IMG/VR virus record: IMGVR_UViG_3300010430_000025
Span: 9,394 to 73,393 of that record
Direction: 5' to 3' (one strand)
DNA from: a virus
Length of the DNA: 64,000 nucleotides
The position numbers were made by a program, and so were the translations under genes. This document shows positions 1 through 64,000 of this stretch, in pieces. The notes under the pieces are model-generated. The model ran no database searches, had not been told where the DNA came from, and saw only the letters and a list, made by a program, of their open reading frames with translations. How positions within the stretch are numbered: position 1 is the stretch's first letter; every line of letters begins with the position of its first letter.

Positions 1-38
1 TTGGCTTAATAGCTGCGGGCGTTTTATTCCTTTTAGGA

Positions 39-365
39 ATGAGTGATGAAGCACTTTTAATATTAAAACTAAATAAATCAAGTAATCAAACAGAATCAAC
101 AATGGCATACGAAGAAACAACTAGAACCACAGGGTTTTTAACAGATGGGACAGAGGTAGAAGTTTTTTCATGGAGAGAAGAATCTACTGACCCTTACACG
201 GATGAAGTTCAATTAATAGAAAATGATGCTAGTTCATCAACTGGTATATGGGTGTATTGGAATAGTAATACTTCTAATTATATAGGGCAGACAACTGCGC
301 AATTTAAAGCGGCTAGTTTCCCTCGTAAACCAATTAAAAGGGGCGGAACACCACCATCAGCATAA
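39..365 (+). CDS. hypothetical protein (Pro/Gly-rich C-terminus)
   Basis: 108-aa ORF, TAATG overlap with next gene. Confidence 0.6.
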   Translation: MSDEALLILKLNKSSNQTESTMAYEETTRTTGFLTDGTEVEVFSWREESTDPYTDEVQLIENDASSSTGIWVYWNSNTSNYIGQTTAQFKAASFPRKPIKRGGTPPSA

Positions 366-736
366 TGCACTACGTTATTATAATAGGGTCAATCCTTTCT
401 ACTCTTATAGGGTGGAGCATTACATACGAACCTTTTGGTAAAATAAGTGATGTAAATTATTGGTATATTTATGATAACGCTAAGTCTATTCCTTTATTTT
501 TGGGATTTATATTGCCTTTTTTAAGGAAGCCAAATAATAGAGAAAGGAAATTATTACTATTATTGTGTATTTACTTTGGAATTAATGCTGTTGCAGATGT
601 TTTTGGGGTAAATGAAAAAGGCAACTGGTTTACTTATATGTCAGGGGCTTTATTTATATATATTATATTTGCATTGTTGACCCCTAAAAGATGGGCATTT
701 TACTTGAAATCATTAATAGGTATGGAGAAGCCTTAA
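365..736 (+). CDS. multi-pass membrane protein
   Basis: about four hydrophobic segments; next to lysis genes. Confidence 0.65.
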   Translation: MHYVIIIGSILSTLIGWSITYEPFGKISDVNYWYIYDNAKSIPLFLGFILPFLRKPNNRERKLLLLLCIYFGINAVADVFGVNEKGNWFTYMSGALFIYIIFALLTPKRWAFYLKSLIGMEKP

Positions 737-814
737 CTGTTACTCAAATAATAGCTTTTACCGCTTTTGCTTTATCTCAAGCGTTAACAGCCATAGATAA
801 AATAATAACATGGT

Positions 815-1042
815 ATGAAAGACAGCGTAATAAATAACTCATTTTTTGAAGTGTTTAATAGCAACCCTATACTAGCAGTAATCCTTTCGGTTTTCGCTGG
901 GTTCTTAGCTGAATACGAGCCTATTATAAGGTTTGCTTTTTACAGTATTGCGGGGCTTATAAGTGTATTTACACTACTAAACAAGATGTGGGATTTTTAT
1001 ATAAGGATTAAAAAAAATCAAAGAAGAAGAAAATCTAAATGA
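815..1042 (+). CDS. putative holin
   Basis: 75 aa, two hydrophobic segments, basic tail KKNQRRRKSK, overlaps endolysin start. Confidence 0.65.
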   Translation: MKDSVINNSFFEVFNSNPILAVILSVFAGFLAEYEPIIRFAFYSIAGLISVFTLLNKMWDFYIRIKKNQRRRKSK

Positions 1043-1626
1043 AACAAACTAACATATTCCTTTCTGCTGGGCACTCAAATACAGTAGGCAAGGATAGGGG
1101 GGCAGTTGGCAACGGTTATATAGAAGGCGACCTTACAGTAGAATTAAGAAACATTGTAGCTGACAACCTTAGGTGTTACCCTGACAAGTTTTATATAGTA
1201 GAAGATAAGGACGATGAAACAACTGGCGATAGCACAAGAAGATTTGACCTTTTATTAGGCAGAACAAAAGATAAGGATATTGTTTTAGATATACATTTTA
1301 ATGCAGATGTCCCTTCTGCAAACGGCACAGAGTGCGTAATAAGAAAAGACTATACCGTTCAAGAGCATAAATTAGCTACTATGCTATCGAAAGCGATAAG
1401 CGAGGAATTAGGCACTAAAAACAGAGGCGTAAAAACAGTAGACCAAACAGCAAGAAAAAAACTATACATAACAGACCGTATAGACAAAGGAGAAGCTATT
1501 GTTATAGTAGTAGAGGTATGCTTTATTTCTAATCTACCTGACCTAGAAAAATATATCCCTAATACAGCAGGGACAGGGAAAGCAATAAGTAATACCACAA
1601 TAGAGTTTACTAATTCGTTAAATTAA
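1039..1626 (+). CDS. endolysin, N-acetylmuramoyl-L-alanine amidase (Amidase_3)
   Basis: motifs SAGH, DRGAVG..E, DIHFNA, ANGTE, VEVCFISN. Confidence 0.92.
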   Translation: MKQTNIFLSAGHSNTVGKDRGAVGNGYIEGDLTVELRNIVADNLRCYPDKFYIVEDKDDETTGDSTRRFDLLLGRTKDKDIVLDIHFNADVPSANGTECVIRKDYTVQEHKLATMLSKAISEELGTKNRGVKTVDQTARKKLYITDRIDKGEAIVIVVEVCFISNLPDLEKYIPNTAGTGKAISNTTIEFTNSLN

Positions 1627-1644
1627 TTATATCTTTGAAAGGAA

Positions 1645-2187
1645 ATGACTACTACTCCAAAAACACTACAAGAAATACAGGCTGCTGAAACTGCTAAATG
1701 GCTAATGGGAACTAATTATAGTGGTTCTTCTAAGCCAAAGTTTTCTTTTACAAGACCTGCTGATACTACTGCTTACACCCTAGGAGACACCGTAGGGAGC
1801 ATAACAGCCCCTAACTCTTATATTTCTGTCCCGTCAGCTTCTTATGGCGTTACAGGGCTTATACAAGGAGGGCAGCTTATATCAGACGATATTGTCTCTG
1901 GAATGGAAATAAATTGTTTTCTTTTTTCAGAAGACGTTACAAGGGTTGCTGATAATTTAGCCCCAACAGAAACATTTGCTAATATAAGTGATAGGCTGGT
2001 TGCCGTGATAGTATTTACTTCTGCTTATCCTTTTGGAGCGTCAAATGTTTTAACGGGAGATGTTACGAGTTATAATTCTTTTTTAAGAAAAGGTAACGAA
2101 ACTAAGCTATATCCATATTTTACGGCTGGAAGTGCTTTTACGCCAACCTCAGCACAGGGATTTACATTATTGTTAGACACTATATAA
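1645..2187 (+). CDS. probable virion structural protein
   Basis: beta-rich, T/S/G/A-rich; FTRPADTTAY.GD motif typical of phage structural proteins; TATCTTTG at 1630-1637. Confidence 0.5.
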   Translation: MTTTPKTLQEIQAAETAKWLMGTNYSGSSKPKFSFTRPADTTAYTLGDTVGSITAPNSYISVPSASYGVTGLIQGGQLISDDIVSGMEINCFLFSEDVTRVADNLAPTETFANISDRLVAVIVFTSAYPFGASNVLTGDVTSYNSFLRKGNETKLYPYFTAGSAFTPTSAQGFTLLLDTI

Positions 2188-2550
2188 TTATCTTTCTATG
2201 CCTCTCATTCTATCAATAGACTCAATGTTTTGCGACATAAATGAGATTAGAGAGACTTTAGCGTAGGCTGCGGCAGCGCACCATATAAGAATATCAAAAC
2301 GCTGTCTTTTTACCTTTAATGCTGGATTACGATAGTTTATTATTTGGTCTATATGATTTTTTCTTAATCGAGCGCATTGACCGTGTTTTGACAATACCTC
2401 TGTAAACTGCTGTAATGTTCCTCCTTTTTCTCTAAACTTTAAGGCGAGATATGCTAAATTCACAGATGCGTACTCTATTATTTTTCTTGTTTCTTCATAA
2501 TCTTCGTAAGTAGATGCAAATGCCGAAGCTGCTATTATATGTTTTGCCAT
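2188..2550 (-). CDS. hypothetical, possible DNA-binding regulator
   Basis: lone minus-strand helical basic protein; TATTTTTG promoter 6 nt before ATG 2550, divergent from portal. Confidence 0.55.
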   Translation of the reverse strand: MAKHIIAASAFASTYEDYEETRKIIEYASVNLAYLALKFREKGGTLQQFTEVLSKHGQCARLRKNHIDQIINYRNPALKVKRQRFDILIWCAAAAYAKVSLISFMSQNIESIDRMRGIER

Positions 2551-2590
2551 TGTTTTCAAAAATAAAGATTTAAAACGCTAAATTTGAAAA

Positions 2591-4699
2591 ATGGAGACTA
2601 ATTTTTTAGCGGTAAAAACTGAGGAAGAAAAAAATGCAGACAACGGTAAATGGTACACCGAGTATGCTAAGTTTATCTTATCAAGATATAACACTCAGAC
2701 AAGTATTGATTCCAATAATTTAATTAATGAAGAGACGGGCGGTAATGTAGCTTCTTTTTCCCCCATAGAAGCCATAAGGAGGAACTTTTCTTATTTTGCT
2801 AATAAGCAAGACAATAAGCAGTTTGGATTCATTACACAAGATAATTCAGGGGAGGCATTAGATATTGGAGTAGTTTGGCAAAGGGTTCCCCGCATACAAC
2901 AGTTGGTAAATGATTTTGTTGGAGACATACAAAAATCAATGAAGTATTACGATATGTATGTGTATTCCGTTAGCCCCTCAGCGCAAAATGAAAAAACAAA
3001 TAAACTTGGATTAACACGATTAAAACAGCAGAATAACGAAAGATTTAAAGCTCTTGAAGAGTTGGGGGTGGTTTTTAGCCCTTTAGGGGATATAGAAGAA
3101 GATTTTGATTCTATTGATGATATTGAATCGTTTATAGAGAATGATTACAAAACACCGCTAGAAATATATGCTGATATAATAAAAAAAGATATTTTAGACC
3201 GTAATGACTATATCACGTATTGCGACAAAGCATTAAAATATGCTACTATAGCAGGGATAATAGCCACAGAAATAAGGAAAAAAAATGGCAAAGTTTATTG
3301 GCATATATATATGCCAGACAGAATAATATGGGACAATAGCGTAGATACTCAACACCATAAAGATATAAGGTATATTGGCTTAATAGATTATATGACCCCC
3401 TCTGAAATAATAGAAACTTGGGGCGAGGAGCTAAGGTCTACCGACGAAGGTATTGAGGCTCTTGAAAAATTAAAACAAATAACAACAGATAGAGGTGTAA
3501 ACGGAGATACAGGGTTTAACACAACACTTCCATTAACTTCACGGTCTAACAATATTCCGTTAATTACTGTTGTAAAAAACTATTGGAAAGCTCTTAAAAA
3601 AACCGAAGAGGAACAATACGACACCTACTATCAATGCGTACAAATTGCTGATATTATAACGGTAGAGAAAAAAGAAGTAGAAAACTTAGTAGAAAACTAT
3701 AAAGACAGGAAAGTGGTTTATCCTCCTGTCTCTATATGGACACCAGAAGTGGTGCAAGGAGAAGCGCACAGCCTTGTGGGCAGAATGATACATAATGCTG
3801 ACCTAATAGACTTTTATAAAAACAGAATAAACCAACGTATTTTACAGTCAAAAGGAAGGGTAGCTATTATTGTTGCCGAAAATTTAGGCTCTAAAGGTAT
3901 GGTTGAGATTACTAATGATTGGGAAAGAATGGGAGCGACTGTTATTAACAGGCAAAACCCATTAGACTATGAAGCGGTAAATTCTGGACGGTTCGCAGAG
4001 GTTTTGGACTTCTCTAATACGCAAGAAATACAGATGTTAGTATCGATACTTGACAGGGAGGAGCAAATGATGGAAAGAATAACTAACGCAACTGATATTA
4101 CGTTAGGAGAGCAACAGCAATACGTCAGCACCGTAACACAGGGACGTTCTATTGAGCAAAGTAAAAAGGGTGTTTTTGGATTTTACGAAGGCTTTTTAAA
4201 GCATATAGAGCATTTAACATTACTAAGCGTTAATATACAAAAAGACTTAGTCGCTGACGAGAACAATAATTACGCTATCCCTTTATTGAGCCGATTTGGG
4301 CAGGATTTCTTAAAGAAAATAAGAAACATTACCCTCGAAGATTTTAACGTATCTTTTAAATTTTTAGACCCTATTACCGAAGCAAAATCACAGGCTATAC
4401 TTACTTATATAGAAAGAAAAGCCTCAGACCCTAATAGTGGTTTTACTGACGAAGATTTTGCAAATGCTATTTCTTTCAGAACACTTACTCAGTTACAAAA
4501 GTATTTTAAGAAAATAACTCGTAGGCAGAAAAAAGAAAGGGAAGAACAAGCAATGCTTGCGGCACAACAACAGCAACAAGCTATTGAAGCAAAAAACAAT
4601 ACTGATATAGAAAAGGCTAATGTTAGTGCAGGTGGAGTAGTTGAAGCAGCAGAAATAAAAGCGGAAGCAGACTTAGCAAAAGAAGCTATGAAAAGCTAA
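2591..4699 (+). CDS. portal protein (crAss-like/podovirus type)
   Basis: 702 aa helical, Q-rich coiled C-terminus, precedes scaffold and capsid. Confidence 0.8.
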   Translation: METNFLAVKTEEEKNADNGKWYTEYAKFILSRYNTQTSIDSNNLINEETGGNVASFSPIEAIRRNFSYFANKQDNKQFGFITQDNSGEALDIGVVWQRVPRIQQLVNDFVGDIQKSMKYYDMYVYSVSPSAQNEKTNKLGLTRLKQQNNERFKALEELGVVFSPLGDIEEDFDSIDDIESFIENDYKTPLEIYADIIKKDILDRNDYITYCDKALKYATIAGIIATEIRKKNGKVYWHIYMPDRIIWDNSVDTQHHKDIRYIGLIDYMTPSEIIETWGEELRSTDEGIEALEKLKQITTDRGVNGDTGFNTTLPLTSRSNNIPLITVVKNYWKALKKTEEEQYDTYYQCVQIADIITVEKKEVENLVENYKDRKVVYPPVSIWTPEVVQGEAHSLVGRMIHNADLIDFYKNRINQRILQSKGRVAIIVAENLGSKGMVEITNDWERMGATVINRQNPLDYEAVNSGRFAEVLDFSNTQEIQMLVSILDREEQMMERITNATDITLGEQQQYVSTVTQGRSIEQSKKGVFGFYEGFLKHIEHLTLLSVNIQKDLVADENNNYAIPLLSRFGQDFLKKIRNITLEDFNVSFKFLDPITEAKSQAILTYIERKASDPNSGFTDEDFANAISFRTLTQLQKYFKKITRRQKKEREEQAMLAAQQQQQAIEAKNNTDIEKANVSAGGVVEAAEIKAEADLAKEAMKS

Positions 4700-4740
4700 T
4701 ATCAAACAATATTATACCCCTGTTAGTAATCGTTTGCCTT

Positions 4741-4838
4741 AACATTTGTATATACAAATTATACATTTACAATTATTGTTAATAAAACACAAGTAATTTT
4801 AACATTTGTATTTCCAACATTTGTATATACATTTGTAT
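4741..4838 (+). promoter_or_regulatory. ACATTTGTAT repeat/operator array overlapping head-gene promoter
   Basis: four ACATTTGTAT copies, palindrome ATTTGTATATACAAAT at 4744-4759, TACATTTG at 4828-4835. Confidence 0.6.
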
Positions 4839-4854
4839 AAAAAATATATAACGA

Positions 4855-5895
4855 ATGATAACCGCAAGTGAAATCGACAAAGAAGCCGAAGAAATATTAG
4901 CCGAAACTCAAGGGGCGGTAGTTGAAGAAACTACAACCGAAACAACAGTTGAAGAGACAGCCCCTAAAGTAGTAGATGAAACTACTGAGGATAAAACCCC
5001 TGCCGATGAGGCAATAGAAGAAGCTAAACAAGAAGAAAAGGCAAAAGAGGAAACTGTAGAAACAGATGCAGAAAAAAAGAAAAATCCTTTTTTAGAAACG
5101 GAAGAAGAAGAGAAATCTTCTGTAAATGTCGAAAGTATTATTGCTGAAAAAAACGAACTACAAGAAAAATACGACTCTCTATTAGAAATTGTTAATAATG
5201 ATGGAGTTCGTTTTTTATTAGACGCAATGGAAAAAGGGAAAAACCCTTTTGATGCTTTAAAAGAAATTGCTCCTCTTGATGTTGACAGAATACCCTACGA
5301 AGAGTTATTAGAAATTCGTATAGATAGAATAAAAGAAAGCAAAAGGCTTTCTAAAGATGAAGTAGAAGCGGAGAGAGAAAGATATGAAAACATGAACGCT
5401 CGTGATAGAGAAGAATTGTTGGAGATTGAGAGAGATAGAATAAGAAAAGAGCAGGACAGCAAGCCTAAAGAGTTTGAGTTTAAGGTAGAGGATAAAATCA
5501 ATAAAGAAAAAGAGTTTAAAGCCAAGCTAAAACAACTTGAAGAGTCTTCATTGAAAGAACTAGAGAACGAAGTAGAAAGATTAATAAAAGGCGAATATAT
5601 TACCCCTGAGCAGAAAAAAGAGTTTTATACAGAACTTGATAACGTTCCTCCTTTATACTTTGTTTCAGACGGTATTGCCACGCCTAACCAAAAAGTAGCT
5701 GCAGAGCTTGTATACCTAAGAAAGTTCTACACCAATTCGGTAGAGAAGGCAGTCTCTGAGGCTGAAACTGAGGTACGTATACAAGAGGCTAACAAAAGAA
5801 AAAATAATAATACCGATAAGAATCCACAAACTATTACACCCCCAAGTGAATCACGAGAAGATTTAATAGAGTGGGCAATAAAGCAACCTAATTAA
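4855..5895 (+). CDS. capsid scaffolding protein
   Basis: very acidic, disordered and coiled-coil; between portal and capsid. Confidence 0.75.
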   Translation: MITASEIDKEAEEILAETQGAVVEETTTETTVEETAPKVVDETTEDKTPADEAIEEAKQEEKAKEETVETDAEKKKNPFLETEEEEKSSVNVESIIAEKNELQEKYDSLLEIVNNDGVRFLLDAMEKGKNPFDALKEIAPLDVDRIPYEELLEIRIDRIKESKRLSKDEVEAERERYENMNARDREELLEIERDRIRKEQDSKPKEFEFKVEDKINKEKEFKAKLKQLEESSLKELENEVERLIKGEYITPEQKKEFYTELDNVPPLYFVSDGIATPNQKVAAELVYLRKFYTNSVEKAVSEAETEVRIQEANKRKNNNTDKNPQTITPPSESREDLIEWAIKQPN

Positions 5896-5909
5896 CAAAC
5901 AATTTATAA

Positions 5910-7280
5910 ATGGCAACTTCAACAGGACTCAATAGTAAATCTCTATATAATAATATAGATTATTTGAGATTACAGAAACCTTCAAAAGCAAGGAACGCTT
6001 ACAAGGACTTGCTTACCAACTATGACAGGATTACCATGTTTATAAACATGATGAACCCTGCGGGAAGTATTAGAGAGGACAACTTTAAATACGACTTTTT
6101 TACTTCGACTGGTTTATATACCCCGCTTTATGCAAGCTCTAATTCAACGTTACTTCCAAACAAAAACTTAGAAGTAAATGTTGCGTTACCAGCAGGTGTT
6201 ACCGACTTACGGGAAACAATAAGGGAAACCAATATCCTTTCAGACGGAAACAACAAGCAAGGGCGAGTAGTAAAAGTAAATACTACGTCTGTAGAGTTAG
6301 AAATTAGTGGGGCTACTACCTCGTGGGATGCCGCTACTGATTTTACCTCTAATACTTCTGTTACAATAGAGGGTAATGCTCAACCCTTTATTTCTGGTGG
6401 TATATCTTCTTTACATACTATTCCAACAGAAGACTTTAACTACCACCAAATTTCAAGAGACGGGCATCAATTTGGTCGTAACGAAATAATACAGCCTACG
6501 TGGGCTACTTATGGTGAAAAAACATGGCAAAATTATGATATAACCAGAGCGGCTTATCGTGTTTTTAAAGACATTGCAAGAACAGACTATTATGGACAAA
6601 GGTCTTTAACAGGTTCTGGCTCTAACAGGGTTTACAGAAGTAGAGGAATAAGAGAATCTATTATACAAAGAAACCCTGAGTTATACTTCCCATTAAGTTC
6701 TGTTTTAAACGAAACAAAACTAAGAGAAATGATAACTAAGTACCGTGCACTTACAGGTGGTGTTGTAACAGAGCTTATATGCTGCACAGGAAGTTACCAG
6801 CTTGCCAATATTCAGAGTTTCATGTCTCAATATATCGTTACTGCGGGTAATACAAATACTTTTGGCGGAATGGATGTATCAGGACTGAATATAGTAATGT
6901 ACAATTTCTGCGGTATAAAAATCATGTTTGAGATTGCAGGAATATTTGACGACCCTATAAAAGGTCAAATAAGCCAAATCACACAAGAGCCAAAAGAAAG
7001 TGGTAACATGTTTTTCTTCACAAATAAAAAAGTTGAGAAAGTAAACGGACTTGCTCCATCGATTACTATTAAACATGCGGGACCAAAAGAAATACAAGCA
7101 ACCTTCTTACGTGGTATGGTAGAAAAAGAACTTTTAGAGGGACACGACCTTTCAGGGATAACCTTAGAAGGCGGAATGCCAGTAACAAGTTTAACTGACG
7201 GAGCTACTTTTGGAGTGTATTCTACTCGCTCTTTAGAGATTGACCCTAAATACATGATGCTTGCAGAATACATTAACTAA
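5910..7280 (+). CDS. major capsid protein (HK97 fold, crAss-like)
   Basis: 456 aa, synteny after scaffold, N.HQISRD and SRGI segments typical of capsid proteins. Confidence 0.75.
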   Translation: MATSTGLNSKSLYNNIDYLRLQKPSKARNAYKDLLTNYDRITMFINMMNPAGSIREDNFKYDFFTSTGLYTPLYASSNSTLLPNKNLEVNVALPAGVTDLRETIRETNILSDGNNKQGRVVKVNTTSVELEISGATTSWDAATDFTSNTSVTIEGNAQPFISGGISSLHTIPTEDFNYHQISRDGHQFGRNEIIQPTWATYGEKTWQNYDITRAAYRVFKDIARTDYYGQRSLTGSGSNRVYRSRGIRESIIQRNPELYFPLSSVLNETKLREMITKYRALTGGVVTELICCTGSYQLANIQSFMSQYIVTAGNTNTFGGMDVSGLNIVMYNFCGIKIMFEIAGIFDDPIKGQISQITQEPKESGNMFFFTNKKVEKVNGLAPSITIKHAGPKEIQATFLRGMVEKELLEGHDLSGITLEGGMPVTSLTDGATFGVYSTRSLEIDPKYMMLAEYIN

Positions 7281-7301
7281 CCCTTTAATAATAATAATAA
7301 A

Positions 7302-8600
7302 ATGACATATACACCAGTTAGTCAAGAGTTTGATATAAAAAACACTATAGCAGGAACCGATGCTTATTATAAGGATGGTCGCCTTTCTATACTTGACACA
7401 GAAAATGGATTTCCTCAAATATGGACAAAGGGGATAACCAACGCCCCTTATTTTACCAAAAGTTTGCAGGAAATTTTACAAGCTCGCACATATACGTTTG
7501 TAGCGGCAGTTAATACAGTTTATTCTGTGGACATTTCTCAAACCATAAAAAAAGACGGCAGTAGAACCACCAAAAAAATATCTTTTGATAGTACGGGCAC
7601 ATCTGCTACTAACGCTGTTATTTTAGCGGGGCTTATTGCTTCTGCTAATAATTTAGGGTTAGAAATAACTGCGGCAGGTGCTTCGGCTACCTCCTTTACT
7701 GTTACTGCTAAAACAGGTTATGCTACTTTCTATGAAAGCGGCTTGACAAATTTAACAGTAGCAAGCGCACAAACAACGTATGCCCCAAGTGGTACTGCTA
7801 GTGCGGCTATAACAACTGTTATTGCCCCTGCAAGTACTGCGGCTGATAGGATTAGCGGAACTAATGTTGTTACTGTAGAAACTGCTGCTGCACATTTACT
7901 TCGCCCAGGCGATTATGTTCAGATAGCTACAACTACTGGTTTTTTAATGACTTATACCGATAATGTCCCCTTGTCTAATAATACTGATTTTGGAAAAACG
8001 TTTTCGGGAGCAATAGGAGGTAAATTCAGAGTAGCTACCGTTCCTACATCAACTACTTTTACACTTGATGGAGTAACAGGGAATGGCGGCACAAACACAG
8101 GAGCCTGTACTATTAACACTATCAATGTAGCGTTTTTAACTACTTTAGGTTCTGAAACTATAGCAACAGGTAAAACATTAAATGTTGTAGATGTAGCTAC
8201 TATGACTGTAGCCTCTGTATCAAGTAATGACACGGTTGGAACAGCAGGAACAAGCGGTTCTTTTAGAGTAGGTGTTGGTGGAACAGGAACACGATTCTTA
8301 ATCGAAGGTATAAACACTAACGGTTCTTTGAATAGTGGAACAATAACAATAACTGAGGTAGCTCAAAACTCAAGATTTACTTACAACGATTTAACTAATC
8401 TTATAGGGCAACCTTCTGCTATAAGCGGAGACACTTATTCTACTATTAGTTTTACTTATAGTGAGTCTGACGGTAATTTTGTTGGGAGCAACGGGGGTAT
8501 GGGTAAATTTGTTTCGCTTTATGTGAACGAAAGCCAAACAGCCTCTTCTTTGTTTATGTTCAATCTTTATAAGGCTCTGGAATCAGGCAACGTTCGATAG
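7302..8600 (+). CDS. auxiliary capsid/decoration protein
   Basis: T/G/A-rich beta protein after capsid gene, AHLLRPGD.V beta-barrel insert, followed by terminator. Confidence 0.6.
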   Translation: MTYTPVSQEFDIKNTIAGTDAYYKDGRLSILDTENGFPQIWTKGITNAPYFTKSLQEILQARTYTFVAAVNTVYSVDISQTIKKDGSRTTKKISFDSTGTSATNAVILAGLIASANNLGLEITAAGASATSFTVTAKTGYATFYESGLTNLTVASAQTTYAPSGTASAAITTVIAPASTAADRISGTNVVTVETAAAHLLRPGDYVQIATTTGFLMTYTDNVPLSNNTDFGKTFSGAIGGKFRVATVPTSTTFTLDGVTGNGGTNTGACTINTINVAFLTTLGSETIATGKTLNVVDVATMTVASVSSNDTVGTAGTSGSFRVGVGGTGTRFLIEGINTNGSLNSGTITITEVAQNSRFTYNDLTNLIGQPSAISGDTYSTISFTYSESDGNFVGSNGGMGKFVSLYVNESQTASSLFMFNLYKALESGNVR

Positions 8601-8613
8601 TTATATTTTTTTT

Positions 8614-8637
8614 AAAAGGGGTTTATAGCCCCTTTTT
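8614..8637 (+). terminator. intrinsic terminator after head operon
   Basis: AAAAGGGG-TTTATAG-CCCCTTTTT. Confidence 0.75.
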
Positions 8638-8672
8638 ATACAATCCATAAAACAAAATAATTTTTTAAAAAA

Positions 8673-9704
8673 ATGACAAAAACAGAATTAAATTCTTTTG
8701 TATCATTATACAATAATTGGGAAGGCAAAAAGGGAGTTCAAAGGGTTTTAATACACACTTTGAATGAGATTGGAGCTAATTTAAGTGCTGACTACAAGCT
8801 AACCTTACAAAACGAAAAAGGGCAAACAACTTTCAACAACAATATTACTATGTTGTATAACCCAGACAGGGTTGTTATTGGAGAGAATAAAGAACAAACA
8901 CTGTCTATATTTATACGCAAAGGTGCACCATTGGTAAAAACCATAGACTTTGATACAGATGAAGGGAAAGCGTTTTGGCTTGCGCTAATAATGCATCCTA
9001 TGGTAAGGGCTAAAGGCGAAAAAGAGCTAAACAAAAAATCAACGTTATCGTTTGAGGCGGAAGTTCCTGCTGAAACAGCTACAAAAAACGTTAAGCTAAT
9101 TAAAGAAAAAAATGCTTTTTCTATTACTTTATTTTCATACCCTGAAAAGGATTTGCAAAATTTAGCATTCTATCTTAAAAAATCTCCCTTTTCAGCCCCT
9201 AATATTTACATGAATAGAGAAGAGCTTTTAAGCGCATTAATAGGTGTTGATTATCAAGGGTGGGCAATGACAGACTTAGAAAACTATAAAAAATTCCACA
9301 CCTCTTCTGACACAAAAGAAAGAGCGGCATTAGTGCTTTTACAAAAAGGAATGGCTTATGGATTTATTACTATAAAAAGTGGGTTATATGAGTTTGACGG
9401 CTCTGACACTATTGGAAGTAGCGAAAGCGAAAGCGTACAGTTTATCCTAAGCGAGGATAACGTTTATTTAAGGTTAAGCCAAAAAGTGGCGTATATTGAA
9501 AATAGAATGGATGGAGAACCCTTATCTAAAGACGATATTTTAAGTAAACTAAAGGAATTAAATATAACGGATGAAAAACTAATTTCTAAAGTAAGAGAAC
9601 GAAAAGAAAAAGGAATGACCGCAGCCGCCATTTCAAAAGAGCTAAAAGAAAACCCTATAGCGGTTAGTCAAATTTACAAAGAACTACGAAATGAAGGAAG
9701 CTGA
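8673..9704 (+). CDS. conserved hypothetical protein, C-terminal HTH-like segment
   Basis: 343 aa; GMTAAAISKEL..VSQIY tail. Confidence 0.6.
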   Translation: MTKTELNSFVSLYNNWEGKKGVQRVLIHTLNEIGANLSADYKLTLQNEKGQTTFNNNITMLYNPDRVVIGENKEQTLSIFIRKGAPLVKTIDFDTDEGKAFWLALIMHPMVRAKGEKELNKKSTLSFEAEVPAETATKNVKLIKEKNAFSITLFSYPEKDLQNLAFYLKKSPFSAPNIYMNREELLSALIGVDYQGWAMTDLENYKKFHTSSDTKERAALVLLQKGMAYGFITIKSGLYEFDGSDTIGSSESESVQFILSEDNVYLRLSQKVAYIENRMDGEPLSKDDILSKLKELNITDEKLISKVRERKEKGMTAAAISKELKENPIAVSQIYKELRNEGS

Positions 9705-10002
9705 AAAACTTAAAGATTTTTCTATAGGTGATTTAAAAGAAGATTACATTAATTCATTAATTCGATGCGTAAAAAGGTTTACAAAAGAATTAAATGAGGA
9801 GATGGATAATGATGCTTCATTAATCACTTGTGAAGATAAAAGGTTTGAACGCATAAGAGCATTAGTAAATGATAGCAACAAAACAATAGAAATGTTGGGG
9901 GCTATTGACAAATCTTTAACTGGCGGGGAGGAGGGGAAACATATAACTACCCGTAACGGTAAAAGAATCCGTACCGCAGATACAGAAAAAGTCCATATAT
10001 AA
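9691..10002 (+). CDS. putative terminase small subunit
   Basis: 103-aa helical protein coupled to the large terminase. Confidence 0.5.
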   Translation: MKEAEKLKDFSIGDLKEDYINSLIRCVKRFTKELNEEMDNDASLITCEDKRFERIRALVNDSNKTIEMLGAIDKSLTGGEEGKHITTRNGKRIRTADTEKVHI

Positions 10003-11825
10003 TGTTGTTAAATAGGAAAAAAAACGGGGGGTATGAGTATGTTCCGCCCCCTAAGTTTTTTAAAACCACCTTAGAGGCTCAACGCTTTTACATGAAAGAG
10101 AAAGAAGCGTGGATAGAAGGATTTGAAGACCTTTGCGGCAGACATTATAGATTCTTAACGCAGGGTATAGTAGAAAGCGGTAGGGGGGGCTTTAAAAGAC
10201 CTTCATACAGGTTTGACGACAGGGCTGTATTTGAAGAAATAACAAAAGGGCTGAATAACTGTGAAGACCTGCTTGTATATTCAGGTAGGGGGGTGGGGAA
10301 ATCATTATGGCAATCAGATGCTGTTGGGTATAATTCTAACGTATTCCCGGGCTGTACACAAATAATAACGGCTTGTGATTTAGACCGTATAACAAAATTT
10401 TTTAACAATAAAATAGACGGAAACTTTAAACATGTTGACAAGCATATATCGCCAACACTAAGGGGGTATAGCAATGCAAAAGGTTATCCCGAAAGAGAAT
10501 ATACTTATAATATAATTAACAATTTCGGAGAAGAGGATTTAGCGCACTCTAAAGTTTTTGGTCGACAAACCAGTCTTTCCTCAAAAGATGTTACAAATAT
10601 TTCTGGTTCTCGTGGTATTTTAATTGCGGTAGACGAGCCGTTTCTACATCCTTATTTAAAAGAATTAATAGCTACATGCGTTGAGGTTTTAACAGAAAAT
10701 AAAGAGCGTATAGGAAGTATGTTCATGGCTGGCACACTAGAGCATGATAGCCCTCAATCGTGTATAGAGCAGCTAAAGTTTTTATTAGAACACAAAGAAA
10801 AGCTAAACATAAGAGATTTATTTCTGCCGTTTTATCATGGGGGAGCATTAAGAGACGACGGAACCTCAGACCATAAAAAACTAATAGATGAATGGGAAAA
10901 GAAGTGTGAGGAATACGAAAAGATGGAGGATAAAACATTTTTATATAACTATAAGAAAAATAATCCCCTTACCGAAGAAGACGTTTTAACCTTATCTATG
11001 GAGGGAGCGTTGCCAGCAGAGGTGTACGCAAATATTGAAGAGCAAAAAAAAATAATCTTAAATACAAAGCCGCCTATTGACAGGGTAAGGGTAGGCAAAG
11101 AAGGGTTTAGTTTAAGCTCATCAGGAAAAATATTATTGTATGAAAAACCAAAAGAGGGAATTAAGTATATAGCTGGTACAGACCCTATTCAAGCGGAAAA
11201 CACCGCAAGCAAAGAGGGTTCTCAATTAGTAACAATAATATATAATACTTTTACTAATACACCTGCTGCTCTTTATGCAGAAAGAACACCTTATTCGGAT
11301 ATTTTAGCTAATAACGTTATAAACCTTTGCGACCATTACAATAAGGCGGTTAATATGATAGAGGCTAATGCGGGGCATATACTAATAGGTAAAATAAAGG
11401 AGTTAAATAGGAGGGATTTGTTAGCAAAGCAACCTAAAAGAACAGGTTTAGCGGTGAAAGCAACATCTAAAGTACCCATATATGGTGTTCGTATAACGGG
11501 AAGTACGCAAGCGCAAGAACTTGCTCACGAACTGCTAATAAAAGAGATGCTAAATAACTCAGGGAATATATGGCACTTAGATATATTAAACGACTTTGCA
11601 AATTATTTAGCAGGGAACTCTGATTATGTGGACGCTTATAAAACACTTCTTATTTATAAAAAAGAGATAGAACTCCGTTCTGCGGTAATGAAAAAAATTA
11701 ACACAGAATATAAATATGTTCCTCTAACCAAGATAGACCATACAGGAAGAAGGGTTAGAACGCTTGTTAAATTTCCTGTGCAAAAAGAAGAAGTTATAAA
11801 AAATAGACGTGATGAAGAAAGTTAG
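10002..11825 (+). CDS. terL: terminase large subunit
   Basis: Walker A SGRGVGKS, Walker B IAVDE, RNase H-like YIAGTDP, IEAN, DYVDA. Confidence 0.9.
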   Translation: MLLNRKKNGGYEYVPPPKFFKTTLEAQRFYMKEKEAWIEGFEDLCGRHYRFLTQGIVESGRGGFKRPSYRFDDRAVFEEITKGLNNCEDLLVYSGRGVGKSLWQSDAVGYNSNVFPGCTQIITACDLDRITKFFNNKIDGNFKHVDKHISPTLRGYSNAKGYPEREYTYNIINNFGEEDLAHSKVFGRQTSLSSKDVTNISGSRGILIAVDEPFLHPYLKELIATCVEVLTENKERIGSMFMAGTLEHDSPQSCIEQLKFLLEHKEKLNIRDLFLPFYHGGALRDDGTSDHKKLIDEWEKKCEEYEKMEDKTFLYNYKKNNPLTEEDVLTLSMEGALPAEVYANIEEQKKIILNTKPPIDRVRVGKEGFSLSSSGKILLYEKPKEGIKYIAGTDPIQAENTASKEGSQLVTIIYNTFTNTPAALYAERTPYSDILANNVINLCDHYNKAVNMIEANAGHILIGKIKELNRRDLLAKQPKRTGLAVKATSKVPIYGVRITGSTQAQELAHELLIKEMLNNSGNIWHLDILNDFANYLAGNSDYVDAYKTLLIYKKEIELRSAVMKKINTEYKYVPLTKIDHTGRRVRTLVKFPVQKEEVIKNRRDEES

Positions 11826-12102
11826 ATTTATAGCTAATAGGCAATATATAGAAGAAAAAATTGACTGCATATACCCTTTAATGAAATTGGTAAAAGGATA
11901 TAGTTATATAGCAAATAAAGTTAACGCTCGATTAAAAAAAGAAGGAAGTACAAAAAAAACAACTACAGATGAAGTTTATAGGTGTATAAATAAGAAACAC
12001 TTAGTTGACGAGTATATACCCTTAATAATAATTGAAGAAACATTTTTATTTTTTAAACAAATAAAAAAGGCTATCCCCACCGAAGCATTAGACAAAGGAT
12101 AA
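11809..12102 (+). CDS. small basic protein, possibly HTH
   Basis: 97 aa, basic and helical. Confidence 0.5.
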   Translation: MMKKVRFIANRQYIEEKIDCIYPLMKLVKGYSYIANKVNARLKKEGSTKKTTTDEVYRCINKKHLVDEYIPLIIIEETFLFFKQIKKAIPTEALDKG

Positions 12103-12141
12103 TAATGCTATATTTGTGTATAAAGAAAATAAAGATTAAAA

Positions 12142-13185
12142 ATGTTGACAGGAGCCGACTTAGCAAAGTATCTTAACCTTAGACTTGATAAAGACTATAG
12201 CGGTTACTTTAACCCTTCTAAACTAAACGCTGCTATAAGGGCGGGTTTTTATAAGATTGTAGAGAGAAAATACCAAGAGCTTAGTTCTCAAAAAACATAC
12301 GATGAATTAACGGGATTTATAAAGACTAATGTTGCAATAGACCTTTTTAATTCGCTGTTATTTATAGACCCCTTGCAGATTATAAATGTAACGGGAAGTT
12401 CCCCTGCTACAATAACCACTTTAAACGCACACAGGCTTGTTAACGGGCAATCTGTTACTATATCTGGTGTTGATGGCATAACAGGCGTTAACGGAACTTT
12501 TGTAGCCACAGTAACAGGTGCTAATACGTTTACTATACCCCCAGCTACCACAGGGACATATACGGCAAATACAGGTAGTATTGTTCCATCAAACGGATTG
12601 TCGGATTACCTACACCACCTAACTTCTTTTTCATATATATTAGGGCAAGATATTAACATATCATCTGTAACGGCAGGGACTAATACTATAGTAGCGACTT
12701 CTCAGCCTCACAATTTAAGAACAAAAGATAGTGTTTTTATAGAAAATGTTGTCGGTATAACAGGCATTAATCAGGAGCATACTAATATTACTGTGCTAAA
12801 CAAAACAAAGTTTTCTATAGGGACGACAACAGGGACATATACTTCTGGCGGAACGGTAAATTTAGTAAATAATAACTCTACAAAACTAAGGAGAAGCAAT
12901 GCAAAGGGATATTATGCTACTGAGCCTACAAATATATTTCCTACCCACGAAATGACTAATGGTACAATAGTTTTTTCACCAACTGCGAGTAAAGTAACAT
13001 TAGATTATATTACTAAACTACCTGTAGAGATAGATGTTAATGATGATGTTATTGACTTAGAAATAACCTATAACCCGAAATTTCTTTACTACTTAATAGA
13101 TAATGTAGTATTTGATTTAAGTGGAGATAATAGAGACAGCCAATTAAGGGCAACAACATCACAAGATGTTGCTATGAACCCATAA
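12142..13185 (+). CDS. tail ring/adaptor protein with two inserted beta-barrel repeats
   Basis: helical termini typical of adaptors (LDK..SGYF); TITT..AH.L..G..V.I.GV.G twice. Confidence 0.65.
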   Translation: MLTGADLAKYLNLRLDKDYSGYFNPSKLNAAIRAGFYKIVERKYQELSSQKTYDELTGFIKTNVAIDLFNSLLFIDPLQIINVTGSSPATITTLNAHRLVNGQSVTISGVDGITGVNGTFVATVTGANTFTIPPATTGTYTANTGSIVPSNGLSDYLHHLTSFSYILGQDINISSVTAGTNTIVATSQPHNLRTKDSVFIENVVGITGINQEHTNITVLNKTKFSIGTTTGTYTSGGTVNLVNNNSTKLRRSNAKGYYATEPTNIFPTHEMTNGTIVFSPTASKVTLDYITKLPVEIDVNDDVIDLEITYNPKFLYYLIDNVVFDLSGDNRDSQLRATTSQDVAMNP

Positions 13186-13239
13186 GCTGTTGTAATGTCA
13201 AAATAATAATTCTTTTCTTTTAATTAGTTACCTTTGATT

Positions 13240-16200
13240 GTGGCTTTTGAAGAAAAAATAACGCCCCGAGGGGGCATGGACAGCGAAACTGATTTAACAG
13301 ACATCAGCAACGGTAACTATTTGCCCACAGCTTATAATATTAGGCATAAAACAACTGACGGCAACTCAACTAATCCCCCTCAAAACATATTAGGAAACGA
13401 GTATGTATATACTGGAGGTTCTGTTACACGGCAAAATAAAAGAGTAGCTATAGCTATAAACGCTATTGCTGCTGGAACAGGAACTATAGTTTTTAAATCT
13501 TCGGGAAACGGAACTGCTATAACAACCACGTCTTTTACAATACCTATTAATGATGTAGAAACAGCTATAGATAATGCCGTTTCGGCTGCTAATACTGCAC
13601 TAACCTCTTATGGAGGTGTTACTGAAATAGCCTCAGAAAGAATTGTTAATAGCAACACCTCTGCTTCTTATGTTATAGAGATGGGGGGGCTATCACAGAA
13701 CAATCAAGGGATAGACTGGCAGGTATCGGTTACGGGAAGTCAAACATTTTTATTCACTACGCAAGAAGCTATCCCAGAGGGATTGGCAGGAGACCTTATA
13801 AAAACAGCACATTTAGTATTAAACAATAATAATTTTCAGTATTGGACAACGCAACAGCTTTTACCTGAAACTAGACAGGTAGTGGAGGCTTCTAACGCTT
13901 CTCCTATACGGATAACAGAAGATACAGCACACGGGCTTAGTGTTGGCGACTTAGTAAATATTAGTGGTGTTAAAAGAAATACTAATGCAAATGGGTTATG
14001 GTTTGTTTCCTCAGTAGCGGATAATTTCACTTACGACTTAGCAGGGAGTGCGAGTTCGGGGACAACTGCTAGTATAGGAATATCAAGCGGTACACAATAC
14101 CTATCAACAGGAGAAATATTAATAACTACTAGCGGAGCGCATTCTATTAGTAATGGAGCGACTGTTTTTATAACAGGTTCTGATGCTAGTGCAAATGGAG
14201 AATGGGAAGCGTTAGTAATATCTACTACAACTTTAGTATTAAAAAGCAGTACTTACACGGGTAATTTTGGCGCAGGAGGAACGATAGTTCAAATAGCTAA
14301 CGCTACTCATAACCCTGTTGGATTAGGAGAGATAGGAGTAGTTACTGTAGATTCTAATGACCTGCATACATATACAAGGCTAATTAGAAGTACTGAGTTT
14401 AATTTTAGAACTAAAAAACAACAAGATATTCGTGGGCAATTTTATAATGACACCTACGCCATTTACTGGGATGATGATTTTAATACAGGAAGGGTATTTT
14501 ACTATGACTATGTCGCCGCTAATGGCTTTGTAACTGACGGGGCAATAAATTATATTGATACCAACGGTAGATACACCTATGGAGACATATCTACAGGTTT
14601 AAACTTAATATTAGTGCCTGACACCGTTGATATTGCTTTTGAAGGGCAATTACAAAGCGGGGGCGCATTAACAGCAGGAAATAAAAGGTATGCGGTAAGC
14701 CTAGTAACAAGTTCTTTAGAGGGGACAGCCTTTTCTAAGCTATCACCCCCTATACCAGTTTATTCGGCTAATACTAATAACCCTACTAATATTCTAGGAA
14801 ACGAAGCAGGGGAAGGTACATCAAAAGCAAACCAAATAAGGATAAGCGGTATAGACCCCGACGTATTTCCTTTTGTTCAAGTAGCGGTAGTAGATTATAG
14901 CGGTGGCTCTTTTTCAGGAACAATAATAGACAGGTATGAAGTGCCTGTAGGGGGTGAGTTGGTGGTAACACATTTTGGGAATGAATCTACCGCCCAAGAC
15001 TTAGACCTTACTTTACTAAACCAAATTACAGCAGATATACAGTCTGCTAAAAACATAGAGATATTAGAAAATAGGCTTATAAGGAGTAATATTACCGCAA
15101 CAGCAGAATATGATTTAAGTGAGTGGGCACAGAATTCGAGTTATAGGCTAAAAAGAGGCTCTATGACCTCCGTAGGGAGTGGAGAAGCACCTGTATTTGG
15201 AGAGTACCAAGACCCTTCCAATGTGTTTAATTTTACATCGGCTATGCTTAATGAAACCTATAGAATGGGTATTCAATTAGAAGATAGAGATACAGGGGTA
15301 TGGACAAGAGTTTATCATGTGGGTGATTTTAAATTTGATACTTCTGCAATAGGAGGCAGAAAGCTAGAAACACTAACGGATTATAATTTAACTAATACTC
15401 CAACGCCACCAGCAGATGCTACTGAAACATATTATTTTTATTTAACCTTAGAAGGGTTTGATTGGGATTATGTACTGCCTAACGGTAAAACGATAAGGGA
15501 ACAATATAAAAGCAGGAGGTTTAGTAGGGCTGAAATTAACACAAGAACTATTTTGCAGACGGGCATAGTTTGTCCAAAGTCTGACAAAGACCCTCTTGTG
15601 TTTTTTGGACCCGCATTAAACTCTTGTGTATTAAGTTCTACCACAGCCGTAACCTCGCCTAGTTTCCCTTACGCTCTGGGGGCGACAGATACAAGAAGGC
15701 AGTCAGGGGTGTTGTTTTCTCCAGATTATATCTTAGGAAGTGTTCAGCCAGAATACGTGAGTGGAGACGAGCTTTATACTTTTGGGCAGCCTCTTTTTCA
15801 AAGAATAAAAGACACAGGGACAGGCGCAGGGACAAGACCTACCGCTGGATATTCAACAATGACAGAGCTTTATGGGGCTGTTGGCACTTCTTTTGACACA
15901 CATGATTTAGACGGAATTACCCCTATTACGAGTGATGAAACAGTTGTTATTTCGGGAGTAACAATAGAGGGGCTTGCTTTTTTAAACGGACTGAATACCC
16001 CCACTTTTAATAGAGTTCCGTCAGGGCTTGCTTTTGCCATTAACACCACCTTCATAACTGATACAGCGGGGTTGATGGCTAGTGATTATGCTGTTTATTA
16101 TTATCAATATTACCGTGCTTCATCTAACCAATATGGAAGCCCTGAAAATAATCAATGGATAGATTTAAGTGCTATTTACGAAATAACAAACGATACTTCT

Positions 16201-18081
16201 AGCTCTACACAAGATGTAGTTTATTTACAAGACTGCTTTACTCAGAAAAGTTATATACGCATTTATGATGCTGCATTTACAGGGCAAAACGGAAAAGTTC
16301 TAGGGTTTTATTCGCAAAACTTAATTAATTCTCAACTAAGGAACGAAACAGGAGAAACAAATCAATTTATTTTTCCGAAAGGGAATGGGAGTAATAGTGG
16401 TTTTGATGGCAGAATAAATGAAGTTACAGTATTTGAAAATACTGAACCGTTTGAATACAACTTAGGCTATAACCTTCCTGTGCAAATACAGTCGGAAGTG
16501 GGATATGACTCTTTATTTCCAAAACAGACTAGATACCCTTCACGGGTATATTATAGTGCGTTTAAACCAAGTGGTTCATTAGTAGATTATTTTAGGACAT
16601 TTTTACCTTTAGATTTTTACGACCAAGATGAAAAGTTTGGTGAGATTAACGGTATGCTTGCTGTTAACGGGGAACTTTATACATGGCAGGAATTTGCCCT
16701 TTATAGACAATTCTTTAGCACACGAGCAGAGTTTAATAGTAGCGACGACACCCAAACAATAGTAGTAGGTAGTGGTAATGTATTTGCTCAGAGAGGAAGA
16801 ATGGTTAACTCTATAGGGTTAACCCATAAATGGGGAATTAATATAGTAAAAACAAACGAAGGACGAGACGCTGTTTACTGGATTAACGCTAAGTTAGGTA
16901 AGCTAATGCGATTTGCGGGTGATGGGGCGAGAATTATTAGTGAAAACGAAAAAGGAGAAGGTAGAATGAGAGCCTTTTTAGCAAATAACCTTAAATGGAC
17001 TATTGGTAAAGATACCCCCGCAGACAGTCAAGGAATACATATTGGTATTAACCTGCGATACTCTGAAATATACTTAACAGTAAGAGCAAAGAAAGAAACA
17101 TCAGCATACGACAATTCTACCACCTATAGCGCAGGAGATAGTGTGCTTTACACCCCTAATTTATATGAACGCAACTTTGAACAAACAGGTGAAATATACG
17201 AGTATACTAACCCTTCCCCTGCGTCAGGGAACCTGCCTACAGACACCGACTACTGGAGAAAGATACCTCACAGCGACAATAACTACTACAATGAATATAC
17301 ATTGGTGTATGACGAAGACAGAAATACTTTTGAATGTTTTTACCACGTAAAACCTACAATATGGGAATCGTGGAACGATAAAATATACAGCCCCAGACCT
17401 GTAACAACTCGTTCACGTATGTACTTACATGAAAAAGGGTATTATGGAAGATGGTATGTAGAGAACGGAGAAACGCTAGGCTCTATAACAAAATCAGCAG
17501 GTTCTGTTTCTGTAAGCGGTTCTGGCACATCGTTTTTATCAGAGTTTCAAGATGGTTACGGGTTGTTAGTAAACGGAAATACTTTAATTGTAATAGCTGT
17601 TTCTGGTGATACAGGGTTGCGTATTGATGATATTTATATTGATGCTAACGGAGATGTGCAAACAGGGGCTACAGCATTAAGTTTTACAGGGGCTTCTTAT
17701 GTTCCAATAAGCCAACAGCTAAGACATTCTTATGTAGAGCCAATAGCTAATATGGAAAATGTTAGTATAAAGTGGTATAAAGCTATTCTTTTTTCCACTC
17801 TAATTATGCCGTATTATGTGAATTTTAAAACCACTTCTCAGATTAGCTATTTAGATAGCGGAGACACTTCTTATGGAGACCCACAATTTATAGACAGAGA
17901 AGGGCTTTGGTTTAGCCCTATTCAAAACGACAGCACTTTATTAGGGATAAACAACGGAGACAGCTCCCAGCTATACGGGAAATGGCTAAGAATAAAACTA
18001 ACATACAGATATTTGCTTTTTCAAGTTTTGGAAGACATAATTGTGAAACAAAATATTTCTAATAGAAATCACAGAAACTAA
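13240..18081 (+). CDS. tail muzzle/nozzle (stabilization) protein
   Basis: about 1610 aa; N-terminal GGMDSETD..NGNY..AYNIR, propeller-like body, CBM5/12-like module; GTG start after TACCTTTG. Confidence 0.75.
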   Translation: MAFEEKITPRGGMDSETDLTDISNGNYLPTAYNIRHKTTDGNSTNPPQNILGNEYVYTGGSVTRQNKRVAIAINAIAAGTGTIVFKSSGNGTAITTTSFTIPINDVETAIDNAVSAANTALTSYGGVTEIASERIVNSNTSASYVIEMGGLSQNNQGIDWQVSVTGSQTFLFTTQEAIPEGLAGDLIKTAHLVLNNNNFQYWTTQQLLPETRQVVEASNASPIRITEDTAHGLSVGDLVNISGVKRNTNANGLWFVSSVADNFTYDLAGSASSGTTASIGISSGTQYLSTGEILITTSGAHSISNGATVFITGSDASANGEWEALVISTTTLVLKSSTYTGNFGAGGTIVQIANATHNPVGLGEIGVVTVDSNDLHTYTRLIRSTEFNFRTKKQQDIRGQFYNDTYAIYWDDDFNTGRVFYYDYVAANGFVTDGAINYIDTNGRYTYGDISTGLNLILVPDTVDIAFEGQLQSGGALTAGNKRYAVSLVTSSLEGTAFSKLSPPIPVYSANTNNPTNILGNEAGEGTSKANQIRISGIDPDVFPFVQVAVVDYSGGSFSGTIIDRYEVPVGGELVVTHFGNESTAQDLDLTLLNQITADIQSAKNIEILENRLIRSNITATAEYDLSEWAQNSSYRLKRGSMTSVGSGEAPVFGEYQDPSNVFNFTSAMLNETYRMGIQLEDRDTGVWTRVYHVGDFKFDTSAIGGRKLETLTDYNLTNTPTPPADATETYYFYLTLEGFDWDYVLPNGKTIREQYKSRRFSRAEINTRTILQTGIVCPKSDKDPLVFFGPALNSCVLSSTTAVTSPSFPYALGATDTRRQSGVLFSPDYILGSVQPEYVSGDELYTFGQPLFQRIKDTGTGAGTRPTAGYSTMTELYGAVGTSFDTHDLDGITPITSDETVVISGVTIEGLAFLNGLNTPTFNRVPSGLAFAINTTFITDTAGLMASDYAVYYYQYYRASSNQYGSPENNQWIDLSAIYEITNDTSSSTQDVVYLQDCFTQKSYIRIYDAAFTGQNGKVLGFYSQNLINSQLRNETGETNQFIFPKGNGSNSGFDGRINEVTVFENTEPFEYNLGYNLPVQIQSEVGYDSLFPKQTRYPSRVYYSAFKPSGSLVDYFRTFLPLDFYDQDEKFGEINGMLAVNGELYTWQEFALYRQFFSTRAEFNSSDDTQTIVVGSGNVFAQRGRMVNSIGLTHKWGINIVKTNEGRDAVYWINAKLGKLMRFAGDGARIISENEKGEGRMRAFLANNLKWTIGKDTPADSQGIHIGINLRYSEIYLTVRAKKETSAYDNSTTYSAGDSVLYTPNLYERNFEQTGEIYEYTNPSPASGNLPTDTDYWRKIPHSDNNYYNEYTLVYDEDRNTFECFYHVKPTIWESWNDKIYSPRPVTTRSRMYLHEKGYYGRWYVENGETLGSITKSAGSVSVSGSGTSFLSEFQDGYGLLVNGNTLIVIAVSGDTGLRIDDIYIDANGDVQTGATALSFTGASYVPISQQLRHSYVEPIANMENVSIKWYKAILFSTLIMPYYVNFKTTSQISYLDSGDTSYGDPQFIDREGLWFSPIQNDSTLLGINNGDSSQLYGKWLRIKLTYRYLLFQVLEDIIVKQNISNRNHRN

Positions 18082-18764
18082 TGAAAGAAAAAACCTTAAA
18101 AGAACTTACGCAAGATAGTATTGCTCAAGTTTCAGGTGCAGCGAAGGTAGATGAAAGTAAGTTTTATGAGCCTACCGTAGATAATTTAATACACGAAGTA
18201 AGGGCTTCTATATTATCTAAACAACAGAATATAATGAAGTCTTGGGTAAGTGAGTTTTTTCCTACTTACTCTACAGAATTGCAAGAAAATGATTATTGTA
18301 CTATAAAAATAGAATCCCCCACGCCTATAATATTTCCAAATCAGGGTGAGGCTTTTATTTATGTAGGCTCTAAGAACGGCATTACACCTTTTAGAAGGAT
18401 AGGAATGATGGGGAGTATTGCTACTGATTACGCTCATCCTGCTACAAAGCCATCTCAAAAAAGAGTTAGCTATGATTTTTCTAACGAAGGAACGGGCTAC
18501 ACCTATATAAGGGTGTACGGTAATGTAAGCATAGAAAATATTTTAGTAAAACTGATAGCCTTTAACCCAACGCAAATCCCAACTTTTAGAAGAGATACTG
18601 ATATATACCCAATAAGCGGAGAGCTAATACCCGAATTAAGATTAGGTGTTTTTAATAAACTTATGCAGCAAATGGCACAAACGCCACAAGATACTATTGC
18701 GGACGGTGAAGACCCTTTAAACGCTATTTATAGGGCAGCAAACGCAATGAAAAGGAATAGGTAG
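18081..18764 (+). CDS. tail ring protein
   Basis: 227 aa after muzzle; D.YPI..EL motif and crAss-like synteny. Confidence 0.6.
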   Translation: MKEKTLKELTQDSIAQVSGAAKVDESKFYEPTVDNLIHEVRASILSKQQNIMKSWVSEFFPTYSTELQENDYCTIKIESPTPIIFPNQGEAFIYVGSKNGITPFRRIGMMGSIATDYAHPATKPSQKRVSYDFSNEGTGYTYIRVYGNVSIENILVKLIAFNPTQIPTFRRDTDIYPISGELIPELRLGVFNKLMQQMAQTPQDTIADGEDPLNAIYRAANAMKRNR

Positions 18765-18796
18765 ATATATATGTAATTATTTAATTAACTTTGCTT

Positions 18797-19474
18797 ATGC
18801 CAATACCATTAGCCGTGCCCATAGCAGGAGCCGTTGTAAAAGGAGCTACAGGAGCTTTTCAGACTTACAATGCAAATAAAAGAATAAAAGCATTAGGGAA
18901 AAGACCCTCTTTTTCTATTACTCCAGAGCAAGATAAAAGCTATAAAAGAGCAGAAAGAGAAGCTCTTTTTGGCTTTAGCCCCGAAGAAACAAATGCTTTT
19001 CAACAAAGAATAGCAAGGCGAAACAATACTATATTTAATCGAGGATTGGCAATAGGTGGGGGAGGCGTTAGTCAAGCTATTAATGCGGCTGTAATGGCAG
19101 GAGAATTGGGCGCAGAAATGGATTTTGCTTCTCAAGGGGCACGACTAAGAAGGGATAAAATACGTTATGCAGACCAAAGAGGTGATGTAATCTCTAACCA
19201 AAGAAATAGAGATACTCAAGAGCGCATTTCTTATAGAAACGCTGTAGAACAGGCTTTAGGCAGGGCAAAGAGCGACGGAATGCTTAATTTTTCAGAAGCA
19301 TTAACAGATATACCCAACGCTTTTTTATTAAAAGATTACTACGATAATCCATTAATTATGGATTACTTAAAATCCCAAAACCAACCCACAGGTAGTGCTT
19401 CTTTGCCTAAATACGGAAAAGATAATTTTAGATACGCCCAACCTATATTAGGATATAACCAAAGAAAAACTTAA
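18797..19474 (+). CDS. internal virion/ejection (cargo) protein
   Basis: G/A-rich hydrophobic N-terminus then helical region, typical of DNA-ejection proteins. Confidence 0.6.
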   Translation: MPIPLAVPIAGAVVKGATGAFQTYNANKRIKALGKRPSFSITPEQDKSYKRAEREALFGFSPEETNAFQQRIARRNNTIFNRGLAIGGGGVSQAINAAVMAGELGAEMDFASQGARLRRDKIRYADQRGDVISNQRNRDTQERISYRNAVEQALGRAKSDGMLNFSEALTDIPNAFLLKDYYDNPLIMDYLKSQNQPTGSASLPKYGKDNFRYAQPILGYNQRKT

Positions 19475-21033
19475 TGGCAGAATTAGCAGGAGCAATAGGG
19501 CTACAAGGTAGACTAAGGGGAGACACTACAAAGAGTTTCCTTAATGATGCTATCCGTATAGGCGAAATACAAAAAAGAGACAGAGCCGCCCAACAAGCCC
19601 TTGTGCAAAAAGAAAAAAAAGGGTTAGACGATTTAATTGGAGGTTCTATAGGTGTTGACTACAATAAAATACACCCTTTTAATAGGGATAATGCTTTGCA
19701 AGCAACAAAAGATTTCGTTTCAAAATCTTACGAAACATCTCGCTCAGGCGACCCTCAAGCGAGGGTAAGTATTACAAACAGAGGAAGCGACCTTGAAAAG
19801 TATATAGCAGATTTAGGGGCTGCCAGTAAAAATCTTTATGCTTTTGAAAATTACGCTAATTCAGGGGGGTATTTGAACGAAGAAGACCAGAAATTTATGG
19901 CTTATGTTAGAACTAAGAACCCTAAGTATATAGAAAATCTTGACTTAACAAAAACAGCAGCAATAAAAGCGTTTGACCCAGAAACAGGAGATGTTGTTTT
20001 TACTCCTTTTAAAAGAGTTGATATAAAAAACGCAGGAATAAAAAAATATTTTAAGCCTAAAGAAAGAGATATAGGAGATTCAGGTAGATTTGATATTATA
20101 GGAGAAGTTTACGACCCGCAAGAGGTAAAAGCATCTGCAATGGCAGATTTTGCCGCCATGCAGGAGGACGACCCTTACTATCAAAACGCCTTAGTAATGT
20201 TTAAAAAACAGGCATTAGAAAATTTACAGAAAAAAGTTAACCCTATTACAGGTGAAAAGATGTATGAAAACATCGATTCATACTCAATGAAAGACCCTTC
20301 CTTTTTGGAAGATTTAGACGCTGAAATAGCAGAGTTATACGGGAATTATTTTGCTGAAATGACACTTCCTAAAAAAGAAAAACTAAGGGCAAAACCAAAA
20401 TCTGGTTCTAGGTCTTCAAGCAAAACAACAAACTACGGCTCTACCTTAACAGACTTCGGGTGGGAGCAGGGTTCTGACGGGTATTATAATGACGGAACAG
20501 GAGAGAGGAAATATACTTCTACATGGAAGGGAAGTACTCAGCCTGTATCTATGAACTTATCAGGGAGCCAAGATTTATTTAGGGCTTCTGACGGCACGTT
20601 TGAAAACAAAACAGGTATTCAATCGTATGAAACGGGGCAGCCAGAAATAACACCTGTATATACTGAGGGTATCAATAAAGGTAAACCTGTGCCAGACGAT
20701 AGATTAGAATTAGATAAGGGCAAGTACAAATATCAAGCGTTAATAAACTTATCGCAAACAACAAAAACTGGAAGTGGAGTAACAGCAGAGACGGTAGTAA
20801 CACCGTATTTAGCTCCTTTAAGTAAAGTTAAAACAGCATATTTATTGAAGTTAGATAAGAGCGAAAAGGAAGCTACACAAGCTCAGTTTTCTGTTATGGA
20901 TAAAGAAATAGAGAGATTAAACAGGGAGCTTAAAAACAGCACAACAACAAAAATCCCGACTACTAACAATGCAGACCCTTTTAGAAAAGAGTTTAATAAC
21001 GCCAACAATAAAAAAGCCCCAAGACCTAGATAA
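19474..21033 (+). CDS. internal virion (cargo) protein
   Basis: 519 aa between ejection protein and giant protein. Confidence 0.55.
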   Translation: MAELAGAIGLQGRLRGDTTKSFLNDAIRIGEIQKRDRAAQQALVQKEKKGLDDLIGGSIGVDYNKIHPFNRDNALQATKDFVSKSYETSRSGDPQARVSITNRGSDLEKYIADLGAASKNLYAFENYANSGGYLNEEDQKFMAYVRTKNPKYIENLDLTKTAAIKAFDPETGDVVFTPFKRVDIKNAGIKKYFKPKERDIGDSGRFDIIGEVYDPQEVKASAMADFAAMQEDDPYYQNALVMFKKQALENLQKKVNPITGEKMYENIDSYSMKDPSFLEDLDAEIAELYGNYFAEMTLPKKEKLRAKPKSGSRSSSKTTNYGSTLTDFGWEQGSDGYYNDGTGERKYTSTWKGSTQPVSMNLSGSQDLFRASDGTFENKTGIQSYETGQPEITPVYTEGINKGKPVPDDRLELDKGKYKYQALINLSQTTKTGSGVTAETVVTPYLAPLSKVKTAYLLKLDKSEKEATQAQFSVMDKEIERLNRELKNSTTTKIPTTNNADPFRKEFNNANNKKAPRPR

Positions 21034-21035
21034 TT

Positions 21036-24000
21036 ATGCCACAAGAACCTTCATATAGCCAACAAATTTATGATTATTTAGGGACGCTGGATAACACATA
21101 CCAAAAAGACGTCTCTTTTGATAAATTTGAATCTTCTATGCAAGATAGAAATTTTGCACAAGAAACTTATGACTGGATAAACAGCGCAGACAACACATTT
21201 GGGAAAGATGTTCCTTTTGAAAAATTTTATAGTTCGTTAAAAAAAAAAGACCTTTCGCTTCAAGAGCGATTACGACCTTCTGCAAATGGCTCGCAGACTA
21301 TTTCAGCGTCTACTAAGGAAGTAGCAGAAATTCCTTTTCAAGAAAGGGAGGGAACCTTTAAAGAAAAACTACAGCCGACTAAAAAGCAATCTGAATGGTG
21401 GGAAATAACGCCAAAGCCTGTTACAGAAGATGAAAAACCTTTTGACCTTACTACAGGCATACAAAACGCCCAAAGGATAAACGCTAAAAACATAATAGAA
21501 TCATCTGTTAGAAAAAAACTAGAGCCTACAACGCCACCCGAATTGTTAGACCAGCAAGTTAGGGAGTATATAGATGAAAACACGGGAGAAAAGGCTGAGG
21601 AGAAGCTAAAAAATAGCAGAACACCAAAGTTTGTTGAGATAAGCCAAACCGAAATGGGCTTTGGTGAAGACTTGATTGGCAATTATAAGAAAACTATGAC
21701 CCCTGATGTGTTTAATACACTAACGCAAAGGGTTATTATTGATAAGCCTTATTTAAAACAGGCTGAACTTGATGAATACCCAAGTGAGATTATAGCTTTA
21801 AACGGCTTTGATAGAAACTCTTTAAGCGAGCCTGTAACAAGGAAATTACTACAACTACTTCAAGACAACCCTGTATATAAGAAAGATATACTAAGGGCAA
21901 TGTCTCGAAAAGGTGATGATTATAAGAGTTTTACTTTATCTGCTAAAGACCAAGAAAAATATTTAAGGTTAGCAACGGTAGCGTCGCCAAGTACGCAAAA
22001 AGCTCAAGAGAATTTAAGAAATATAGAAAACTCTCCAATATATAAAGAGCAATTAAAACCTTTTTTTGAAGCCAAAACACAACTTGATAAAGATGCGGCG
22101 TTGTTTAACGCAAAATACCCTAATCTAAAAGATGTGGAGCAAAGATTTGCTAAAAACCCTAACGACCAAACAGCAGCTTTATTTTTAAGGGATGTTTATG
22201 AAAACCCAGAATATCAAAGTTTATTACAAAGGCAGCAGGAATTAAACGCTGTAGAAAGTGGATTGTCTTCTGATATAGATAACTACATATCTAATGCAAA
22301 AACTGTTTACGAGGCTCAAAACCAATATCAAAAAGCAACTAATAATAGCAAGGCTATTTCTCAGGCTCGAATTGATGCTGATGTAAAAGAAATTAGCGAT
22401 AGGGTTGAGGGAGTGATACCCAACATGATGAAAAAGTTTAGCAACGCTACTATTGACCTTGTAAAGGGGATAGAAACGGCTATACCTGAACTGTACAAAG
22501 GAGCGTCAGAAGCTGTATTAGGCGCAGAGGGTTCACGGGAAGACCCTCTATATAGGGGGGCTGATTTAATAAGTGATTATTTAGCGGAAGGTGTAGATAC
22601 GTGGAAAATGGGTGATAAGCCTACAGGAGGCTTTATGAATGAGGACGGCTCTTTTAATGGAGAAAATTTACTGTATAGTATTGCTGAGGCAGCACCATTG
22701 TTTTTAACCTTAGCAGCAGGGAATCAATTAGCCGCTCCTAAAATAATGCAAACACTTGGAGTAGGGCAAAGAGCAGCTAATACTATAGCTACTGTTGGCG
22801 GAATGTATGTTACTACCTACGCACAAAATGCTGACATAGCAGACCAAATGGGTATAACAGGCAGGGCTAAAACCTTATACGCCCAATCTATGACCTTAAA
22901 CGAGGCGTTATGGGAAAGTATATTGCCGAACAACAAAGTATTTGGTAGAAGCCTTAAAAAACAGCTAATAGAAGAGTTTTCAAAAGAGCTTGTAGAGAAA
23001 GGCGAAAAGTATGCTGTAAAATCATTACTGAAAAAATCAGGAATGGTTATAGGTAGAATGGGGCTTGATGGTGGATTAGAAGGTATAGAAGAAATAGGCG
23101 TAAACTACACACAACCCTTAATAAACGAGGCGGTGAATAACGTTAAGGATATGGGTCAAAATCTAAACACAGATATGCCTACCCTTGCACAAAATGTTAA
23201 TGCCTTCGCTCCTGCATTTTTTATGAGTTCTATACCAAGTGGAGTATCAAGTGCTGCCAGTTTAAACTTAAGTCAATCACAATTAGCTGAAATGGCTGCT
23301 CAGGATATTGAAGGCACATTAAAGATGCTTGAGAAAAGTGGTTTAAGCGTTGAAGATAAAAAGAATATAGCAGTAATATTAGAAACGTATAATGTATTAG
23401 GTAAGCAAATGCCCGATGCCAGTCAGGGTAAAAGGGCTTATGCTATACCGCGTATAACACGTATAGAAGAGTTACAAGCACAGGCGACTACAGAAGGTAG
23501 AAACCCAACATTAGTAAAAGCTGATGAAAACGAAATCTCTAAACTTCAAAAAGAGGTAGAAGACGCTTTAGCTATGAGTGATGAGGAGTTTAAAAGCATT
23601 TACGATAAAGAAATGGCTGCTTCTATAGAAAAAGAATATGGCGCGCCTGACGAGGTGGAAGATGTAGTTGACTCAAAAGAGTCTACCGTCAAAGAAGAAA
23701 AAGTTTCAGAAACTATTGAAACTCCAACAGGTGAAGCTACTTTATCGGAAGAGCAAAAGGCAGAAAAATCAAAAGAAACACCTGCTAATACTGATGAGGT
23801 AATTGAAGATAAAATTAAACCAAACAATGAAGATACTAACACTAAAACAGTACAAGAGACTACACAAGTTGAGAAGCCTACAACACAACAGCCAGAGCAA
23901 GTCGTTGAGGCAAGTAGCGAAAACGTTTCTGAACAGCCTACTACAGTAGATAAACCAGTTAGTGCAAAAAATGCACCTACTGAAAAACCTAACATTATTC

Positions 24001-27000
24001 GCCCCAATAAAAGCATAATTTTAGAAGAGCCAATAGTTTCAAAAGAAAAAGAAAAAATTTCTATTAGGATTGACGGGGGAGAAGAAATTGTAAGTGGACA
24101 AAAAGTAACCATACCATATTACGAAGCCCTTGAATTATTTGCCGTAAAGGACGGAAAGCAATACATTATATATGAGAAAAACACAGGGATGTCTTTAGCC
24201 GCAAATGATACCGTTCAAAAAGCAGCAAACAACGTATATCAAACTCTTTTGTATCAGCAAGCATTTAATGATAACGGATATCTTTCTATCTATCAAATTA
24301 TTAATGATAACATTGATAAAAATGGAGGAACTGTAAATAATGGCAAAAAATACACAGAAACCCCTATTGTTATCCCAATAACAGAAGATAAAATAAAAAT
24401 ACTTGAGAGGACAATAAAAGAAACGCAAAGTAAAATATCGGAAGAGGAAGCTCGTGCCAAAAACTATATGGCTCAGCCAAACACCGAATTTTTAGAGCAA
24501 TATGTAAAAGAAACAAAAGAAAAAATAGAAAGGCTTAAAAAGCCAACAGCACCTACTGAAAAACCTGCTATCACCCCCGAAGAAACAGAAACCTTAAATA
24601 AGGAAGCTGAAAAATTAGGGTATGAAAATATTTTCAAGGCTACGAACTCGATTAATAAACGCTTAGGTACTGACTACAAAGACTACCGTGATATACCCAA
24701 AGAGGACTTGCAAAAAGTTAGTGAGCAAAGAAAGGCAGAAAAAACACCTGTTGTAGAAGCAAAGGCTAAGTCTAAAAAGGGGAAAACGTATTCTAAAACA
24801 GTACAAAACTTCGAGCCACAAGACATTACAGACCATATTGCTGAGTTCTTTTTAAAGGGGAGGGCAAGTATAGACAGTTATAAAAGCAATGGCGATAGTG
24901 TTGATATAGAGCCTTCAAAATATATAAAATTCTTAAAAAAAGAAGGGCAACCGATAGACCAAATAGCGCAGGACTTAAAGTTTCTACCTCAATTTGAAAA
25001 TATTGACGAAAAAGAAATTATAGAAGCCATAGTTGACTTTATTAAAAACGAGCCTTCACCAGAAGGTTATATACAAAGAAAGGCTGATGAAAAAGAAATT
25101 GCAGAAATCTACGAGCAAATTAAGCCAGAAGTTGAAGCAATAGACCAAACAACTACCGCAAACGAAGAGCGTATAAATAAGTTTTTAGAAAAATTTGATT
25201 ACTTAGACGAACTTGGGAATATTGATGCTGAAAAAGTATTACAAAACCTTGATGAATTTAACAATGACCCGACATATTTCGGGAATATACTTGATTTAAA
25301 CGAGAATGAAAGAGAACAGCTTAGACAAATCGCGGAAGAAAGAAAGTCCAGCGATGCAACTGGCGAGACTGCTAAAATTAGTAAAAGCACGAGCAGCGAA
25401 GAACCCACCAAAGAATCCGAAGGACAATTAGACTTAAAAGCTAAAACCTTTTCTCAATCAAAGCCTGAGTTTATTGATAAAAATAGTTCTGAGTTTAAAA
25501 GTAAAGAAGAAGCAGGTAAATTCTGGGAGGACAGCAGGAATAAAGGCTCTGATACATTTTATTCTGAAAACCCTCAATACTTTGTTTTAGGGGCTACATC
25601 TAATATTAAAGGGCAAATAAATATTGACCCAATATATAATCAAACACCTAAAAAACTAAACGAAATAGTATTAGATTTAACCAAAAATTTCGAGAAAGAT
25701 GTTTTATATACTAAAACAAAATCTAAAGGGCGTAGATATTTAGGGTATTATAAACCAAGTAATGCCGCCCTAGTTATAAAACACATTAACGACCTTAATA
25801 CAACCGCGCACGAAATTGGGCACGCCTTAGATGATAGGTATGGGTTTTTAGAAAAACTGTTATCAAAAGAAGGCAGCCCGATAAAAGAGGAATTGTTACA
25901 GCTATCTAAAACGGGGTCAAAGCCGCCTAAAGATTTGCAAGACAAAAAGCAATACAAACTTGGAGAGGGAGTAGCTGAATGGATAAGAGCATTTATAATA
26001 AACCCTGACGAAACAATAAATAAATACCCTGAAATATATAATTGGTACAAAGAAACTGTACCAGAAAAAGGACAAAAAGCAATAGATGTATTTAGTAATG
26101 ATGTTAGGGTGTTCGCGGGAAGTACTGCTATAAACAAGATACAAGCAAATATAGTGTTTGACCCAGAAAAGAAAAAGGGCTCTATTGTAGAGTTTTTCAA
26201 ACCTTCAGCAGCTTCTCAAGAGGGGTTTAACTTAAATTGGGGGGATAGATTATCTGTAAAATGGATTGATAGAACACAAGCTATAAAAACAGCTACTGAT
26301 TACGCTACAAACATTAACGGAACAGAATTGTTACCCAAAAATAACCCTGTTTTACTTGCTAGGCTAGTACTAGGAATAAATGAAAAGATGGATAACATCT
26401 TTGAAAATGGAATGGTGGACGCTAACCTTAAAAGAATAGTAGATAAAAAAACAGGCAAGAATTTAAACATAGAATTTTTAATAGAGAATTTTGATAGCAG
26501 CAGCCTTGAATCAATAAAAGAAGAGCAACAGTTTACAGCGTCTGTCATGGTTGCTCAAAGGGTAAAAGAACTGTATAATCGGTTTGAAAAAGAAAATAGT
26601 GAAGCAAAAGAAAAAGGGTTACCTATTCCACATAGTAATATAGACAGGATTATAAATGCAGGGGGTGGATTGTTTAAAAACATGGATGTAGTTAATGAGG
26701 CTCTTAATGAATTTGAGCAACTAAAAACAGATAACCCAGAAAAGGCGAAAAGAATTGAAGAAAGCGCAAGGAGATTAAGAGTATTTGCTGACGCATCATT
26801 ACAATACCTTAAAGATAACGGTAGAATATCCGAAGATTTTTATGAGCAAATAAAAGCAAACGGGATGGAGTATGTTGGGTTAGGCAGGGTAATGGAAGCT
26901 AATCCAAACGAAAGGGTAACGGGATTTAAAAACAATAATGGAGGAGCGTTAGGGACTGTAGCTTCTTTTGAAAAAGTAAGTGGTAGCGAAAGAATGCTTA

Positions 27001-28745
27001 AAGACCCTTATTCTTTTTTAATTGAAACAGTTTATAAATCTGTAAAAGAGGGGGATAGAAACAAGGTTGCTTTGTCTTTTGTTAATATGCTTGAATCTAC
27101 TCGACAAATGTACGAGGGAGAACCAAATGCTTTAGCAACAGTAGGCAGACCCTCTAAAAAAGGCGAGCCAAATACTATAGAGGTTTTTAGAAACGGAGAA
27201 CCTGAGTACTGGCAGCTAAACCCTGATATATACGATGCCTTTAAAAACCTAAACTCATTAGCGGGTAAAATCCCTGCTGTATTTACTTTTTTACCCTCTA
27301 TAATGCGATGGACTGTAACTAACAGTCCCGTATTTGCTTTGCGAAACAGGGCAAGGGATTTACAGCAAAAAGCTATTTTAAATAAGGACGGGTTTAGATT
27401 TAGCGACTGGCTAAATAAAAAAGAATATAAGGACAGGTATGCTTTATTTGGGGGGGGGCAAGCGGGCTACCATTTACTTAACGAAGATTTCTATTATAGA
27501 ACGCTAAAAGAAAAAATGGAGGAGTTAGCGAAAGATAAGAATACTCTTTTGTTAGCCCCTAAAAAAATAGGGCAAGCGTATTCTAATCTATTAGCAAATA
27601 GCGAGAGAGCAACCCGACTAGAACAATATACGGCTACTTATAGAAAGGCTAAGAAAAAAGGGCTTGATGATTATGATGCAAATTTAGTAGCCGCTTATGA
27701 ATCGAGAGACTTAATGGATTTTGCTGTTGCAGGGACATGGATGCAGTATATTAACCAGATAATTCCCTTTAGTAACGCAGCAGTAAGAGGAACAGAAAAA
27801 GCCATAAGAACAGCGTATAAAGACCCTGTAGGGTTTTCTGTAAGAATGATGTTGTACTCTGTTATTCCGTCTGTTTTAACGCTTTTAATAGCAAAAGAAA
27901 TGGGTGGGGACGAGGATGATGATTGGTATTCTCAACTACCTGCATGGAGAAGAGATTTATTTTACAATATAAAAACGGGAGATAATTTAGTTATAGCTAT
28001 TCCTAAGCCTTTTGAATTAGGAGTGGTTGGAAGTGGCGCAGAACGAGTGATAGATAGGACTGTTTATAAAAATGAAAAAGCCTTTGAAGGATATGGAGGG
28101 TCAGTTGCTACCTCTTTGTTCCCTTTTGATGAAAGTGCTATAGCGGGACCATACGGAACATTGGTAGAGATGGCAGCTAACTATGATTTCTTTAGAAAGA
28201 AAAACATTATACCCTCTTACGAAGCTAATAAAAAACTCTCTTTAAGAGAGGGCGACAAATACGCAAGTAACTTAGGAAAAGTTATACAAAACGCTACTGG
28301 CGTAGATGCCAGAAAAGTAGACTTTCTTATAAAAGATATGTTTACTTATTATGGTGATTGGGCAACAAAGGCTTCAAATATTGGAGACAGTACTAAAAGG
28401 TCGTTTGATTTGCCTACTACTGGTTTTTTAAGAAACGATGCGGTATCTCAAAACTTAGATGTTAAATGGGTAGAGAATGCTGCCGAAAGTTATGGTATAA
28501 CACAAAAACTACCTTATAGATTAACTACAAGTAGGGATTTAGCTGTTTTACACGCAAGGTTAAGGTCAGATTTCTTTGCTTTGAAAGACGCTGAAAAGAA
28601 GTATTATAAAATTAAGACTGATGAAGAAAAAGACTTAGCGGCAAAAGAGTTAAGAAAATTAGCAACTCTATTAAGGAAATCTTGGGAGAAAGACGTAAAA
28701 GAACTTGAAAAGTTACAGGTAGCGGTTCTTAAAGCGCAGGAATAG
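21036..28745 (+). CDS. giant polyvalent internal virion protein (HExxH metallopeptidase-like and LPD38-like domains)
   Basis: 2569 aa; TAHEIGHALD..EGVAE; C-terminal IIPFSNA, LPAWRRD, IPKPFELG motifs. Confidence 0.75.
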   Translation: MPQEPSYSQQIYDYLGTLDNTYQKDVSFDKFESSMQDRNFAQETYDWINSADNTFGKDVPFEKFYSSLKKKDLSLQERLRPSANGSQTISASTKEVAEIPFQEREGTFKEKLQPTKKQSEWWEITPKPVTEDEKPFDLTTGIQNAQRINAKNIIESSVRKKLEPTTPPELLDQQVREYIDENTGEKAEEKLKNSRTPKFVEISQTEMGFGEDLIGNYKKTMTPDVFNTLTQRVIIDKPYLKQAELDEYPSEIIALNGFDRNSLSEPVTRKLLQLLQDNPVYKKDILRAMSRKGDDYKSFTLSAKDQEKYLRLATVASPSTQKAQENLRNIENSPIYKEQLKPFFEAKTQLDKDAALFNAKYPNLKDVEQRFAKNPNDQTAALFLRDVYENPEYQSLLQRQQELNAVESGLSSDIDNYISNAKTVYEAQNQYQKATNNSKAISQARIDADVKEISDRVEGVIPNMMKKFSNATIDLVKGIETAIPELYKGASEAVLGAEGSREDPLYRGADLISDYLAEGVDTWKMGDKPTGGFMNEDGSFNGENLLYSIAEAAPLFLTLAAGNQLAAPKIMQTLGVGQRAANTIATVGGMYVTTYAQNADIADQMGITGRAKTLYAQSMTLNEALWESILPNNKVFGRSLKKQLIEEFSKELVEKGEKYAVKSLLKKSGMVIGRMGLDGGLEGIEEIGVNYTQPLINEAVNNVKDMGQNLNTDMPTLAQNVNAFAPAFFMSSIPSGVSSAASLNLSQSQLAEMAAQDIEGTLKMLEKSGLSVEDKKNIAVILETYNVLGKQMPDASQGKRAYAIPRITRIEELQAQATTEGRNPTLVKADENEISKLQKEVEDALAMSDEEFKSIYDKEMAASIEKEYGAPDEVEDVVDSKESTVKEEKVSETIETPTGEATLSEEQKAEKSKETPANTDEVIEDKIKPNNEDTNTKTVQETTQVEKPTTQQPEQVVEASSENVSEQPTTVDKPVSAKNAPTEKPNIIRPNKSIILEEPIVSKEKEKISIRIDGGEEIVSGQKVTIPYYEALELFAVKDGKQYIIYEKNTGMSLAANDTVQKAANNVYQTLLYQQAFNDNGYLSIYQIINDNIDKNGGTVNNGKKYTETPIVIPITEDKIKILERTIKETQSKISEEEARAKNYMAQPNTEFLEQYVKETKEKIERLKKPTAPTEKPAITPEETETLNKEAEKLGYENIFKATNSINKRLGTDYKDYRDIPKEDLQKVSEQRKAEKTPVVEAKAKSKKGKTYSKTVQNFEPQDITDHIAEFFLKGRASIDSYKSNGDSVDIEPSKYIKFLKKEGQPIDQIAQDLKFLPQFENIDEKEIIEAIVDFIKNEPSPEGYIQRKADEKEIAEIYEQIKPEVEAIDQTTTANEERINKFLEKFDYLDELGNIDAEKVLQNLDEFNNDPTYFGNILDLNENEREQLRQIAEERKSSDATGETAKISKSTSSEEPTKESEGQLDLKAKTFSQSKPEFIDKNSSEFKSKEEAGKFWEDSRNKGSDTFYSENPQYFVLGATSNIKGQINIDPIYNQTPKKLNEIVLDLTKNFEKDVLYTKTKSKGRRYLGYYKPSNAALVIKHINDLNTTAHEIGHALDDRYGFLEKLLSKEGSPIKEELLQLSKTGSKPPKDLQDKKQYKLGEGVAEWIRAFIINPDETINKYPEIYNWYKETVPEKGQKAIDVFSNDVRVFAGSTAINKIQANIVFDPEKKKGSIVEFFKPSAASQEGFNLNWGDRLSVKWIDRTQAIKTATDYATNINGTELLPKNNPVLLARLVLGINEKMDNIFENGMVDANLKRIVDKKTGKNLNIEFLIENFDSSSLESIKEEQQFTASVMVAQRVKELYNRFEKENSEAKEKGLPIPHSNIDRIINAGGGLFKNMDVVNEALNEFEQLKTDNPEKAKRIEESARRLRVFADASLQYLKDNGRISEDFYEQIKANGMEYVGLGRVMEANPNERVTGFKNNNGGALGTVASFEKVSGSERMLKDPYSFLIETVYKSVKEGDRNKVALSFVNMLESTRQMYEGEPNALATVGRPSKKGEPNTIEVFRNGEPEYWQLNPDIYDAFKNLNSLAGKIPAVFTFLPSIMRWTVTNSPVFALRNRARDLQQKAILNKDGFRFSDWLNKKEYKDRYALFGGGQAGYHLLNEDFYYRTLKEKMEELAKDKNTLLLAPKKIGQAYSNLLANSERATRLEQYTATYRKAKKKGLDDYDANLVAAYESRDLMDFAVAGTWMQYINQIIPFSNAAVRGTEKAIRTAYKDPVGFSVRMMLYSVIPSVLTLLIAKEMGGDEDDDWYSQLPAWRRDLFYNIKTGDNLVIAIPKPFELGVVGSGAERVIDRTVYKNEKAFEGYGGSVATSLFPFDESAIAGPYGTLVEMAANYDFFRKKNIIPSYEANKKLSLREGDKYASNLGKVIQNATGVDARKVDFLIKDMFTYYGDWATKASNIGDSTKRSFDLPTTGFLRNDAVSQNLDVKWVENAAESYGITQKLPYRLTTSRDLAVLHARLRSDFFALKDAEKKYYKIKTDEEKDLAAKELRKLATLLRKSWEKDVKELEKLQVAVLKAQE
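23973..24566 (+). repeat. 18-bp direct repeat flanking an in-frame cassette
   Basis: GCACCTACTGAAAAACCT at 23973-23990 and 24549-24566. Confidence 0.85.
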
Positions 28746-28945
28746 CCTTATTCTTATAGTGCTGTAAATTTCTTTACAAACGATTATTTATAAGTGCATA
28801 AAAGCTGTTCTATATTTGTCTCTTTCCTCAGTAACTTTTTTAAGTTTCTCTTCAAGTTCTGAATTTCTATTTCTCAGGTACTTTATGCGTTGCCACATCT
28901 TATATTCTCTTAGAGTGTGGCTTGAAATAAGTTTGAATTTCATAA

Positions 28946-29530
28946 TCAATTGTTTTTAAGTTCACTACTAACATTAATATGATTAGTTTTTAATTTGGGT
29001 ATATCAACATTCCAGTCTACAAAGTTATCACCACTATCCCAACGTAAAAATGTATTAGGGCTTATAGCAAAGTAACCGTTTTCTAATTGCAATACGTGAT
29101 GTCCTTTAACGCTCTTATCATTAGCATAACCAAAAGGATATGTACTATTATAAACTTCTTCTATAGTAAATAGATACTTGCCCCTATACTTGCTTTTATT
29201 CCTTGAGGTAAATACAGCTTCGCAGTTATGTAGATACCAATATACTATACACTCAGCAGAGGAGCCCTGACTATCCCACCATGACAAGTTTTGCTGTATA
29301 GTTTCTAACTCATCGCTTTTAAAGTCCTCTGCATTCTCATTCCATACAAAAGATGATATTGGCAGGTTATTGTATATAACACCGCTTTCAAGCATAATGT
29401 GAAAGGTTAAGGCGTTATTAAGGGCTATTTTAGCCGCAAATATCTCACAGGGTAAATACCCTTGCTCATTGCTTATAACGTCCTTACGGACAAAGCATGG
29501 GACAACTGGAGTGTTTATGTTGCTTGTCAT
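28946..29530 (-). CDS. conserved phage hypothetical protein
   Basis: 194-aa ORF in minus-strand operon. Confidence 0.7.
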   Translation of the reverse strand: MTSNINTPVVPCFVRKDVISNEQGYLPCEIFAAKIALNNALTFHIMLESGVIYNNLPISSFVWNENAEDFKSDELETIQQNLSWWDSQGSSAECIVYWYLHNCEAVFTSRNKSKYRGKYLFTIEEVYNSTYPFGYANDKSVKGHHVLQLENGYFAISPNTFLRWDSGDNFVDWNVDIPKLKTNHINVSSELKNN

Positions 29531-30030
29531 TAATCAAATTTAGGTAGTGGAGCGTTTAAAATACTACCTGTAGGGGCAGAACCAATGGGGTATCCCTCAA
29601 AATCAACAGGGGTATTGCTTTCCATTTCTTTAGCGCATATCTCCCTTTGCTCTTTACACTTTTGTTCAGCGTAGGCTATTATTAACTCTTTTAACCCTCT
29701 TTCGTGAAGAGTGTTTACTTCATCTAAAATATCTCCAGTTCCTACACCTATTAAGTGCGCTGCATCGTAATTAGATAATATATCTTCAAGATGCTCACTA
29801 AATTGTTGTCCTTCTTGTTTTTGTAAGTTTTCCAGTGTCATTTTTTCTTTAAAAATTATTATACTCCCTTTTTTGTAGTGTTCTACTATATCAAAAAAAT
29901 CTTTTTCAAACCCCTCTTTTGTTTTAAGTGTTTTTGAGTGTATTACCTCATTTGTTTTGTTGTCAACAGCTAAATACTCTGTATTATCTTCTTTATACGG
30001 GTCAATCACCATAGTATATCTATTTTTCAT
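29530..30030 (-). CDS. hypothetical protein
   Basis: 166 aa, coupled to neighbour. Confidence 0.65.
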   Translation of the reverse strand: MKNRYTMVIDPYKEDNTEYLAVDNKTNEVIHSKTLKTKEGFEKDFFDIVEHYKKGSIIIFKEKMTLENLQKQEGQQFSEHLEDILSNYDAAHLIGVGTGDILDEVNTLHERGLKELIIAYAEQKCKEQREICAKEMESNTPVDFEGYPIGSAPTGSILNAPLPKFD

Positions 30031-30041
30031 TATCTATACTT

Positions 30042-30290
30042 TTAGTTTAATTTTACAAATCCCAAAACACAATACCCCTCTTTTATTCCCCATTCTTCAC
30101 CTGTAAGAACATAAGATACATCTAAAGTTATTCGCTGCCCTGTATATTCGTTTGTGTTGGGTAAAAACTCTTGTAACAAGAGCGCGTCTCCAACTTTAAA
30201 ATCCCTATCGTTTTTTCTAACTTCAAAGGTTTTATCACCTAATTGAACATCCTTAAAATAAGGTGGTATTGTTTTTAACTCGTGTATCAT
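30042..30290 (-). CDS. ASCH/PUA-like protein (DUF3850)
   Basis: HELKT.P.YF..V..G.KTFEVR.NDRDF.VGD. Confidence 0.85.
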   Translation of the reverse strand: MIHELKTIPPYFKDVQLGDKTFEVRKNDRDFKVGDALLLQEFLPNTNEYTGQRITLDVSYVLTGEEWGIKEGYCVLGFVKLN

Positions 30291-30304
30291 ACTATTAATA
30301 GTAT

Positions 30305-30511
30305 TTAAGTTTTCTTAAAAAATGTTTCTGGCTTCATTTCTAACCATGTTACTATCTTAGTAAAGGTTTTCATATCAACAGTTTTTTTGTTTATAGCTCT
30401 ATTAACAGTCATACTGCCAATACCTATTAACTTAGCGACCTCTCTAACTCCCCTACCCTCAGACTTTAATTCTATAGCTATTGAAAACTTATCCTTATCA
30501 AACTCTATCAT
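30305..30511 (-). CDS. XRE-like HTH protein
   Basis: GVREVAKLIGIGSMTVNRA. Confidence 0.75.
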   Translation of the reverse strand: MIEFDKDKFSIAIELKSEGRGVREVAKLIGIGSMTVNRAINKKTVDMKTFTKIVTWLEMKPETFFKKT

Positions 30512-30526
30512 AAATATATATTTAAG

Positions 30527-30955
30527 TTAATCAGTGTATGCAATAAATTTAAAATGACCTCCCGAAAACCTATCAAACCTTCCGCCAAAAGTTCCTTTAA
30601 CCTTTTCAAAAACATCCTCTTTAGTAATCCCTTCGGGATATACACCTTCACATATTTGAGTAAAAGATGTGTGACCACTCACTATATAATCAATCTTAGT
30701 ATTATCTAAGTCTTGATAAGTTTTTATCTTGATAGGTGTGTATTTTACTTCAGCACGTTCGTTTTCTTTTTCTATTTGCTCCTCTCTACCGTCCCATTCG
30801 CAAGCGGGGCAATATTCAGAACTATTTACACAATAGCTGCAAGGAGGGTTAATATGGCAGCTACAAGAGCCTTCTTTTTCGTATTCATCTATAATACCAA
30901 TACATCCGCCTCTATTACATGTTTCTCCTTTTAAATACCCTATTTCAATATTCAT
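30527..30955 (-). CDS. Cys-rich zinc-binding protein
   Basis: CSCHINPPCSYC..CPAC; TATCTTTG 4 nt upstream of ATG. Confidence 0.7.
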   Translation of the reverse strand: MNIEIGYLKGETCNRGGCIGIIDEYEKEGSCSCHINPPCSYCVNSSEYCPACEWDGREEQIEKENERAEVKYTPIKIKTYQDLDNTKIDYIVSGHTSFTQICEGVYPEGITKEDVFEKVKGTFGGRFDRFSGGHFKFIAYTD

Positions 30956-30993
30956 GATTCAAAGATACAGCTTATCTTTAATAATACAAGTGT

Positions 30994-31458
30994 TTAATCT
31001 ACATAATATCTTTCGTCAATAGAATAATCAGCATCAGCATCTGGGATAACAACACCTAATTCCTCTGCTGCCCATCGGTGTATCTTGTCAATATACTCAC
31101 TCATAATATCTGTACTAACTTCTCCTTTGTTAGACATACTAAGGGGGATTTTATATATTTCTGCTGTATCTTCATTAATTACTTCTTTGAATAAGAATTG
31201 TGATTTTAAGAATTGGTGTACCTGCTCTTGCGAAAACTCATTACCCATATCATTAAGGGCTTTTTTTACAAAACCAACACACACGAAGTAATACCTAAGT
31301 TGTGGTGAGGTACGTCTTTTAACTGCTTTTCTAAGTGTTAGTTCAATATTCTGCCCTTCAAACTCTGTAAGGTGTTTTAGGAACTTATCTCTTTTGTCGA
31401 GGGTTAGTTTACCTTCTTTTACTGTGCCTGTAAAGGCGTATATTAGTTTTTCAGGCAT
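30994..31458 (-). CDS. NinB-like protein
   Basis: RT..Q..YYF, VH.FLK..F, MSEYIDKI..WAAE.LGVVIP. Confidence 0.65.
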   Translation of the reverse strand: MPEKLIYAFTGTVKEGKLTLDKRDKFLKHLTEFEGQNIELTLRKAVKRRTSPQLRYYFVCVGFVKKALNDMGNEFSQEQVHQFLKSQFLFKEVINEDTAEIYKIPLSMSNKGEVSTDIMSEYIDKIHRWAAEELGVVIPDADADYSIDERYYVD

Positions 31459-31778
31459 TACAATAGGTTGTTTTTAGAAGTCCACACAGGGCAATTTATA
31501 CATAAATCACTTGCTTTTTCATGTGCTGGGGTGAAGTGCTTATCATAATTAAAGTTTGGATTGGTACAATACCATTCCTTCCATGTTTGTAAAAATTGCG
31601 TCTCGCTCTCCATGCCGTTAGTGTTAATAGATTGTTTGCCGTGTTTACAGGTTTTACAAGTTCTGTATTTTGGATTAGTCCAGCACTTGCAGTTTTTTTC
31701 GTGGTTTAAGCAACTTTTTTTATCCCAATACCCTTTCCCGCAATCAGCGATATACCTTGTTACTTTTTTAGACTTCAT
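31458..31778 (-). CDS. Cys-rich hypothetical protein
   Basis: multiple CxxC/CxxH. Confidence 0.65.
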   Translation of the reverse strand: MKSKKVTRYIADCGKGYWDKKSCLNHEKNCKCWTNPKYRTCKTCKHGKQSINTNGMESETQFLQTWKEWYCTNPNFNYDKHFTPAHEKASDLCINCPVWTSKNNLL

Positions 31779-31785
31779 AATTATA

Positions 31786-32430
31786 TTATCTATTTATTGT
31801 AAGGTTAGTTTTTTGAAACATATCTTGCTGTAACAGGTGGTTTTCAATTCTATTAACAGCCGCATCAAAATAATCACTATCTAATTCGTAAGCATCTAAG
31901 TCAAAGCCGTAATCTGCACAAGCTATTCCTATTGAAAGGCTTCCGAAATGTGTATCTAATATCTTATCGCCCTCTTTAGCGTAGTTTTTTAAAAGCCATT
32001 TGTATAAGGCAACGGGCTTTTGAGTTGGGTGGATTTTGTTTTTTGAACTATTAGGGCTGTATAAAAACCCTTTTGGTACGGTATCAAAAGAAGTCCACGC
32101 AAATTCGTACATTGAAAAACTTACATTTTCAGAAAAAAGTTTGTCCCAAACAAGCAAACACTTTGTAGGTGGTAAATTAAAATAGTTTCCTCCCCAAATA
32201 ATTTGATTTTTAGAAACCCTAAATAGTTCTGTAAAAAATTCAGGTGTTGGAGGTTTGCTATCCCAATTAACTTTTTTGTGTCCGCTATGCGCATCGCCTT
32301 TTCTCCTGCCTATATTGTGATTAATGTTTATCCCATATGGCGGGTCAACAATAGCCAAATCAAAGGCATTATCGGGCATTTTTGCCATAGCCTCCATACA
32401 GTCGCCCAAGTGTAGGTTTATGTTATTCAT
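31786..32430 (-). CDS. DNA adenine/N4-cytosine methyltransferase (beta class)
   Basis: GDC, DPPY, HPTQKP, ILDTHFGS. Confidence 0.9.
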   Translation of the reverse strand: MNNINLHLGDCMEAMAKMPDNAFDLAIVDPPYGININHNIGRRKGDAHSGHKKVNWDSKPPTPEFFTELFRVSKNQIIWGGNYFNLPPTKCLLVWDKLFSENVSFSMYEFAWTSFDTVPKGFLYSPNSSKNKIHPTQKPVALYKWLLKNYAKEGDKILDTHFGSLSIGIACADYGFDLDAYELDSDYFDAAVNRIENHLLQQDMFQKTNLTINR

Positions 32431-32681
32431 TATATTATCTTTTTCTTTTTTAAGAACTCCATACTAAAAAAAGCAGTAGTAGCACCTGATGCAGCACCAA
32501 AGGCATAAACGATTTTATCGTATTCTGTACCTATGCTTATTTCTTTTACATTGCCAGCCCAAAGCCAACTAATAATAAATCCCGATATAAATATTATCAA
32601 AACTTTTTTATTAGCAAAAGCCCATGTGCTTACACCTACAAAAAATACTTGTAAGAAGCCTGTTAGGAAGAGTAATGTCAT
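32430..32681 (-). CDS. small membrane protein
   Basis: three hydrophobic segments. Confidence 0.7.
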   Translation of the reverse strand: MTLLFLTGFLQVFFVGVSTWAFANKKVLIIFISGFIISWLWAGNVKEISIGTEYDKIVYAFGAASGATTAFFSMEFLKKKKII

Positions 32682-32685
32682 AATA

Positions 32686-33099
32686 TTACTCCTCGTAGTG
32701 TTTAGTTTGGTTTAAAATATCAGTAATTGTTTTGTTGTCTAAAAACACGTACTCAATATCTTGGTCTGCATTGCCACTATCTATAGTTAATAGACGGCTT
32801 CTCAACTCTATTATATCCTTTTGCATTTGCTCTGTCTGTGTGTTCAATTTAGAAATAACAGTATTTTGGTTGTGTATTATTCCATCAACTCCTAATTGAG
32901 TTGTGTTGTTTAAAACAGCTTCTGCGTAGCGTTCTGATATTTCATTGTAGATTTTATCTCTATCTAATAAAAATTCTACCATAGCTTTTTTAGATGTTAT
33001 TCTACATCTTGAATCGTTTTTTTGAGCATCTTCCCAACTGTCAAATCCCCATTCAGTAGCAATGTCGTCCTTAATTTTTTCTAATAATTCTTTACTCAT
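32686..33099 (-). CDS. hypothetical protein, paralog of 49761-50084
   Basis: shared MSKE.L..IK, QMQKDI.ELR, TKHYE. Confidence 0.7.
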   Translation of the reverse strand: MSKELLEKIKDDIATEWGFDSWEDAQKNDSRCRITSKKAMVEFLLDRDKIYNEISERYAEAVLNNTTQLGVDGIIHNQNTVISKLNTQTEQMQKDIIELRSRLLTIDSGNADQDIEYVFLDNKTITDILNQTKHYEE

Positions 33100-33112
33100 A
33101 ATATTATTGTTG

Positions 33113-33472
33113 TTATTGTAATTCTTCTACTTCTTTTTTAAGTTCTTTAATCTCGTCTTCTAAATGAGCTATATCGTTTTCAAGGTTTGATATAGTGTCT
33201 TGCGCTTCTCTTAATTGTTCATAGGTTTCATTGCCAAAATCTCTTAGGCTAACATTTGCGTCTCGCAACTTTTCTAAGGTCATTCGCTTTGCATATCTGT
33301 TTTCAGTTGTTATATGTAAAAGCTCTTTAATAACAAGCTCTAAAAAGTAGTTTTCGCCACCCAAATCATCTTTAATAACTGAGTTAATTTCTTCTACCTG
33401 TTTTTCTATAACTTCTATTATAGAATCTATGTCTCCGCAGGTGTGTGGTACTCCTGTGTAATCCTTACTCAT
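33113..33472 (-). CDS. coiled-coil hypothetical protein
   Basis: PHTC.DID, LE.LR.AN.SLR. Confidence 0.7.
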   Translation of the reverse strand: MSKDYTGVPHTCGDIDSIIEVIEKQVEEINSVIKDDLGGENYFLELVIKELLHITTENRYAKRMTLEKLRDANVSLRDFGNETYEQLREAQDTISNLENDIAHLEDEIKELKKEVEELQ

Positions 33473-33475
33473 AGC

Positions 33476-33901
33476 TTAATCTATTTGTTTAATTATTTTA
33501 CTAACGATTTTTGCTTCTTTACCGTTTTTATGGTTAGAACTCCAAGTATATGCTTTCCCCAAAGCAGCATCTTTATCATAAGCATGTCCACTCCATACCC
33601 ATAAAGAAAAAATGTCTTCATAAGTGTTTTGTAGAAAACCATGATTAACTTTTCTACACCTCATTAAAAGAGAAACTACAAAATAAGGTTCGCTTACTCC
33701 TTTTTTATTACAGTAGTAGTTGTTTAGCGTACAAATCTTCTCGAAAGAGGGGTTTTTAGTTCTACCTCTTTCTATATCCCCAATTTGTTTTTCTGTTAAG
33801 CCAGTAGCTTCTGAAACGTCTTTTAGAGACAGATTAAGGTCGTTCCTGTAGTTTTGTAAGTCCTTAGCGGATAAGTGCTGTATTGTTTTTAGTTTATTCA
33901 T
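33476..33901 (-). CDS. XRE-family HTH protein with C-terminal extension
   Basis: LSLKDVSEATGL..IGDIERG.TKNPSF. Confidence 0.8.
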   Translation of the reverse strand: MNKLKTIQHLSAKDLQNYRNDLNLSLKDVSEATGLTEKQIGDIERGRTKNPSFEKICTLNNYYCNKKGVSEPYFVVSLLMRCRKVNHGFLQNTYEDIFSLWVWSGHAYDKDAALGKAYTWSSNHKNGKEAKIVSKIIKQID

Positions 33902-34377
33902 AATATTGGTTTATATGGATTAGTTGGTAATGTAGTAGCATCTATAGCTTGGTTGGTGGAGATGAGGTTGAATAGGTCGAAATGTTGACTTAATAAATGA
34001 ATCATTATTTTAGGTGCAAAAACATCTAAATATAGAGTGCGGTCTTTGCCATTATAATAATCATAATTTACAACTAGGTCATATTTTGGATTGTCTCTAG
34101 GTCCGTACTTCTGTTTCCATAAACGTACATTACTAACTAAACCAGAAATTCCTCTAGTTAGTTTTATAAACTCTATCAACTCCTCATCTGTTATAGATGA
34201 TAAGGGGCGAAGAATAGGCTTAACACCTTTAAAATTTTTTCGACTGTATTGTAAAAACCATGTAGGATTAAGTGTTCTTATGTAAATCAAAGGTTTGCTT
34301 GTGTCCGTGCTTATACTTTCAACTTGAACCTTACAGCCCATATACAAATGCCAGTCTTTAAATTGTGTTTCTTTCAT
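33898..34377 (-). CDS. hypothetical protein (PILRPLS family)
   Basis: KPILRPLS, HFDLFNLI. Confidence 0.7.
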   Translation of the reverse strand: MKETQFKDWHLYMGCKVQVESISTDTSKPLIYIRTLNPTWFLQYSRKNFKGVKPILRPLSSITDEELIEFIKLTRGISGLVSNVRLWKQKYGPRDNPKYDLVVNYDYYNGKDRTLYLDVFAPKIMIHLLSQHFDLFNLISTNQAIDATTLPTNPYKPIL

Positions 34378-34501
34378 GGTTTTTATTGTTTTATTGTTTT
34401 CTATAATCTGTTGTTTCGTTCTTTTTCATTATGGTTTTTACATTTCTTCCCCTTTATCCTGACCTTACTAATTAATACACTCTAAGTATAAGAGAAATAT
34501 T

Positions 34502-34745
34502 AAAAAAGGGTCTCGGAACACTGTTTACCCAAGCATTGACACTTCCTTCCTGTGCCTCTCGTGAGGTTTTTAGGTCATATATAACACACGTTATTGTTTT
34601 TTGTCAGGACTTGCTCGAAGGGGTCAAACGAAGCAAGATTTTATACGTGCCCTTAGTTATATAAGGTCAATGTGAGTGGCTATTTTTATCATCCCTAACT
34701 ATTCCAATAGGGCATTGAGGCGGTACAGCCCATATAGAACCGCCA
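34502..34745 (-). ncRNA. candidate structured ncRNA, unknown family
   Basis: GC-enriched segment with no ORF in the track; nested helices CATTGAC/GTCAATG, TATATAAC/GTTATATA, GCACGT/ACGTGT, CTTGCT/AGCAAG. Confidence 0.5.
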
Positions 34746-34758
34746 TTATGCTGTTAAA

Positions 34759-34792
34759 CAAAAAACCCTCTCTAACCGAAGTTAGAAAGGGT
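34759..34792 (-). terminator. intrinsic terminator with cUUCGg tetraloop
   Basis: ACCCTTTCTAAC-TTCG-GTTAGAGAGGGT-TTTTT. Confidence 0.85.
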
Positions 34793-34830
34793 AACTAAAC
34801 TATATTATGAAATACTAAGAAAGGGAACTT

Positions 34831-34966
34831 AAAAAAAGAAGCGCCCTCACTATGTATACCAAAACAAAGAGCAGAAGGCGCTATATAATTTCGAAGATTT
34901 ACTTCAAAGATAATACATGTTGTGCGAAATATTCTCATTTCTCTTTGTTTTGGTATAGCAAAGATA
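34831..34966 (-). promoter_or_regulatory. promoter plus terminator/antiterminator leader
   Basis: TATCTTTG at 34959-34966; 17-bp inverted repeat 34941-34957/34855-34871; hairpin AGCGCCTTC/GAGGGCGCT plus T tract. Confidence 0.65.
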
Positions 34967-35003
34967 ACGGTAAATAAATTTAAGATGCAAGAAAAAGTTT
35001 TTG

Positions 35004-35088
35004 TGAGGCTAATTGGATTCGAACCAATTGTGTATCAAAGTACCAGTTTTACAGACTGGCGCAACTCCACCATCGTTGCCGTAACCTC
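35004..35088 (-). tRNA. tRNA-Tyr(GTA)
   Basis: cloverleaf, CCAGT-CTGTAAA-ACTGG, long variable arm, TTCGAAT, A73, no CCA. Confidence 0.93.
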
Positions 35089-35093
35089 ATTTG

Positions 35094-35178
35094 CGGAGAG
35101 TGAAGGATTCGAACCCTCACCAGTGTTACCTGCACTCCGTTTTCAAGACGGGGGCATTACCGTTAATGCTAACTCTCC
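35094..35178 (-). tRNA. tRNA-Ser(TGA)
   Basis: GGAGAGT acceptor, CCGT-CTTGAAA-ACGG, long variable arm, G73. Confidence 0.93.
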
Positions 35179-35182
35179 GTTG

Positions 35183-35269
35183 CGGAAGAAAAGAGAATTG
35201 AACTCTTGCCGCTTTTACACGGACTACTTTAGCAGAGTAGCGCAACAAACCAACATTTGCCTTCCTTCC
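35183..35269 (-). tRNA. tRNA-Ser(GCT)
   Basis: CTACT-CTGCTAA-AGTAG, long variable arm, G73. Confidence 0.9.
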
Positions 35270-35273
35270 ATTG

Positions 35274-35346
35274 TACTCGGAGCGGGATTCGAACCCGCAG
35301 CATACAGATTTTAAGTCTGTCGTGTTTACCTTTTCACCACCCGAGC
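35274..35346 (-). tRNA. tRNA-Leu(TAA), short variable loop
   Basis: ACAGA-CTTAAAA-TCTGT, 5-nt variable loop, GCGGG-TTCGAAT-CCCGC, A73. Confidence 0.92.
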
Positions 35347-35351
35347 AATTG

Positions 35352-35426
35352 TACCTTGTATAGGATTCGAACCTATAAAATTTTTGTTCCTAAGACAAAC
35401 GCGTATACCAATTCCGCCAACAAGGC
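35352..35426 (-). tRNA. tRNA-Leu(TAG), short variable loop
   Basis: GGCGGAATTGGTATACGCG D arm, TTTGT-CTTAGGA-ACAAA, 6-nt variable loop, A73. Confidence 0.92.
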
Positions 35427-35428
35427 AT

Positions 35429-35460
35429 AAAAAAAGCCCCAAGATTTCTCAAGGGGCTTT
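35429..35460 (-). terminator. attenuator terminator (3:4) directly upstream of tRNA operon
   Basis: AAAGCCCC-TTGAGAAATCTT-GGGGC-TTTTTTT, 2 nt before first tRNA. Confidence 0.88.
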
Positions 35461-35480
35461 GTATAAATATTATAATTTAC

Positions 35481-35549
35481 TCAATATAGTCCCTTAGCGT
35501 GCCGTAACGACAAACTTAAATAAAGACTATATAGAGTTGTTATCTTCAT
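35481..35549 (-). CDS. attenuator leader peptide MKITTLYSLYLSLSLRHAKGLY
   Basis: ATG 5 nt after TATCTTTG; ten consecutive Leu/Tyr/Ser codons matching the downstream tRNAs. Confidence 0.85.
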   Translation of the reverse strand: MKITTLYSLYLSLSLRHAKGLY

Positions 35550-35554
35550 GGCAA

Positions 35555-35627
35555 CAAAGATAAAACAAGAATTTATAAAAGCAAGTGAAAAATAAATTTT
35601 GTTTTTAGTTTTTTATTCATACCTTTG
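35555..35627. promoter_or_regulatory. divergent Bacteroidota sigma-A promoters
   Basis: minus TTG-N19-TATCTTTG (35555-35584); plus TTTG-N18-TACCTTTG (35598-35627). Confidence 0.8.
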
Positions 35628-35649
35628 AAGTGTTTAAAATTAAAACATT

Positions 35650-35910
35650 ATGAATATAAATATAGATTTGGATGAGTTTAGCGATGAAGAAGTGGTGAAA
35701 TACGTTATTAATAGGTATGAAAACAAAAGCCATTTTCCTCTTAATGAAGAGTTAAAACAGAAACTTGTAGAATCGGTTTCTGGAGTACAGCCCATTTCTG
35801 TATTATTTAATATTGAGTGTCAAAGCGTAGAGGGGCAAATAAAAATAGAACTACTACAAACAGCATTTGAAAAGTATAGTTTAGTTGAACTTGAAAATAA
35901 ATTAAAATAA
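35650..35910 (+). CDS. hypothetical protein
   Basis: first gene after plus promoter. Confidence 0.7.
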   Translation: MNINIDLDEFSDEEVVKYVINRYENKSHFPLNEELKQKLVESVSGVQPISVLFNIECQSVEGQIKIELLQTAFEKYSLVELENKLK

Positions 35911-35911
35911 T

Positions 35912-36106
35912 ATGATTTTAGATACAGAAAAACTAAAAACGGTATCGAACTACGCTCACGACAACAGAATATCTATGCGATGGGTGTATGATTGTTTAAA
36001 CAACGACAAACACCCTTTAGAAGGCGTTTATATAGACGGTGTAAGGTTTGTGGTGGTTGATGATTCTATAAAAATGAAACCTAACAGCAAACAAAAAACA
36101 AACTAA
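35912..36106 (+). CDS. small HTH (excisionase-like) protein
   Basis: TVSNYA..IS..WVY..IDGVRFV. Confidence 0.6.
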   Translation: MILDTEKLKTVSNYAHDNRISMRWVYDCLNNDKHPLEGVYIDGVRFVVVDDSIKMKPNSKQKTN

Positions 36107-36110
36107 TATT

Positions 36111-36491
36111 ATGGGAATGTTTGATACATTATATATTGATACAGATAAGTTGCCCCTTTCTGATAAAGAAAAAAAGCTACTTGGTAAAAATCCCGACTTT
36201 CAAACAAAGGATTGGGACTGTGTAATGACAGAAATATTTATTACCGAGAACGGAGACTTAGAGGTGAATGAGTGGGAATATGAGGTTGTGCCAGAAAAAG
36301 ATAGACCACACCCTAACGATAAAGGAATACTTGGGATTATAGGTTCTTTAAAAAGGGTAGGAGAAAGGAGAGTTAAGCAAGACTATACGGGCTGTATTAA
36401 TTTTTATACAGGCGGTAAATTAGGGTGGATAGAGTTTAATGCTAATTTTATAGAAGGTAATTTGAAAAGCATAGAAAAGATTAATGATTAA
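36111..36491 (+). CDS. conserved hypothetical protein (MGMFD family)
   Basis: MGMFD..FQTKD..G.INFY. Confidence 0.7.
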   Translation: MGMFDTLYIDTDKLPLSDKEKKLLGKNPDFQTKDWDCVMTEIFITENGDLEVNEWEYEVVPEKDRPHPNDKGILGIIGSLKRVGERRVKQDYTGCINFYTGGKLGWIEFNANFIEGNLKSIEKIND

Positions 36492-36501
36492 AAACTAAAT
36501 T

Positions 36502-36948
36502 ATGTACAAAGAAGATATAATAATCTGCTATTGTGGAGACCCTAAGCATCAAGTGCTATTACAAGTGGTAGAAGACGGAAAGAACCACGAGTTGACATTT
36601 ACCCCGTTACTAAATACTAGTAAAAACCTTTTTCAAAGGATATGGGTATCTTTAAAGTATATATTTAAGGCTAAAGGATTTTATTACCATTGGGACACTC
36701 TTATAGTTTCAGATGAAGCAAGGCAAACACTATTAGCGTATTTAACAGAACACCCAAAATACACTCTTTATGTAGACGAAGAAGATTACAAAAGATATTT
36801 AGGAGATAAGTGGTCGAGTAATGATTTTGACGATTTAGAAAAGCTTAAAATCAAAGCAGCTAAATTGAAGTGTTATGAAGCCGCAGCACACCTTAGAGAG
36901 GCGCAAGAAAAAATTGGTGTAAGCAACTTAATGAGCGAAACAACCTAA
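36502..36948 (+). CDS. hypothetical protein
   Basis: CxC motif, UVR-like YEAAAHLRE tail. Confidence 0.65.
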   Translation: MYKEDIIICYCGDPKHQVLLQVVEDGKNHELTFTPLLNTSKNLFQRIWVSLKYIFKAKGFYYHWDTLIVSDEARQTLLAYLTEHPKYTLYVDEEDYKRYLGDKWSSNDFDDLEKLKIKAAKLKCYEAAAHLREAQEKIGVSNLMSETT

Positions 36949-36959
36949 AAACTAATATT

Positions 36960-37295
36960 ATGATAAAAATAAACGGAATTACAATAGAAGGAAACTTATC
37001 TGGCGGAAGCTTAACTATAAAAAACAATAAGGTTTTTATAAACGGGAAAGACGTTACACCAGAAAGTACCACTATAAATATAGAGGTATCAGGACATTGT
37101 AGTAAAATAGAAGCGGATTGCGTAGAAACCATTTCTGTAAAAGGAGGAGCAGGCTCTATTTCTACAACATCAGGAGATATTAACGTAGAAGGTAATGTAA
37201 CGGGCTCTATTAGCACTATGAGTGGAGACGTGGACTGTTATAACGTAAACGGGAACATACAAACCATGAGCGGAAATATTAAGCATAAAAACTAA
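36960..37295 (+). CDS. beta-solenoid repeat protein (DUF4097-like)
   Basis: repeats of GSISTTSGDI / V.G.I.TMSG. Confidence 0.7.
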   Translation: MIKINGITIEGNLSGGSLTIKNNKVFINGKDVTPESTTINIEVSGHCSKIEADCVETISVKGGAGSISTTSGDINVEGNVTGSISTMSGDVDCYNVNGNIQTMSGNIKHKN

Positions 37296-37299
37296 TATT

Positions 37300-37587
37300 A
37301 TGGAGTACAGAATATTATCAAAACCAAAAAATAGTAAAGACTGGAAACTTTCAACTGCTTATTCAGGACAAAATTGGAAATTGCTATACGAGGGGACAGA
37401 TGCTAATGCAATACTTGAGTTTTTAGATACTCACTCAGCGAAGAACGTATTACAAGTTCAAATTAATAAAGACAAGATTTGGGATTCTTATCAAATAGGC
37501 ACGTTTGACGGAGAGAACTTAGAAATAGTGCAAGTATACGCAAAAGCAAAAAAGTACGACTTGATAAAAGAAACATTAACAAACTAA
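37300..37587 (+). CDS. hypothetical protein
   Basis: ORF with AACTAATATTATG start context. Confidence 0.65.
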   Translation: MEYRILSKPKNSKDWKLSTAYSGQNWKLLYEGTDANAILEFLDTHSAKNVLQVQINKDKIWDSYQIGTFDGENLEIVQVYAKAKKYDLIKETLTN

Positions 37588-37591
37588 TATT

Positions 37592-37828
37592 ATGGAATGG
37601 ATAGATGTAAAAACTAAATTACCAAAAATGCATGAAGAGGTTTTGGTTTGGGTAAAATTTGATGGTGATTCTGAGTTTGATTGGAGCGAGGCTTGGCTTG
37701 ATAACCAAAACACTCAAAAAAGCAAGTTTTCATACAAAGAACCAATAACAAATAAATATTGGCAACTGGGAAGTGCTAAAAACTATGTGATTACACATTG
37801 GATGGGAATAACACCGCCTAAAAACTAA
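37592..37828 (+). CDS. DUF551-family protein
   Basis: MEWIDVK.KLP..ITHWM..PP. Confidence 0.8.
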   Translation: MEWIDVKTKLPKMHEEVLVWVKFDGDSEFDWSEAWLDNQNTQKSKFSYKEPITNKYWQLGSAKNYVITHWMGITPPKN

Positions 37829-37832
37829 CCTA

Positions 37833-38138
37833 ATGGAAAACAAAACTAAAGAGCAGGTCGAACCGCTAATCCACGCACTTGTGCTAAAGGCAAAAATAAA
37901 GGAAGAAATAAAAGCGGCAGAAAAGAAACGGCTTATAATTAATAATAGTGGCGACAAATACAAATGGTTAGAATCATCGGGAATACATTACTATATAAAG
38001 GGTTTAAAAACGGCTCTAAAGTATATAAAAGACTTAGAAGCCATAACAGGCTTAGAGCACACTTATATAGCTGATATTAAAATGCCTGATGCTTATAAAA
38101 AAGCAATAGAAGAATTAAAGGAGCGTCAAAAAAAATAA
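37833..38138 (+). CDS. hypothetical protein
   Basis: ORF in operon. Confidence 0.6.
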   Translation: MENKTKEQVEPLIHALVLKAKIKEEIKAAEKKRLIINNSGDKYKWLESSGIHYYIKGLKTALKYIKDLEAITGLEHTYIADIKMPDAYKKAIEELKERQKK

Positions 38139-38141
38139 AAA

Positions 38142-38327
38142 ATGACAGGATTTTTAAAAAGATTTACAGTGCTTTTTTCGATTTGTAACCTTGTTTTTGG
38201 AATGATATACGTACAAGATGTAAGCGAATCACAAGATACGGTTTATTTTGTTGGCGCATCAATAGCGCCTATACTTTTTTACATAGCTCTTTTACTTAAA
38301 GATATAAAAGACAAAATGAACCAATGA
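38142..38327 (+). CDS. small two-TM membrane protein
   Basis: two hydrophobic helices, overlaps spanin start. Confidence 0.6.
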   Translation: MTGFLKRFTVLFSICNLVFGMIYVQDVSESQDTVYFVGASIAPILFYIALLLKDIKDKMNQ

Positions 38328-38821
38328 AACCAATAATATTAATCTTAGCCATATTCCTAACAGGGTGTTACACAAAAAAGAAGTGTGCACAGTTTTGCCC
38401 TGTGCCGACAAAGCAATCCGATACGGTTATTATTGTAAAAACAGACAGCGTATTTACAACAGACAGCATTACTATTGTAAAACCTGTTAAGAATACCATA
38501 TACATAACCAACCCTTGCGACAGCGCAGGCAAGTTAAAAAAAGGAACTTACAAAACAGGTAGTGGAGAAGCTACTACAGAAGTAAACGTAACAGATACAG
38601 GTATAAATGTAGTTAGCAAGTGTCCTGAGCAAATAAACAGGCTAAGGAAGGAGTATAAAAGCACGGTAGACAGTTTAATACGAATAACCGAAACAACATC
38701 AACAGAGCCAGTATCGGTATGGAGAGAGTTTTACTACAATATGAGGCTTGTAAGCTGGGGGCTGCTGTTGTATGTATTGTTACACATTTTATTTAAGGTA
38801 TTAAAATTTTTTAAAATATAA
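38324..38821 (+). CDS. putative unimolecular spanin (lipoprotein)
   Basis: lipobox FLTG-C, beta-rich middle, C-terminal transmembrane helix. Confidence 0.7.
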   Translation: MKPIILILAIFLTGCYTKKKCAQFCPVPTKQSDTVIIVKTDSVFTTDSITIVKPVKNTIYITNPCDSAGKLKKGTYKTGSGEATTEVNVTDTGINVVSKCPEQINRLRKEYKSTVDSLIRITETTSTEPVSVWREFYYNMRLVSWGLLLYVLLHILFKVLKFFKI

Positions 38822-38825
38822 TATT

Positions 38826-39191
38826 ATGGATATAGTAAAATTTGAATGGGATACGGGGTTACATGAAGATTATAACGGGAAGTCTCTAATAATAGGAGTG
38901 CCCCTACCAAACTCGATTAGTGAAGAGGAATTAGAGAGGTTTGTTCCAGTTTATGGGTTTAGTATTGACATAAAAGATGAAAGCAAAGATTTTAGGCTAA
39001 AGCGGTTAAGCTGTTCCAGAAAATATGTTACAAGCGAAATAGCTAAAATAACTAAAGAAGAGGCTCGAAAACTTTGTATTAAATATATTGATGAGCAATT
39101 AAATATTCTTTATAGCAAAGAAGAAAATATATTAGCAAAAGAATATTTAGACAAAAAAAGCGAAGAAGAAAACGAAGGTGAAAATGATTAA
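38826..39191 (+). CDS. hypothetical protein
   Basis: ORF in operon. Confidence 0.6.
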   Translation: MDIVKFEWDTGLHEDYNGKSLIIGVPLPNSISEEELERFVPVYGFSIDIKDESKDFRLKRLSCSRKYVTSEIAKITKEEARKLCIKYIDEQLNILYSKEENILAKEYLDKKSEEENEGEND

Positions 39192-39225
39192 CCAAACAAC
39201 GCTCTTAAAATTAAACCAATAAACC

Positions 39226-39534
39226 ATGAGCATATTAGAAAACCCAGAGTTTAAAGCCTTTATTAAAGATAGAGCAAAAGCAAAAGAGGATAAAAAAGTT
39301 TTATTTGGTCATGTTGAGGGCTGTATTGACGGTGCAGAAAAAGCTGAAGAAATCCTAACCAAACAGTTTGAGGAGGAGTTAAAAAACTACATATCTCTAA
39401 ATGATATGTTTGCTTTTCAAGAATGGTTAGATAAAAAAGCAAATTCACCTGATGAAATGACTTTTTGTTTTATAGATAAGGAATACCCTGAACTCTACCA
39501 ACTATACTTTAAAGAAAAGGAGAACAAGAAATGA
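39226..39534 (+). CDS. hypothetical protein, paralog of 47504-47806
   Basis: N.EFK, A..ILEK, F.EW, ELY..KEKE shared. Confidence 0.65.
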   Translation: MSILENPEFKAFIKDRAKAKEDKKVLFGHVEGCIDGAEKAEEILTKQFEEELKNYISLNDMFAFQEWLDKKANSPDEMTFCFIDKEYPELYQLYFKEKENKK

Positions 39535-39926
39535 GCGAAATTAAAATTGATTTTATAGAGGATTTTGGCACGAAGTACGCTAAAAGATACCCGTTAACAG
39601 CTGCAGGAATATCTGAGTGCATGAATAATAATGAAGATGTTTTTTCTTGTTCTATTGGAGAGTATTTAGACAGAATATTAAAGGGTCATTACTCAAATAT
39701 AAAAGCAATAAGAGCAACTGGCATACAAGATAAAAACGGTAAAGATGTTTTTGAAGGGGATGCTGTAAAAAACTCCGCCGCAAAGTTTGTGGTTGTATTT
39801 AACAAAGGTTGTTTTGCCGTAAAACAAATTGGGCTACCAGATAGAGAGACGTATCTTGCTTTAAGAGCGGCAAAAGAAATTGAAATTATTGGCAATATTA
39901 ACATCAACCCAGAACTTCTAAAATAA
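39531..39926 (+). CDS. YopX-family protein
   Basis: TGIQDKNGKDVFEGD..EIIGNI..NPELL. Confidence 0.85.
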   Translation: MSEIKIDFIEDFGTKYAKRYPLTAAGISECMNNNEDVFSCSIGEYLDRILKGHYSNIKAIRATGIQDKNGKDVFEGDAVKNSAAKFVVVFNKGCFAVKQIGLPDRETYLALRAAKEIEIIGNININPELLK

Positions 39927-40019
39927 AAAACCTCCTGCGGTTAAACAAGAGGCTAAACTTTTATTATGAATACAAAAGGAGACGTTTCCCAACGGTCATT
40001 TGTAGATACAGCAAAGATA
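39925..40019 (-). ncRNA. candidate antisense small RNA (about 85 nt)
   Basis: minus TATCTTTG at 40012-40019, then terminator CCTCTTG..CAGGAGG-TTTTTT inside a plus-strand operon. Confidence 0.55.
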
Positions 40020-40027
40020 CACAAACA

Positions 40028-40390
40028 ATGGGAATAACCAAAATAGATGCTAAAACAGCGAAGTGGTACTTAGAAAGTGAAATAAAAGATATACAATGGG
40101 TTTTTGAACACAGGTTCCACCCAAAGAGAAGGTGGAGATTTGATATGGCTAATATAGAAAACAAAATAGCTATTGAGATTGAGGGAGGAATATTTAGCAA
40201 AGGAAATGGGCAAAAAGGGAGTGGGGCGCATAGCAGCGTAACTGGCATATTAAGGGATATAGAAAAGTACAACAATGCCACAGCATTAGGATGGAGGGTC
40301 ATAAGAGTAGTACCAACAGTATCAAAACTTAATGATATTAAAGAACTTGTAATGGCTATAAAAAGTTTAGATAATGGAGTACCCTTATAA
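40028..40390 (+). CDS. PD-(D/E)XK endonuclease (DUF559/Vsr-like, possible resolvase)
   Basis: EHRFHPKRRWRFD, IAIEIEGG, RDIEKYN.A..GWRV. Confidence 0.8.
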   Translation: MGITKIDAKTAKWYLESEIKDIQWVFEHRFHPKRRWRFDMANIENKIAIEIEGGIFSKGNGQKGSGAHSSVTGILRDIEKYNNATALGWRVIRVVPTVSKLNDIKELVMAIKSLDNGVPL

Positions 40391-40655
40391 TATTTTAATA
40401 TTAAGTGCTGATTGCAAGCACATTAGAGAAAAAATGATGCTCAAAAAACAAAAGAAAGAGCAAATAAAAACGGATATGGAAAAGTTCCCTGTAGGGAGCA
40501 GGGAAAAGGAGGCGGTAGAAACAAGATATACCAACATAAGTTCAGGGTGCAGAGCATTAAAAGCCCTTTTGTGTAAAAGGGAAGACAAGCTAACAGCTAT
40601 GGTATTAGAATTTGAAAAACAATTAGAGTACGACAAACTTTTTAAAAACAACTAA
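40374..40655 (+). CDS. hypothetical coiled-coil protein
   Basis: ORF in operon. Confidence 0.6.
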   Translation: MEYPYNILILSADCKHIREKMMLKKQKKEQIKTDMEKFPVGSREKEAVETRYTNISSGCRALKALLCKREDKLTAMVLEFEKQLEYDKLFKNN

Positions 40656-40662
40656 ATAAATT

Positions 40663-40911
40663 ATGACAGATTTTAGGGGGCTAACAGAAGAGCAGAAGGT
40701 AGAACTAGCTAATTATTTAAGCGAGGGGGCGGACGACATACAGCTAAACAACAACGTAGTAACATTATACTTTGATGAACACGCTTTTAACAAGGTAGAA
40801 GCGGTACACTTTGATAATGAAAAAGTATATATATCAGGAAGGTTTAGCGACAATAGAGACAAGACAGAGCTAGCTGAGGAATGGTTAGAAAACAACAATT
40901 ACACAGATTAA
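40663..40911 (+). CDS. hypothetical acidic protein
   Basis: ORF in operon. Confidence 0.6.
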   Translation: MTDFRGLTEEQKVELANYLSEGADDIQLNNNVVTLYFDEHAFNKVEAVHFDNEKVYISGRFSDNRDKTELAEEWLENNNYTD

Positions 40912-41130
40912 GAATAGGATTATGAGAAAAATATTCATGTTAATACTAAAACTATTATTCCTTTATGCAATGTGCGCTTTACTGGGTGCTTCATTTAACC
41001 CTTTTGAGTGGGATTGGTATGCTAGGGTGTTTGCAGTAATAGGATTAGTAGCTTTTTATCTATCAAACGTAAGCGACTAACCCTTAACTAACCCCTTTAC
41101 TATTAAAGAAAACACGTATAAAACTTAATT

Positions 41131-41463
41131 ATGAATTTACTATTAGAACAAATCAAAAAAGATTTTAGAAAAAACAACAGCTTGCCTGAAAATGCAAGGT
41201 TATCCGAATCCCAGCGAAACGAAATCGCTATTATATACGGCAATGAGTTTGCAAAAGAATATGTCGACTTTATTGATTATAAAGACTATAAACTTGCAGA
41301 TGATGGTTTTTGGCGTGTCAACGGCAAAGGGGAAACATTTGAGTGCGATGATGTTATTGCTCAGTTACACCAACACCTTAATAAAGCTATAAAACAACAT
41401 GGAATAAGCTATACAAATTATGGAAACAAAAAAAACAAGGGCTTTACCATCTCCAAAACTTGA
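41131..41463 (+). CDS. hypothetical protein
   Basis: ORF in operon. Confidence 0.6.
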   Translation: MNLLLEQIKKDFRKNNSLPENARLSESQRNEIAIIYGNEFAKEYVDFIDYKDYKLADDGFWRVNGKGETFECDDVIAQLHQHLNKAIKQHGISYTNYGNKKNKGFTISKT

Positions 41464-41487
41464 TAACAAATAAAAGCTCTAAATAAT

Positions 41488-41901
41488 ATGAACCCAATAT
41501 TTTACACAACACTAGAACAGAGTAAAAAGCTAAAGGAACTAGGTATAGTTCAAGAGAGTGAGAATGCTTGGTTTACTTACGAAAAAATGGGTAATGAACA
41601 AACCCCATCACTTCATTCTTTTTACCATAAGAACTGGCAAGAAGAAGAACAGAGAGCGTACAGAAACTACAAGTTTATAGCCTCAGCCTTTTCAGTAGGT
41701 GAATTAGGGTTGATGCTACAAAGGGGTACGCCTAATTATATTTCGTATATGCAAATGTGGTCTTACAGAGATGCAGGGGAACAGATTAGAAGCTATGACT
41801 ACGAAGCACAAGCAAGAGGTGAAATGCTTTTAGATTTTTTAGAGGCTTATTCTGGTGAAATTAAAACCATCAACCAAAGGTATTTAGAAGCTATTAAATA
41901 A
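41488..41901 (+). CDS. hypothetical protein
   Basis: LEQSKKLKELG..AFSVGELG; distantly like 42133-42540. Confidence 0.65.
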   Translation: MNPIFYTTLEQSKKLKELGIVQESENAWFTYEKMGNEQTPSLHSFYHKNWQEEEQRAYRNYKFIASAFSVGELGLMLQRGTPNYISYMQMWSYRDAGEQIRSYDYEAQARGEMLLDFLEAYSGEIKTINQRYLEAIK

Positions 41902-42119
41902 TGATAGAAGATGAAGAAAAACCAAAGCTAGTTGGATATTTAAACCGAAAATACGGATATAACGGTTTTGAACCAATAGAAGCAGGAACACCAGTATATG
42001 AATTGAATAATAGATATTTTTTTGAAATGAAAATCACATTACCATCACATAATAGAAGCCTTGTTAGACAATGGTTTAGAAAGGATAGCGGACTACTTAA
42101 TCACATAAACATCACATAA
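41901..42119 (+). CDS. hypothetical protein
   Basis: coupled ORF. Confidence 0.6.
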   Translation: MIEDEEKPKLVGYLNRKYGYNGFEPIEAGTPVYELNNRYFFEMKITLPSHNRSLVRQWFRKDSGLLNHINIT

Positions 42120-42132
42120 AAACTATAAAATT

Positions 42133-42540
42133 ATGAACGAATACCAAAAAAGAAACTTTTGCAACCACGACGCTAGTTTAGCTTTGAGGGGATTGGGGTA
42201 TAAGGAAAAAAGCATCGCTGTACATTACAGCGAGAGTCTCTTTGAAGTTTGGCAAAAAGATATTTATATGAACTCCGTTCCAAACTGTATAGCCGCCCCC
42301 ACTTTCTTAGATGCTATTGCTTATCTATGGATAGAGCACGGGATAGATGTGGTTGTGCATGTGTTAACCTATACTGCTGCAATGGAAGGGTATTATCATT
42401 GGAGCGTAGATGAGTTGATAGAAGATAAATTTGATATGTTTACACAATTAGAAGGTGAAGAAAAAACACGTCATCAAGCCTACAACACATCTATAATAAA
42501 AGCCTGTGAGTACATTAAGAAAGGAGAGAAAGATGAATGA
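42133..42540 (+). CDS. hypothetical protein
   Basis: F..H..SL.L..LGY..AAPT. Confidence 0.65.
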   Translation: MNEYQKRNFCNHDASLALRGLGYKEKSIAVHYSESLFEVWQKDIYMNSVPNCIAAPTFLDAIAYLWIEHGIDVVVHVLTYTAAMEGYYHWSVDELIEDKFDMFTQLEGEEKTRHQAYNTSIIKACEYIKKGEKDE

Positions 42541-42778
42541 ATTGCCGCATTATAAAATAAAGTTTGACACAGCAGAATCTAGTAAGGAATTTCAAGAATA
42601 TTGTTTTAATAATGGCTTTACAACGTGGTTTAGAAAACCTATTGATATAGATAATAGCCAGTATTTTCACATTTACCCAAATAAAGTATTAACTAAAATA
42701 ACACCCGAAACATATCGAACAAGTTTTTATGAAGAGATAACATTTCAAAAGTTTAAAGAGAAAGAAATAACTAAATGA
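42533..42778 (+). CDS. hypothetical protein
   Basis: ATG overlapping previous gene end. Confidence 0.6.
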   Translation: MNELPHYKIKFDTAESSKEFQEYCFNNGFTTWFRKPIDIDNSQYFHIYPNKVLTKITPETYRTSFYEEITFQKFKEKEITK

Positions 42779-42876
42779 CTAAAACAATAGAGATACCATT
42801 AAAGCTATGGAGGGCTAACAAGTGAAATCGACAAAAAACTTTTTAAATTTACATTATAATATATTATATTTGAACA

Positions 42877-43065
42877 ATGGAATTAGATAAAACCTATGAG
42901 TACACTATAAGCGAATATGCTACCCTTAAAAAGGTACACGTCCAAACTGTTTACGCATGGAAAGACGGGGGAAATCTTAATCGCCAGCCAGACTACATTT
43001 CCCACAAAAGAATTGGAACGGTTTGGATAATAATATCTTCTACTCCTAAAGAAATAAATGGGTAA
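42877..43065 (+). CDS. excisionase-like HTH protein
   Basis: TISEYA..VHVQTVYAW..KRIG.VW; promoter TATATTTG at 42865-42872. Confidence 0.75.
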   Translation: MELDKTYEYTISEYATLKKVHVQTVYAWKDGGNLNRQPDYISHKRIGTVWIIISSTPKEING

Positions 43066-43804
43066 ACTACCTGCACTTCAATTTTATCCTGCCGACTGGA
43101 GAAAAGATATTGGCGTTCAGAGCCTTAGCCTTGAAGATAGAGCTATATGGTTTGAAATGATTTGCATTATGCACGAAAGTGAGCAGAGGGGGAAATTAGT
43201 AATAAACGGAAAACCAATGACTGATGAAATGGTGGCAAGATTAATAGGAATTTCTGAAAAAAAATACAAAAAATCAAAAGAAAAAATGGAAAATTTCGGA
43301 GTTTTTTCTGTTTCAGATGGAGTAGTATTTAATAGAAGAATGGTAAGGGATGAATATATAAGAAATGTAAGAATAGCGGCTGGCTCAAAGGGTGGGAATC
43401 CTAATTTGACTAAAAATTTGGATAACCAAAAAATAAACCAAACACACGAGCAAACCGACAAGCAAAACACAACCCCTTCATCTTCATCTTCATCTTCAAC
43501 TTCGATAAAGAAAGATAAGAGAGTTTCTACTCTTTTGGATTTTAGTAATTATGAACCTGAATTGGTAGATGCTTTAAAAATTTGGGTTGACTACCGAAAA
43601 GGGAGGGGAGGAAAACTTACAGTTAAAAACCAAAAATCACTCGACTTTCAAAGAGATAGATTAAAAAGACTGAGTAATAACAATAAAAAATTAGCGGATG
43701 CGATTGTAAAATGCGCTACCGAAACTAATTGGGACGGCTTATACCCTATTCCAGAAAATTTAAAAAGCGTGTATTTACCCGAAGAAAAAAGGATGGTAGT
43801 GTAA
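43058..43804 (+). CDS. replication initiator/replisome organizer (YdaU/DUF1376-like)
   Basis: KLPALQFYPADW, AG.KGG linker, poly-Ser, W..YR..W.GL C-domain. Confidence 0.75.
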   Translation: MGKLPALQFYPADWRKDIGVQSLSLEDRAIWFEMICIMHESEQRGKLVINGKPMTDEMVARLIGISEKKYKKSKEKMENFGVFSVSDGVVFNRRMVRDEYIRNVRIAAGSKGGNPNLTKNLDNQKINQTHEQTDKQNTTPSSSSSSSTSIKKDKRVSTLLDFSNYEPELVDALKIWVDYRKGRGGKLTVKNQKSLDFQRDRLKRLSNNNKKLADAIVKCATETNWDGLYPIPENLKSVYLPEEKRMVV

Positions 43805-45651
43805 TGATAGATAACGCAGTAATAGAAGAATTGTTATCTGCCGCAAAAATAAAAACGGTGGTAGAGTCTTATATTCCTTTAAAAAAGAAAGGAATAAATT
43901 GGGTGGGGCTTTGTCCTTTTCATGAAGAAAAAAGCGGGAGTTTTACAGTAAGCGAAGCAAAAGGCATTTACAAATGTTTTGGCTGCGGGAGGTCGGGCAA
44001 CGCTATAAGTTTTTTAATGGAAAGGGGCGATACTTTTTTAGATTCTGTCAATTCATTAGCAAAAACTTTCGGGGTAGAAATTCCTGATTCAAAACCAAAA
44101 GAATATTTTAAACCACAAGAGGTAAAAACAGGGTTAACAGAAAAAGCAGAAAAATACTTAACTCAAACAAGGGGAATAAGTAAAAACACCTTGCTAAGAT
44201 TTGAAATATGCTCTAAAAAGGAGTTTATGCCGCAAATAAGTAAGGAAACCGACTGTATATTGTTTAAGTATTACCGAAAAAAAAACCTTGTAAATATAAA
44301 ATATAGGGACGGAGCAAAAAACTTTAAACTTGAAAAAGGGGCTGAGTTAATTTTTTATAACCTTGATGCAATAGAAAAAACAAAAGAGTGTATTATAGTT
44401 GAGGGGGAAATAGACTGTTTAACAGCTTACGACTGCGGAATACACAATGTAGTAAGCGTGCCTAACGGAGCTTCAAAAGGAAGTCAAAGACTTGAGTACT
44501 TAGACAACTGTGTAGAATACTTTATTGATAAAGAAAAAGTAATAATAGCCACTGACAACGACCAAGCTGGGAAAACACTAAGAGACGAACTAACTAGGCG
44601 ATTTGGGGTAGATAGATGTTGGCACGTAAACTATCCAAGCGGGTGCAAAGACTTTAACGATGTTAAAACAAAATTAGGGGCTGAAAAAGTTGTTGAATGT
44701 ATAAAAAACGCAGAACAACCACCCCTTGCGGGAGTTTTAACTGTAGCTGACATAGAAAAAGAGTTAGACACACTGTTTGTAGAAGGCTATCCTTCTATAG
44801 ACGGGATTGACTGGGTATATTTTGACGAGCTAATAAAATTTTCCTTTGGGAGACTAACCATAATTACAGGAATCCCAAATTCTGGGAAAAGCGATTTTAT
44901 CGACCAAATATCAGTTAGGCTAGCTAACAGGAGGGGATGGAAATTTGGCGTGTTTAGTCCTGAAAGGCTACCTTCCGAAATACATGTTTCAAAATTAGCT
45001 TCGGTTTATATAGGGATGCCCTTTGTTGACTATCCAGATAGAAAAAAAATGTCAACAGACCAATATGTGCAGGCAAAGTATTTTTGTAATGAACATTATT
45101 ATTTTTTGAATGTAGAGGAGGTTGATTGCACAATAGACGGCATTTTATCAAAGGCAGAAGAAATGGTTTTACGGTTTGGCATAAACGGGTTGATTATAGA
45201 CCCGTACAATTATATTGAAAGTAAAAGACCGAATGGAATGAGCGAAACCGAATATGTATCCCTTGTTTTAGGTAAAATTAAAATGTTTAGCTATAAGTAT
45301 AAAGTTCACCCGTTTTTAGTTGCTCATCCAACAAAAATGAAGAAAAACGCAAATGGAAAATACGATATAGCTACTTTATATGACATAAGCGGGAGCGCAA
45401 ATTTTTTTAACAAGACAGACAATGGAATAAGTTTATACAGGAATTACGACACGGGGCTATTAGATGTGTATGTTCAAAAAGTAAAATATTTTTGGGAAGG
45501 AAAGGTAGGTTATACCTCTTTTAAATACGACCCTTATACTTCACGATACAGCACAGAAATGGGAGATTTTGAGCAAGAGTATAAATACGCCCCGTACTTT
45601 GCGCAGCCTACCGTAAAACAATTAGAAATTGAAGAAAAAGAACCTTTTTAA
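43804..45651 (+). CDS. primase-helicase (CHC2 zinc finger, Toprim, Twinkle/T7 gp4-like SF4 helicase)
   Basis: CPFH..CFGC; VEGEID, DND..G, KD.ND; Walker A TGIPNSGKS, IIDP, VAHP. Confidence 0.92.
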   Translation: MIDNAVIEELLSAAKIKTVVESYIPLKKKGINWVGLCPFHEEKSGSFTVSEAKGIYKCFGCGRSGNAISFLMERGDTFLDSVNSLAKTFGVEIPDSKPKEYFKPQEVKTGLTEKAEKYLTQTRGISKNTLLRFEICSKKEFMPQISKETDCILFKYYRKKNLVNIKYRDGAKNFKLEKGAELIFYNLDAIEKTKECIIVEGEIDCLTAYDCGIHNVVSVPNGASKGSQRLEYLDNCVEYFIDKEKVIIATDNDQAGKTLRDELTRRFGVDRCWHVNYPSGCKDFNDVKTKLGAEKVVECIKNAEQPPLAGVLTVADIEKELDTLFVEGYPSIDGIDWVYFDELIKFSFGRLTIITGIPNSGKSDFIDQISVRLANRRGWKFGVFSPERLPSEIHVSKLASVYIGMPFVDYPDRKKMSTDQYVQAKYFCNEHYYFLNVEEVDCTIDGILSKAEEMVLRFGINGLIIDPYNYIESKRPNGMSETEYVSLVLGKIKMFSYKYKVHPFLVAHPTKMKKNANGKYDIATLYDISGSANFFNKTDNGISLYRNYDTGLLDVYVQKVKYFWEGKVGYTSFKYDPYTSRYSTEMGDFEQEYKYAPYFAQPTVKQLEIEEKEPF

Positions 45652-45671
45652 CAACATAAACAATAAAAACA

Positions 45672-46313
45672 ATGGCAATTACAGCAACAAGCGAAGGAAG
45701 TACAAATTTTGAACCAGTACCAGCAGGAACTTTCCCTGCAAGATGTTTTAGCATGATTCACTTAGGAACCATGAATGAAAACATTATGGGAACTGAAAAA
45801 CAGTTAAACAAAGTAAGGATAAGCTGGGAGCTACCTACAGAACTAAAAGTGTTTAAAGAGGAAAACGGGGAACAGCCTTTGGTAATAAGCAAAGACTTTA
45901 CCCTATCTATGAATGAAAAAGCCACCCTCCGAAAATATATGGAAAGCTGGAGAGGTAAAAGCTACACAGAAGAAGAAGCAAAAAGCGTGGATATAACAAA
46001 ATTGTTAGGAGTGCCGTGCCTTTTATCCATAATACACAAAACCAGTAAAAACGGTAAAAAATATGCGGATATATCTTCTGTTACAACTCTGCCAAAAGGG
46101 ATGGAAGTTCCATCACAAATCAACCCTACTTTTGAGCTTAATTATGAAAACTTTGATAACGTTTTGTTTGAAACACTACCTGATTTTATTAAGGATAAAA
46201 TGAAAAAAACACCTGAATATCAAAAGGCTATTAATCCAGAGAGCGAAAACCTTGAGGGAACTGATGACGATGTTCCTTACGTAGATGATGAGCAGGATGG
46301 ATTGCCCTTTTAA
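45672..46313 (+). CDS. SSB-like replication protein
   Basis: PAG..ARC..IHLGT OB-like core, acidic tail DDEQDGLPF. Confidence 0.65.
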   Translation: MAITATSEGSTNFEPVPAGTFPARCFSMIHLGTMNENIMGTEKQLNKVRISWELPTELKVFKEENGEQPLVISKDFTLSMNEKATLRKYMESWRGKSYTEEEAKSVDITKLLGVPCLLSIIHKTSKNGKKYADISSVTTLPKGMEVPSQINPTFELNYENFDNVLFETLPDFIKDKMKKTPEYQKAINPESENLEGTDDDVPYVDDEQDGLPF

Positions 46314-46335
46314 ATTAACTGAAAATTAAACACTT

Positions 46336-46809
46336 ATGAATAACATTTTAGATGAACTAAGCATACTCCCTGAAAACTACAGGGAGTTAAATACTGCTAT
46401 TAAGCAGATAAAGGAGGGGGTAAAAAAAGAGGGGGTATCAGCTTTAAGGGTAAAAGCCCAGCTTAAATACATGGAGTTAATGATTAAAAGGGTTAAAGAC
46501 ATTGTAGATAAGGCGGCTTTAGAAGAAGCGGACAGCTATGGTGATGAAGCCTTTAATAAATATGGTTTTGAGATACAAAAGTCGGAGAACGCAACTAATT
46601 ATAATTACGATAACTGCGGAGACCCTGAATTAGATTTGTATTTAGAAAAAGAGGCTATACTAAAAAGAGACAAGGAAGCAAGGCAGAACTTTTTAAAGTC
46701 ATTGAAAGAAAAGTTTGTTATGATAGATGAAAAAACAGGAGATATACACGAGTTATACCCACCTGTAAAAACCTCTACAACAGGCTTAAAATTCACCTTA
46801 AAAAAATAA
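46336..46809 (+). CDS. hypothetical replication-module protein
   Basis: coiled-coil, YNYDNC.D, D..TG. Confidence 0.65.
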   Translation: MNNILDELSILPENYRELNTAIKQIKEGVKKEGVSALRVKAQLKYMELMIKRVKDIVDKAALEEADSYGDEAFNKYGFEIQKSENATNYNYDNCGDPELDLYLEKEAILKRDKEARQNFLKSLKEKFVMIDEKTGDIHELYPPVKTSTTGLKFTLKK

Positions 46810-46812
46810 ACT

Positions 46813-46980
46813 ATGCACAATTATAAAAGAACAGTAAGCAACCCTCGTATGGCAATAATGCAATGTGAGAACTGCGGAGCAAAGAAAACTGACAGAAACG
46901 GGGTATATACCTACCAAGAAAAGGATAAGCCTGAACAGAAGGTAGAACCTGAGTGTATAAGCAAGAGAGGTGTAAAATGA
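46813..46980 (+). CDS. small zinc-ribbon protein (55 aa, not in ORF track)
   Basis: MHNY..CENCG..EPEC; ATGA overlap with next gene. Confidence 0.55.
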   Translation: MHNYKRTVSNPRMAIMQCENCGAKKTDRNGVYTYQEKDKPEQKVEPECISKRGVK

Positions 46981-47501
46981 GAGTACTAACATTTGCAACA
47001 AGTTTCCCCTCAACACACCCACGAAAGGGTGAGCCTACATACTTTGTAGAAAAGATATTAAACTCCATAAACCACAAATATGAAGTTTCGGCTTATGAAG
47101 TTGATAAACTTTTAGGGTTTAGCTTATTAGACCAGTTTGGAATAAAACTCCTTCCTAAACACCACACAATAAGGGCAGACAGAAAAGATGGGAAAAAATG
47201 GAAAGCTGGCGATTATTTTAGCCCGCGAGTTTGGAGTGGCAGACCACGCGTAAGCAAACAAATAGTAATAGCCCCGCCTATAAAGGTAGAGAAGGTTTGG
47301 GATATAAATATATACCCGACTTACGATGTATGGATAAACGATGAAACCCTTTTACGTATAGGCTCGGAAGATTGGGAAACATTGGCGACAAACGACGGGC
47401 TAAACGGTAAAGATTTAACAGACTGGTTTATACCTAATCCTAAAAAGTTTAAAGGGTTTAGCGGTCAGATTATATGCTGGAATAACGAAATAAATTACTA
47501 A
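46977..47501 (+). CDS. ASCH-like protein
   Basis: KHHTIR..WK.GD..W.GRP..LATNDGL. Confidence 0.7.
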   Translation: MRVLTFATSFPSTHPRKGEPTYFVEKILNSINHKYEVSAYEVDKLLGFSLLDQFGIKLLPKHHTIRADRKDGKKWKAGDYFSPRVWSGRPRVSKQIVIAPPIKVEKVWDINIYPTYDVWINDETLLRIGSEDWETLATNDGLNGKDLTDWFIPNPKKFKGFSGQIICWNNEINY

Positions 47502-47503
47502 TC

Positions 47504-47806
47504 ATGAAAATAACAGATAACGAAGAGTTTAAAAAGGCAAGGCTGTCAAATTTAAAACTTAACAATAGCTCCGCTTATAACACGTCAAAAAGCAGGCATA
47601 TAGACTTAGGCGCAACCTTAGCCCAAAGTATTTTAGAAAAAGAACATGAGGCTTTTTGTGAGTGGATAAATCAAAAAATTGCAGAAGATTGCCTAGAGGT
47701 GCAAAATGAAAAGTGGTGCTATTCTTACGAAAATGGTTTAACTAAACCTTTAAATTACAGTGAACTTAAAGAACTATACCAAAAGGAAAAGGAGAAAACT
47801 AAATGA
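47504..47806 (+). CDS. hypothetical protein
   Basis: paralog of 39226-39534. Confidence 0.65.
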   Translation: MKITDNEEFKKARLSNLKLNNSSAYNTSKSRHIDLGATLAQSILEKEHEAFCEWINQKIAEDCLEVQNEKWCYSYENGLTKPLNYSELKELYQKEKEKTK

Positions 47807-48096
47807 AATACGAGATTAAAACAATGTACACGCCTGTTATACAGGCTAACCACAATTTTTGCATAGCAAAGATAATGGAGGACGGTACTGTATATGAAAT
47901 CGAAAACACTATTATAAATGGTGCTTACAGATGTTCTTTTAATACAAGCACTTCTGCAAAAGAAACCTACGACCAGTTTGGCTCTATAGCTCATATAGAC
48001 TTATGGAATGAAGCTATGGATATATTAATAGCACAGATAGGAGAATTATCAGAGGATATACATAGGACAGGAGAAGATGGGAAGAATAAAGGTTGA
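47803..48096 (+). CDS. hypothetical protein, paralog of 50436-50684
   Basis: NFC.A.I.E.G..EIE, ETY.Q.G. Confidence 0.65.
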   Translation: MKYEIKTMYTPVIQANHNFCIAKIMEDGTVYEIENTIINGAYRCSFNTSTSAKETYDQFGSIAHIDLWNEAMDILIAQIGELSEDIHRTGEDGKNKG

Positions 48097-48310
48097 ATCA
48101 GATATTATCTACACCGTTATAGGGGAGTTTGACTGTGAATGCGGGAAGCCCTTACTTATTAGTTTAGAAAACGAAAGTAACTATTGGGACACCTCCATAT
48201 TAGAAGGAGAAAGAACCACTTGTATTAACAAAGAGTGCTTAAAAGAATATGTTATAGAGAAAGAAGAATACACGGGTGATTTAATAGCAAAAACAACTAA
48301 TGGGAACTAA
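48077..48310 (+). CDS. zinc-ribbon protein
   Basis: CECG..C....C. Confidence 0.6.
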   Translation: MGRIKVESDIIYTVIGEFDCECGKPLLISLENESNYWDTSILEGERTTCINKECLKEYVIEKEEYTGDLIAKTTNGN

Positions 48311-48488
48311 AGAGTACAAAACAGAAACAGTAGCGCAAAGAACTTCAAAAGAGGTTTTAAAGCGAATATTAATGATAAATGCTGCTTCAAAAGCTACAGC
48401 TAAAAAAATAGCTCAACATTATACTAAAAAAGATTTTGCTTACCACTATGGAGGTACTGCAACACGTATAGAAACAATAGTAAAATGA
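48300..48488 (+). CDS. hypothetical protein
   Basis: coupled ORF. Confidence 0.55.
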   Translation: MGTKEYKTETVAQRTSKEVLKRILMINAASKATAKKIAQHYTKKDFAYHYGGTATRIETIVK

Positions 48489-48949
48489 TACAGCGCAAAC
48501 CTAAAATATGTATTGACTGCCAAGAAATGAAGTTAATATGGGCGCATAAAAGGTGTCAAACCTGCGATGGTAAGTATAGAAGCAAAAACACTAAGCCTAA
48601 GCCACGCAAGGCTATAAAGCAAAAGTACAACCCTACAGGTGAGAAAGAAGTGTTTGAAAAGATAGCCTTAGAACGACCTCATGAGTGTTATGTTACTGGA
48701 GAAGTTATAAAACACTTAGGTATATCTAATTGTGCTCATGTTTTGTCAAAAAAGTCAGCCCCTTTATTTAGGTTAAACCCCGACAACATACAGTTTTTAA
48801 GTTTTAAGGCACACTACCTGTATGATTTTGGCACAAAAAAACAACGAGAAGATTTTGGGTATAGTGAAGGGTGGGAAAAGCTATACCTTTTAAAAGAAAA
48901 GTTACGTGAGGAATATAAGGAGCTTGAAAAAACATTAAAACTTATCTAA
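48485..48949 (+). CDS. HNH/NinG-like nuclease with zinc finger
   Basis: CxxC..CxxC, CAHVL..NI..L..H..YD. Confidence 0.7.
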   Translation: MIQRKPKICIDCQEMKLIWAHKRCQTCDGKYRSKNTKPKPRKAIKQKYNPTGEKEVFEKIALERPHECYVTGEVIKHLGISNCAHVLSKKSAPLFRLNPDNIQFLSFKAHYLYDFGTKKQREDFGYSEGWEKLYLLKEKLREEYKELEKTLKLI

Positions 48950-48988
48950 TAAAATAATCTTTTTTATTGTATTATTAAAAAGTATTTA

Positions 48989-48996
48989 TATCTTTG
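48989..48996 (+). promoter_or_regulatory. sigma-A -7 element
   Basis: TTG..TATCTTTG. Confidence 0.7.
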
Positions 48997-49124
48997 TATT
49001 GCAATTGATAGTTACCCGTTATGGTAAAAACAAAAGTCGAACCAAGTCTAATGCAAGGAAAGGGTTTAATGCTAAAATGCGGTAGGCGCGCATATAACGG
49101 GTTTTAAATTTAGTAATAATTAAA

Positions 49125-49361
49125 GTGATGGTAACTGATAAGCAAATAACTGAAATAACTCATAGTTTTGTGCAGTCTACATCAATGAGTAATTCGTTTG
49201 CTGAAAATGAAAAAGTAGGCAAAAATGGTGTAATTAAAATTACAGAGCATATACCAATGGGGGCTTTAGAAAAACATTACTTTGAGGTTGATTATGATAA
49301 TGGATTTACTAAAATGGTGTTCGAGCCTTATGAGGTAATTTATAAAACAGATAGTCGATAA
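49125..49361 (+). CDS. hypothetical protein
   Basis: 78-aa ORF between two leader-like hairpins. Confidence 0.55.
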   Translation: MMVTDKQITEITHSFVQSTSMSNSFAENEKVGKNGVIKITEHIPMGALEKHYFEVDYDNGFTKMVFEPYEVIYKTDSR

Positions 49362-49411
49362 TTGATAGTATGCACTCTATTCAGTTGGGAAATAGAATAG
49401 GGTTTTTAAAT

Positions 49412-49484
49412 GGGGCAATGGTGTAACGGTTAACATATTCGGGTCGCTCCCGTTTGAGTTCAGGTTCGAATCCTGATTGCTCCA
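49412..49484 (+). tRNA. tRNA-like RNA with Ala identity (G3:U70, A73), nominal CGC anticodon, aberrant anticodon arm
   Basis: GGGGCAA/TTGCTCC acceptor, GTGT/ACAT D stem, TCAGG-TTCGAAT-CCTGA T arm. Confidence 0.75.
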
Positions 49485-49571
49485 CAAAACTAAAATCAAG
49501 GTGAATAAGAGCGACCTTACGCTTATTGATTAGCTACCAATGAGTGGACAAAGCAACCTTTAATTAAAGTT

Positions 49572-49594
49572 AGGCGGTGTAACAGCCGCCTTTT
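49572..49594 (+). terminator. hairpin/terminator
   Basis: AGGCGG-TGTAACAG-CCGCCT-TTT. Confidence 0.6.
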
Positions 49595-49760
49595 ATTTAA
49601 AAATTATGATTTGGAAATTAATAGCACTATTTGAGTATTTTATAATAGGGATAATACTTATAGGGAGTCCTAAAGAAAAAGGCGTTAGCAATCTTGTAAT
49701 GGCGTTGTTTTGGGTAATATTAATTCCTATTGGAATGTGGCTAGATAGTAAAAATAAATT

Positions 49761-50084
49761 ATGAGCAAAGAAATATTAGACGAAATAAAGAATAATGCGT
49801 CAAACAGGTTGTTTGGTGTAAGTTTTAACGATTTAATAAACTACTTTCAGGATGAAAGTAGTGTTGATGCGGTGGTTGAAGAGATTGTAAATGAATGCAC
49901 CAATCAAATGCAAAAGGATATTAAGGAGTTGAGGCGAAAATTATTTCATTTAAACGCATCAATCGACAATGTTTGGCATAATGGCAAAACCAATGAAAGC
50001 GTTAACCTTGTATGTAAACAACAGCAAAAAGTAAAATCATTACTCGAAAAAACCAAACACTACGAGGATGCTAAACCTATTTAA
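49761..50084 (+). CDS. hypothetical protein
   Basis: paralog of 32686-33099. Confidence 0.65.
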   Translation: MSKEILDEIKNNASNRLFGVSFNDLINYFQDESSVDAVVEEIVNECTNQMQKDIKELRRKLFHLNASIDNVWHNGKTNESVNLVCKQQQKVKSLLEKTKHYEDAKPI

Positions 50085-50087
50085 AAA

Positions 50088-50324
50088 ATGAATAGAGAAG
50101 ATATAGACTGGCAAAAACTGTCTGAACTTATAAAAGGCAAGGTTGCTATAAAAAAAGCAAAGGGAGAAGATTTAACTGTGTGTTTAGGGGAAATGAAGGT
50201 AAGCTATAACACTTATCAAGAAATTAAAAACCTAAAGAAGAAAAGTATAAACACGGTAGTTCTTTTTAGGATAACTAATTGGCTAAACATTGAAGCCAAA
50301 GAAATTATAAAAAAGGTGAAATGA
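50088..50324 (+). CDS. XRE-like HTH protein
   Basis: resembles 30305-30511 (KK....T...I..WL). Confidence 0.6.
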   Translation: MNREDIDWQKLSELIKGKVAIKKAKGEDLTVCLGEMKVSYNTYQEIKNLKKKSINTVVLFRITNWLNIEAKEIIKKVK

Positions 50325-50435
50325 AAGCCTTAACTATTATACTATATTCCTTGTTATTATTTATAATAATAGGTATTTTTAGGGTAGTATTTTGGGTTAT
50401 AAGCAGCGAGAAAAACAGAATTAAATAAACTTATT

Positions 50436-50684
50436 ATGATATACAAAAAACTAACCACAGGCGAAGTGCGCGAAGGCAAAAACTTCTGTGTTGCCCGTAT
50501 CGAAGAAAGCGGACAACTGGCAGAGATAGAAGGCAGATGGACAAAAGGATTGTTTACCGTTAGCCTACTCCACCAACCTGGCTATATAGAAACCTATAAG
50601 CAATATGGAATTGCTGCTACGAAAGGCGAGTGGACAGCCGCAGTTGCTTTATTGCAAAAACAAGTGAAAAGTTTAAAAAAATGA
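50436..50684 (+). CDS. hypothetical protein
   Basis: paralog of 47803-48096. Confidence 0.65.
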   Translation: MIYKKLTTGEVREGKNFCVARIEESGQLAEIEGRWTKGLFTVSLLHQPGYIETYKQYGIAATKGEWTAAVALLQKQVKSLKK

Positions 50685-50847
50685 ACTACCTAACAGTATA
50701 TTACCAAGATGTAGAAACCTTAGAAGTAGAAGAAAAAATCTACTCGTATAGGTTTAAGTGGATGGCTTATATACATATATGGTGGTTAGAAACGTATAAT
50801 TACGAGGACGACCCTAATCCAACAACACGAGTTAAATACGAATTGAA

Positions 50848-51390
50848 GTGAAAGAAATACAGGAACAAAAGGAATGGATAAAAAGCGGCGGTATCGGATG
50901 CTTGTTTGCAACAGCACTTTTAAATAGGGCAAATGAAATCGGGTGGGTGTTTCAAATAGAGCCAAAAAGATTAGAAATACCAAAAGACTGTTTCGTTTTG
51001 TCAATACTATTCCCTAATAGCAACGCTGAAAAGGTTAGGCTGTGGGCATTAGATAATGGATTTTATATTGAGGACATAAACGAAATGTACGAAGGCTTAA
51101 GAATAAATCTGAGTGAAGGGATTTCTTGGGTGCAGTATTTCGGTAAAGACAGCCATGTAAAAACAAGGCAATCACCTCACCCAATGTTATCGTTTACATG
51201 TAAAATGCCACCACAAACCTATTTTAAAGTTGGTTTTAATGGGGTATTACACTTAGCACACGCTTCTATAAAACATTTAACAAAATTAGCGGCAGATAAA
51301 ATGTGGGAGAACTCACATAAAAAAACAGAAAAAATATTAGGGCATAAACCAACCATAAGAGAGGCAGCAAAAACAACATTTATAAAATGA
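50848..51390 (+). CDS. hypothetical protein
   Basis: 180 aa, GCLFA motif, His-rich C-half. Confidence 0.6.
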   Translation: MKEIQEQKEWIKSGGIGCLFATALLNRANEIGWVFQIEPKRLEIPKDCFVLSILFPNSNAEKVRLWALDNGFYIEDINEMYEGLRINLSEGISWVQYFGKDSHVKTRQSPHPMLSFTCKMPPQTYFKVGFNGVLHLAHASIKHLTKLAADKMWENSHKKTEKILGHKPTIREAAKTTFIK

Positions 51391-51818
51391 AAATATTAAT
51401 TATAGGGCAAGCCCCTCCATTACAAACGCAAAAAGTCCCTTATGACACCACGCTTTTATACGATATGTTAAGCTGGGTAAATATCACAAAGGAACAAGCT
51501 CAAGAAATGTTTGAGTTTGAAGCTATGAGCAACACATTAAGAGGTGTAAAAAATGGAAATCATTTACAGCCTTTAGTTGGAGAAATGAGGGAGCGATATT
51601 ATAACGTTCTTAGAGAAAAAATAGGAGAGGCTAATAAAGTTATTCTACTTGGTAATGTAGCTAAATACAACTGTTTTAAGTTTGGAATAAATTCAATAAA
51701 ATTCCCTCAAAATATTTTGTGCTTAATCCATCCTAGTAGAAGAAATTACAATAAAATAATGGCTAACAAAGAAGAGATAACCAATAAGCTAAAAGTTTTT
51801 TTATACGAACTAAACTAA
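51387..51818 (+). CDS. uracil-DNA glycosylase-like protein
   Basis: KILIIGQAP, VILLG.VA, LIHPS. Confidence 0.7.
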   Translation: MKILIIGQAPPLQTQKVPYDTTLLYDMLSWVNITKEQAQEMFEFEAMSNTLRGVKNGNHLQPLVGEMRERYYNVLREKIGEANKVILLGNVAKYNCFKFGINSIKFPQNILCLIHPSRRNYNKIMANKEEITNKLKVFLYELN

Positions 51819-51824
51819 AATATT

Positions 51825-52112
51825 ATGATAAAAACAGAACCAAACGACGGGGCTTTTGCCTGCGAAGACAACGGAGATTTAGCAGAAGAGGGAATTAAAT
51901 GTGCTCAAAAAGGCTTAACAATCCGACAATACTATGCAGGTTTAGCTATGCAGGGCTTACTTGCTGCACATCCAGAAGAAAACGCCTTTAATTACGAACA
52001 AACAGCAATCAGTAGTGTAGATTTTGCAGATGCTTTAATAGCAGCACTAAACAAAACCACAACCAAAACCCTTCCCGAAGGGACAGAAGTTATAGGGGAA
52101 AACATAAGCTAA
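51825..52112 (+). CDS. conserved phage protein
   Basis: GLTIRQYYAGLAMQGLLA..ADALI. Confidence 0.75.
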   Translation: MIKTEPNDGAFACEDNGDLAEEGIKCAQKGLTIRQYYAGLAMQGLLAAHPEENAFNYEQTAISSVDFADALIAALNKTTTKTLPEGTEVIGENIS

Positions 52113-52116
52113 TATT

Positions 52117-52443
52117 ATGGAAGCAAAAACAAAACATACGCCCGCTCCATGGTTCCCCGTACAGTATGCCTATAAATACAACATTCAAACTGTTGATTGT
52201 TATGCAGAGAATGACGTGTTGGATTTAGAGTATAGCCCAAATGCAGAGGCTAATGCTCAACTAATATCATGTGCCCCTGAAATGCTTGAGGTTTTAATAA
52301 AGTTATCAGAGTGGCAAAGGAAATATCCTCCTCAAAAAGTATTTTCTCACGGGCAGATAGTGAAAATAGCAGAGGAACTTACAGAAATTGTAGAAAAAGG
52401 AGATGAACTAATAACCAAAGCAACAACATTAAGGGAGGTATAG
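52117..52443 (+). CDS. conserved phage protein
   Basis: KHTP.PW..ANAQLI..APEML. Confidence 0.75.
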   Translation: MEAKTKHTPAPWFPVQYAYKYNIQTVDCYAENDVLDLEYSPNAEANAQLISCAPEMLEVLIKLSEWQRKYPPQKVFSHGQIVKIAEELTEIVEKGDELITKATTLREV

Positions 52444-52447
52444 AAAT

Positions 52448-52714
52448 ATGGGGGTTTATATTGATGATTATTTTGCTCCATACGGTAGAATGCTAATGAG
52501 CCACATGATAGCAGACACACAAGATGAATTATTTGATATGGTTGATAAAATTGGAGTAGAGCGGAAATGGGTACAGGATTTTGATACTTACAGAGAGCAC
52601 TTTGACATATCAAAAGCTAAGAGAGAATTAGCTATAAAAAACGGGGCAAAACAGGTTACAGCTCGTGAGTTAGTATCAATAACATTAAAAAAGAAGGAGG
52701 TAAAAGGTGAGTAA
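52448..52714 (+). CDS. DUF4031-family protein
   Basis: VYID..MSHMIADT.DEL..IG..W.Q..HFDI. Confidence 0.85.
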   Translation: MGVYIDDYFAPYGRMLMSHMIADTQDELFDMVDKIGVERKWVQDFDTYREHFDISKAKRELAIKNGAKQVTARELVSITLKKKEVKGE

Positions 52715-52898
52715 AGGCAAAAAAAACTTAGCGATGTTAGCGGCATTAATAGCTTTAGCAAATCCAAACGACACGCTTTTAAACGAGTTAAAACCCCGTG
52801 TAAGAGAGCATAAATCAACGCTTAATAGTAAGCAAAAAAAAGCACGAAGGAATAAGAACAAAGCCCGTAAACAGGGGCGCAGAAACAGTAAAAAGTAA
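52707..52898 (+). CDS. small highly basic protein
   Basis: K/R-rich C-terminus. Confidence 0.55.
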   Translation: MSKGKKNLAMLAALIALANPNDTLLNELKPRVREHKSTLNSKQKKARRNKNKARKQGRRNSKK

Positions 52899-52915
52899 AG
52901 TTAAACTAATAACAC

Positions 52916-52949
52916 AAAAGCCACCTATCATCCCGACTGGTGGCTTTTT
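52916..52949. terminator. bidirectional terminator at convergence
   Basis: AAAAGCCACC..GGTGGCTTTTT. Confidence 0.85.
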
Positions 52950-52976
52950 AACTTTTATATATGAAATTGAGAGCCT

Positions 52977-53189
52977 TTAATTTTCTTTTTCGTGCATTTC
53001 AGCAGAATAAGAAGTAATAATATTTTTAAACTCTTCTATGGCTATATCGTGAGAAATTTCACCTATAACAACCGTAACAAATTTAGTAGGCTGTATAGAT
53101 ATTGCTACACTATCAACTTCTGAAATAATTGCTGCATCATCTACCTCACGGGTAGCCTCTGCGTTCTTTAGTCTTGTAAATACTTTCAT
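52977..53189 (-). CDS. hypothetical protein
   Basis: last gene of minus early cassette. Confidence 0.55.
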   Translation of the reverse strand: MKVFTRLKNAEATREVDDAAIISEVDSVAISIQPTKFVTVVIGEISHDIAIEEFKNIITSYSAEMHEKEN

Positions 53190-53358
53190 AGTAATTTAGT
53201 TTGGTTAATTTGAGTTTTTTTAGTACCTTTAGTAACCAGTAACTGCCACAATATACCGTTGTAGTATATTTTTTCTTGCTTGTCGGCAATTTTATCCGTT
53301 AAGGCTGTTATTTTTTTAAGGTTGGTTGGCTGCTCTTTTGCAAATAGTTCTTGTGGTG

Positions 53359-53541
53359 TCATATAGTTTCTATATCAAATGTATATGGTTCTTTTAATTT
53401 ATCGTTTTTAAGCCTTGTAATAGCTTTTCTATACGCAAGCACTACATTATCCTCTCGAACGTGTAAAACGTCTTTAGAAGGCTTGTTTTGCGTATTTAAA
53501 GCTGTATATTTAATTTTATACGTTGGCATTTGGTTTAGCAA
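53359..53541 (-). CDS. hypothetical protein
   Basis: ORF in cassette. Confidence 0.5.
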   Translation of the reverse strand: MLNQMPTYKIKYTALNTQNKPSKDVLHVREDNVVLAYRKAITRLKNDKLKEPYTFDIETI

Positions 53542-53704
53542 ATCTACTTATAACAACAAAGCCGTGTTCTTTTGCTATTTTATCAGCCGCAAGCATTGCT
53601 TGTGTTTCGGTTGTAGAAGCTATATCTATAGTAATAGCATTAGTTGTTATTTGACCTTCTTTTTTGTGTACCTGTAGTACTACGGTGTATAGTTTAGTTT
53701 CCAT
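53516..53704 (-). CDS. hypothetical protein
   Basis: ORF in cassette. Confidence 0.55.
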   Translation of the reverse strand: METKLYTVVLQVHKKEGQITTNAITIDIASTTETQAMLAADKIAKEHGFVVISRFAKPNANV

Positions 53705-53714
53705 TTGTTTTTAA

Positions 53715-54128
53715 TTAAGACCATCTCTCAAATGTTCCGTTTATTAATTTGGCAAAATCTACACTTTCAGAATAATATCCGTTTGATGAGCCGTACCATT
53801 TTATAGTTACAAATCCTTTTTCGGTAGCAATTTTATAAAAAGTCCAAGTATAAGAATCCTCATAATCTTCTTTGGGCAAGCTGCCTTCATCGCTTGGATA
53901 TGAGCAGCTTTCTTCTGCTTGTAAAATAGGTGCATTTAGAAGGTCGGCTAAATCGCCATTTATGTCGTCAATACCAACACACTCACAACAATCTTGAGAA
54001 TGATACATTTTGTAAACTTCTCCCTCGCTTGTGTGAAAAATAATAGCATCCTCGCTATTGTCTTTTTCTCCTGCACGCTCTATTTTTAATAGGGTTTTCC
54101 CTAAAATGTTTTCTATTGAAAAATCCAT
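53715..54128 (-). CDS. conserved phage protein
   Basis: H.QDCCE.V..TWTFYK..W.GSSNGYYSE; start re-assigned to ATG 54128. Confidence 0.75.
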   Translation of the reverse strand: MDFSIENILGKTLLKIERAGEKDNSEDAIIFHTSEGEVYKMYHSQDCCECVGIDDINGDLADLLNAPILQAEESCSYPSDEGSLPKEDYEDSYTWTFYKIATEKGFVTIKWYGSSNGYYSESVDFAKLINGTFERWS

Positions 54129-54149
54129 AATATTAATTTTGTTTTTAAT

Positions 54150-54209
54150 CCTAAGAGCAAAGTGCAAAAAATGCACAATGCTTTCGCTGTTTACACTTCG
54201 TCAGTTAGG
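54150..54209 (-). ncRNA. candidate type I hammerhead ribozyme (reduced stem II)
   Basis: CCTAA-CTGACGA-N12-GAAA-stem III-TC-TTAGG. Confidence 0.6.
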
Positions 54210-54513
54210 CTTCTAAGCCGTTTTTATTATATCCAAGAGAAACTAAAGCGTCCTCAACTGTTATGGCGTTTGATCGTACGCTCATTAGATAGTTTCTGCC
54301 TTCATCTAACCGAGCAGCTATTTTGTTCAAAAACTGTATTCTATTTTTAAGGTTTTCTATTTCATTTTTTTGCCCCTCAAAACAAGAGGCGTATCCTTTG
54401 TTAGACATAGTAGCATCTACTACCATACCTTGCAACCTCATTACAAATTCCTTGTCTGGTTCGTCTTTTCTTTGATCTAAGCTTTCAAAAGCTGATGGAT
54501 ATTTAAAACTCAT
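54205..54513 (-). CDS. hypothetical protein
   Basis: start re-assigned to ATG after leader repeat. Confidence 0.6.
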   Translation of the reverse strand: MSFKYPSAFESLDQRKDEPDKEFVMRLQGMVVDATMSNKGYASCFEGQKNEIENLKNRIQFLNKIAARLDEGRNYLMSVRSNAITVEDALVSLGYNKNGLEA

Positions 54514-54869
54514 AATTTTTATATCTGTTACCCTATACACAGAGAGGTTTTAAGTTTAGTTGTTTATTGATTAATAAAAATTTCAGTTGAAAGGTTTAAA
54601 GCTATAAATGTGGCTACTTCTCCAGTCCATATACACCCACCACTATTATAGGTTGGTATATTATTAAACCTTTGTTCTATATACTCTTTTTCTTGACCGT
54701 AAGCCATAACCATTTCTACGCCTTCTTTAAACCAAGTTTGTTTAAGGCTGTATTTATCCTCAGTTACTCCAGTGTTCCACGTATAAGTTTTGCCGTTTTT
54801 AAATGCTATATCTAATGCCATAATTTTAATTCCAGCTAGCCTGTACACTGGTAGGTTTTAAGTTTAGTT
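54511..54869 (-). repeat. duplicated intergenic leader
   Basis: AACTAAACTTAAAACCT-hairpin-AAAATTATG at 54511-54561 and 54819-54869. Confidence 0.75.
54564..54821 (-). CDS. hypothetical protein
   Basis: start re-assigned to ATG after leader repeat. Confidence 0.6.
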   Translation of the reverse strand: MALDIAFKNGKTYTWNTGVTEDKYSLKQTWFKEGVEMVMAYGQEKEYIEQRFNNIPTYNSGGCIWTGEVATFIALNLSTEIFINQ

Positions 54870-55695
54870 ATTCGTCTATGTATTGGTATGCCCCTTCTTT
54901 CAGTTCGTAATCTTCTTTTGATTCAGGGTGTAGCAAAAATGCTATTTCGTATGCTTCTAGTGAGCAGCTTTCTATGTTTTTTTGTTCTAAAACACCGTTT
55001 TTGTATTCTGTTTCTCCGCAATTAGCACCAATATCTTCATCGCTATATTGGTATAAAATATGTACGTCTTTATTTTCTATACTAATCTTTTCAATTAATT
55101 CATGCACATCACTCCAAGCGGTTTGAAACTCAAAAACATTGTCTTCTACTTTAGAGTGAGAATATGAGTTCCATTTTGTTCCCCAATTTTCATTAGCCCA
55201 TGAATACCATGTTTTGTGCCCGTATAGTTTTTTGTTATGAGCATATTTTATTCCTAGCTCAAGAGCTTCTATTCTGTCTTCTATTGCCATTTTATAAAAC
55301 CTTTTCATAATTTCTTCTTCGCCAAGAAATCCAAAATCTCCTGTTATTATTTCGTAGCCAGTATCTCCCATGCTTCCAGACTCTATGTTTAAAGTTTCTG
55401 GCATTGGGATTATTTTATTAAAGTCTGGGAATATAGTGTATGCTTCTTCGTATTTATACTGTATACCGTCAGGCAATCCTTTCACAGTAGATTTATCTTT
55501 AAAAGTAAATACTTTTTCTTTTTCGTCGTACCACCCTAAATGTTCCCCTTTTTCGTTTTCGCAAATAATGAGAGGGATATTATCATAGGTTTCTGATAAT
55601 TTTTTAGGTACTTGAGTGCCGTATTTTTCAATAAGCTGTTTTACTTTTTCAGTCTCCCCCGAGAAAGTAAGTCTGTTTGTAATATGATTTGGCAT
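54868..55695 (-). CDS. DUF1281/Api92-like ferredoxin-fold protein
   Basis: MPNH..N.L, DFNKIIPMP, WY.W...NWGTKWN, FQTAW. Confidence 0.8.
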   Translation of the reverse strand: MPNHITNRLTFSGETEKVKQLIEKYGTQVPKKLSETYDNIPLIICENEKGEHLGWYDEKEKVFTFKDKSTVKGLPDGIQYKYEEAYTIFPDFNKIIPMPETLNIESGSMGDTGYEIITGDFGFLGEEEIMKRFYKMAIEDRIEALELGIKYAHNKKLYGHKTWYSWANENWGTKWNSYSHSKVEDNVFEFQTAWSDVHELIEKISIENKDVHILYQYSDEDIGANCGETEYKNGVLEQKNIESCSLEAYEIAFLLHPESKEDYELKEGAYQYIDE

Positions 55696-55999
55696 ATTTT
55701 TAAAAGTTTATTATTTGTATTATGAGATTAATTGCTGCACAGGCTATGCCTACTATAGTGGCTATACCTGCAATAAGGTCGTTTTTAGTTTTCATGTATT
55801 AATCTTTTTAGTTTAGTATTTAGTATAGCAGTTTATTGCAACGAAGGTTTTACCGCCGTCTTCTGTGTAATATTCGTTGTATGTATTCCCTTTGTGGGTA
55901 GTCATCTTTCCTGTTTCCAGCATTTCATCTGCTTTGGTTATTATTTTTTCACCAGTTGCTTTTATTTCTGCAAGTGTGTATTTACCTATCATAGCTGTA

Positions 56000-56287
56000 T
56001 TATTTAAATGCGTGCCAAGTGTGTATTAAAACTATATCTGCTTTTACTGCTTCTCCGTCCTGTTTATAGTCAATGGTGAATTTACATTCATTTTCGTTGA
56101 AGAAATCTATTTTTATTTCAGGTAAAAATATTTCTTTGTCAGAGTCGATATTCTCACGTATCAACGCTAGTAAAAGCTTTAAAAATTCGTCTTGGTTTAT
56201 TCTACCATCACCGGGCAAGACATCTTGAATAGTCCCGTTTACCTGTAGTATAGCGCATTTGTTATCAAAAAATTTAATTGTATTCAT
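56000..56287 (-). CDS. hypothetical protein
   Basis: ORF in cassette. Confidence 0.6.
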   Translation of the reverse strand: MNTIKFFDNKCAILQVNGTIQDVLPGDGRINQDEFLKLLLALIRENIDSDKEIFLPEIKIDFFNENECKFTIDYKQDGEAVKADIVLIHTWHAFK

Positions 56288-56338
56288 AATATTTTTATTT
56301 TAATAGGGGGCTATTTACACCCCCTTTGGGTTAGTTAT

Positions 56339-56821
56339 CTATATAAAGTCTTCGTATTTTTCTTGAAATTCGTTTAAAGCATCGTATACGTCTAAACTCA
56401 ATAGAGCAACTTTGGTTGTTGCACCTTCGCAGGCTTCGTATATTTTATATGCTGTTCTGCTGTCCTCATCATAGCCAAAATTGCTGCAAAAGTCATTAAA
56501 AGACTCGCTACCTGCTTGAGCATCAGAAAGGAAGTGATAAAATGCAGTTGTCAAGTCGCTATCGTCCATGTAATTTTTACCGCTTGTATAGTCCATGTGG
56601 CTACTATAGTAATCGAATGATATATTTATATCGTCGTGATTTACAGTAACTAAAAACTTGTTATGCTTTGTTTTGTCGTCTTCTTTGGCGTTAGGAAATT
56701 TTACCCCTGTTTGCTTTAAAACAGCAATTATATTGTAATCATTACCGCATATAGACACTTTAGCCACTTTTTTATGTTTAGTGTTGTCTTTTAATTGAGT
56801 GTAATTGTCTAGTGTTTTCAT
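56339..56821 (-). CDS. conserved early phage protein
   Basis: SF.DFC..FGYD.DSR.A.KIY.AC; first gene after promoter. Confidence 0.7.
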   Translation of the reverse strand: MKTLDNYTQLKDNTKHKKVAKVSICGNDYNIIAVLKQTGVKFPNAKEDDKTKHNKFLVTVNHDDINISFDYYSSHMDYTSGKNYMDDSDLTTAFYHFLSDAQAGSESFNDFCSNFGYDEDSRTAYKIYEACEGATTKVALLSLDVYDALNEFQEKYEDFI

Positions 56822-56866
56822 AATAAAAGTATTTAATAAAAGTTTATTTGTTGTCGTTTGACAGTA

Positions 56867-56994
56867 CAAACATACAACAAGTTTTTATAATTGCAAGCAA
56901 TATTCTAAAAATATTTACAAGTATTATTTAAAGTGCTGAAAATCAGGCTAAAAAAAATTACTTGCAAATATCTAAAATATATTATGTATATTTG
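56867..56994. promoter_or_regulatory. divergent early promoters
   Basis: minus CTTGCA..TATGTTTG (56867-56897); plus CTTGCA..TATATTTG (56961-56994). Confidence 0.8.
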
Positions 56995-57018
56995 TAGCAG
57001 AATAAAAATAAACTTATT

Positions 57019-57537
57019 ATGAAAGCAATAGCACAAAGAAACTTACCCCTTGAAACAAAATATTTTTTAATTGACAAGAAATATATTCCGTTAGAAAATA
57101 GCAGCGGTTGCGGTTGTGATAATTGCGGGCGTTTAATAGCTAATATAGCCACCGTAAAAAGTGAAGAGGGTAAAATATACAACATTGGTTTTGATTGTTT
57201 AGAAACGGTTTTAATGAACAACAATATATTAGAAGGAAAGAGCGTTGAGGAGTATAAGGAAATAAAAAAAATGCTACCTAAAATTATAAGGTTTGGCAAA
57301 GAGTTAAAAGCCACCATTGAGGAGTATAATATTAACAGGCAAGAAAGGTTTAAGCTAAATGCTTTAAAATTTGAGGTTAAAGACTATGAGTTTTGGGGTA
57401 CGCATTTTAAATTCCACTACTTGTTTGCGGACGGTAGAAAAGAAAACACTTATAAAAAGATAAAAGACATTAACCCTGTTTTTTGTGTTGAAACATTAAA
57501 AAACATATTACCAAGTATAAATATACAAACAACCTAA
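57019..57537 (+). CDS. zinc-finger early protein
   Basis: CDNCGR.I..IG.DC. Confidence 0.7.
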   Translation: MKAIAQRNLPLETKYFLIDKKYIPLENSSGCGCDNCGRLIANIATVKSEEGKIYNIGFDCLETVLMNNNILEGKSVEEYKEIKKMLPKIIRFGKELKATIEEYNINRQERFKLNALKFEVKDYEFWGTHFKFHYLFADGRKENTYKKIKDINPVFCVETLKNILPSINIQTT

Positions 57538-57549
57538 ACAATTTTTATT

Positions 57550-57819
57550 ATGAATAGAACACAGTTAGAAAAAGAAGCTATAAGGCTATACACAAAAGCT
57601 AACAAAAGCCAAAAATGGTTTAGTGAAGAGATTAACGGGTTTAAAGCTCATATAAAAGCAAAGCCAATACAGGACTTGCGACAGTCAGTTGTTAACATGA
57701 AGTGTTTAGCGGGGGAGAACATAAATTTTAATAAAGAAGTTGACAGATTAGAAAGCGAATTAGAAAAAGCGGGAATGTACGACATAAGAAATATGAAGCC
57801 TCAAAACGCATTAGATTAA
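57550..57819 (+). CDS. hypothetical protein
   Basis: ORF in cassette. Confidence 0.6.
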   Translation: MNRTQLEKEAIRLYTKANKSQKWFSEEINGFKAHIKAKPIQDLRQSVVNMKCLAGENINFNKEVDRLESELEKAGMYDIRNMKPQNALD

Positions 57820-58087
57820 CGAATTTTAAAACCGTGCGTAGCACACAAAAAATAAATAGAATTATGGATGTATTAACTTTTAATCTTGGTGAAGTTCCAA
57901 ACGATTTTATAAATATTGATAGTTGTGGAGTAGGTATATTTAGAGACCTGCAAAAAGCTATAAAAAAGTATAAACAAGCTAAAGCAAAGTACAATGAAGA
58001 TATATATATAATATATCAGAAAAAAGGGTTTAATAGTGCAGGGGGCTTTTACATGGTATGTACACAAAAACAAAACACAAAATAAAT

Positions 58088-58312
58088 ATGGATAACGAAA
58101 AACCAAAAGGCAAACGAGGTGGCAAACAAGAAGGGGCAGGGCGACCTCGTGAAGGCGCAGAACGAGGCAAGCATACTATATATATAGAAAAAGAGTTAAT
58201 GAAGCAATTAAGCAACAATTTACCCCGCAAACGAGATAAGTATATTAACGAAGTATTAAAACGAGAAGCAAAAAAGGACGGGTACTATACCCCTCCAAAT
58301 AAAAATAATTAG
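58088..58312 (+). CDS. DNA-binding protein (RGG.GAGRP plus ribbon-helix-helix-like)
   Basis: RGGKQEGAGRP..HTIYI..YINEVL. Confidence 0.7.
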   Translation: MDNEKPKGKRGGKQEGAGRPREGAERGKHTIYIEKELMKQLSNNLPRKRDKYINEVLKREAKKDGYYTPPNKNN

Positions 58313-58313
58313 A

Positions 58314-58350
58314 AAATTACTTGCATTAATCTAAAATAGTAGTATCTTTG
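58314..58350 (+). promoter_or_regulatory. early promoter, near-copy of 56955-56994
   Basis: AAATTACTTGCA..ATCTAAAATA..GTATCTTTG. Confidence 0.8.
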
Positions 58351-58383
58351 TGTAACAATAACAAACTAAAACACTTTTATATT

Positions 58384-58587
58384 ATGAACTCTTACTTAAC
58401 AACCGTTTACACAGTAGCAATTAGCGAAATAAAAACCCTTAAATTTAGCGATAGCGATTTTATTAAACTTGCTGAATCAAAAGGAAATACATATACCCTA
58501 GAAGAATTCAAAGCAGGCGTACACAACGGTACAATAAACATGGATGGCAAGGTACTAAGAACCACACACCAAAAAATAACAAAATAA
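58384..58587 (+). CDS. hypothetical protein
   Basis: first gene after promoter. Confidence 0.6.
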   Translation: MNSYLTTVYTVAISEIKTLKFSDSDFIKLAESKGNTYTLEEFKAGVHNGTINMDGKVLRTTHQKITK

Positions 58588-58612
58588 AAATTTAAACTAA
58601 ACAACTAATATT

Positions 58613-58870
58613 ATGAATACCGAGAACCAAAAAGAGTTAGAAAAATATGTTGGAATAGGGTTTTGTTGCCCAAAATTTTATAAACCTGCCTCATGGCGTA
58701 AAGCTGTTAAGTGTATGAATAAACTAATAGAACTAGGCTTTGTTATTCCTTACAACTACGGCAGGGGCAAAGGTAAATATAAAACCACCGAGAAAGGCGA
58801 CGCTATTGGAATGTGGAATTTATACAAAGAGTTAGACAACGAAGGGTTTACTCTAAAAAAAACAAACTAA
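58613..58870 (+). CDS. winged-helix-like protein
   Basis: KLIELGFV..YKTTEKG. Confidence 0.6.
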   Translation: MNTENQKELEKYVGIGFCCPKFYKPASWRKAVKCMNKLIELGFVIPYNYGRGKGKYKTTEKGDAIGMWNLYKELDNEGFTLKKTN

Positions 58871-58882
58871 ACAACTTTTATT

Positions 58883-59191
58883 ATGAAATACCCTAAAAAT
58901 CAATTTGAAGTACTGGCATCATTTTTAGAAAAAATAAAAAATGTATATGACTTAGAGACCAGCAATTTGCATTCTCTGCATTTTGAGTGCTACCAACAAA
59001 ATGCAGAAGGGCAGGAGCATAATAGTTTGTGGCTCGTTAATAATAAATTAAAGCGCAAGCACCAACTAAAAGAAGGAGAAAAAGCAACACAGTTTTTCCA
59101 CTCAAAATTTGATTTTAAACTATACCCTGACGGGTGCAATGACAGCCACGTGGAGACAGCAATGAAGCAGGCGATTAAATTAGTTTCTTAA
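58883..59191 (+). CDS. hypothetical protein
   Basis: LY..ND.H.ETA motif. Confidence 0.65.
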   Translation: MKYPKNQFEVLASFLEKIKNVYDLETSNLHSLHFECYQQNAEGQEHNSLWLVNNKLKRKHQLKEGEKATQFFHSKFDFKLYPDGCNDSHVETAMKQAIKLVS

Positions 59192-59217
59192 CAAATAACA
59201 AACTAAACAAAATTATT

Positions 59218-59514
59218 ATGAGTACTAAAACCATCAGAGCCAGTTACATTTTTGAAAAAGGTCAACATTTAACTTTGCAAAAAGCAAGGGATTTGAAAGG
59301 CGAAAAAATATCTTGTACTTCACCTGAATACTCTGCCAATAAATTAGAGGTTAAAACTTTTATAGTTGGTGAAATAAAACCAATAGACGAAAATACTATA
59401 GGGTTATATAATAATGAGGGCAAGTGGCAATATAATTGCTATTTGAACGGGTATAGCGATGTTACATTTGCAGGTTCAGATTCAGACCGTTTTGTAAGTT
59501 TTATTACTTTGTAG
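59218..59514 (+). CDS. hypothetical protein
   Basis: ORF in cassette. Confidence 0.6.
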   Translation: MSTKTIRASYIFEKGQHLTLQKARDLKGEKISCTSPEYSANKLEVKTFIVGEIKPIDENTIGLYNNEGKWQYNCYLNGYSDVTFAGSDSDRFVSFITL

Positions 59515-59574
59515 TTTTTTTATAATGCAAACAGAATACGGCAAGATACTAACTAAAACTAATACTGCATTAAC

Positions 59575-59763
59575 ATGAACAAACAAGAGATATTAAAACA
59601 GCTAAAAGAAAAGTTGAGCATATTAGAGGCTGATAAAAAAGCCTTTATGAAAAGACGCGCAGCGGGAGAACAACTTGACAATGATATGTTTGACGCTTTT
59701 AAGCGTAACGGGGAAATAGAAGCCATAAACTATGCTATTAACTTAATAGAAGAGAGCAACTAA
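59575..59763 (+). CDS. hypothetical protein
   Basis: helical hairpin ORF. Confidence 0.55.
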   Translation: MNKQEILKQLKEKLSILEADKKAFMKRRAAGEQLDNDMFDAFKRNGEIEAINYAINLIEESN

Positions 59764-59974
59764 ACCCATGATAAACTTTACTAAAATAAAAAGAGAAGGG
59801 GAACACCCAGCCACAACCACGCAAAAGTGGCAAACAATACAAACACCCCCGATATACAACCTTAACCCGATTAATTGGCGTAGAATACAAAAACACTTCA
59901 ACGAAGGCATTTACAACAGGACACAAACAAGGCTTAACCCTTCGCCTTATGGTAGCAGGTAAAACCATGCAAAA

Positions 59975-60141
59975 ATGAATATAGGCAAGGTATTAAAAGA
60001 GATTAGAACCAGCAAAGGAAGTAAAGCAAGCCGCACCTATGCAATATAGAAGCTAATAAAAAAATACCATCTTTTAAAACCCTACAAGCTATTTGCACAG
60101 CACTAAACACCACACCAGCAGAAGTATTAAGCAAAGCATAA
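59975..60141 (+). pseudogene. frameshifted, internally deleted XRE HTH gene
   Basis: MNIGKVLKEIRTSKG in one frame, SKPHLCNIEANKKIPSFKTLQAICTALNTTPAEVL in another. Confidence 0.7.
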
Positions 60142-60165
60142 AACTAAAAACCAAATAAATAAATT

Positions 60166-60402
60166 ATGAAAGTAACACTAAAAGAACAACAAAAAGAGTT
60201 TAAACCCGTTGAATTAAATATTGTACTAGAAACACAACAAGAGATAGACATTTTGCACACTATTATATTGAATGTAAGCCTAGTACAGGTAGCGAACGAC
60301 ACAACTAGAGACACTAATTCTAGCGCTTGTTGTGAAGATGTTGATTTTATCATTGAGACACTTTTTGACATAATAGACGGAAAACAAAGCCGCAAGCCTT
60401 AG
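60166..60402 (+). CDS. hypothetical protein
   Basis: F.PV.L.I.LET..E. Confidence 0.6.
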   Translation: MKVTLKEQQKEFKPVELNIVLETQQEIDILHTIILNVSLVQVANDTTRDTNSSACCEDVDFIIETLFDIIDGKQSRKP

Positions 60403-60461
60403 CACACCAGCAACCAATAGAAAGCAAAAAACGCGCGTAGCGCACAAAACATAAACAATGT

Positions 60462-60489
60462 AGCCCAGCCCTAAAAAGTTGGGCTTTTT
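60462..60489 (+). terminator. intrinsic terminator
   Basis: AGCCCAGC..GTTGGGCT-TTTT. Confidence 0.8.
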
Positions 60490-60770
60490 GCATTATAGAT
60501 TAAACCATCCAACAAAGAGTATTAAGACTACATACAGGACAACAACAGCAAACCCTATTAACACCCCACAAACTAAGAAACAATAGCTTAGAACAAGAGA
60601 GAATACCAAAACAAACACAACCTTGCAACAAGGGACAAACACAAGTAAAACACTAGCAAAACAATACTAGCAGCAGGACACACCCCCGCAAAAGTGTGAA
60701 GTATCGCTGAAAATACAGCCTATTAGCGGGATTGAGGGGTTTTAATTTCTTATCTCTCTCCCTCACACAA

Positions 60771-60968
60771 TCACTTTAAACACAATTTAACATCCAAATT
60801 AAGCCTATCAACCATTAAAACAAAGGCTTGCAATGTTATTCCGTCCCTTAGTCCTGTAACTATTTGGCTGTAGTATGCTTGCGTGTAGCCAGCAGCTTGT
60901 GCAATTTCCTTTTGACTAATACCCTGCCTTTTGCGTTCCTGTTCAATAATTAGTATAAGATTGTACAT
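60771..60968 (-). CDS. XRE-family HTH regulator
   Basis: GISQKEIAQAAGYTQAYYSQI; TATATTTG 4 nt upstream. Confidence 0.85.
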   Translation of the reverse strand: MYNLILIIEQERKRQGISQKEIAQAAGYTQAYYSQIVTGLRDGITLQAFVLMVDRLNLDVKLCLK

Positions 60969-60989
60969 TTAGCAAATATAGCTGAAAAA

Positions 60990-61640
60990 GGGGCTAACCC
61001 TAGCAAAATGGAGCATATTTATAACTGGCAGCTATAGACTGTACAGAAAACTGTACACACATTTATAATAGGTTACTTTCCAACGCAGAATCTAACTAAT
61101 CACAACCTTTGTAGTAATAGCAAGGCTTTTAGTCAACGCTTTATTTTCAAGGTACAAATAAGGTACAAATAAGGATTAAAGGGTATTTGTAGGGTAAGAG
61201 TTACCCCACTAAAACCCCACTAAAAATATAGAACCGCTTTTAAACTAATCAAAGGCATTTTAAACAGATTAAACCACGCAAAGTATAAACCACGCTATAA
61301 AACCGTTTTAAGGGGTATAAGGGCAAGTAAGGCAACGGATTAGGGTAGTTTATTAAGGTAACAGGCAAGGCAAACCCGATTAGAAGTTTTATTTGGCGAA
61401 AAAAGTTGAGGCGGGGGGGAGTGTTTTTAAAAATGGGGGCGTTGTGATATATGTAGTGTAGTACTCTCCGTCTCTCTCTGTCCTTTGAGTAAGTTTTTTT
61501 TGGGGGGGTATAAAAAGGGATAAGGGGGGTATATGTTTGAACTATATAAATACTGCAATGGTTGGATAGGGAGTGAATATGGGTAAAATGGCTTTTAGCG
61601 TGGTTTTAAGCAATTATTTAGTTGTTTTGACAGTATGTAT
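60990..61640. other. non-coding repeat-rich skew-switch region (candidate packaging/terminus site or origin)
   Basis: 11-12 bp tandem repeats, switch from A/C-rich to G/T-rich, G runs. Confidence 0.5.
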
Positions 61641-61651
61641 AGGGGAGAAAT

Positions 61652-61676
61652 AAAAAAGCCCTTTTTATGGGGCTTT
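61652..61676 (-). terminator. intrinsic terminator
   Basis: AAAGCCC..GGGC-TTTTTT on minus strand. Confidence 0.7.
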
Positions 61677-61738
61677 ATGGGGGTGTCGGTTAAGCCGACA
61701 TGCTTTTGTTTGGCATTGAGTTATCTACATATTGTAGG

Positions 61739-62056
61739 CTACTGGGTTATGGATATGGGTTTGGTTATATCGGAGCTAGTGGTTTTAACTCCTGTTGTCT
61801 TTATTTTTTCTTTAAAGTCTTTATGGTACTGTCTTATTCTTTTCTTACAGTTTGTATTTGTACAAGGCTGCTCGTTGTTTTGGCAGTCTTCACTTACAAT
61901 AGCGACGTATTTATATTCTGTTTCTCCCACATCTATAAGCTGTATGCAAATGTCTTTATCTGCAAGATTATTAAGTGCTGCGTTGAGATTTTCAAACCAA
62001 TACGATAGCGGATGCCCGTTGGTTTGGGCTTCTACGATTTCTTTAATGTTTATCAT
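61739..62056 (-). CDS. hypothetical protein
   Basis: last gene of minus operon. Confidence 0.55.
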   Translation of the reverse strand: MINIKEIVEAQTNGHPLSYWFENLNAALNNLADKDICIQLIDVGETEYKYVAIVSEDCQNNEQPCTNTNCKKRIRQYHKDFKEKIKTTGVKTTSSDITKPISITQ

Positions 62057-62099
62057 TTTGTTTTTAAGTTATGTATTAGTTGTTGTATTATTCTTTTAA

Positions 62100-62807
62100 T
62101 CATAGTGTTGGATTGTCAATTCTTTTAGTAATTGCTATTTTTGGTATAGTCATTACTCCAGTGATTTGTGCTGTTTGAAGTTCTGTTTCTGGGACTATAG
62201 AGTTTGCTACAGAGATGAGAGCGTCATTTTCTTTTATTAAGAATCCCATTGTTTTAACCGTTAAAACTTCGTGTTTAATCTCTTCTTCAAACTCCCATCG
62301 TGGAGAGCAGCCGCAGCTATCAGTCCACTCTACGTATATTGGTTTGTGTTTTTTATCTAAAGAATCTTTGAGCGTATTATCTATATCAATATAGCTTTTA
62401 CTTGCATTGTTTGTATTATCTCCTGCGGGCTTCATTTCAGAGTATATTGACTCTTCTTTATCTAAAAATAATAATTTTTCTAACGTTTCTCCGTCGGAGA
62501 TAAGCCCTTGAGTTTCTGCAAGGCTAAGTTCATTTTTAGCGTCTTTATTGAAGGCTTCTAGTTGTGTGTCTGTAGCGGATGCTAAAAATCCATTAATAGA
62601 ATCATATCCTTTGCTTAAAGCATATTTCAGCATTGTGTATGAGACGTATGCCGCTTTGTATTCTTTAGTTTTAAAGTCTTGCTCCCACTTTAAAATTACA
62701 TTTTCTTTTTCCTGAGAAGATTTTTTAGAGATTATTATCTGAATATCGTTTTTTAGCAATAGTATTTCCTCAAGTGCTTTTTTGTATTCTTCTTTATATG
62801 ATTTCAT
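62100..62807 (-). CDS. hypothetical protein with conserved C-terminal domain
   Basis: VEW.DS..W..T.GFL..IP..I. Confidence 0.65.
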   Translation of the reverse strand: MKSYKEEYKKALEEILLLKNDIQIIISKKSSQEKENVILKWEQDFKTKEYKAAYVSYTMLKYALSKGYDSINGFLASATDTQLEAFNKDAKNELSLAETQGLISDGETLEKLLFLDKEESIYSEMKPAGDNTNNASKSYIDIDNTLKDSLDKKHKPIYVEWTDSCGCSPRWEFEEEIKHEVLTVKTMGFLIKENDALISVANSIVPETELQTAQITGVMTIPKIAITKRIDNPTL

Positions 62808-62815
62808 TTTTAGTA

Positions 62816-63316
62816 TTATAGTTTAACTGTTAGTTGTTCCTTTTCAAGGTCGTAGTATAAATTTTGCAAATGGTGGAGGTGTTTGACGCCCCAACAAAAA
62901 TTGGTTAATGATTCTCCAAGAGTGATTTTATTGTATGGGTTGTCATTTGTAGGAGCTAAGACTTCTTCATCTTTAGGATAATAAATACCCATAACGCCAC
63001 AACTATTATTATCTAAATCTTCACGAATACAAAACCTATAAATTGTAAATCCCTTTACTTTTTCATATACAGCCCCATAGTTTGCTTTTACATTTATAAA
63101 CCCGCAGCTATCTTTTAACATATCCTCTGTCAGAGGTATAGGCTCAATATCGTCTATTGCTACCCAAATAGATTCTGCTGGGAATATAGATACGAGCCAT
63201 TTATCGCTAAGGTGTTTTTGTTTTTGAGGTGAGGGAGGATTTATGCCTATAATTTGTGTTGGCATTCCTTTGTATAGTACGTGATTGTATATTCTAAGTT
63301 GTTCTACTGGTATCAT
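62816..63316 (-). CDS. conserved Bacteroidota-phage protein
   Basis: LRI.N..IEPIPLTE..GF..LH.LQNLY. Confidence 0.75.
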   Translation of the reverse strand: MIPVEQLRIYNHVLYKGMPTQIIGINPPSPQKQKHLSDKWLVSIFPAESIWVAIDDIEPIPLTEDMLKDSCGFINVKANYGAVYEKVKGFTIYRFCIREDLDNNSCGVMGIYYPKDEEVLAPTNDNPYNKITLGESLTNFCWGVKHLHHLQNLYYDLEKEQLTVKL

Positions 63317-63536
63317 TTGTGTTTATTTTTCTATGGTTGCGTGCGCTTATAATTAGCTTTGCTTCTGTTATTGCTGTTTTTATTGCGGTAATAACTTCTG
63401 GGTCATTATGTGCTGCTTGGTAATTGTATGCGCTTCTAATAAAAAAATCATATATTTCTTTATTGGGTTTTTTGTTTAATAAAGCTAAAAGGGTCGTGTG
63501 GTATTGGTGATTATCGGAAGCCTTATATTGTGTCAT
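63294..63536 (-). CDS. hypothetical protein
   Basis: coupled ORF. Confidence 0.55.
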   Translation of the reverse strand: MTQYKASDNHQYHTTLLALLNKKPNKEIYDFFIRSAYNYQAAHNDPEVITAIKTAITEAKLIISARNHRKINTNDTSRTT

Positions 63537-64000
63537 TACTTAAATACTTGTTTTAATATGTCTACTGGGTAGACGTTTACTTTGCCAAATCTTGGGTCGT
63601 GCGTTTCTTCGACTACTATATTTTCTTTTTTACAAATTATACTGGCTCTTTTACCTAATGTAGCCGCCATAGTTATTGGGCATTTTATGTTATTTAAAGA
63701 AGCATATCCTGCTATAGTATAATACTCAGGGCGCGTAACAGATTTAGCTTCTACTTTATCTATGCGTGTTTCAATAAGTGTTTGCCTTGATAGTATTTCT
63801 TTATTTTGTTTTTCAATATCTACAAGCATTTGGGCTTGTTGTAGGATAAGCTCTGCTGGGGATAAAGATTTAGTAAGCCTTTTTTCACAATCAATAAAGT
63901 ATTGGCGGGCTTGCTTGCCTTTGGCGTTACCTTCTACCATAGCCAGTTCTTTAGCAGCATCTATTGTCAGTACATAATCGATTGAAGGCCTGCCGCCTAA
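63536..64000 (-). CDS. AntA/AntB-type antirepressor (5' end outside window)
   Basis: GRPSIDY.LTIDAAKELAMVE...GKQARQYFI.CE; C-terminal D.RFG.VNVYP. Confidence 0.85.
   Translation of the reverse strand, partial: LGGRPSIDYVLTIDAAKELAMVEGNAKGKQARQYFIDCEKRLTKSLSPAELILQQAQMLVDIEKQNKEILSRQTLIETRIDKVEAKSVTRPEYYTIAGYASLNNIKCPITMAATLGKRASIICKKENIVVEETHDPRFGKVNVYPVDILKQVFK

What the first reader, a model, noticed from the sequence alone, without database searches (positions are those of the whole stretch)
35004..35584. Leader-peptide attenuator that senses Leu/Ser/Tyr decoding and controls a phage operon of exactly those tRNAs
Seen on the minus strand: promoter TTG-N19-TATCTTTG, then 5 nt later ATG AAG ATA ACA ACT CTA TAT AGT CTT TAT TTA AGT TTG TCG TTA CGG CAC GCT AAG GGA CTA TAT TGA (35549-35481, MKITTLYSLYLSLSLRHAKGLY). 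A terminator follows (35460-35429), ending 2 nt before tRNAs Leu(TAG), Leu(TAA), Ser(GCT), Ser(TGA), Tyr(GTA). Ten consecutive codons are Leu/Tyr/Ser and every tRNA is represented: CTA/CTT, TTA/TTG, AGT, TCG, TAT (about (14/61)^10 = 4e-7 under uniform codon use, higher with AT bias). Mutually exclusive pairings are present: 1:2 ATATAGTCTTT/AGGGACTATAT; 2:3 TAAGGGACT/AGCCCCTTG (one mismatch); 3:4 GCCCC/GGGGC plus U7. Established: this is the trp/his/thr/pheST attenuator layout, where stalling on segment 1 frees segment 2 to form the antiterminator. Inference: the regulated products here are the tRNAs themselves, giving a feedback loop that makes replacement tRNAs only when host Leu/Ser/Tyr tRNAs are cleaved or uncharged, for example by anti-phage tRNases. 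I know of no described leader-peptide attenuator controlling a phage tRNA array.
Basis: partly seen in the sequence, partly recalled or inferred. Interest (0 to 1): 0.96.

Follow-up and report, generated by a model that had tools for sequence, protein, structure and literature searches.

The report
Leader-peptide switch gating phage tRNA genes
A marine phage places a tiny test gene written in leucine, serine and tyrosine codons, followed by a switchable transcription stop, directly in front of its own Leu/Ser/Tyr tRNA genes, so it probably makes these tRNAs only when ribosomes read those codons slowly.

Summary
A Bacteroidota-type promoter (TTG-N19-TATCTTTG) sits 5 nt before an ATG. A 22-codon ORF follows, with ten consecutive Leu/Tyr/Ser codons. 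Then come a 1:2 hairpin, a terminator with U7, and, 2 nt later, tRNAs Leu, Leu, Ser, Ser, Tyr.

The codon run is not a composition effect: 3 of 20,000 dinucleotide shuffles reach it, and 0 of 20,000 reach it with all five tRNAs sampled. With a ribosome stalled in the run, the nascent RNA folds into a 2:3 antiterminator.

I found no homologue of this locus, so I tested the idea on other phages.
- In a blind IMG/VR sample, 8 of 171 tRNA blocks had an upstream ORF matching their own amino-acid set at rank <=0.01. Controls gave 1-2 each.
- A second sample gave 0 of 97, so the design is patchy.
- Three cultured Flavobacteriia phages (Cellulophaga phi19:1 and phi10:1, Tenacibaculum Gundel_1) show the same layout, each leader tracking its own tRNAs.

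Best reading (about 0.68): a trp/his-style leader-peptide attenuator applied to tRNA genes. No expression data exist. The anti-defence trigger is speculation.

Ten literature searches found no description. This scan has flagged the same design before on other DNA.

The parts
35555..35584 (-). Bacteroidota sigma-A type promoter: TTG (35584-35582), 19-nt spacer, TATCTTTG (35562-35555)
   Evidence: Read. The same TTG-N19/21-TATCTTTG occurs six times in the window. In Flavobacterium psychrophilum the TAnnTTTG box lies at -12 to -5 (PMC9723704, passages). That puts +1 at 35550 or 35549, so the ORF is leaderless or has a 1-nt leader.
35481..35549 (-). Leader ORF, 22 codons plus TGA: MKITTLYSLYLSLSLRHAKGLY
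   Evidence: 12 of 21 codons after Met are Leu/Ser/Tyr, against 19.4% in the phage's genes (p 1.5e-4). No amino-acid set from 220 other tRNA blocks scores as well on this ORF (rank 0.0045).
35505..35534 (-). Control run: ten consecutive Leu/Tyr/Ser codons that sample all five downstream tRNAs
   Evidence: Shuffles reach a run of 10 or more in 3 of 20,000, and with all five tRNAs in 0 of 20,000.
35521..35537 (-). Segment 1, the 5' arm of the 1:2 hairpin; overlaps codons 5-10
   Evidence: Folds: the 1:2 hairpin alone is -19.5 kcal/mol, z -2.57, with 2 of 200 shuffles as good.
35479..35496 (-). Segment 2, the 3' arm of 1:2. It contains the stop codon TGA (35483-35481); its TAAGGGACT core can pair with segment 3
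   Evidence: A ribosome at the stop codon masks it.
35448..35460 (-). Segment 3, the 5' arm of the terminator (AAAGCCCCTTGAG)
   Evidence: With a ribosome stalled at codons 8-12, the nascent RNA pairs 8 of 10 arm bases upstream, -11.0 kcal/mol. 12 of 2,000 shuffles are as good on both energy and pairing.
35429..35460 (-). Intrinsic terminator: hairpin 35460-35433 plus U7 (35435-35429), ending 2 nt before the first tRNA
   Evidence: About -15.4 kcal/mol.
35003..35426 (-). Regulated genes: tRNA-Leu(TAG) 35426-35351, Leu(TAA) 35346-35273, Ser(GCT) 35269-35182, Ser(TGA) 35178-35093, Tyr(GTA) 35088-35003
   Evidence: ARAGORN. Rfam tRNA matches for four of them; the fifth (Tyr) matches best as tRNA-Sec below threshold.

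Best explanation
This is a ribosome-mediated (leader-peptide) transcription attenuator that gates a phage tRNA operon.

The host sigma-A polymerase starts at or 1 nt before the ATG, giving a leaderless mRNA. Three states follow.
1. No ribosome engages. Segments 1 and 2 pair, segments 3 and 4 form the terminator, and transcription stops 2 nt before tRNA-Leu.
2. A ribosome runs quickly to the TGA, which lies inside segment 2. It masks segment 2 and the terminator again forms.
3. The ribosome lingers in the ten-codon Leu/Tyr/Ser run because charged tRNAs for these codons are scarce. It covers segment 1, segment 2 pairs with segment 3, the terminator cannot form, and polymerase reads into the five tRNA genes.

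The new tRNAs then speed up decoding and shut the switch. This is a negative feedback that matches phage tRNA supply to decoding demand.

Shown: the sequence parts, their geometry, the statistical excess, and parallel cases in other phages. Inferred: translation of the ORF, the coupling, the direction of regulation, and the physiological trigger.
For: (1) All parts are present in the right order. Any transcript entering the tRNAs must pass the terminator, because only 2 nt separate them and the next genes upstream lie on the other strand.

(2) The Leu/Ser/Tyr run is rare by chance: 3 of 20,000 shuffles, and 0 of 20,000 with all five tRNAs sampled. The ORF ranks at the floor (0.0045) against 220 other amino-acid sets.

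(3) Switch folds. Without a ribosome the 1:2 hairpin forms (-19.5 kcal/mol). With a ribosome at codons 8-12 the 2:3 antiterminator forms (-11.0). A ribosome at the stop codon masks segment 2. Only 12 of 2,000 shuffles give as good an antiterminator.

(4) The ATG lies 5 nt after the -7 box. An identical box lies 4 nt before the ATG of a genuine 142-aa gene (30955-30527; phrog_22771, E 2.9e-49). The phage therefore seems to use leaderless starts.

(5) Class-level test, blind to leaders. 119 IMG/VR tRNA-array loci were used. Of 171 blocks with an ATG ORF, the window excluded, 8 rank <=0.01 for their own amino-acid set (p 3.6e-4). Controls gave 1 of 132 on the reverse strand, 2 of 141 downstream and 1 of 142 far upstream. 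The match goes with an upstream terminator: 4 of 33 against 4 of 187. Six of the 8 show ORF, then GC hairpin with U run, then tRNAs.

(6) In ten such loci the distance from stop codon to terminator arm is 21-32 nt; it is 20 nt in the window. The antiterminator beats shuffles in most of them.

(7) Covariation in related leaders. L055 and L079 share the ATG, segment 2 and the terminator but differ in the middle codons, as their tRNAs differ. Cellulophaga phages phi19:1 and phi10:1 share the promoter (95% over 64 nt). Their leaders are ..HIQRLPQPKR.. before Pro, Gln, His, Leu, Arg and ..WSYSCFSYSF.. before Tyr, Trp, Phe, Ser, Cys. Tenacibaculum phage Gundel_1 has ..LYSYSCFSSWF.. before Trp, Phe, Ser, an undetermined tRNA and Ser, with TATGTTTG 4 nt before its ATG. 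Shuffles as good: 2 of 20,000, 2 of 20,000 and 151 of 20,000. Each leader fits its own block best.

(8) The host group uses this mechanism. 'Strong clues' of leader-peptide attenuation at amino-acid operons are reported in F. psychrophilum (PMC9723704, passages). The phage's primase/helicase is closest to those of Riemerella, Cellulophaga and Flavobacterium phages.
Against: - No homologue of this leader or array was found, so there is no conservation evidence at this locus.
- No RNA run holds the phage, so translation, termination and read-through are all unobserved.
- The replication sample failed. 68 further IMG/VR loci gave 0 of 97 blocks at rank <=0.01 or <=0.05, and only 10 of 143 blocks had an upstream terminator. 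Pooled, 8 of 268 gives p 0.006. The design is therefore confined to some lineages, or the first sample overstates it.
- The within-phage sign test over all blocks is null: 155 against 144.
- Strict terminators upstream of blocks are as frequent on the reverse strand, 13 of 228 against 15 of 228.
- Codon-level matching is not significant (p 0.27).
- At equilibrium the full-length RNA always keeps the terminator. The 2:3 helix has a mismatch and a wobble and is weaker (-11.0 against about -15.4), so the switch must be kinetic.
- Leaderless mRNAs are a minority in Bacteroidota: 5.5% in F. psychrophilum and 3.7% with a 5'UTR under 10 nt in B. thetaiotaomicron.
- Part of the run (CTATATAG) is also constrained by the 1:2 stem.
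- For Gundel_1 and phi10:1 some tRNAs are called only at a relaxed ARAGORN threshold. A Tyr-like stretch in Gundel_1 is called by no tool. With called tRNAs only, Gundel_1's best window is 7 of 10 by my own count of the leader peptide, run in no call.
Confidence: 0.68

Rival explanations
1. The leader is untranslated and constitutive. The promoter drives a structured 5' leader whose terminator is simply leaky and sets a fixed, low tRNA output, or whose hairpins serve processing and stability. The ORF and its Leu/Ser/Tyr run are a by-product of T-rich, partly palindromic sequence.
For: There are no expression data. The terminator forms in every equilibrium fold. Part of the run lies in the 1:2 stem. 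The codon-level match is not significant. Most tRNA blocks in both samples have no matching ORF. Leaderless starts are rare in the phylum.
Against: The run is reached by 3 of 20,000 shuffles that keep composition. The stop codon sits in segment 2 and the spacing matches ten other loci. Four Flavobacteriia-type phages each carry a leader written in their own block's amino acids, which a by-product does not explain.
Confidence: 0.2
2. The promoter-to-terminator unit is a gene in its own right, either a small RNA of about 120 nt or a 22-residue hydrophobic peptide with its own function. The tRNAs are made by incidental read-through.
For: Two hairpins plus a U tail is a typical small-RNA shape. 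The phage has other promoter-hairpin-terminator units without long ORFs at 34966-34795 and near 40012. The peptide is hydrophobic.
Against: Neither a peptide nor a small-RNA function predicts that leader composition follows the tRNA set in phi19:1, phi10:1, Gundel_1, and L055 against L079. No Rfam family reaches threshold.
Confidence: 0.08
3. The leader RNA senses tRNA directly, T-box-like, without translation.
For: It is a terminator/antiterminator leader in front of translation-related genes.
Against: No T-box match appears even at E<=10. There is no specifier-loop or T-box motif. The signal lies in a reading frame that starts with ATG at the predicted transcript start.
Confidence: 0.02

Closest known systems
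Multivalent leader-peptide attenuators of enterobacterial amino-acid operons (ilvGMEDA: Ile/Val/Leu; thr: Thr/Ile), and single-amino-acid ones (trp, his, leu, pheA). Recalled from established knowledge, not from a call.
   Same: A short ORF close to the promoter carries a run of control codons. It has 1:2, 2:3 and 3:4 alternative pairings, a stop codon placed so that a finishing ribosome favours the terminator, and an intrinsic terminator before the regulated genes. Several amino acids are sensed at once.
   Different: The regulated genes are tRNAs, not biosynthetic enzymes. The quantity restored by induction is therefore tRNA, not amino acid. The element is phage-borne, has a Bacteroidota-type promoter and the ORF is leaderless. 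There is no sequence membership: Rfam Phe_leader scores 24.8 bits against a threshold of 55, and His_leader 19.8 against 49.
pheST (phenylalanyl-tRNA synthetase) attenuator of E. coli (recalled)
   Same: Leader-peptide attenuation is applied to a gene of the translation apparatus rather than to biosynthesis.
   Different: It controls a synthetase and senses one amino acid. Here the products are the decoding tRNAs themselves.
Anabaena sp. PCC 7120 trn operon: a silent 26-gene tRNA array induced by translational stress (PMC8421152, passages; PMC10272220, abstract)
   Same: An accessory tRNA operon is kept off and switched on when translation is impaired.
   Different: Control there is at the promoter, through direct repeats bound by the repressor TrcR. 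The words leader, attenuat- and terminator do not occur in PMC8421152. It is a cellular megaplasmid, not a phage, and has no codon-specific sensing.
T-box riboswitches (recalled)
   Same: A terminator/antiterminator leader reports on tRNA status.
   Different: T-boxes bind uncharged tRNA directly and need no translation. No T-box match is found here.
Earlier follow-up reports of this scan on other phages (phiCbK-like, crAss-like, giant and lake phages). These are AI notes, unpublished.
   Same: The same proposed design: a mini-ORF in the block's amino acids, then a terminator, then a tRNA block.
   Different: Different phage lineages and hosts. This case adds a Bacteroidota promoter, a leaderless start, a Leu/Ser/Tyr-only set, and cultured Flavobacteriia phage counterparts that I found independently.

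Membership tests
Leader-peptide (ribosome-mediated) transcription attenuators | A short ORF with a usable start codon close to the transcript 5' end | tested here: met
   A 22-codon ATG ORF starts 5 nt after the -7 box. The predicted +1 lies 0-1 nt before the ATG. A real gene in the same phage has the same arrangement.
Leader-peptide (ribosome-mediated) transcription attenuators | The ORF is actually translated and coupled to transcription | not testable with these tools
   No RNA or ribosome-profiling data exist. Only two DNA runs hold the phage.
Leader-peptide (ribosome-mediated) transcription attenuators | A run of control codons that correspond to the regulated product | tested here: met
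   Ten consecutive Leu/Tyr/Ser codons stand before Leu, Leu, Ser, Ser, Tyr tRNAs. Shuffles reach this in 3 of 20,000; rank 0.0045. The codon level beyond the amino-acid level is not significant.
Leader-peptide (ribosome-mediated) transcription attenuators | An intrinsic terminator between the ORF and the regulated genes | tested here: met
   Hairpin 35460-35433 plus U7 ends 2 nt before the first tRNA.
Leader-peptide (ribosome-mediated) transcription attenuators | Mutually exclusive 1:2, 2:3 and 3:4 pairings, with the stop codon placed so that a terminating ribosome blocks the antiterminator | tested here: met
   Masked folds of the nascent RNA. The antiterminator beats shuffles: 12 of 2,000 are as good. 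TGA lies inside segment 2. This is in silico only; at equilibrium the terminator always wins.
Leader-peptide (ribosome-mediated) transcription attenuators | The regulated genes encode amino-acid biosynthesis enzymes (or a synthetase) | tested here: not met
   The regulated genes are five tRNAs. It therefore works like this family but is a new variant, not a classical member.
Leader-peptide (ribosome-mediated) transcription attenuators | Conservation or covariation of the leader in homologous loci | tested here: inconclusive
   No homologous locus was found. Analogous loci covary. One blind sample was positive (8 of 171) and a second was null (0 of 97).
Rfam leader families (Phe_leader, His_leader, trpB motif) | A score at or above the family's gathering threshold | tested here: not met
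   24.8 against 55, 19.8 against 49 and 27.2 against 59 bits; E 0.18-1.8.
T-box riboswitch | A match to the T-box covariance model | tested here: not met
   No T-box row among the 22 matches at E<=10.

The most novel reading that the evidence does not exclude
Leu, Ser and Tyr are exactly the three bacterial tRNA types with a long variable arm, and both phage Leu tRNAs have lost that arm. The most novel reading is that the leader acts as an infection-time alarm. A host defence that depletes or cleaves long-arm tRNAs would stall ribosomes in the Leu/Tyr/Ser run. That would open the attenuator and release replacement tRNAs, two of them reshaped to escape the nuclease. The element would then be a translation-coupled sensor of anti-phage tRNA attack. 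It would also be one member of a widespread, unpublished class of tRNA-supply sensors in phages that could be tested in cultured Cellulophaga and Tenacibaculum phages.
Probability: 0.12. Interest if true: 0.92.

Novelty: new variant of a known kind. Interest (0 to 1): 0.8.

Why it matters
Phage tRNA genes are usually discussed as constitutive codon-usage patches or as decoys against tRNA-cleaving defences. How their expression is controlled is almost unstudied. A leader-peptide attenuator in front of them would mean the phage measures decoding speed at exactly the codons it can supply and makes tRNAs on demand. That would extend a textbook mechanism from amino-acid supply to tRNA supply.

The practical gain is that the idea becomes testable. 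I found the same layout, unannotated, in three cultured phages of culturable marine Flavobacteriia: Cellulophaga phages phi19:1 and phi10:1, and Tenacibaculum phage Gundel_1. Their leaders differ as their tRNA sets differ.

It also gives a simple annotation rule: promoter, then a mini-ORF in the block's amino acids, then 20-32 nt, then a terminator, then tRNAs. The rule can find operon starts and hidden tRNAs in phage genomes.

Tried and rejected
Homologues of this locus: none found.
- blastn of 34900-35700 against GenBank phages gave only short tRNA matches in 4 records.
- Relatives of the downstream 159-aa gene in IMG/VR carry no tRNA array: 0 of 3 loci and then 0 of 24; one odd single tRNA turned up.
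- Five related virus records hold only 3 single tRNAs in 2 of the 5.
- Patterns for an adjacent arm-less Leu(TAG)+Leu(TAA) pair gave 0 hits in viral and in metagenome contigs.
- A Ser(TGA)-Tyr(GTA) pattern gave one unrelated locus.
- A segment-2 plus terminator pattern gave 0 hits in metagenomes.
- The portal protein has no match in GenBank phages.
- L102 has no GenBank phage match, and L133 only short ones.
- The phi10:1 leader has no further relatives.

Expression: no RNA holder is listed. Two marine-sediment DNA runs hold the stretch and may be its source. Laying their contigs showed identical sequence and no variants, so there is no microdiversity information.

Rfam: only sub-threshold, chance-level matches to leader families.

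Codon-level specificity was rejected as evidence. The within-phage sign test over all blocks is null. Strand asymmetry of strict terminators upstream of blocks is absent.

Replication sample: null, 0 of 97. I report it as evidence against generality.

The four-leader DNA alignment does not establish homology of the window's leader with the cultured-phage leaders. Only Gundel_1 and phi10:1 look alike.

The single tRNA-Ala(CGC) at 49412 has no such leader.

Supplementary files of papers were not consulted. Supplementary TSS tables of PMC9723704 might refine the box-to-start spacing.

Rows left out:
- Blocks with one tRNA, with more than 8 amino acids, or with under 100 nt upstream were excluded before the rank tests (221 of 546 kept; 143 of 370).
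- L033 and L053 were dropped from the second sample because they were already in the first.
- Some loci of a sample come from one contig or from near-identical phages, so blocks are not fully independent.
- The ten loci were picked from the best-ranked ones (ranks 0.005-0.032), not at random.
Full report
WHAT IS THERE.

The window is 64 kb of a single 73,393-bp phage contig with 35% G+C. It encodes a portal, a terminase and a primase/helicase. The primase/helicase is closest to those of Riemerella, Cellulophaga and Flavobacterium phages, at 31-39% identity. The DNA occurs in two marine-sediment metagenome runs.

Between two divergent gene blocks lies a non-coding stretch. Plus-strand genes start at 35650 and minus-strand genes at 34377. 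On the minus strand this stretch carries five tRNA genes: Leu(TAG), Leu(TAA), Ser(GCT), Ser(TGA) and Tyr(GTA), at 35426-35003.

- TTG at 35584-35582, a 19-nt spacer, then TATCTTTG at 35562-35555.
- Five bases, then ATG at 35549.
- The ORF MKITTLYSLYLSLSLRHAKGLY, ending in TGA at 35481.
- A hairpin at 35460-35433 with a U7 run, ending 2 nt before tRNA-Leu.

PROMOTER AND START.

TAnnTTTG is the -7 box of the Bacteroidota primary sigma factor (PMC7366714, passages). In Flavobacterium psychrophilum it lies at -12 to -5 (PMC9723704, passages). The transcript should therefore begin at 35550 or 35549, which makes the ORF leaderless or nearly so.

The exact box with TTG 19-21 nt upstream occurs six times in the window. 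One copy lies 4 nt before the ATG of a 142-aa gene (30955-30527) that matches phrog_22771 at E 2.9e-49 from its fourth residue. Leaderless starts from this promoter type are thus plausible in this phage. In the host phylum they are a minority, 5.5% and 3.7%.

IS THE CODON RUN CHANCE?

- Ten consecutive codons encode Leu, Tyr or Ser. All five tRNAs are sampled, CTT only by extended wobble.
- Dinucleotide-preserving shuffles of the 123-nt leader reach a run of 10 or more in any frame in 3 of 20,000 cases. With all five tRNAs represented they reach it in 0 of 20,000.
- The six frames of the whole genome hold two runs of 10 or more.
- Against the phage's own genes (19.4% Leu+Ser+Tyr), 12 of 21 codons gives p 1.5e-4.
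- At codon level there is no extra signal. 80% of the phage's Leu/Ser/Tyr codons are cognate to these tRNAs anyway (p 0.27).

STRUCTURE.

- The minimum-energy fold of the leader has a long 1:2 hairpin and the terminator: -35.2 kcal/mol, z -4.85. Segment 1 is 35537-35521 and overlaps codons 5-10. Segment 2 is 35495-35479 and contains the stop codon.
- The nascent RNA, before the 3' terminator arm exists, forms 1:2 when no ribosome is present.
- With a ribosome footprint placed on codons 8-12, it forms a 2:3 structure of -11.0 kcal/mol. This pairs 8 of 10 bases of the terminator's 5' arm.
- Only 12 of 2,000 shuffles of the intervening sequence do as well on both energy and pairing.
- A ribosome at the stop codon masks segment 2.
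- At equilibrium the terminator always wins, so any switch must be kinetic, as in the classical cases.

COMPARATIVE EVIDENCE AT THIS LOCUS: NONE.

I found no homologous array or leader in GenBank phages, IMG/VR or JGI metagenomes. No RNA run holds the phage. Contigs of the two DNA runs are identical to the window.

TESTING THE IDEA ON OTHER PHAGES.

First sample. I fetched 119 IMG/VR loci chosen only for three consecutive canonical T-loops and called tRNAs with ARAGORN. I split them into blocks, allowing gaps of up to 70 nt. For each block of two or more tRNAs and at most 8 amino acids, I scored the best upstream ATG ORF (8-70 codons, within 250 nt) for enrichment in the block's amino acids. 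I then ranked that score against the amino-acid sets of blocks from other loci.
- Of 172 blocks with an ORF, 9 ranked <=0.01. One of them is the window. Without it the count is 8 of 171, p 3.6e-4.
- Controls behaved as null: 1 of 132 on the reverse strand, 2 of 141 downstream, 1 of 142 far upstream.
- The match goes with a terminator in the last 90 nt: 4 of 33 against 4 of 187, Fisher p 0.019.
- Six of the eight independent hits show ORF, then GC hairpin with U run, then tRNAs. One (L141) has no U run and one (L117) I did not inspect.

Examples from the first sample:
- L127: MTMNVFEHEFFAAERAAAEFAAAAFEAF.. stands before Glu, Ala, Phe, Ala.
- L127, a second block: MTYVMNTNNTNPNNNPEVLQD stands before Asn, Asn, Pro, Pro.
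- L055 and L079 are homologous leaders. They share the ATG, segment 2 and the terminator, but their middle codons differ as their tRNA sets differ.

In ten such loci the stop codon lies 21-32 nt before the terminator arm, against 20 nt in the window. The antiterminator beats shuffles in most of them.

RESULTS AGAINST GENERALITY.

- A second sample of 68 new loci, chosen for three GGTTCAAATCC T-loops, gave 0 of 97 at rank <=0.01 or <=0.05. Only 10 of 143 of its blocks had an upstream terminator.
- Pooled, 8 of 268 gives p 0.006.
- A within-phage sign test over all blocks is null, 155 against 144.
- Strict terminators upstream of blocks are as common on the reverse strand.
- The design is therefore real in some lineages at most, not a general property of phage tRNA arrays.

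CULTURED COUNTERPARTS.

I reached three cultured marine Flavobacteriia phages through tRNA similarity alone. All three show the same layout, and the leaders are unannotated in their records.

- Cellulophaga phage phi19:1. TAATTTTG, 12 nt, then ATG. The leader is MNNNTIHIQRLPQPKRFGEF.., followed by a terminator with U7 and then tRNAs Pro, Gln, His, Leu, Arg.
- Cellulophaga phage phi10:1. It shares that promoter at 95% over 64 nt. Its leader is MLKKWSYSCFSYSFKNGEVIL, followed by tRNAs Tyr, Trp, Phe, Ser, Cys. Trp and Ser are called only at a relaxed ARAGORN threshold. Cys is also found by Rfam.
- Tenacibaculum phage Gundel_1. TATGTTTG lies 4 nt before the ATG. Its leader is MKTKLYSYSCFSSWFKNRAG, followed by a terminator and then Trp (relaxed call only), Phe, Ser, an undetermined tRNA with a TTGCAAC loop, and Ser. 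A Tyr-like stretch there is called by no tool. With called tRNAs only, its best window is 7 of 10 rather than 10 of 10 (my own count, run in no call).

Shuffles as good as observed: 2 of 20,000 for phi10:1, 2 of 20,000 for Gundel_1 and 151 of 20,000 for phi19:1. In a cross table each of the four leaders fits its own block best. The diagonal is 10, 10, 10 and 8 of 10; off the diagonal the highest value is 7.

MECHANISM.

The best reading is a trp/his-type attenuator whose output is tRNA. Slow decoding of Leu/Ser/Tyr codons stalls the ribosome on segment 1. That frees segment 2 to hold segment 3, and polymerase runs into the tRNA genes. Fast decoding, or no translation at all, ends in termination.

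Shown: the parts, their geometry, the statistics and the parallels. Inferred: translation, coupling, the direction of regulation and the trigger.

Amino-acid starvation would also stall the ribosome, but extra tRNA would not relieve it. The useful signal is therefore tRNA supply against phage demand. Whether tRNA-cleaving defences are the trigger is open.

KNOWN OR NEW?

Ten full-text searches found no paper that describes leader-peptide attenuation of tRNA genes, in phages or elsewhere. The nearest in print is the Anabaena trn operon. It is induced by translational stress but controlled by a promoter-bound repressor (abstract; passages).

This scan has flagged and followed up the same design before in other phage lineages. 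Those are unchecked AI notes, and I did not use them as evidence. My tests were made on loci of my own choosing.

VERDICT.

- Observation: confirmed.
- Interpretation: partly supported.
- Kind: a new variant of a known mechanism.
- Confidence in the attenuator reading: about 0.68.
- Interest: 0.8.

Noticed in passing
window 35426-35273 (minus strand): Both tRNA-Leu genes are short (76 and 74 nt) with a 5-6 nt variable loop instead of the long arm typical of bacterial tRNA-Leu. The two Ser tRNAs keep a long arm, and Tyr has a 13-nt, poorly paired variable region. Leu, Ser and Tyr together are the bacterial long-arm set.
   Followed up: partly
window 34966-34795 (minus strand): Right after tRNA-Tyr comes a second TTG-N21-TATCTTTG promoter. 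It is followed by a 17-nt stretch whose complement recurs about 70 nt downstream, a 47-codon ORF and two terminator-like hairpins (about 34870-34845 and 34792-34765). This may be a second switchable leader.
   Followed up: no
window 34502-34745 (minus strand): About 245 nt with no ORF and several GC-rich helices lie between the terminators and the gene at 34377. No Rfam family matches, even at E<=10.
   Followed up: partly
window 30967-30953, 34966-34959, 35562-35555, 40019-40012 (minus); 48989-48996, 58343-58350 (plus): There are six copies of the exact -7 box TATCTTTG with TTG 19-21 nt upstream, probably one promoter class of the phage. The copy at 30967-30960 lies 4 nt before the ATG of a 142-aa gene (phrog_22771), which implies a leaderless mRNA.
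   Followed up: partly
L220 2841-2993 (KC821607.1), L222 1563-1694 (KC821618.1), L221 1031-1159 (MT732474.1): Three cultured Flavobacteriia phages carry unannotated mini-ORF plus terminator leaders before their tRNA blocks. They also carry tRNAs missing from the records: tRNA-Pro in phi19:1, and Trp, Ser and Cys in phi10:1.
   Followed up: partly
L127 3975-4224 and 9052-9301; L133 3591-3840 and 12491-12740: Two uncultured phages each carry several tRNA blocks, each behind its own leader in that block's amino acids (Asn/Pro and Ala/Glu/Phe; Asn and Asp/Pro/Gln). In each case a terminator follows 24-32 nt after the stop codon.
   Followed up: partly
window 49412-49485 (plus strand): The sixth tRNA, Ala(CGC), stands alone after a 78-aa ORF. 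It has no matching leader and no terminator in front of it.
   Followed up: partly
L221 1886-2452 (MT732474.1): In Tenacibaculum phage Gundel_1 an annotated HNH endonuclease CDS overlaps the start of tRNA-Pro and splits the tRNA region into two blocks.
   Followed up: no
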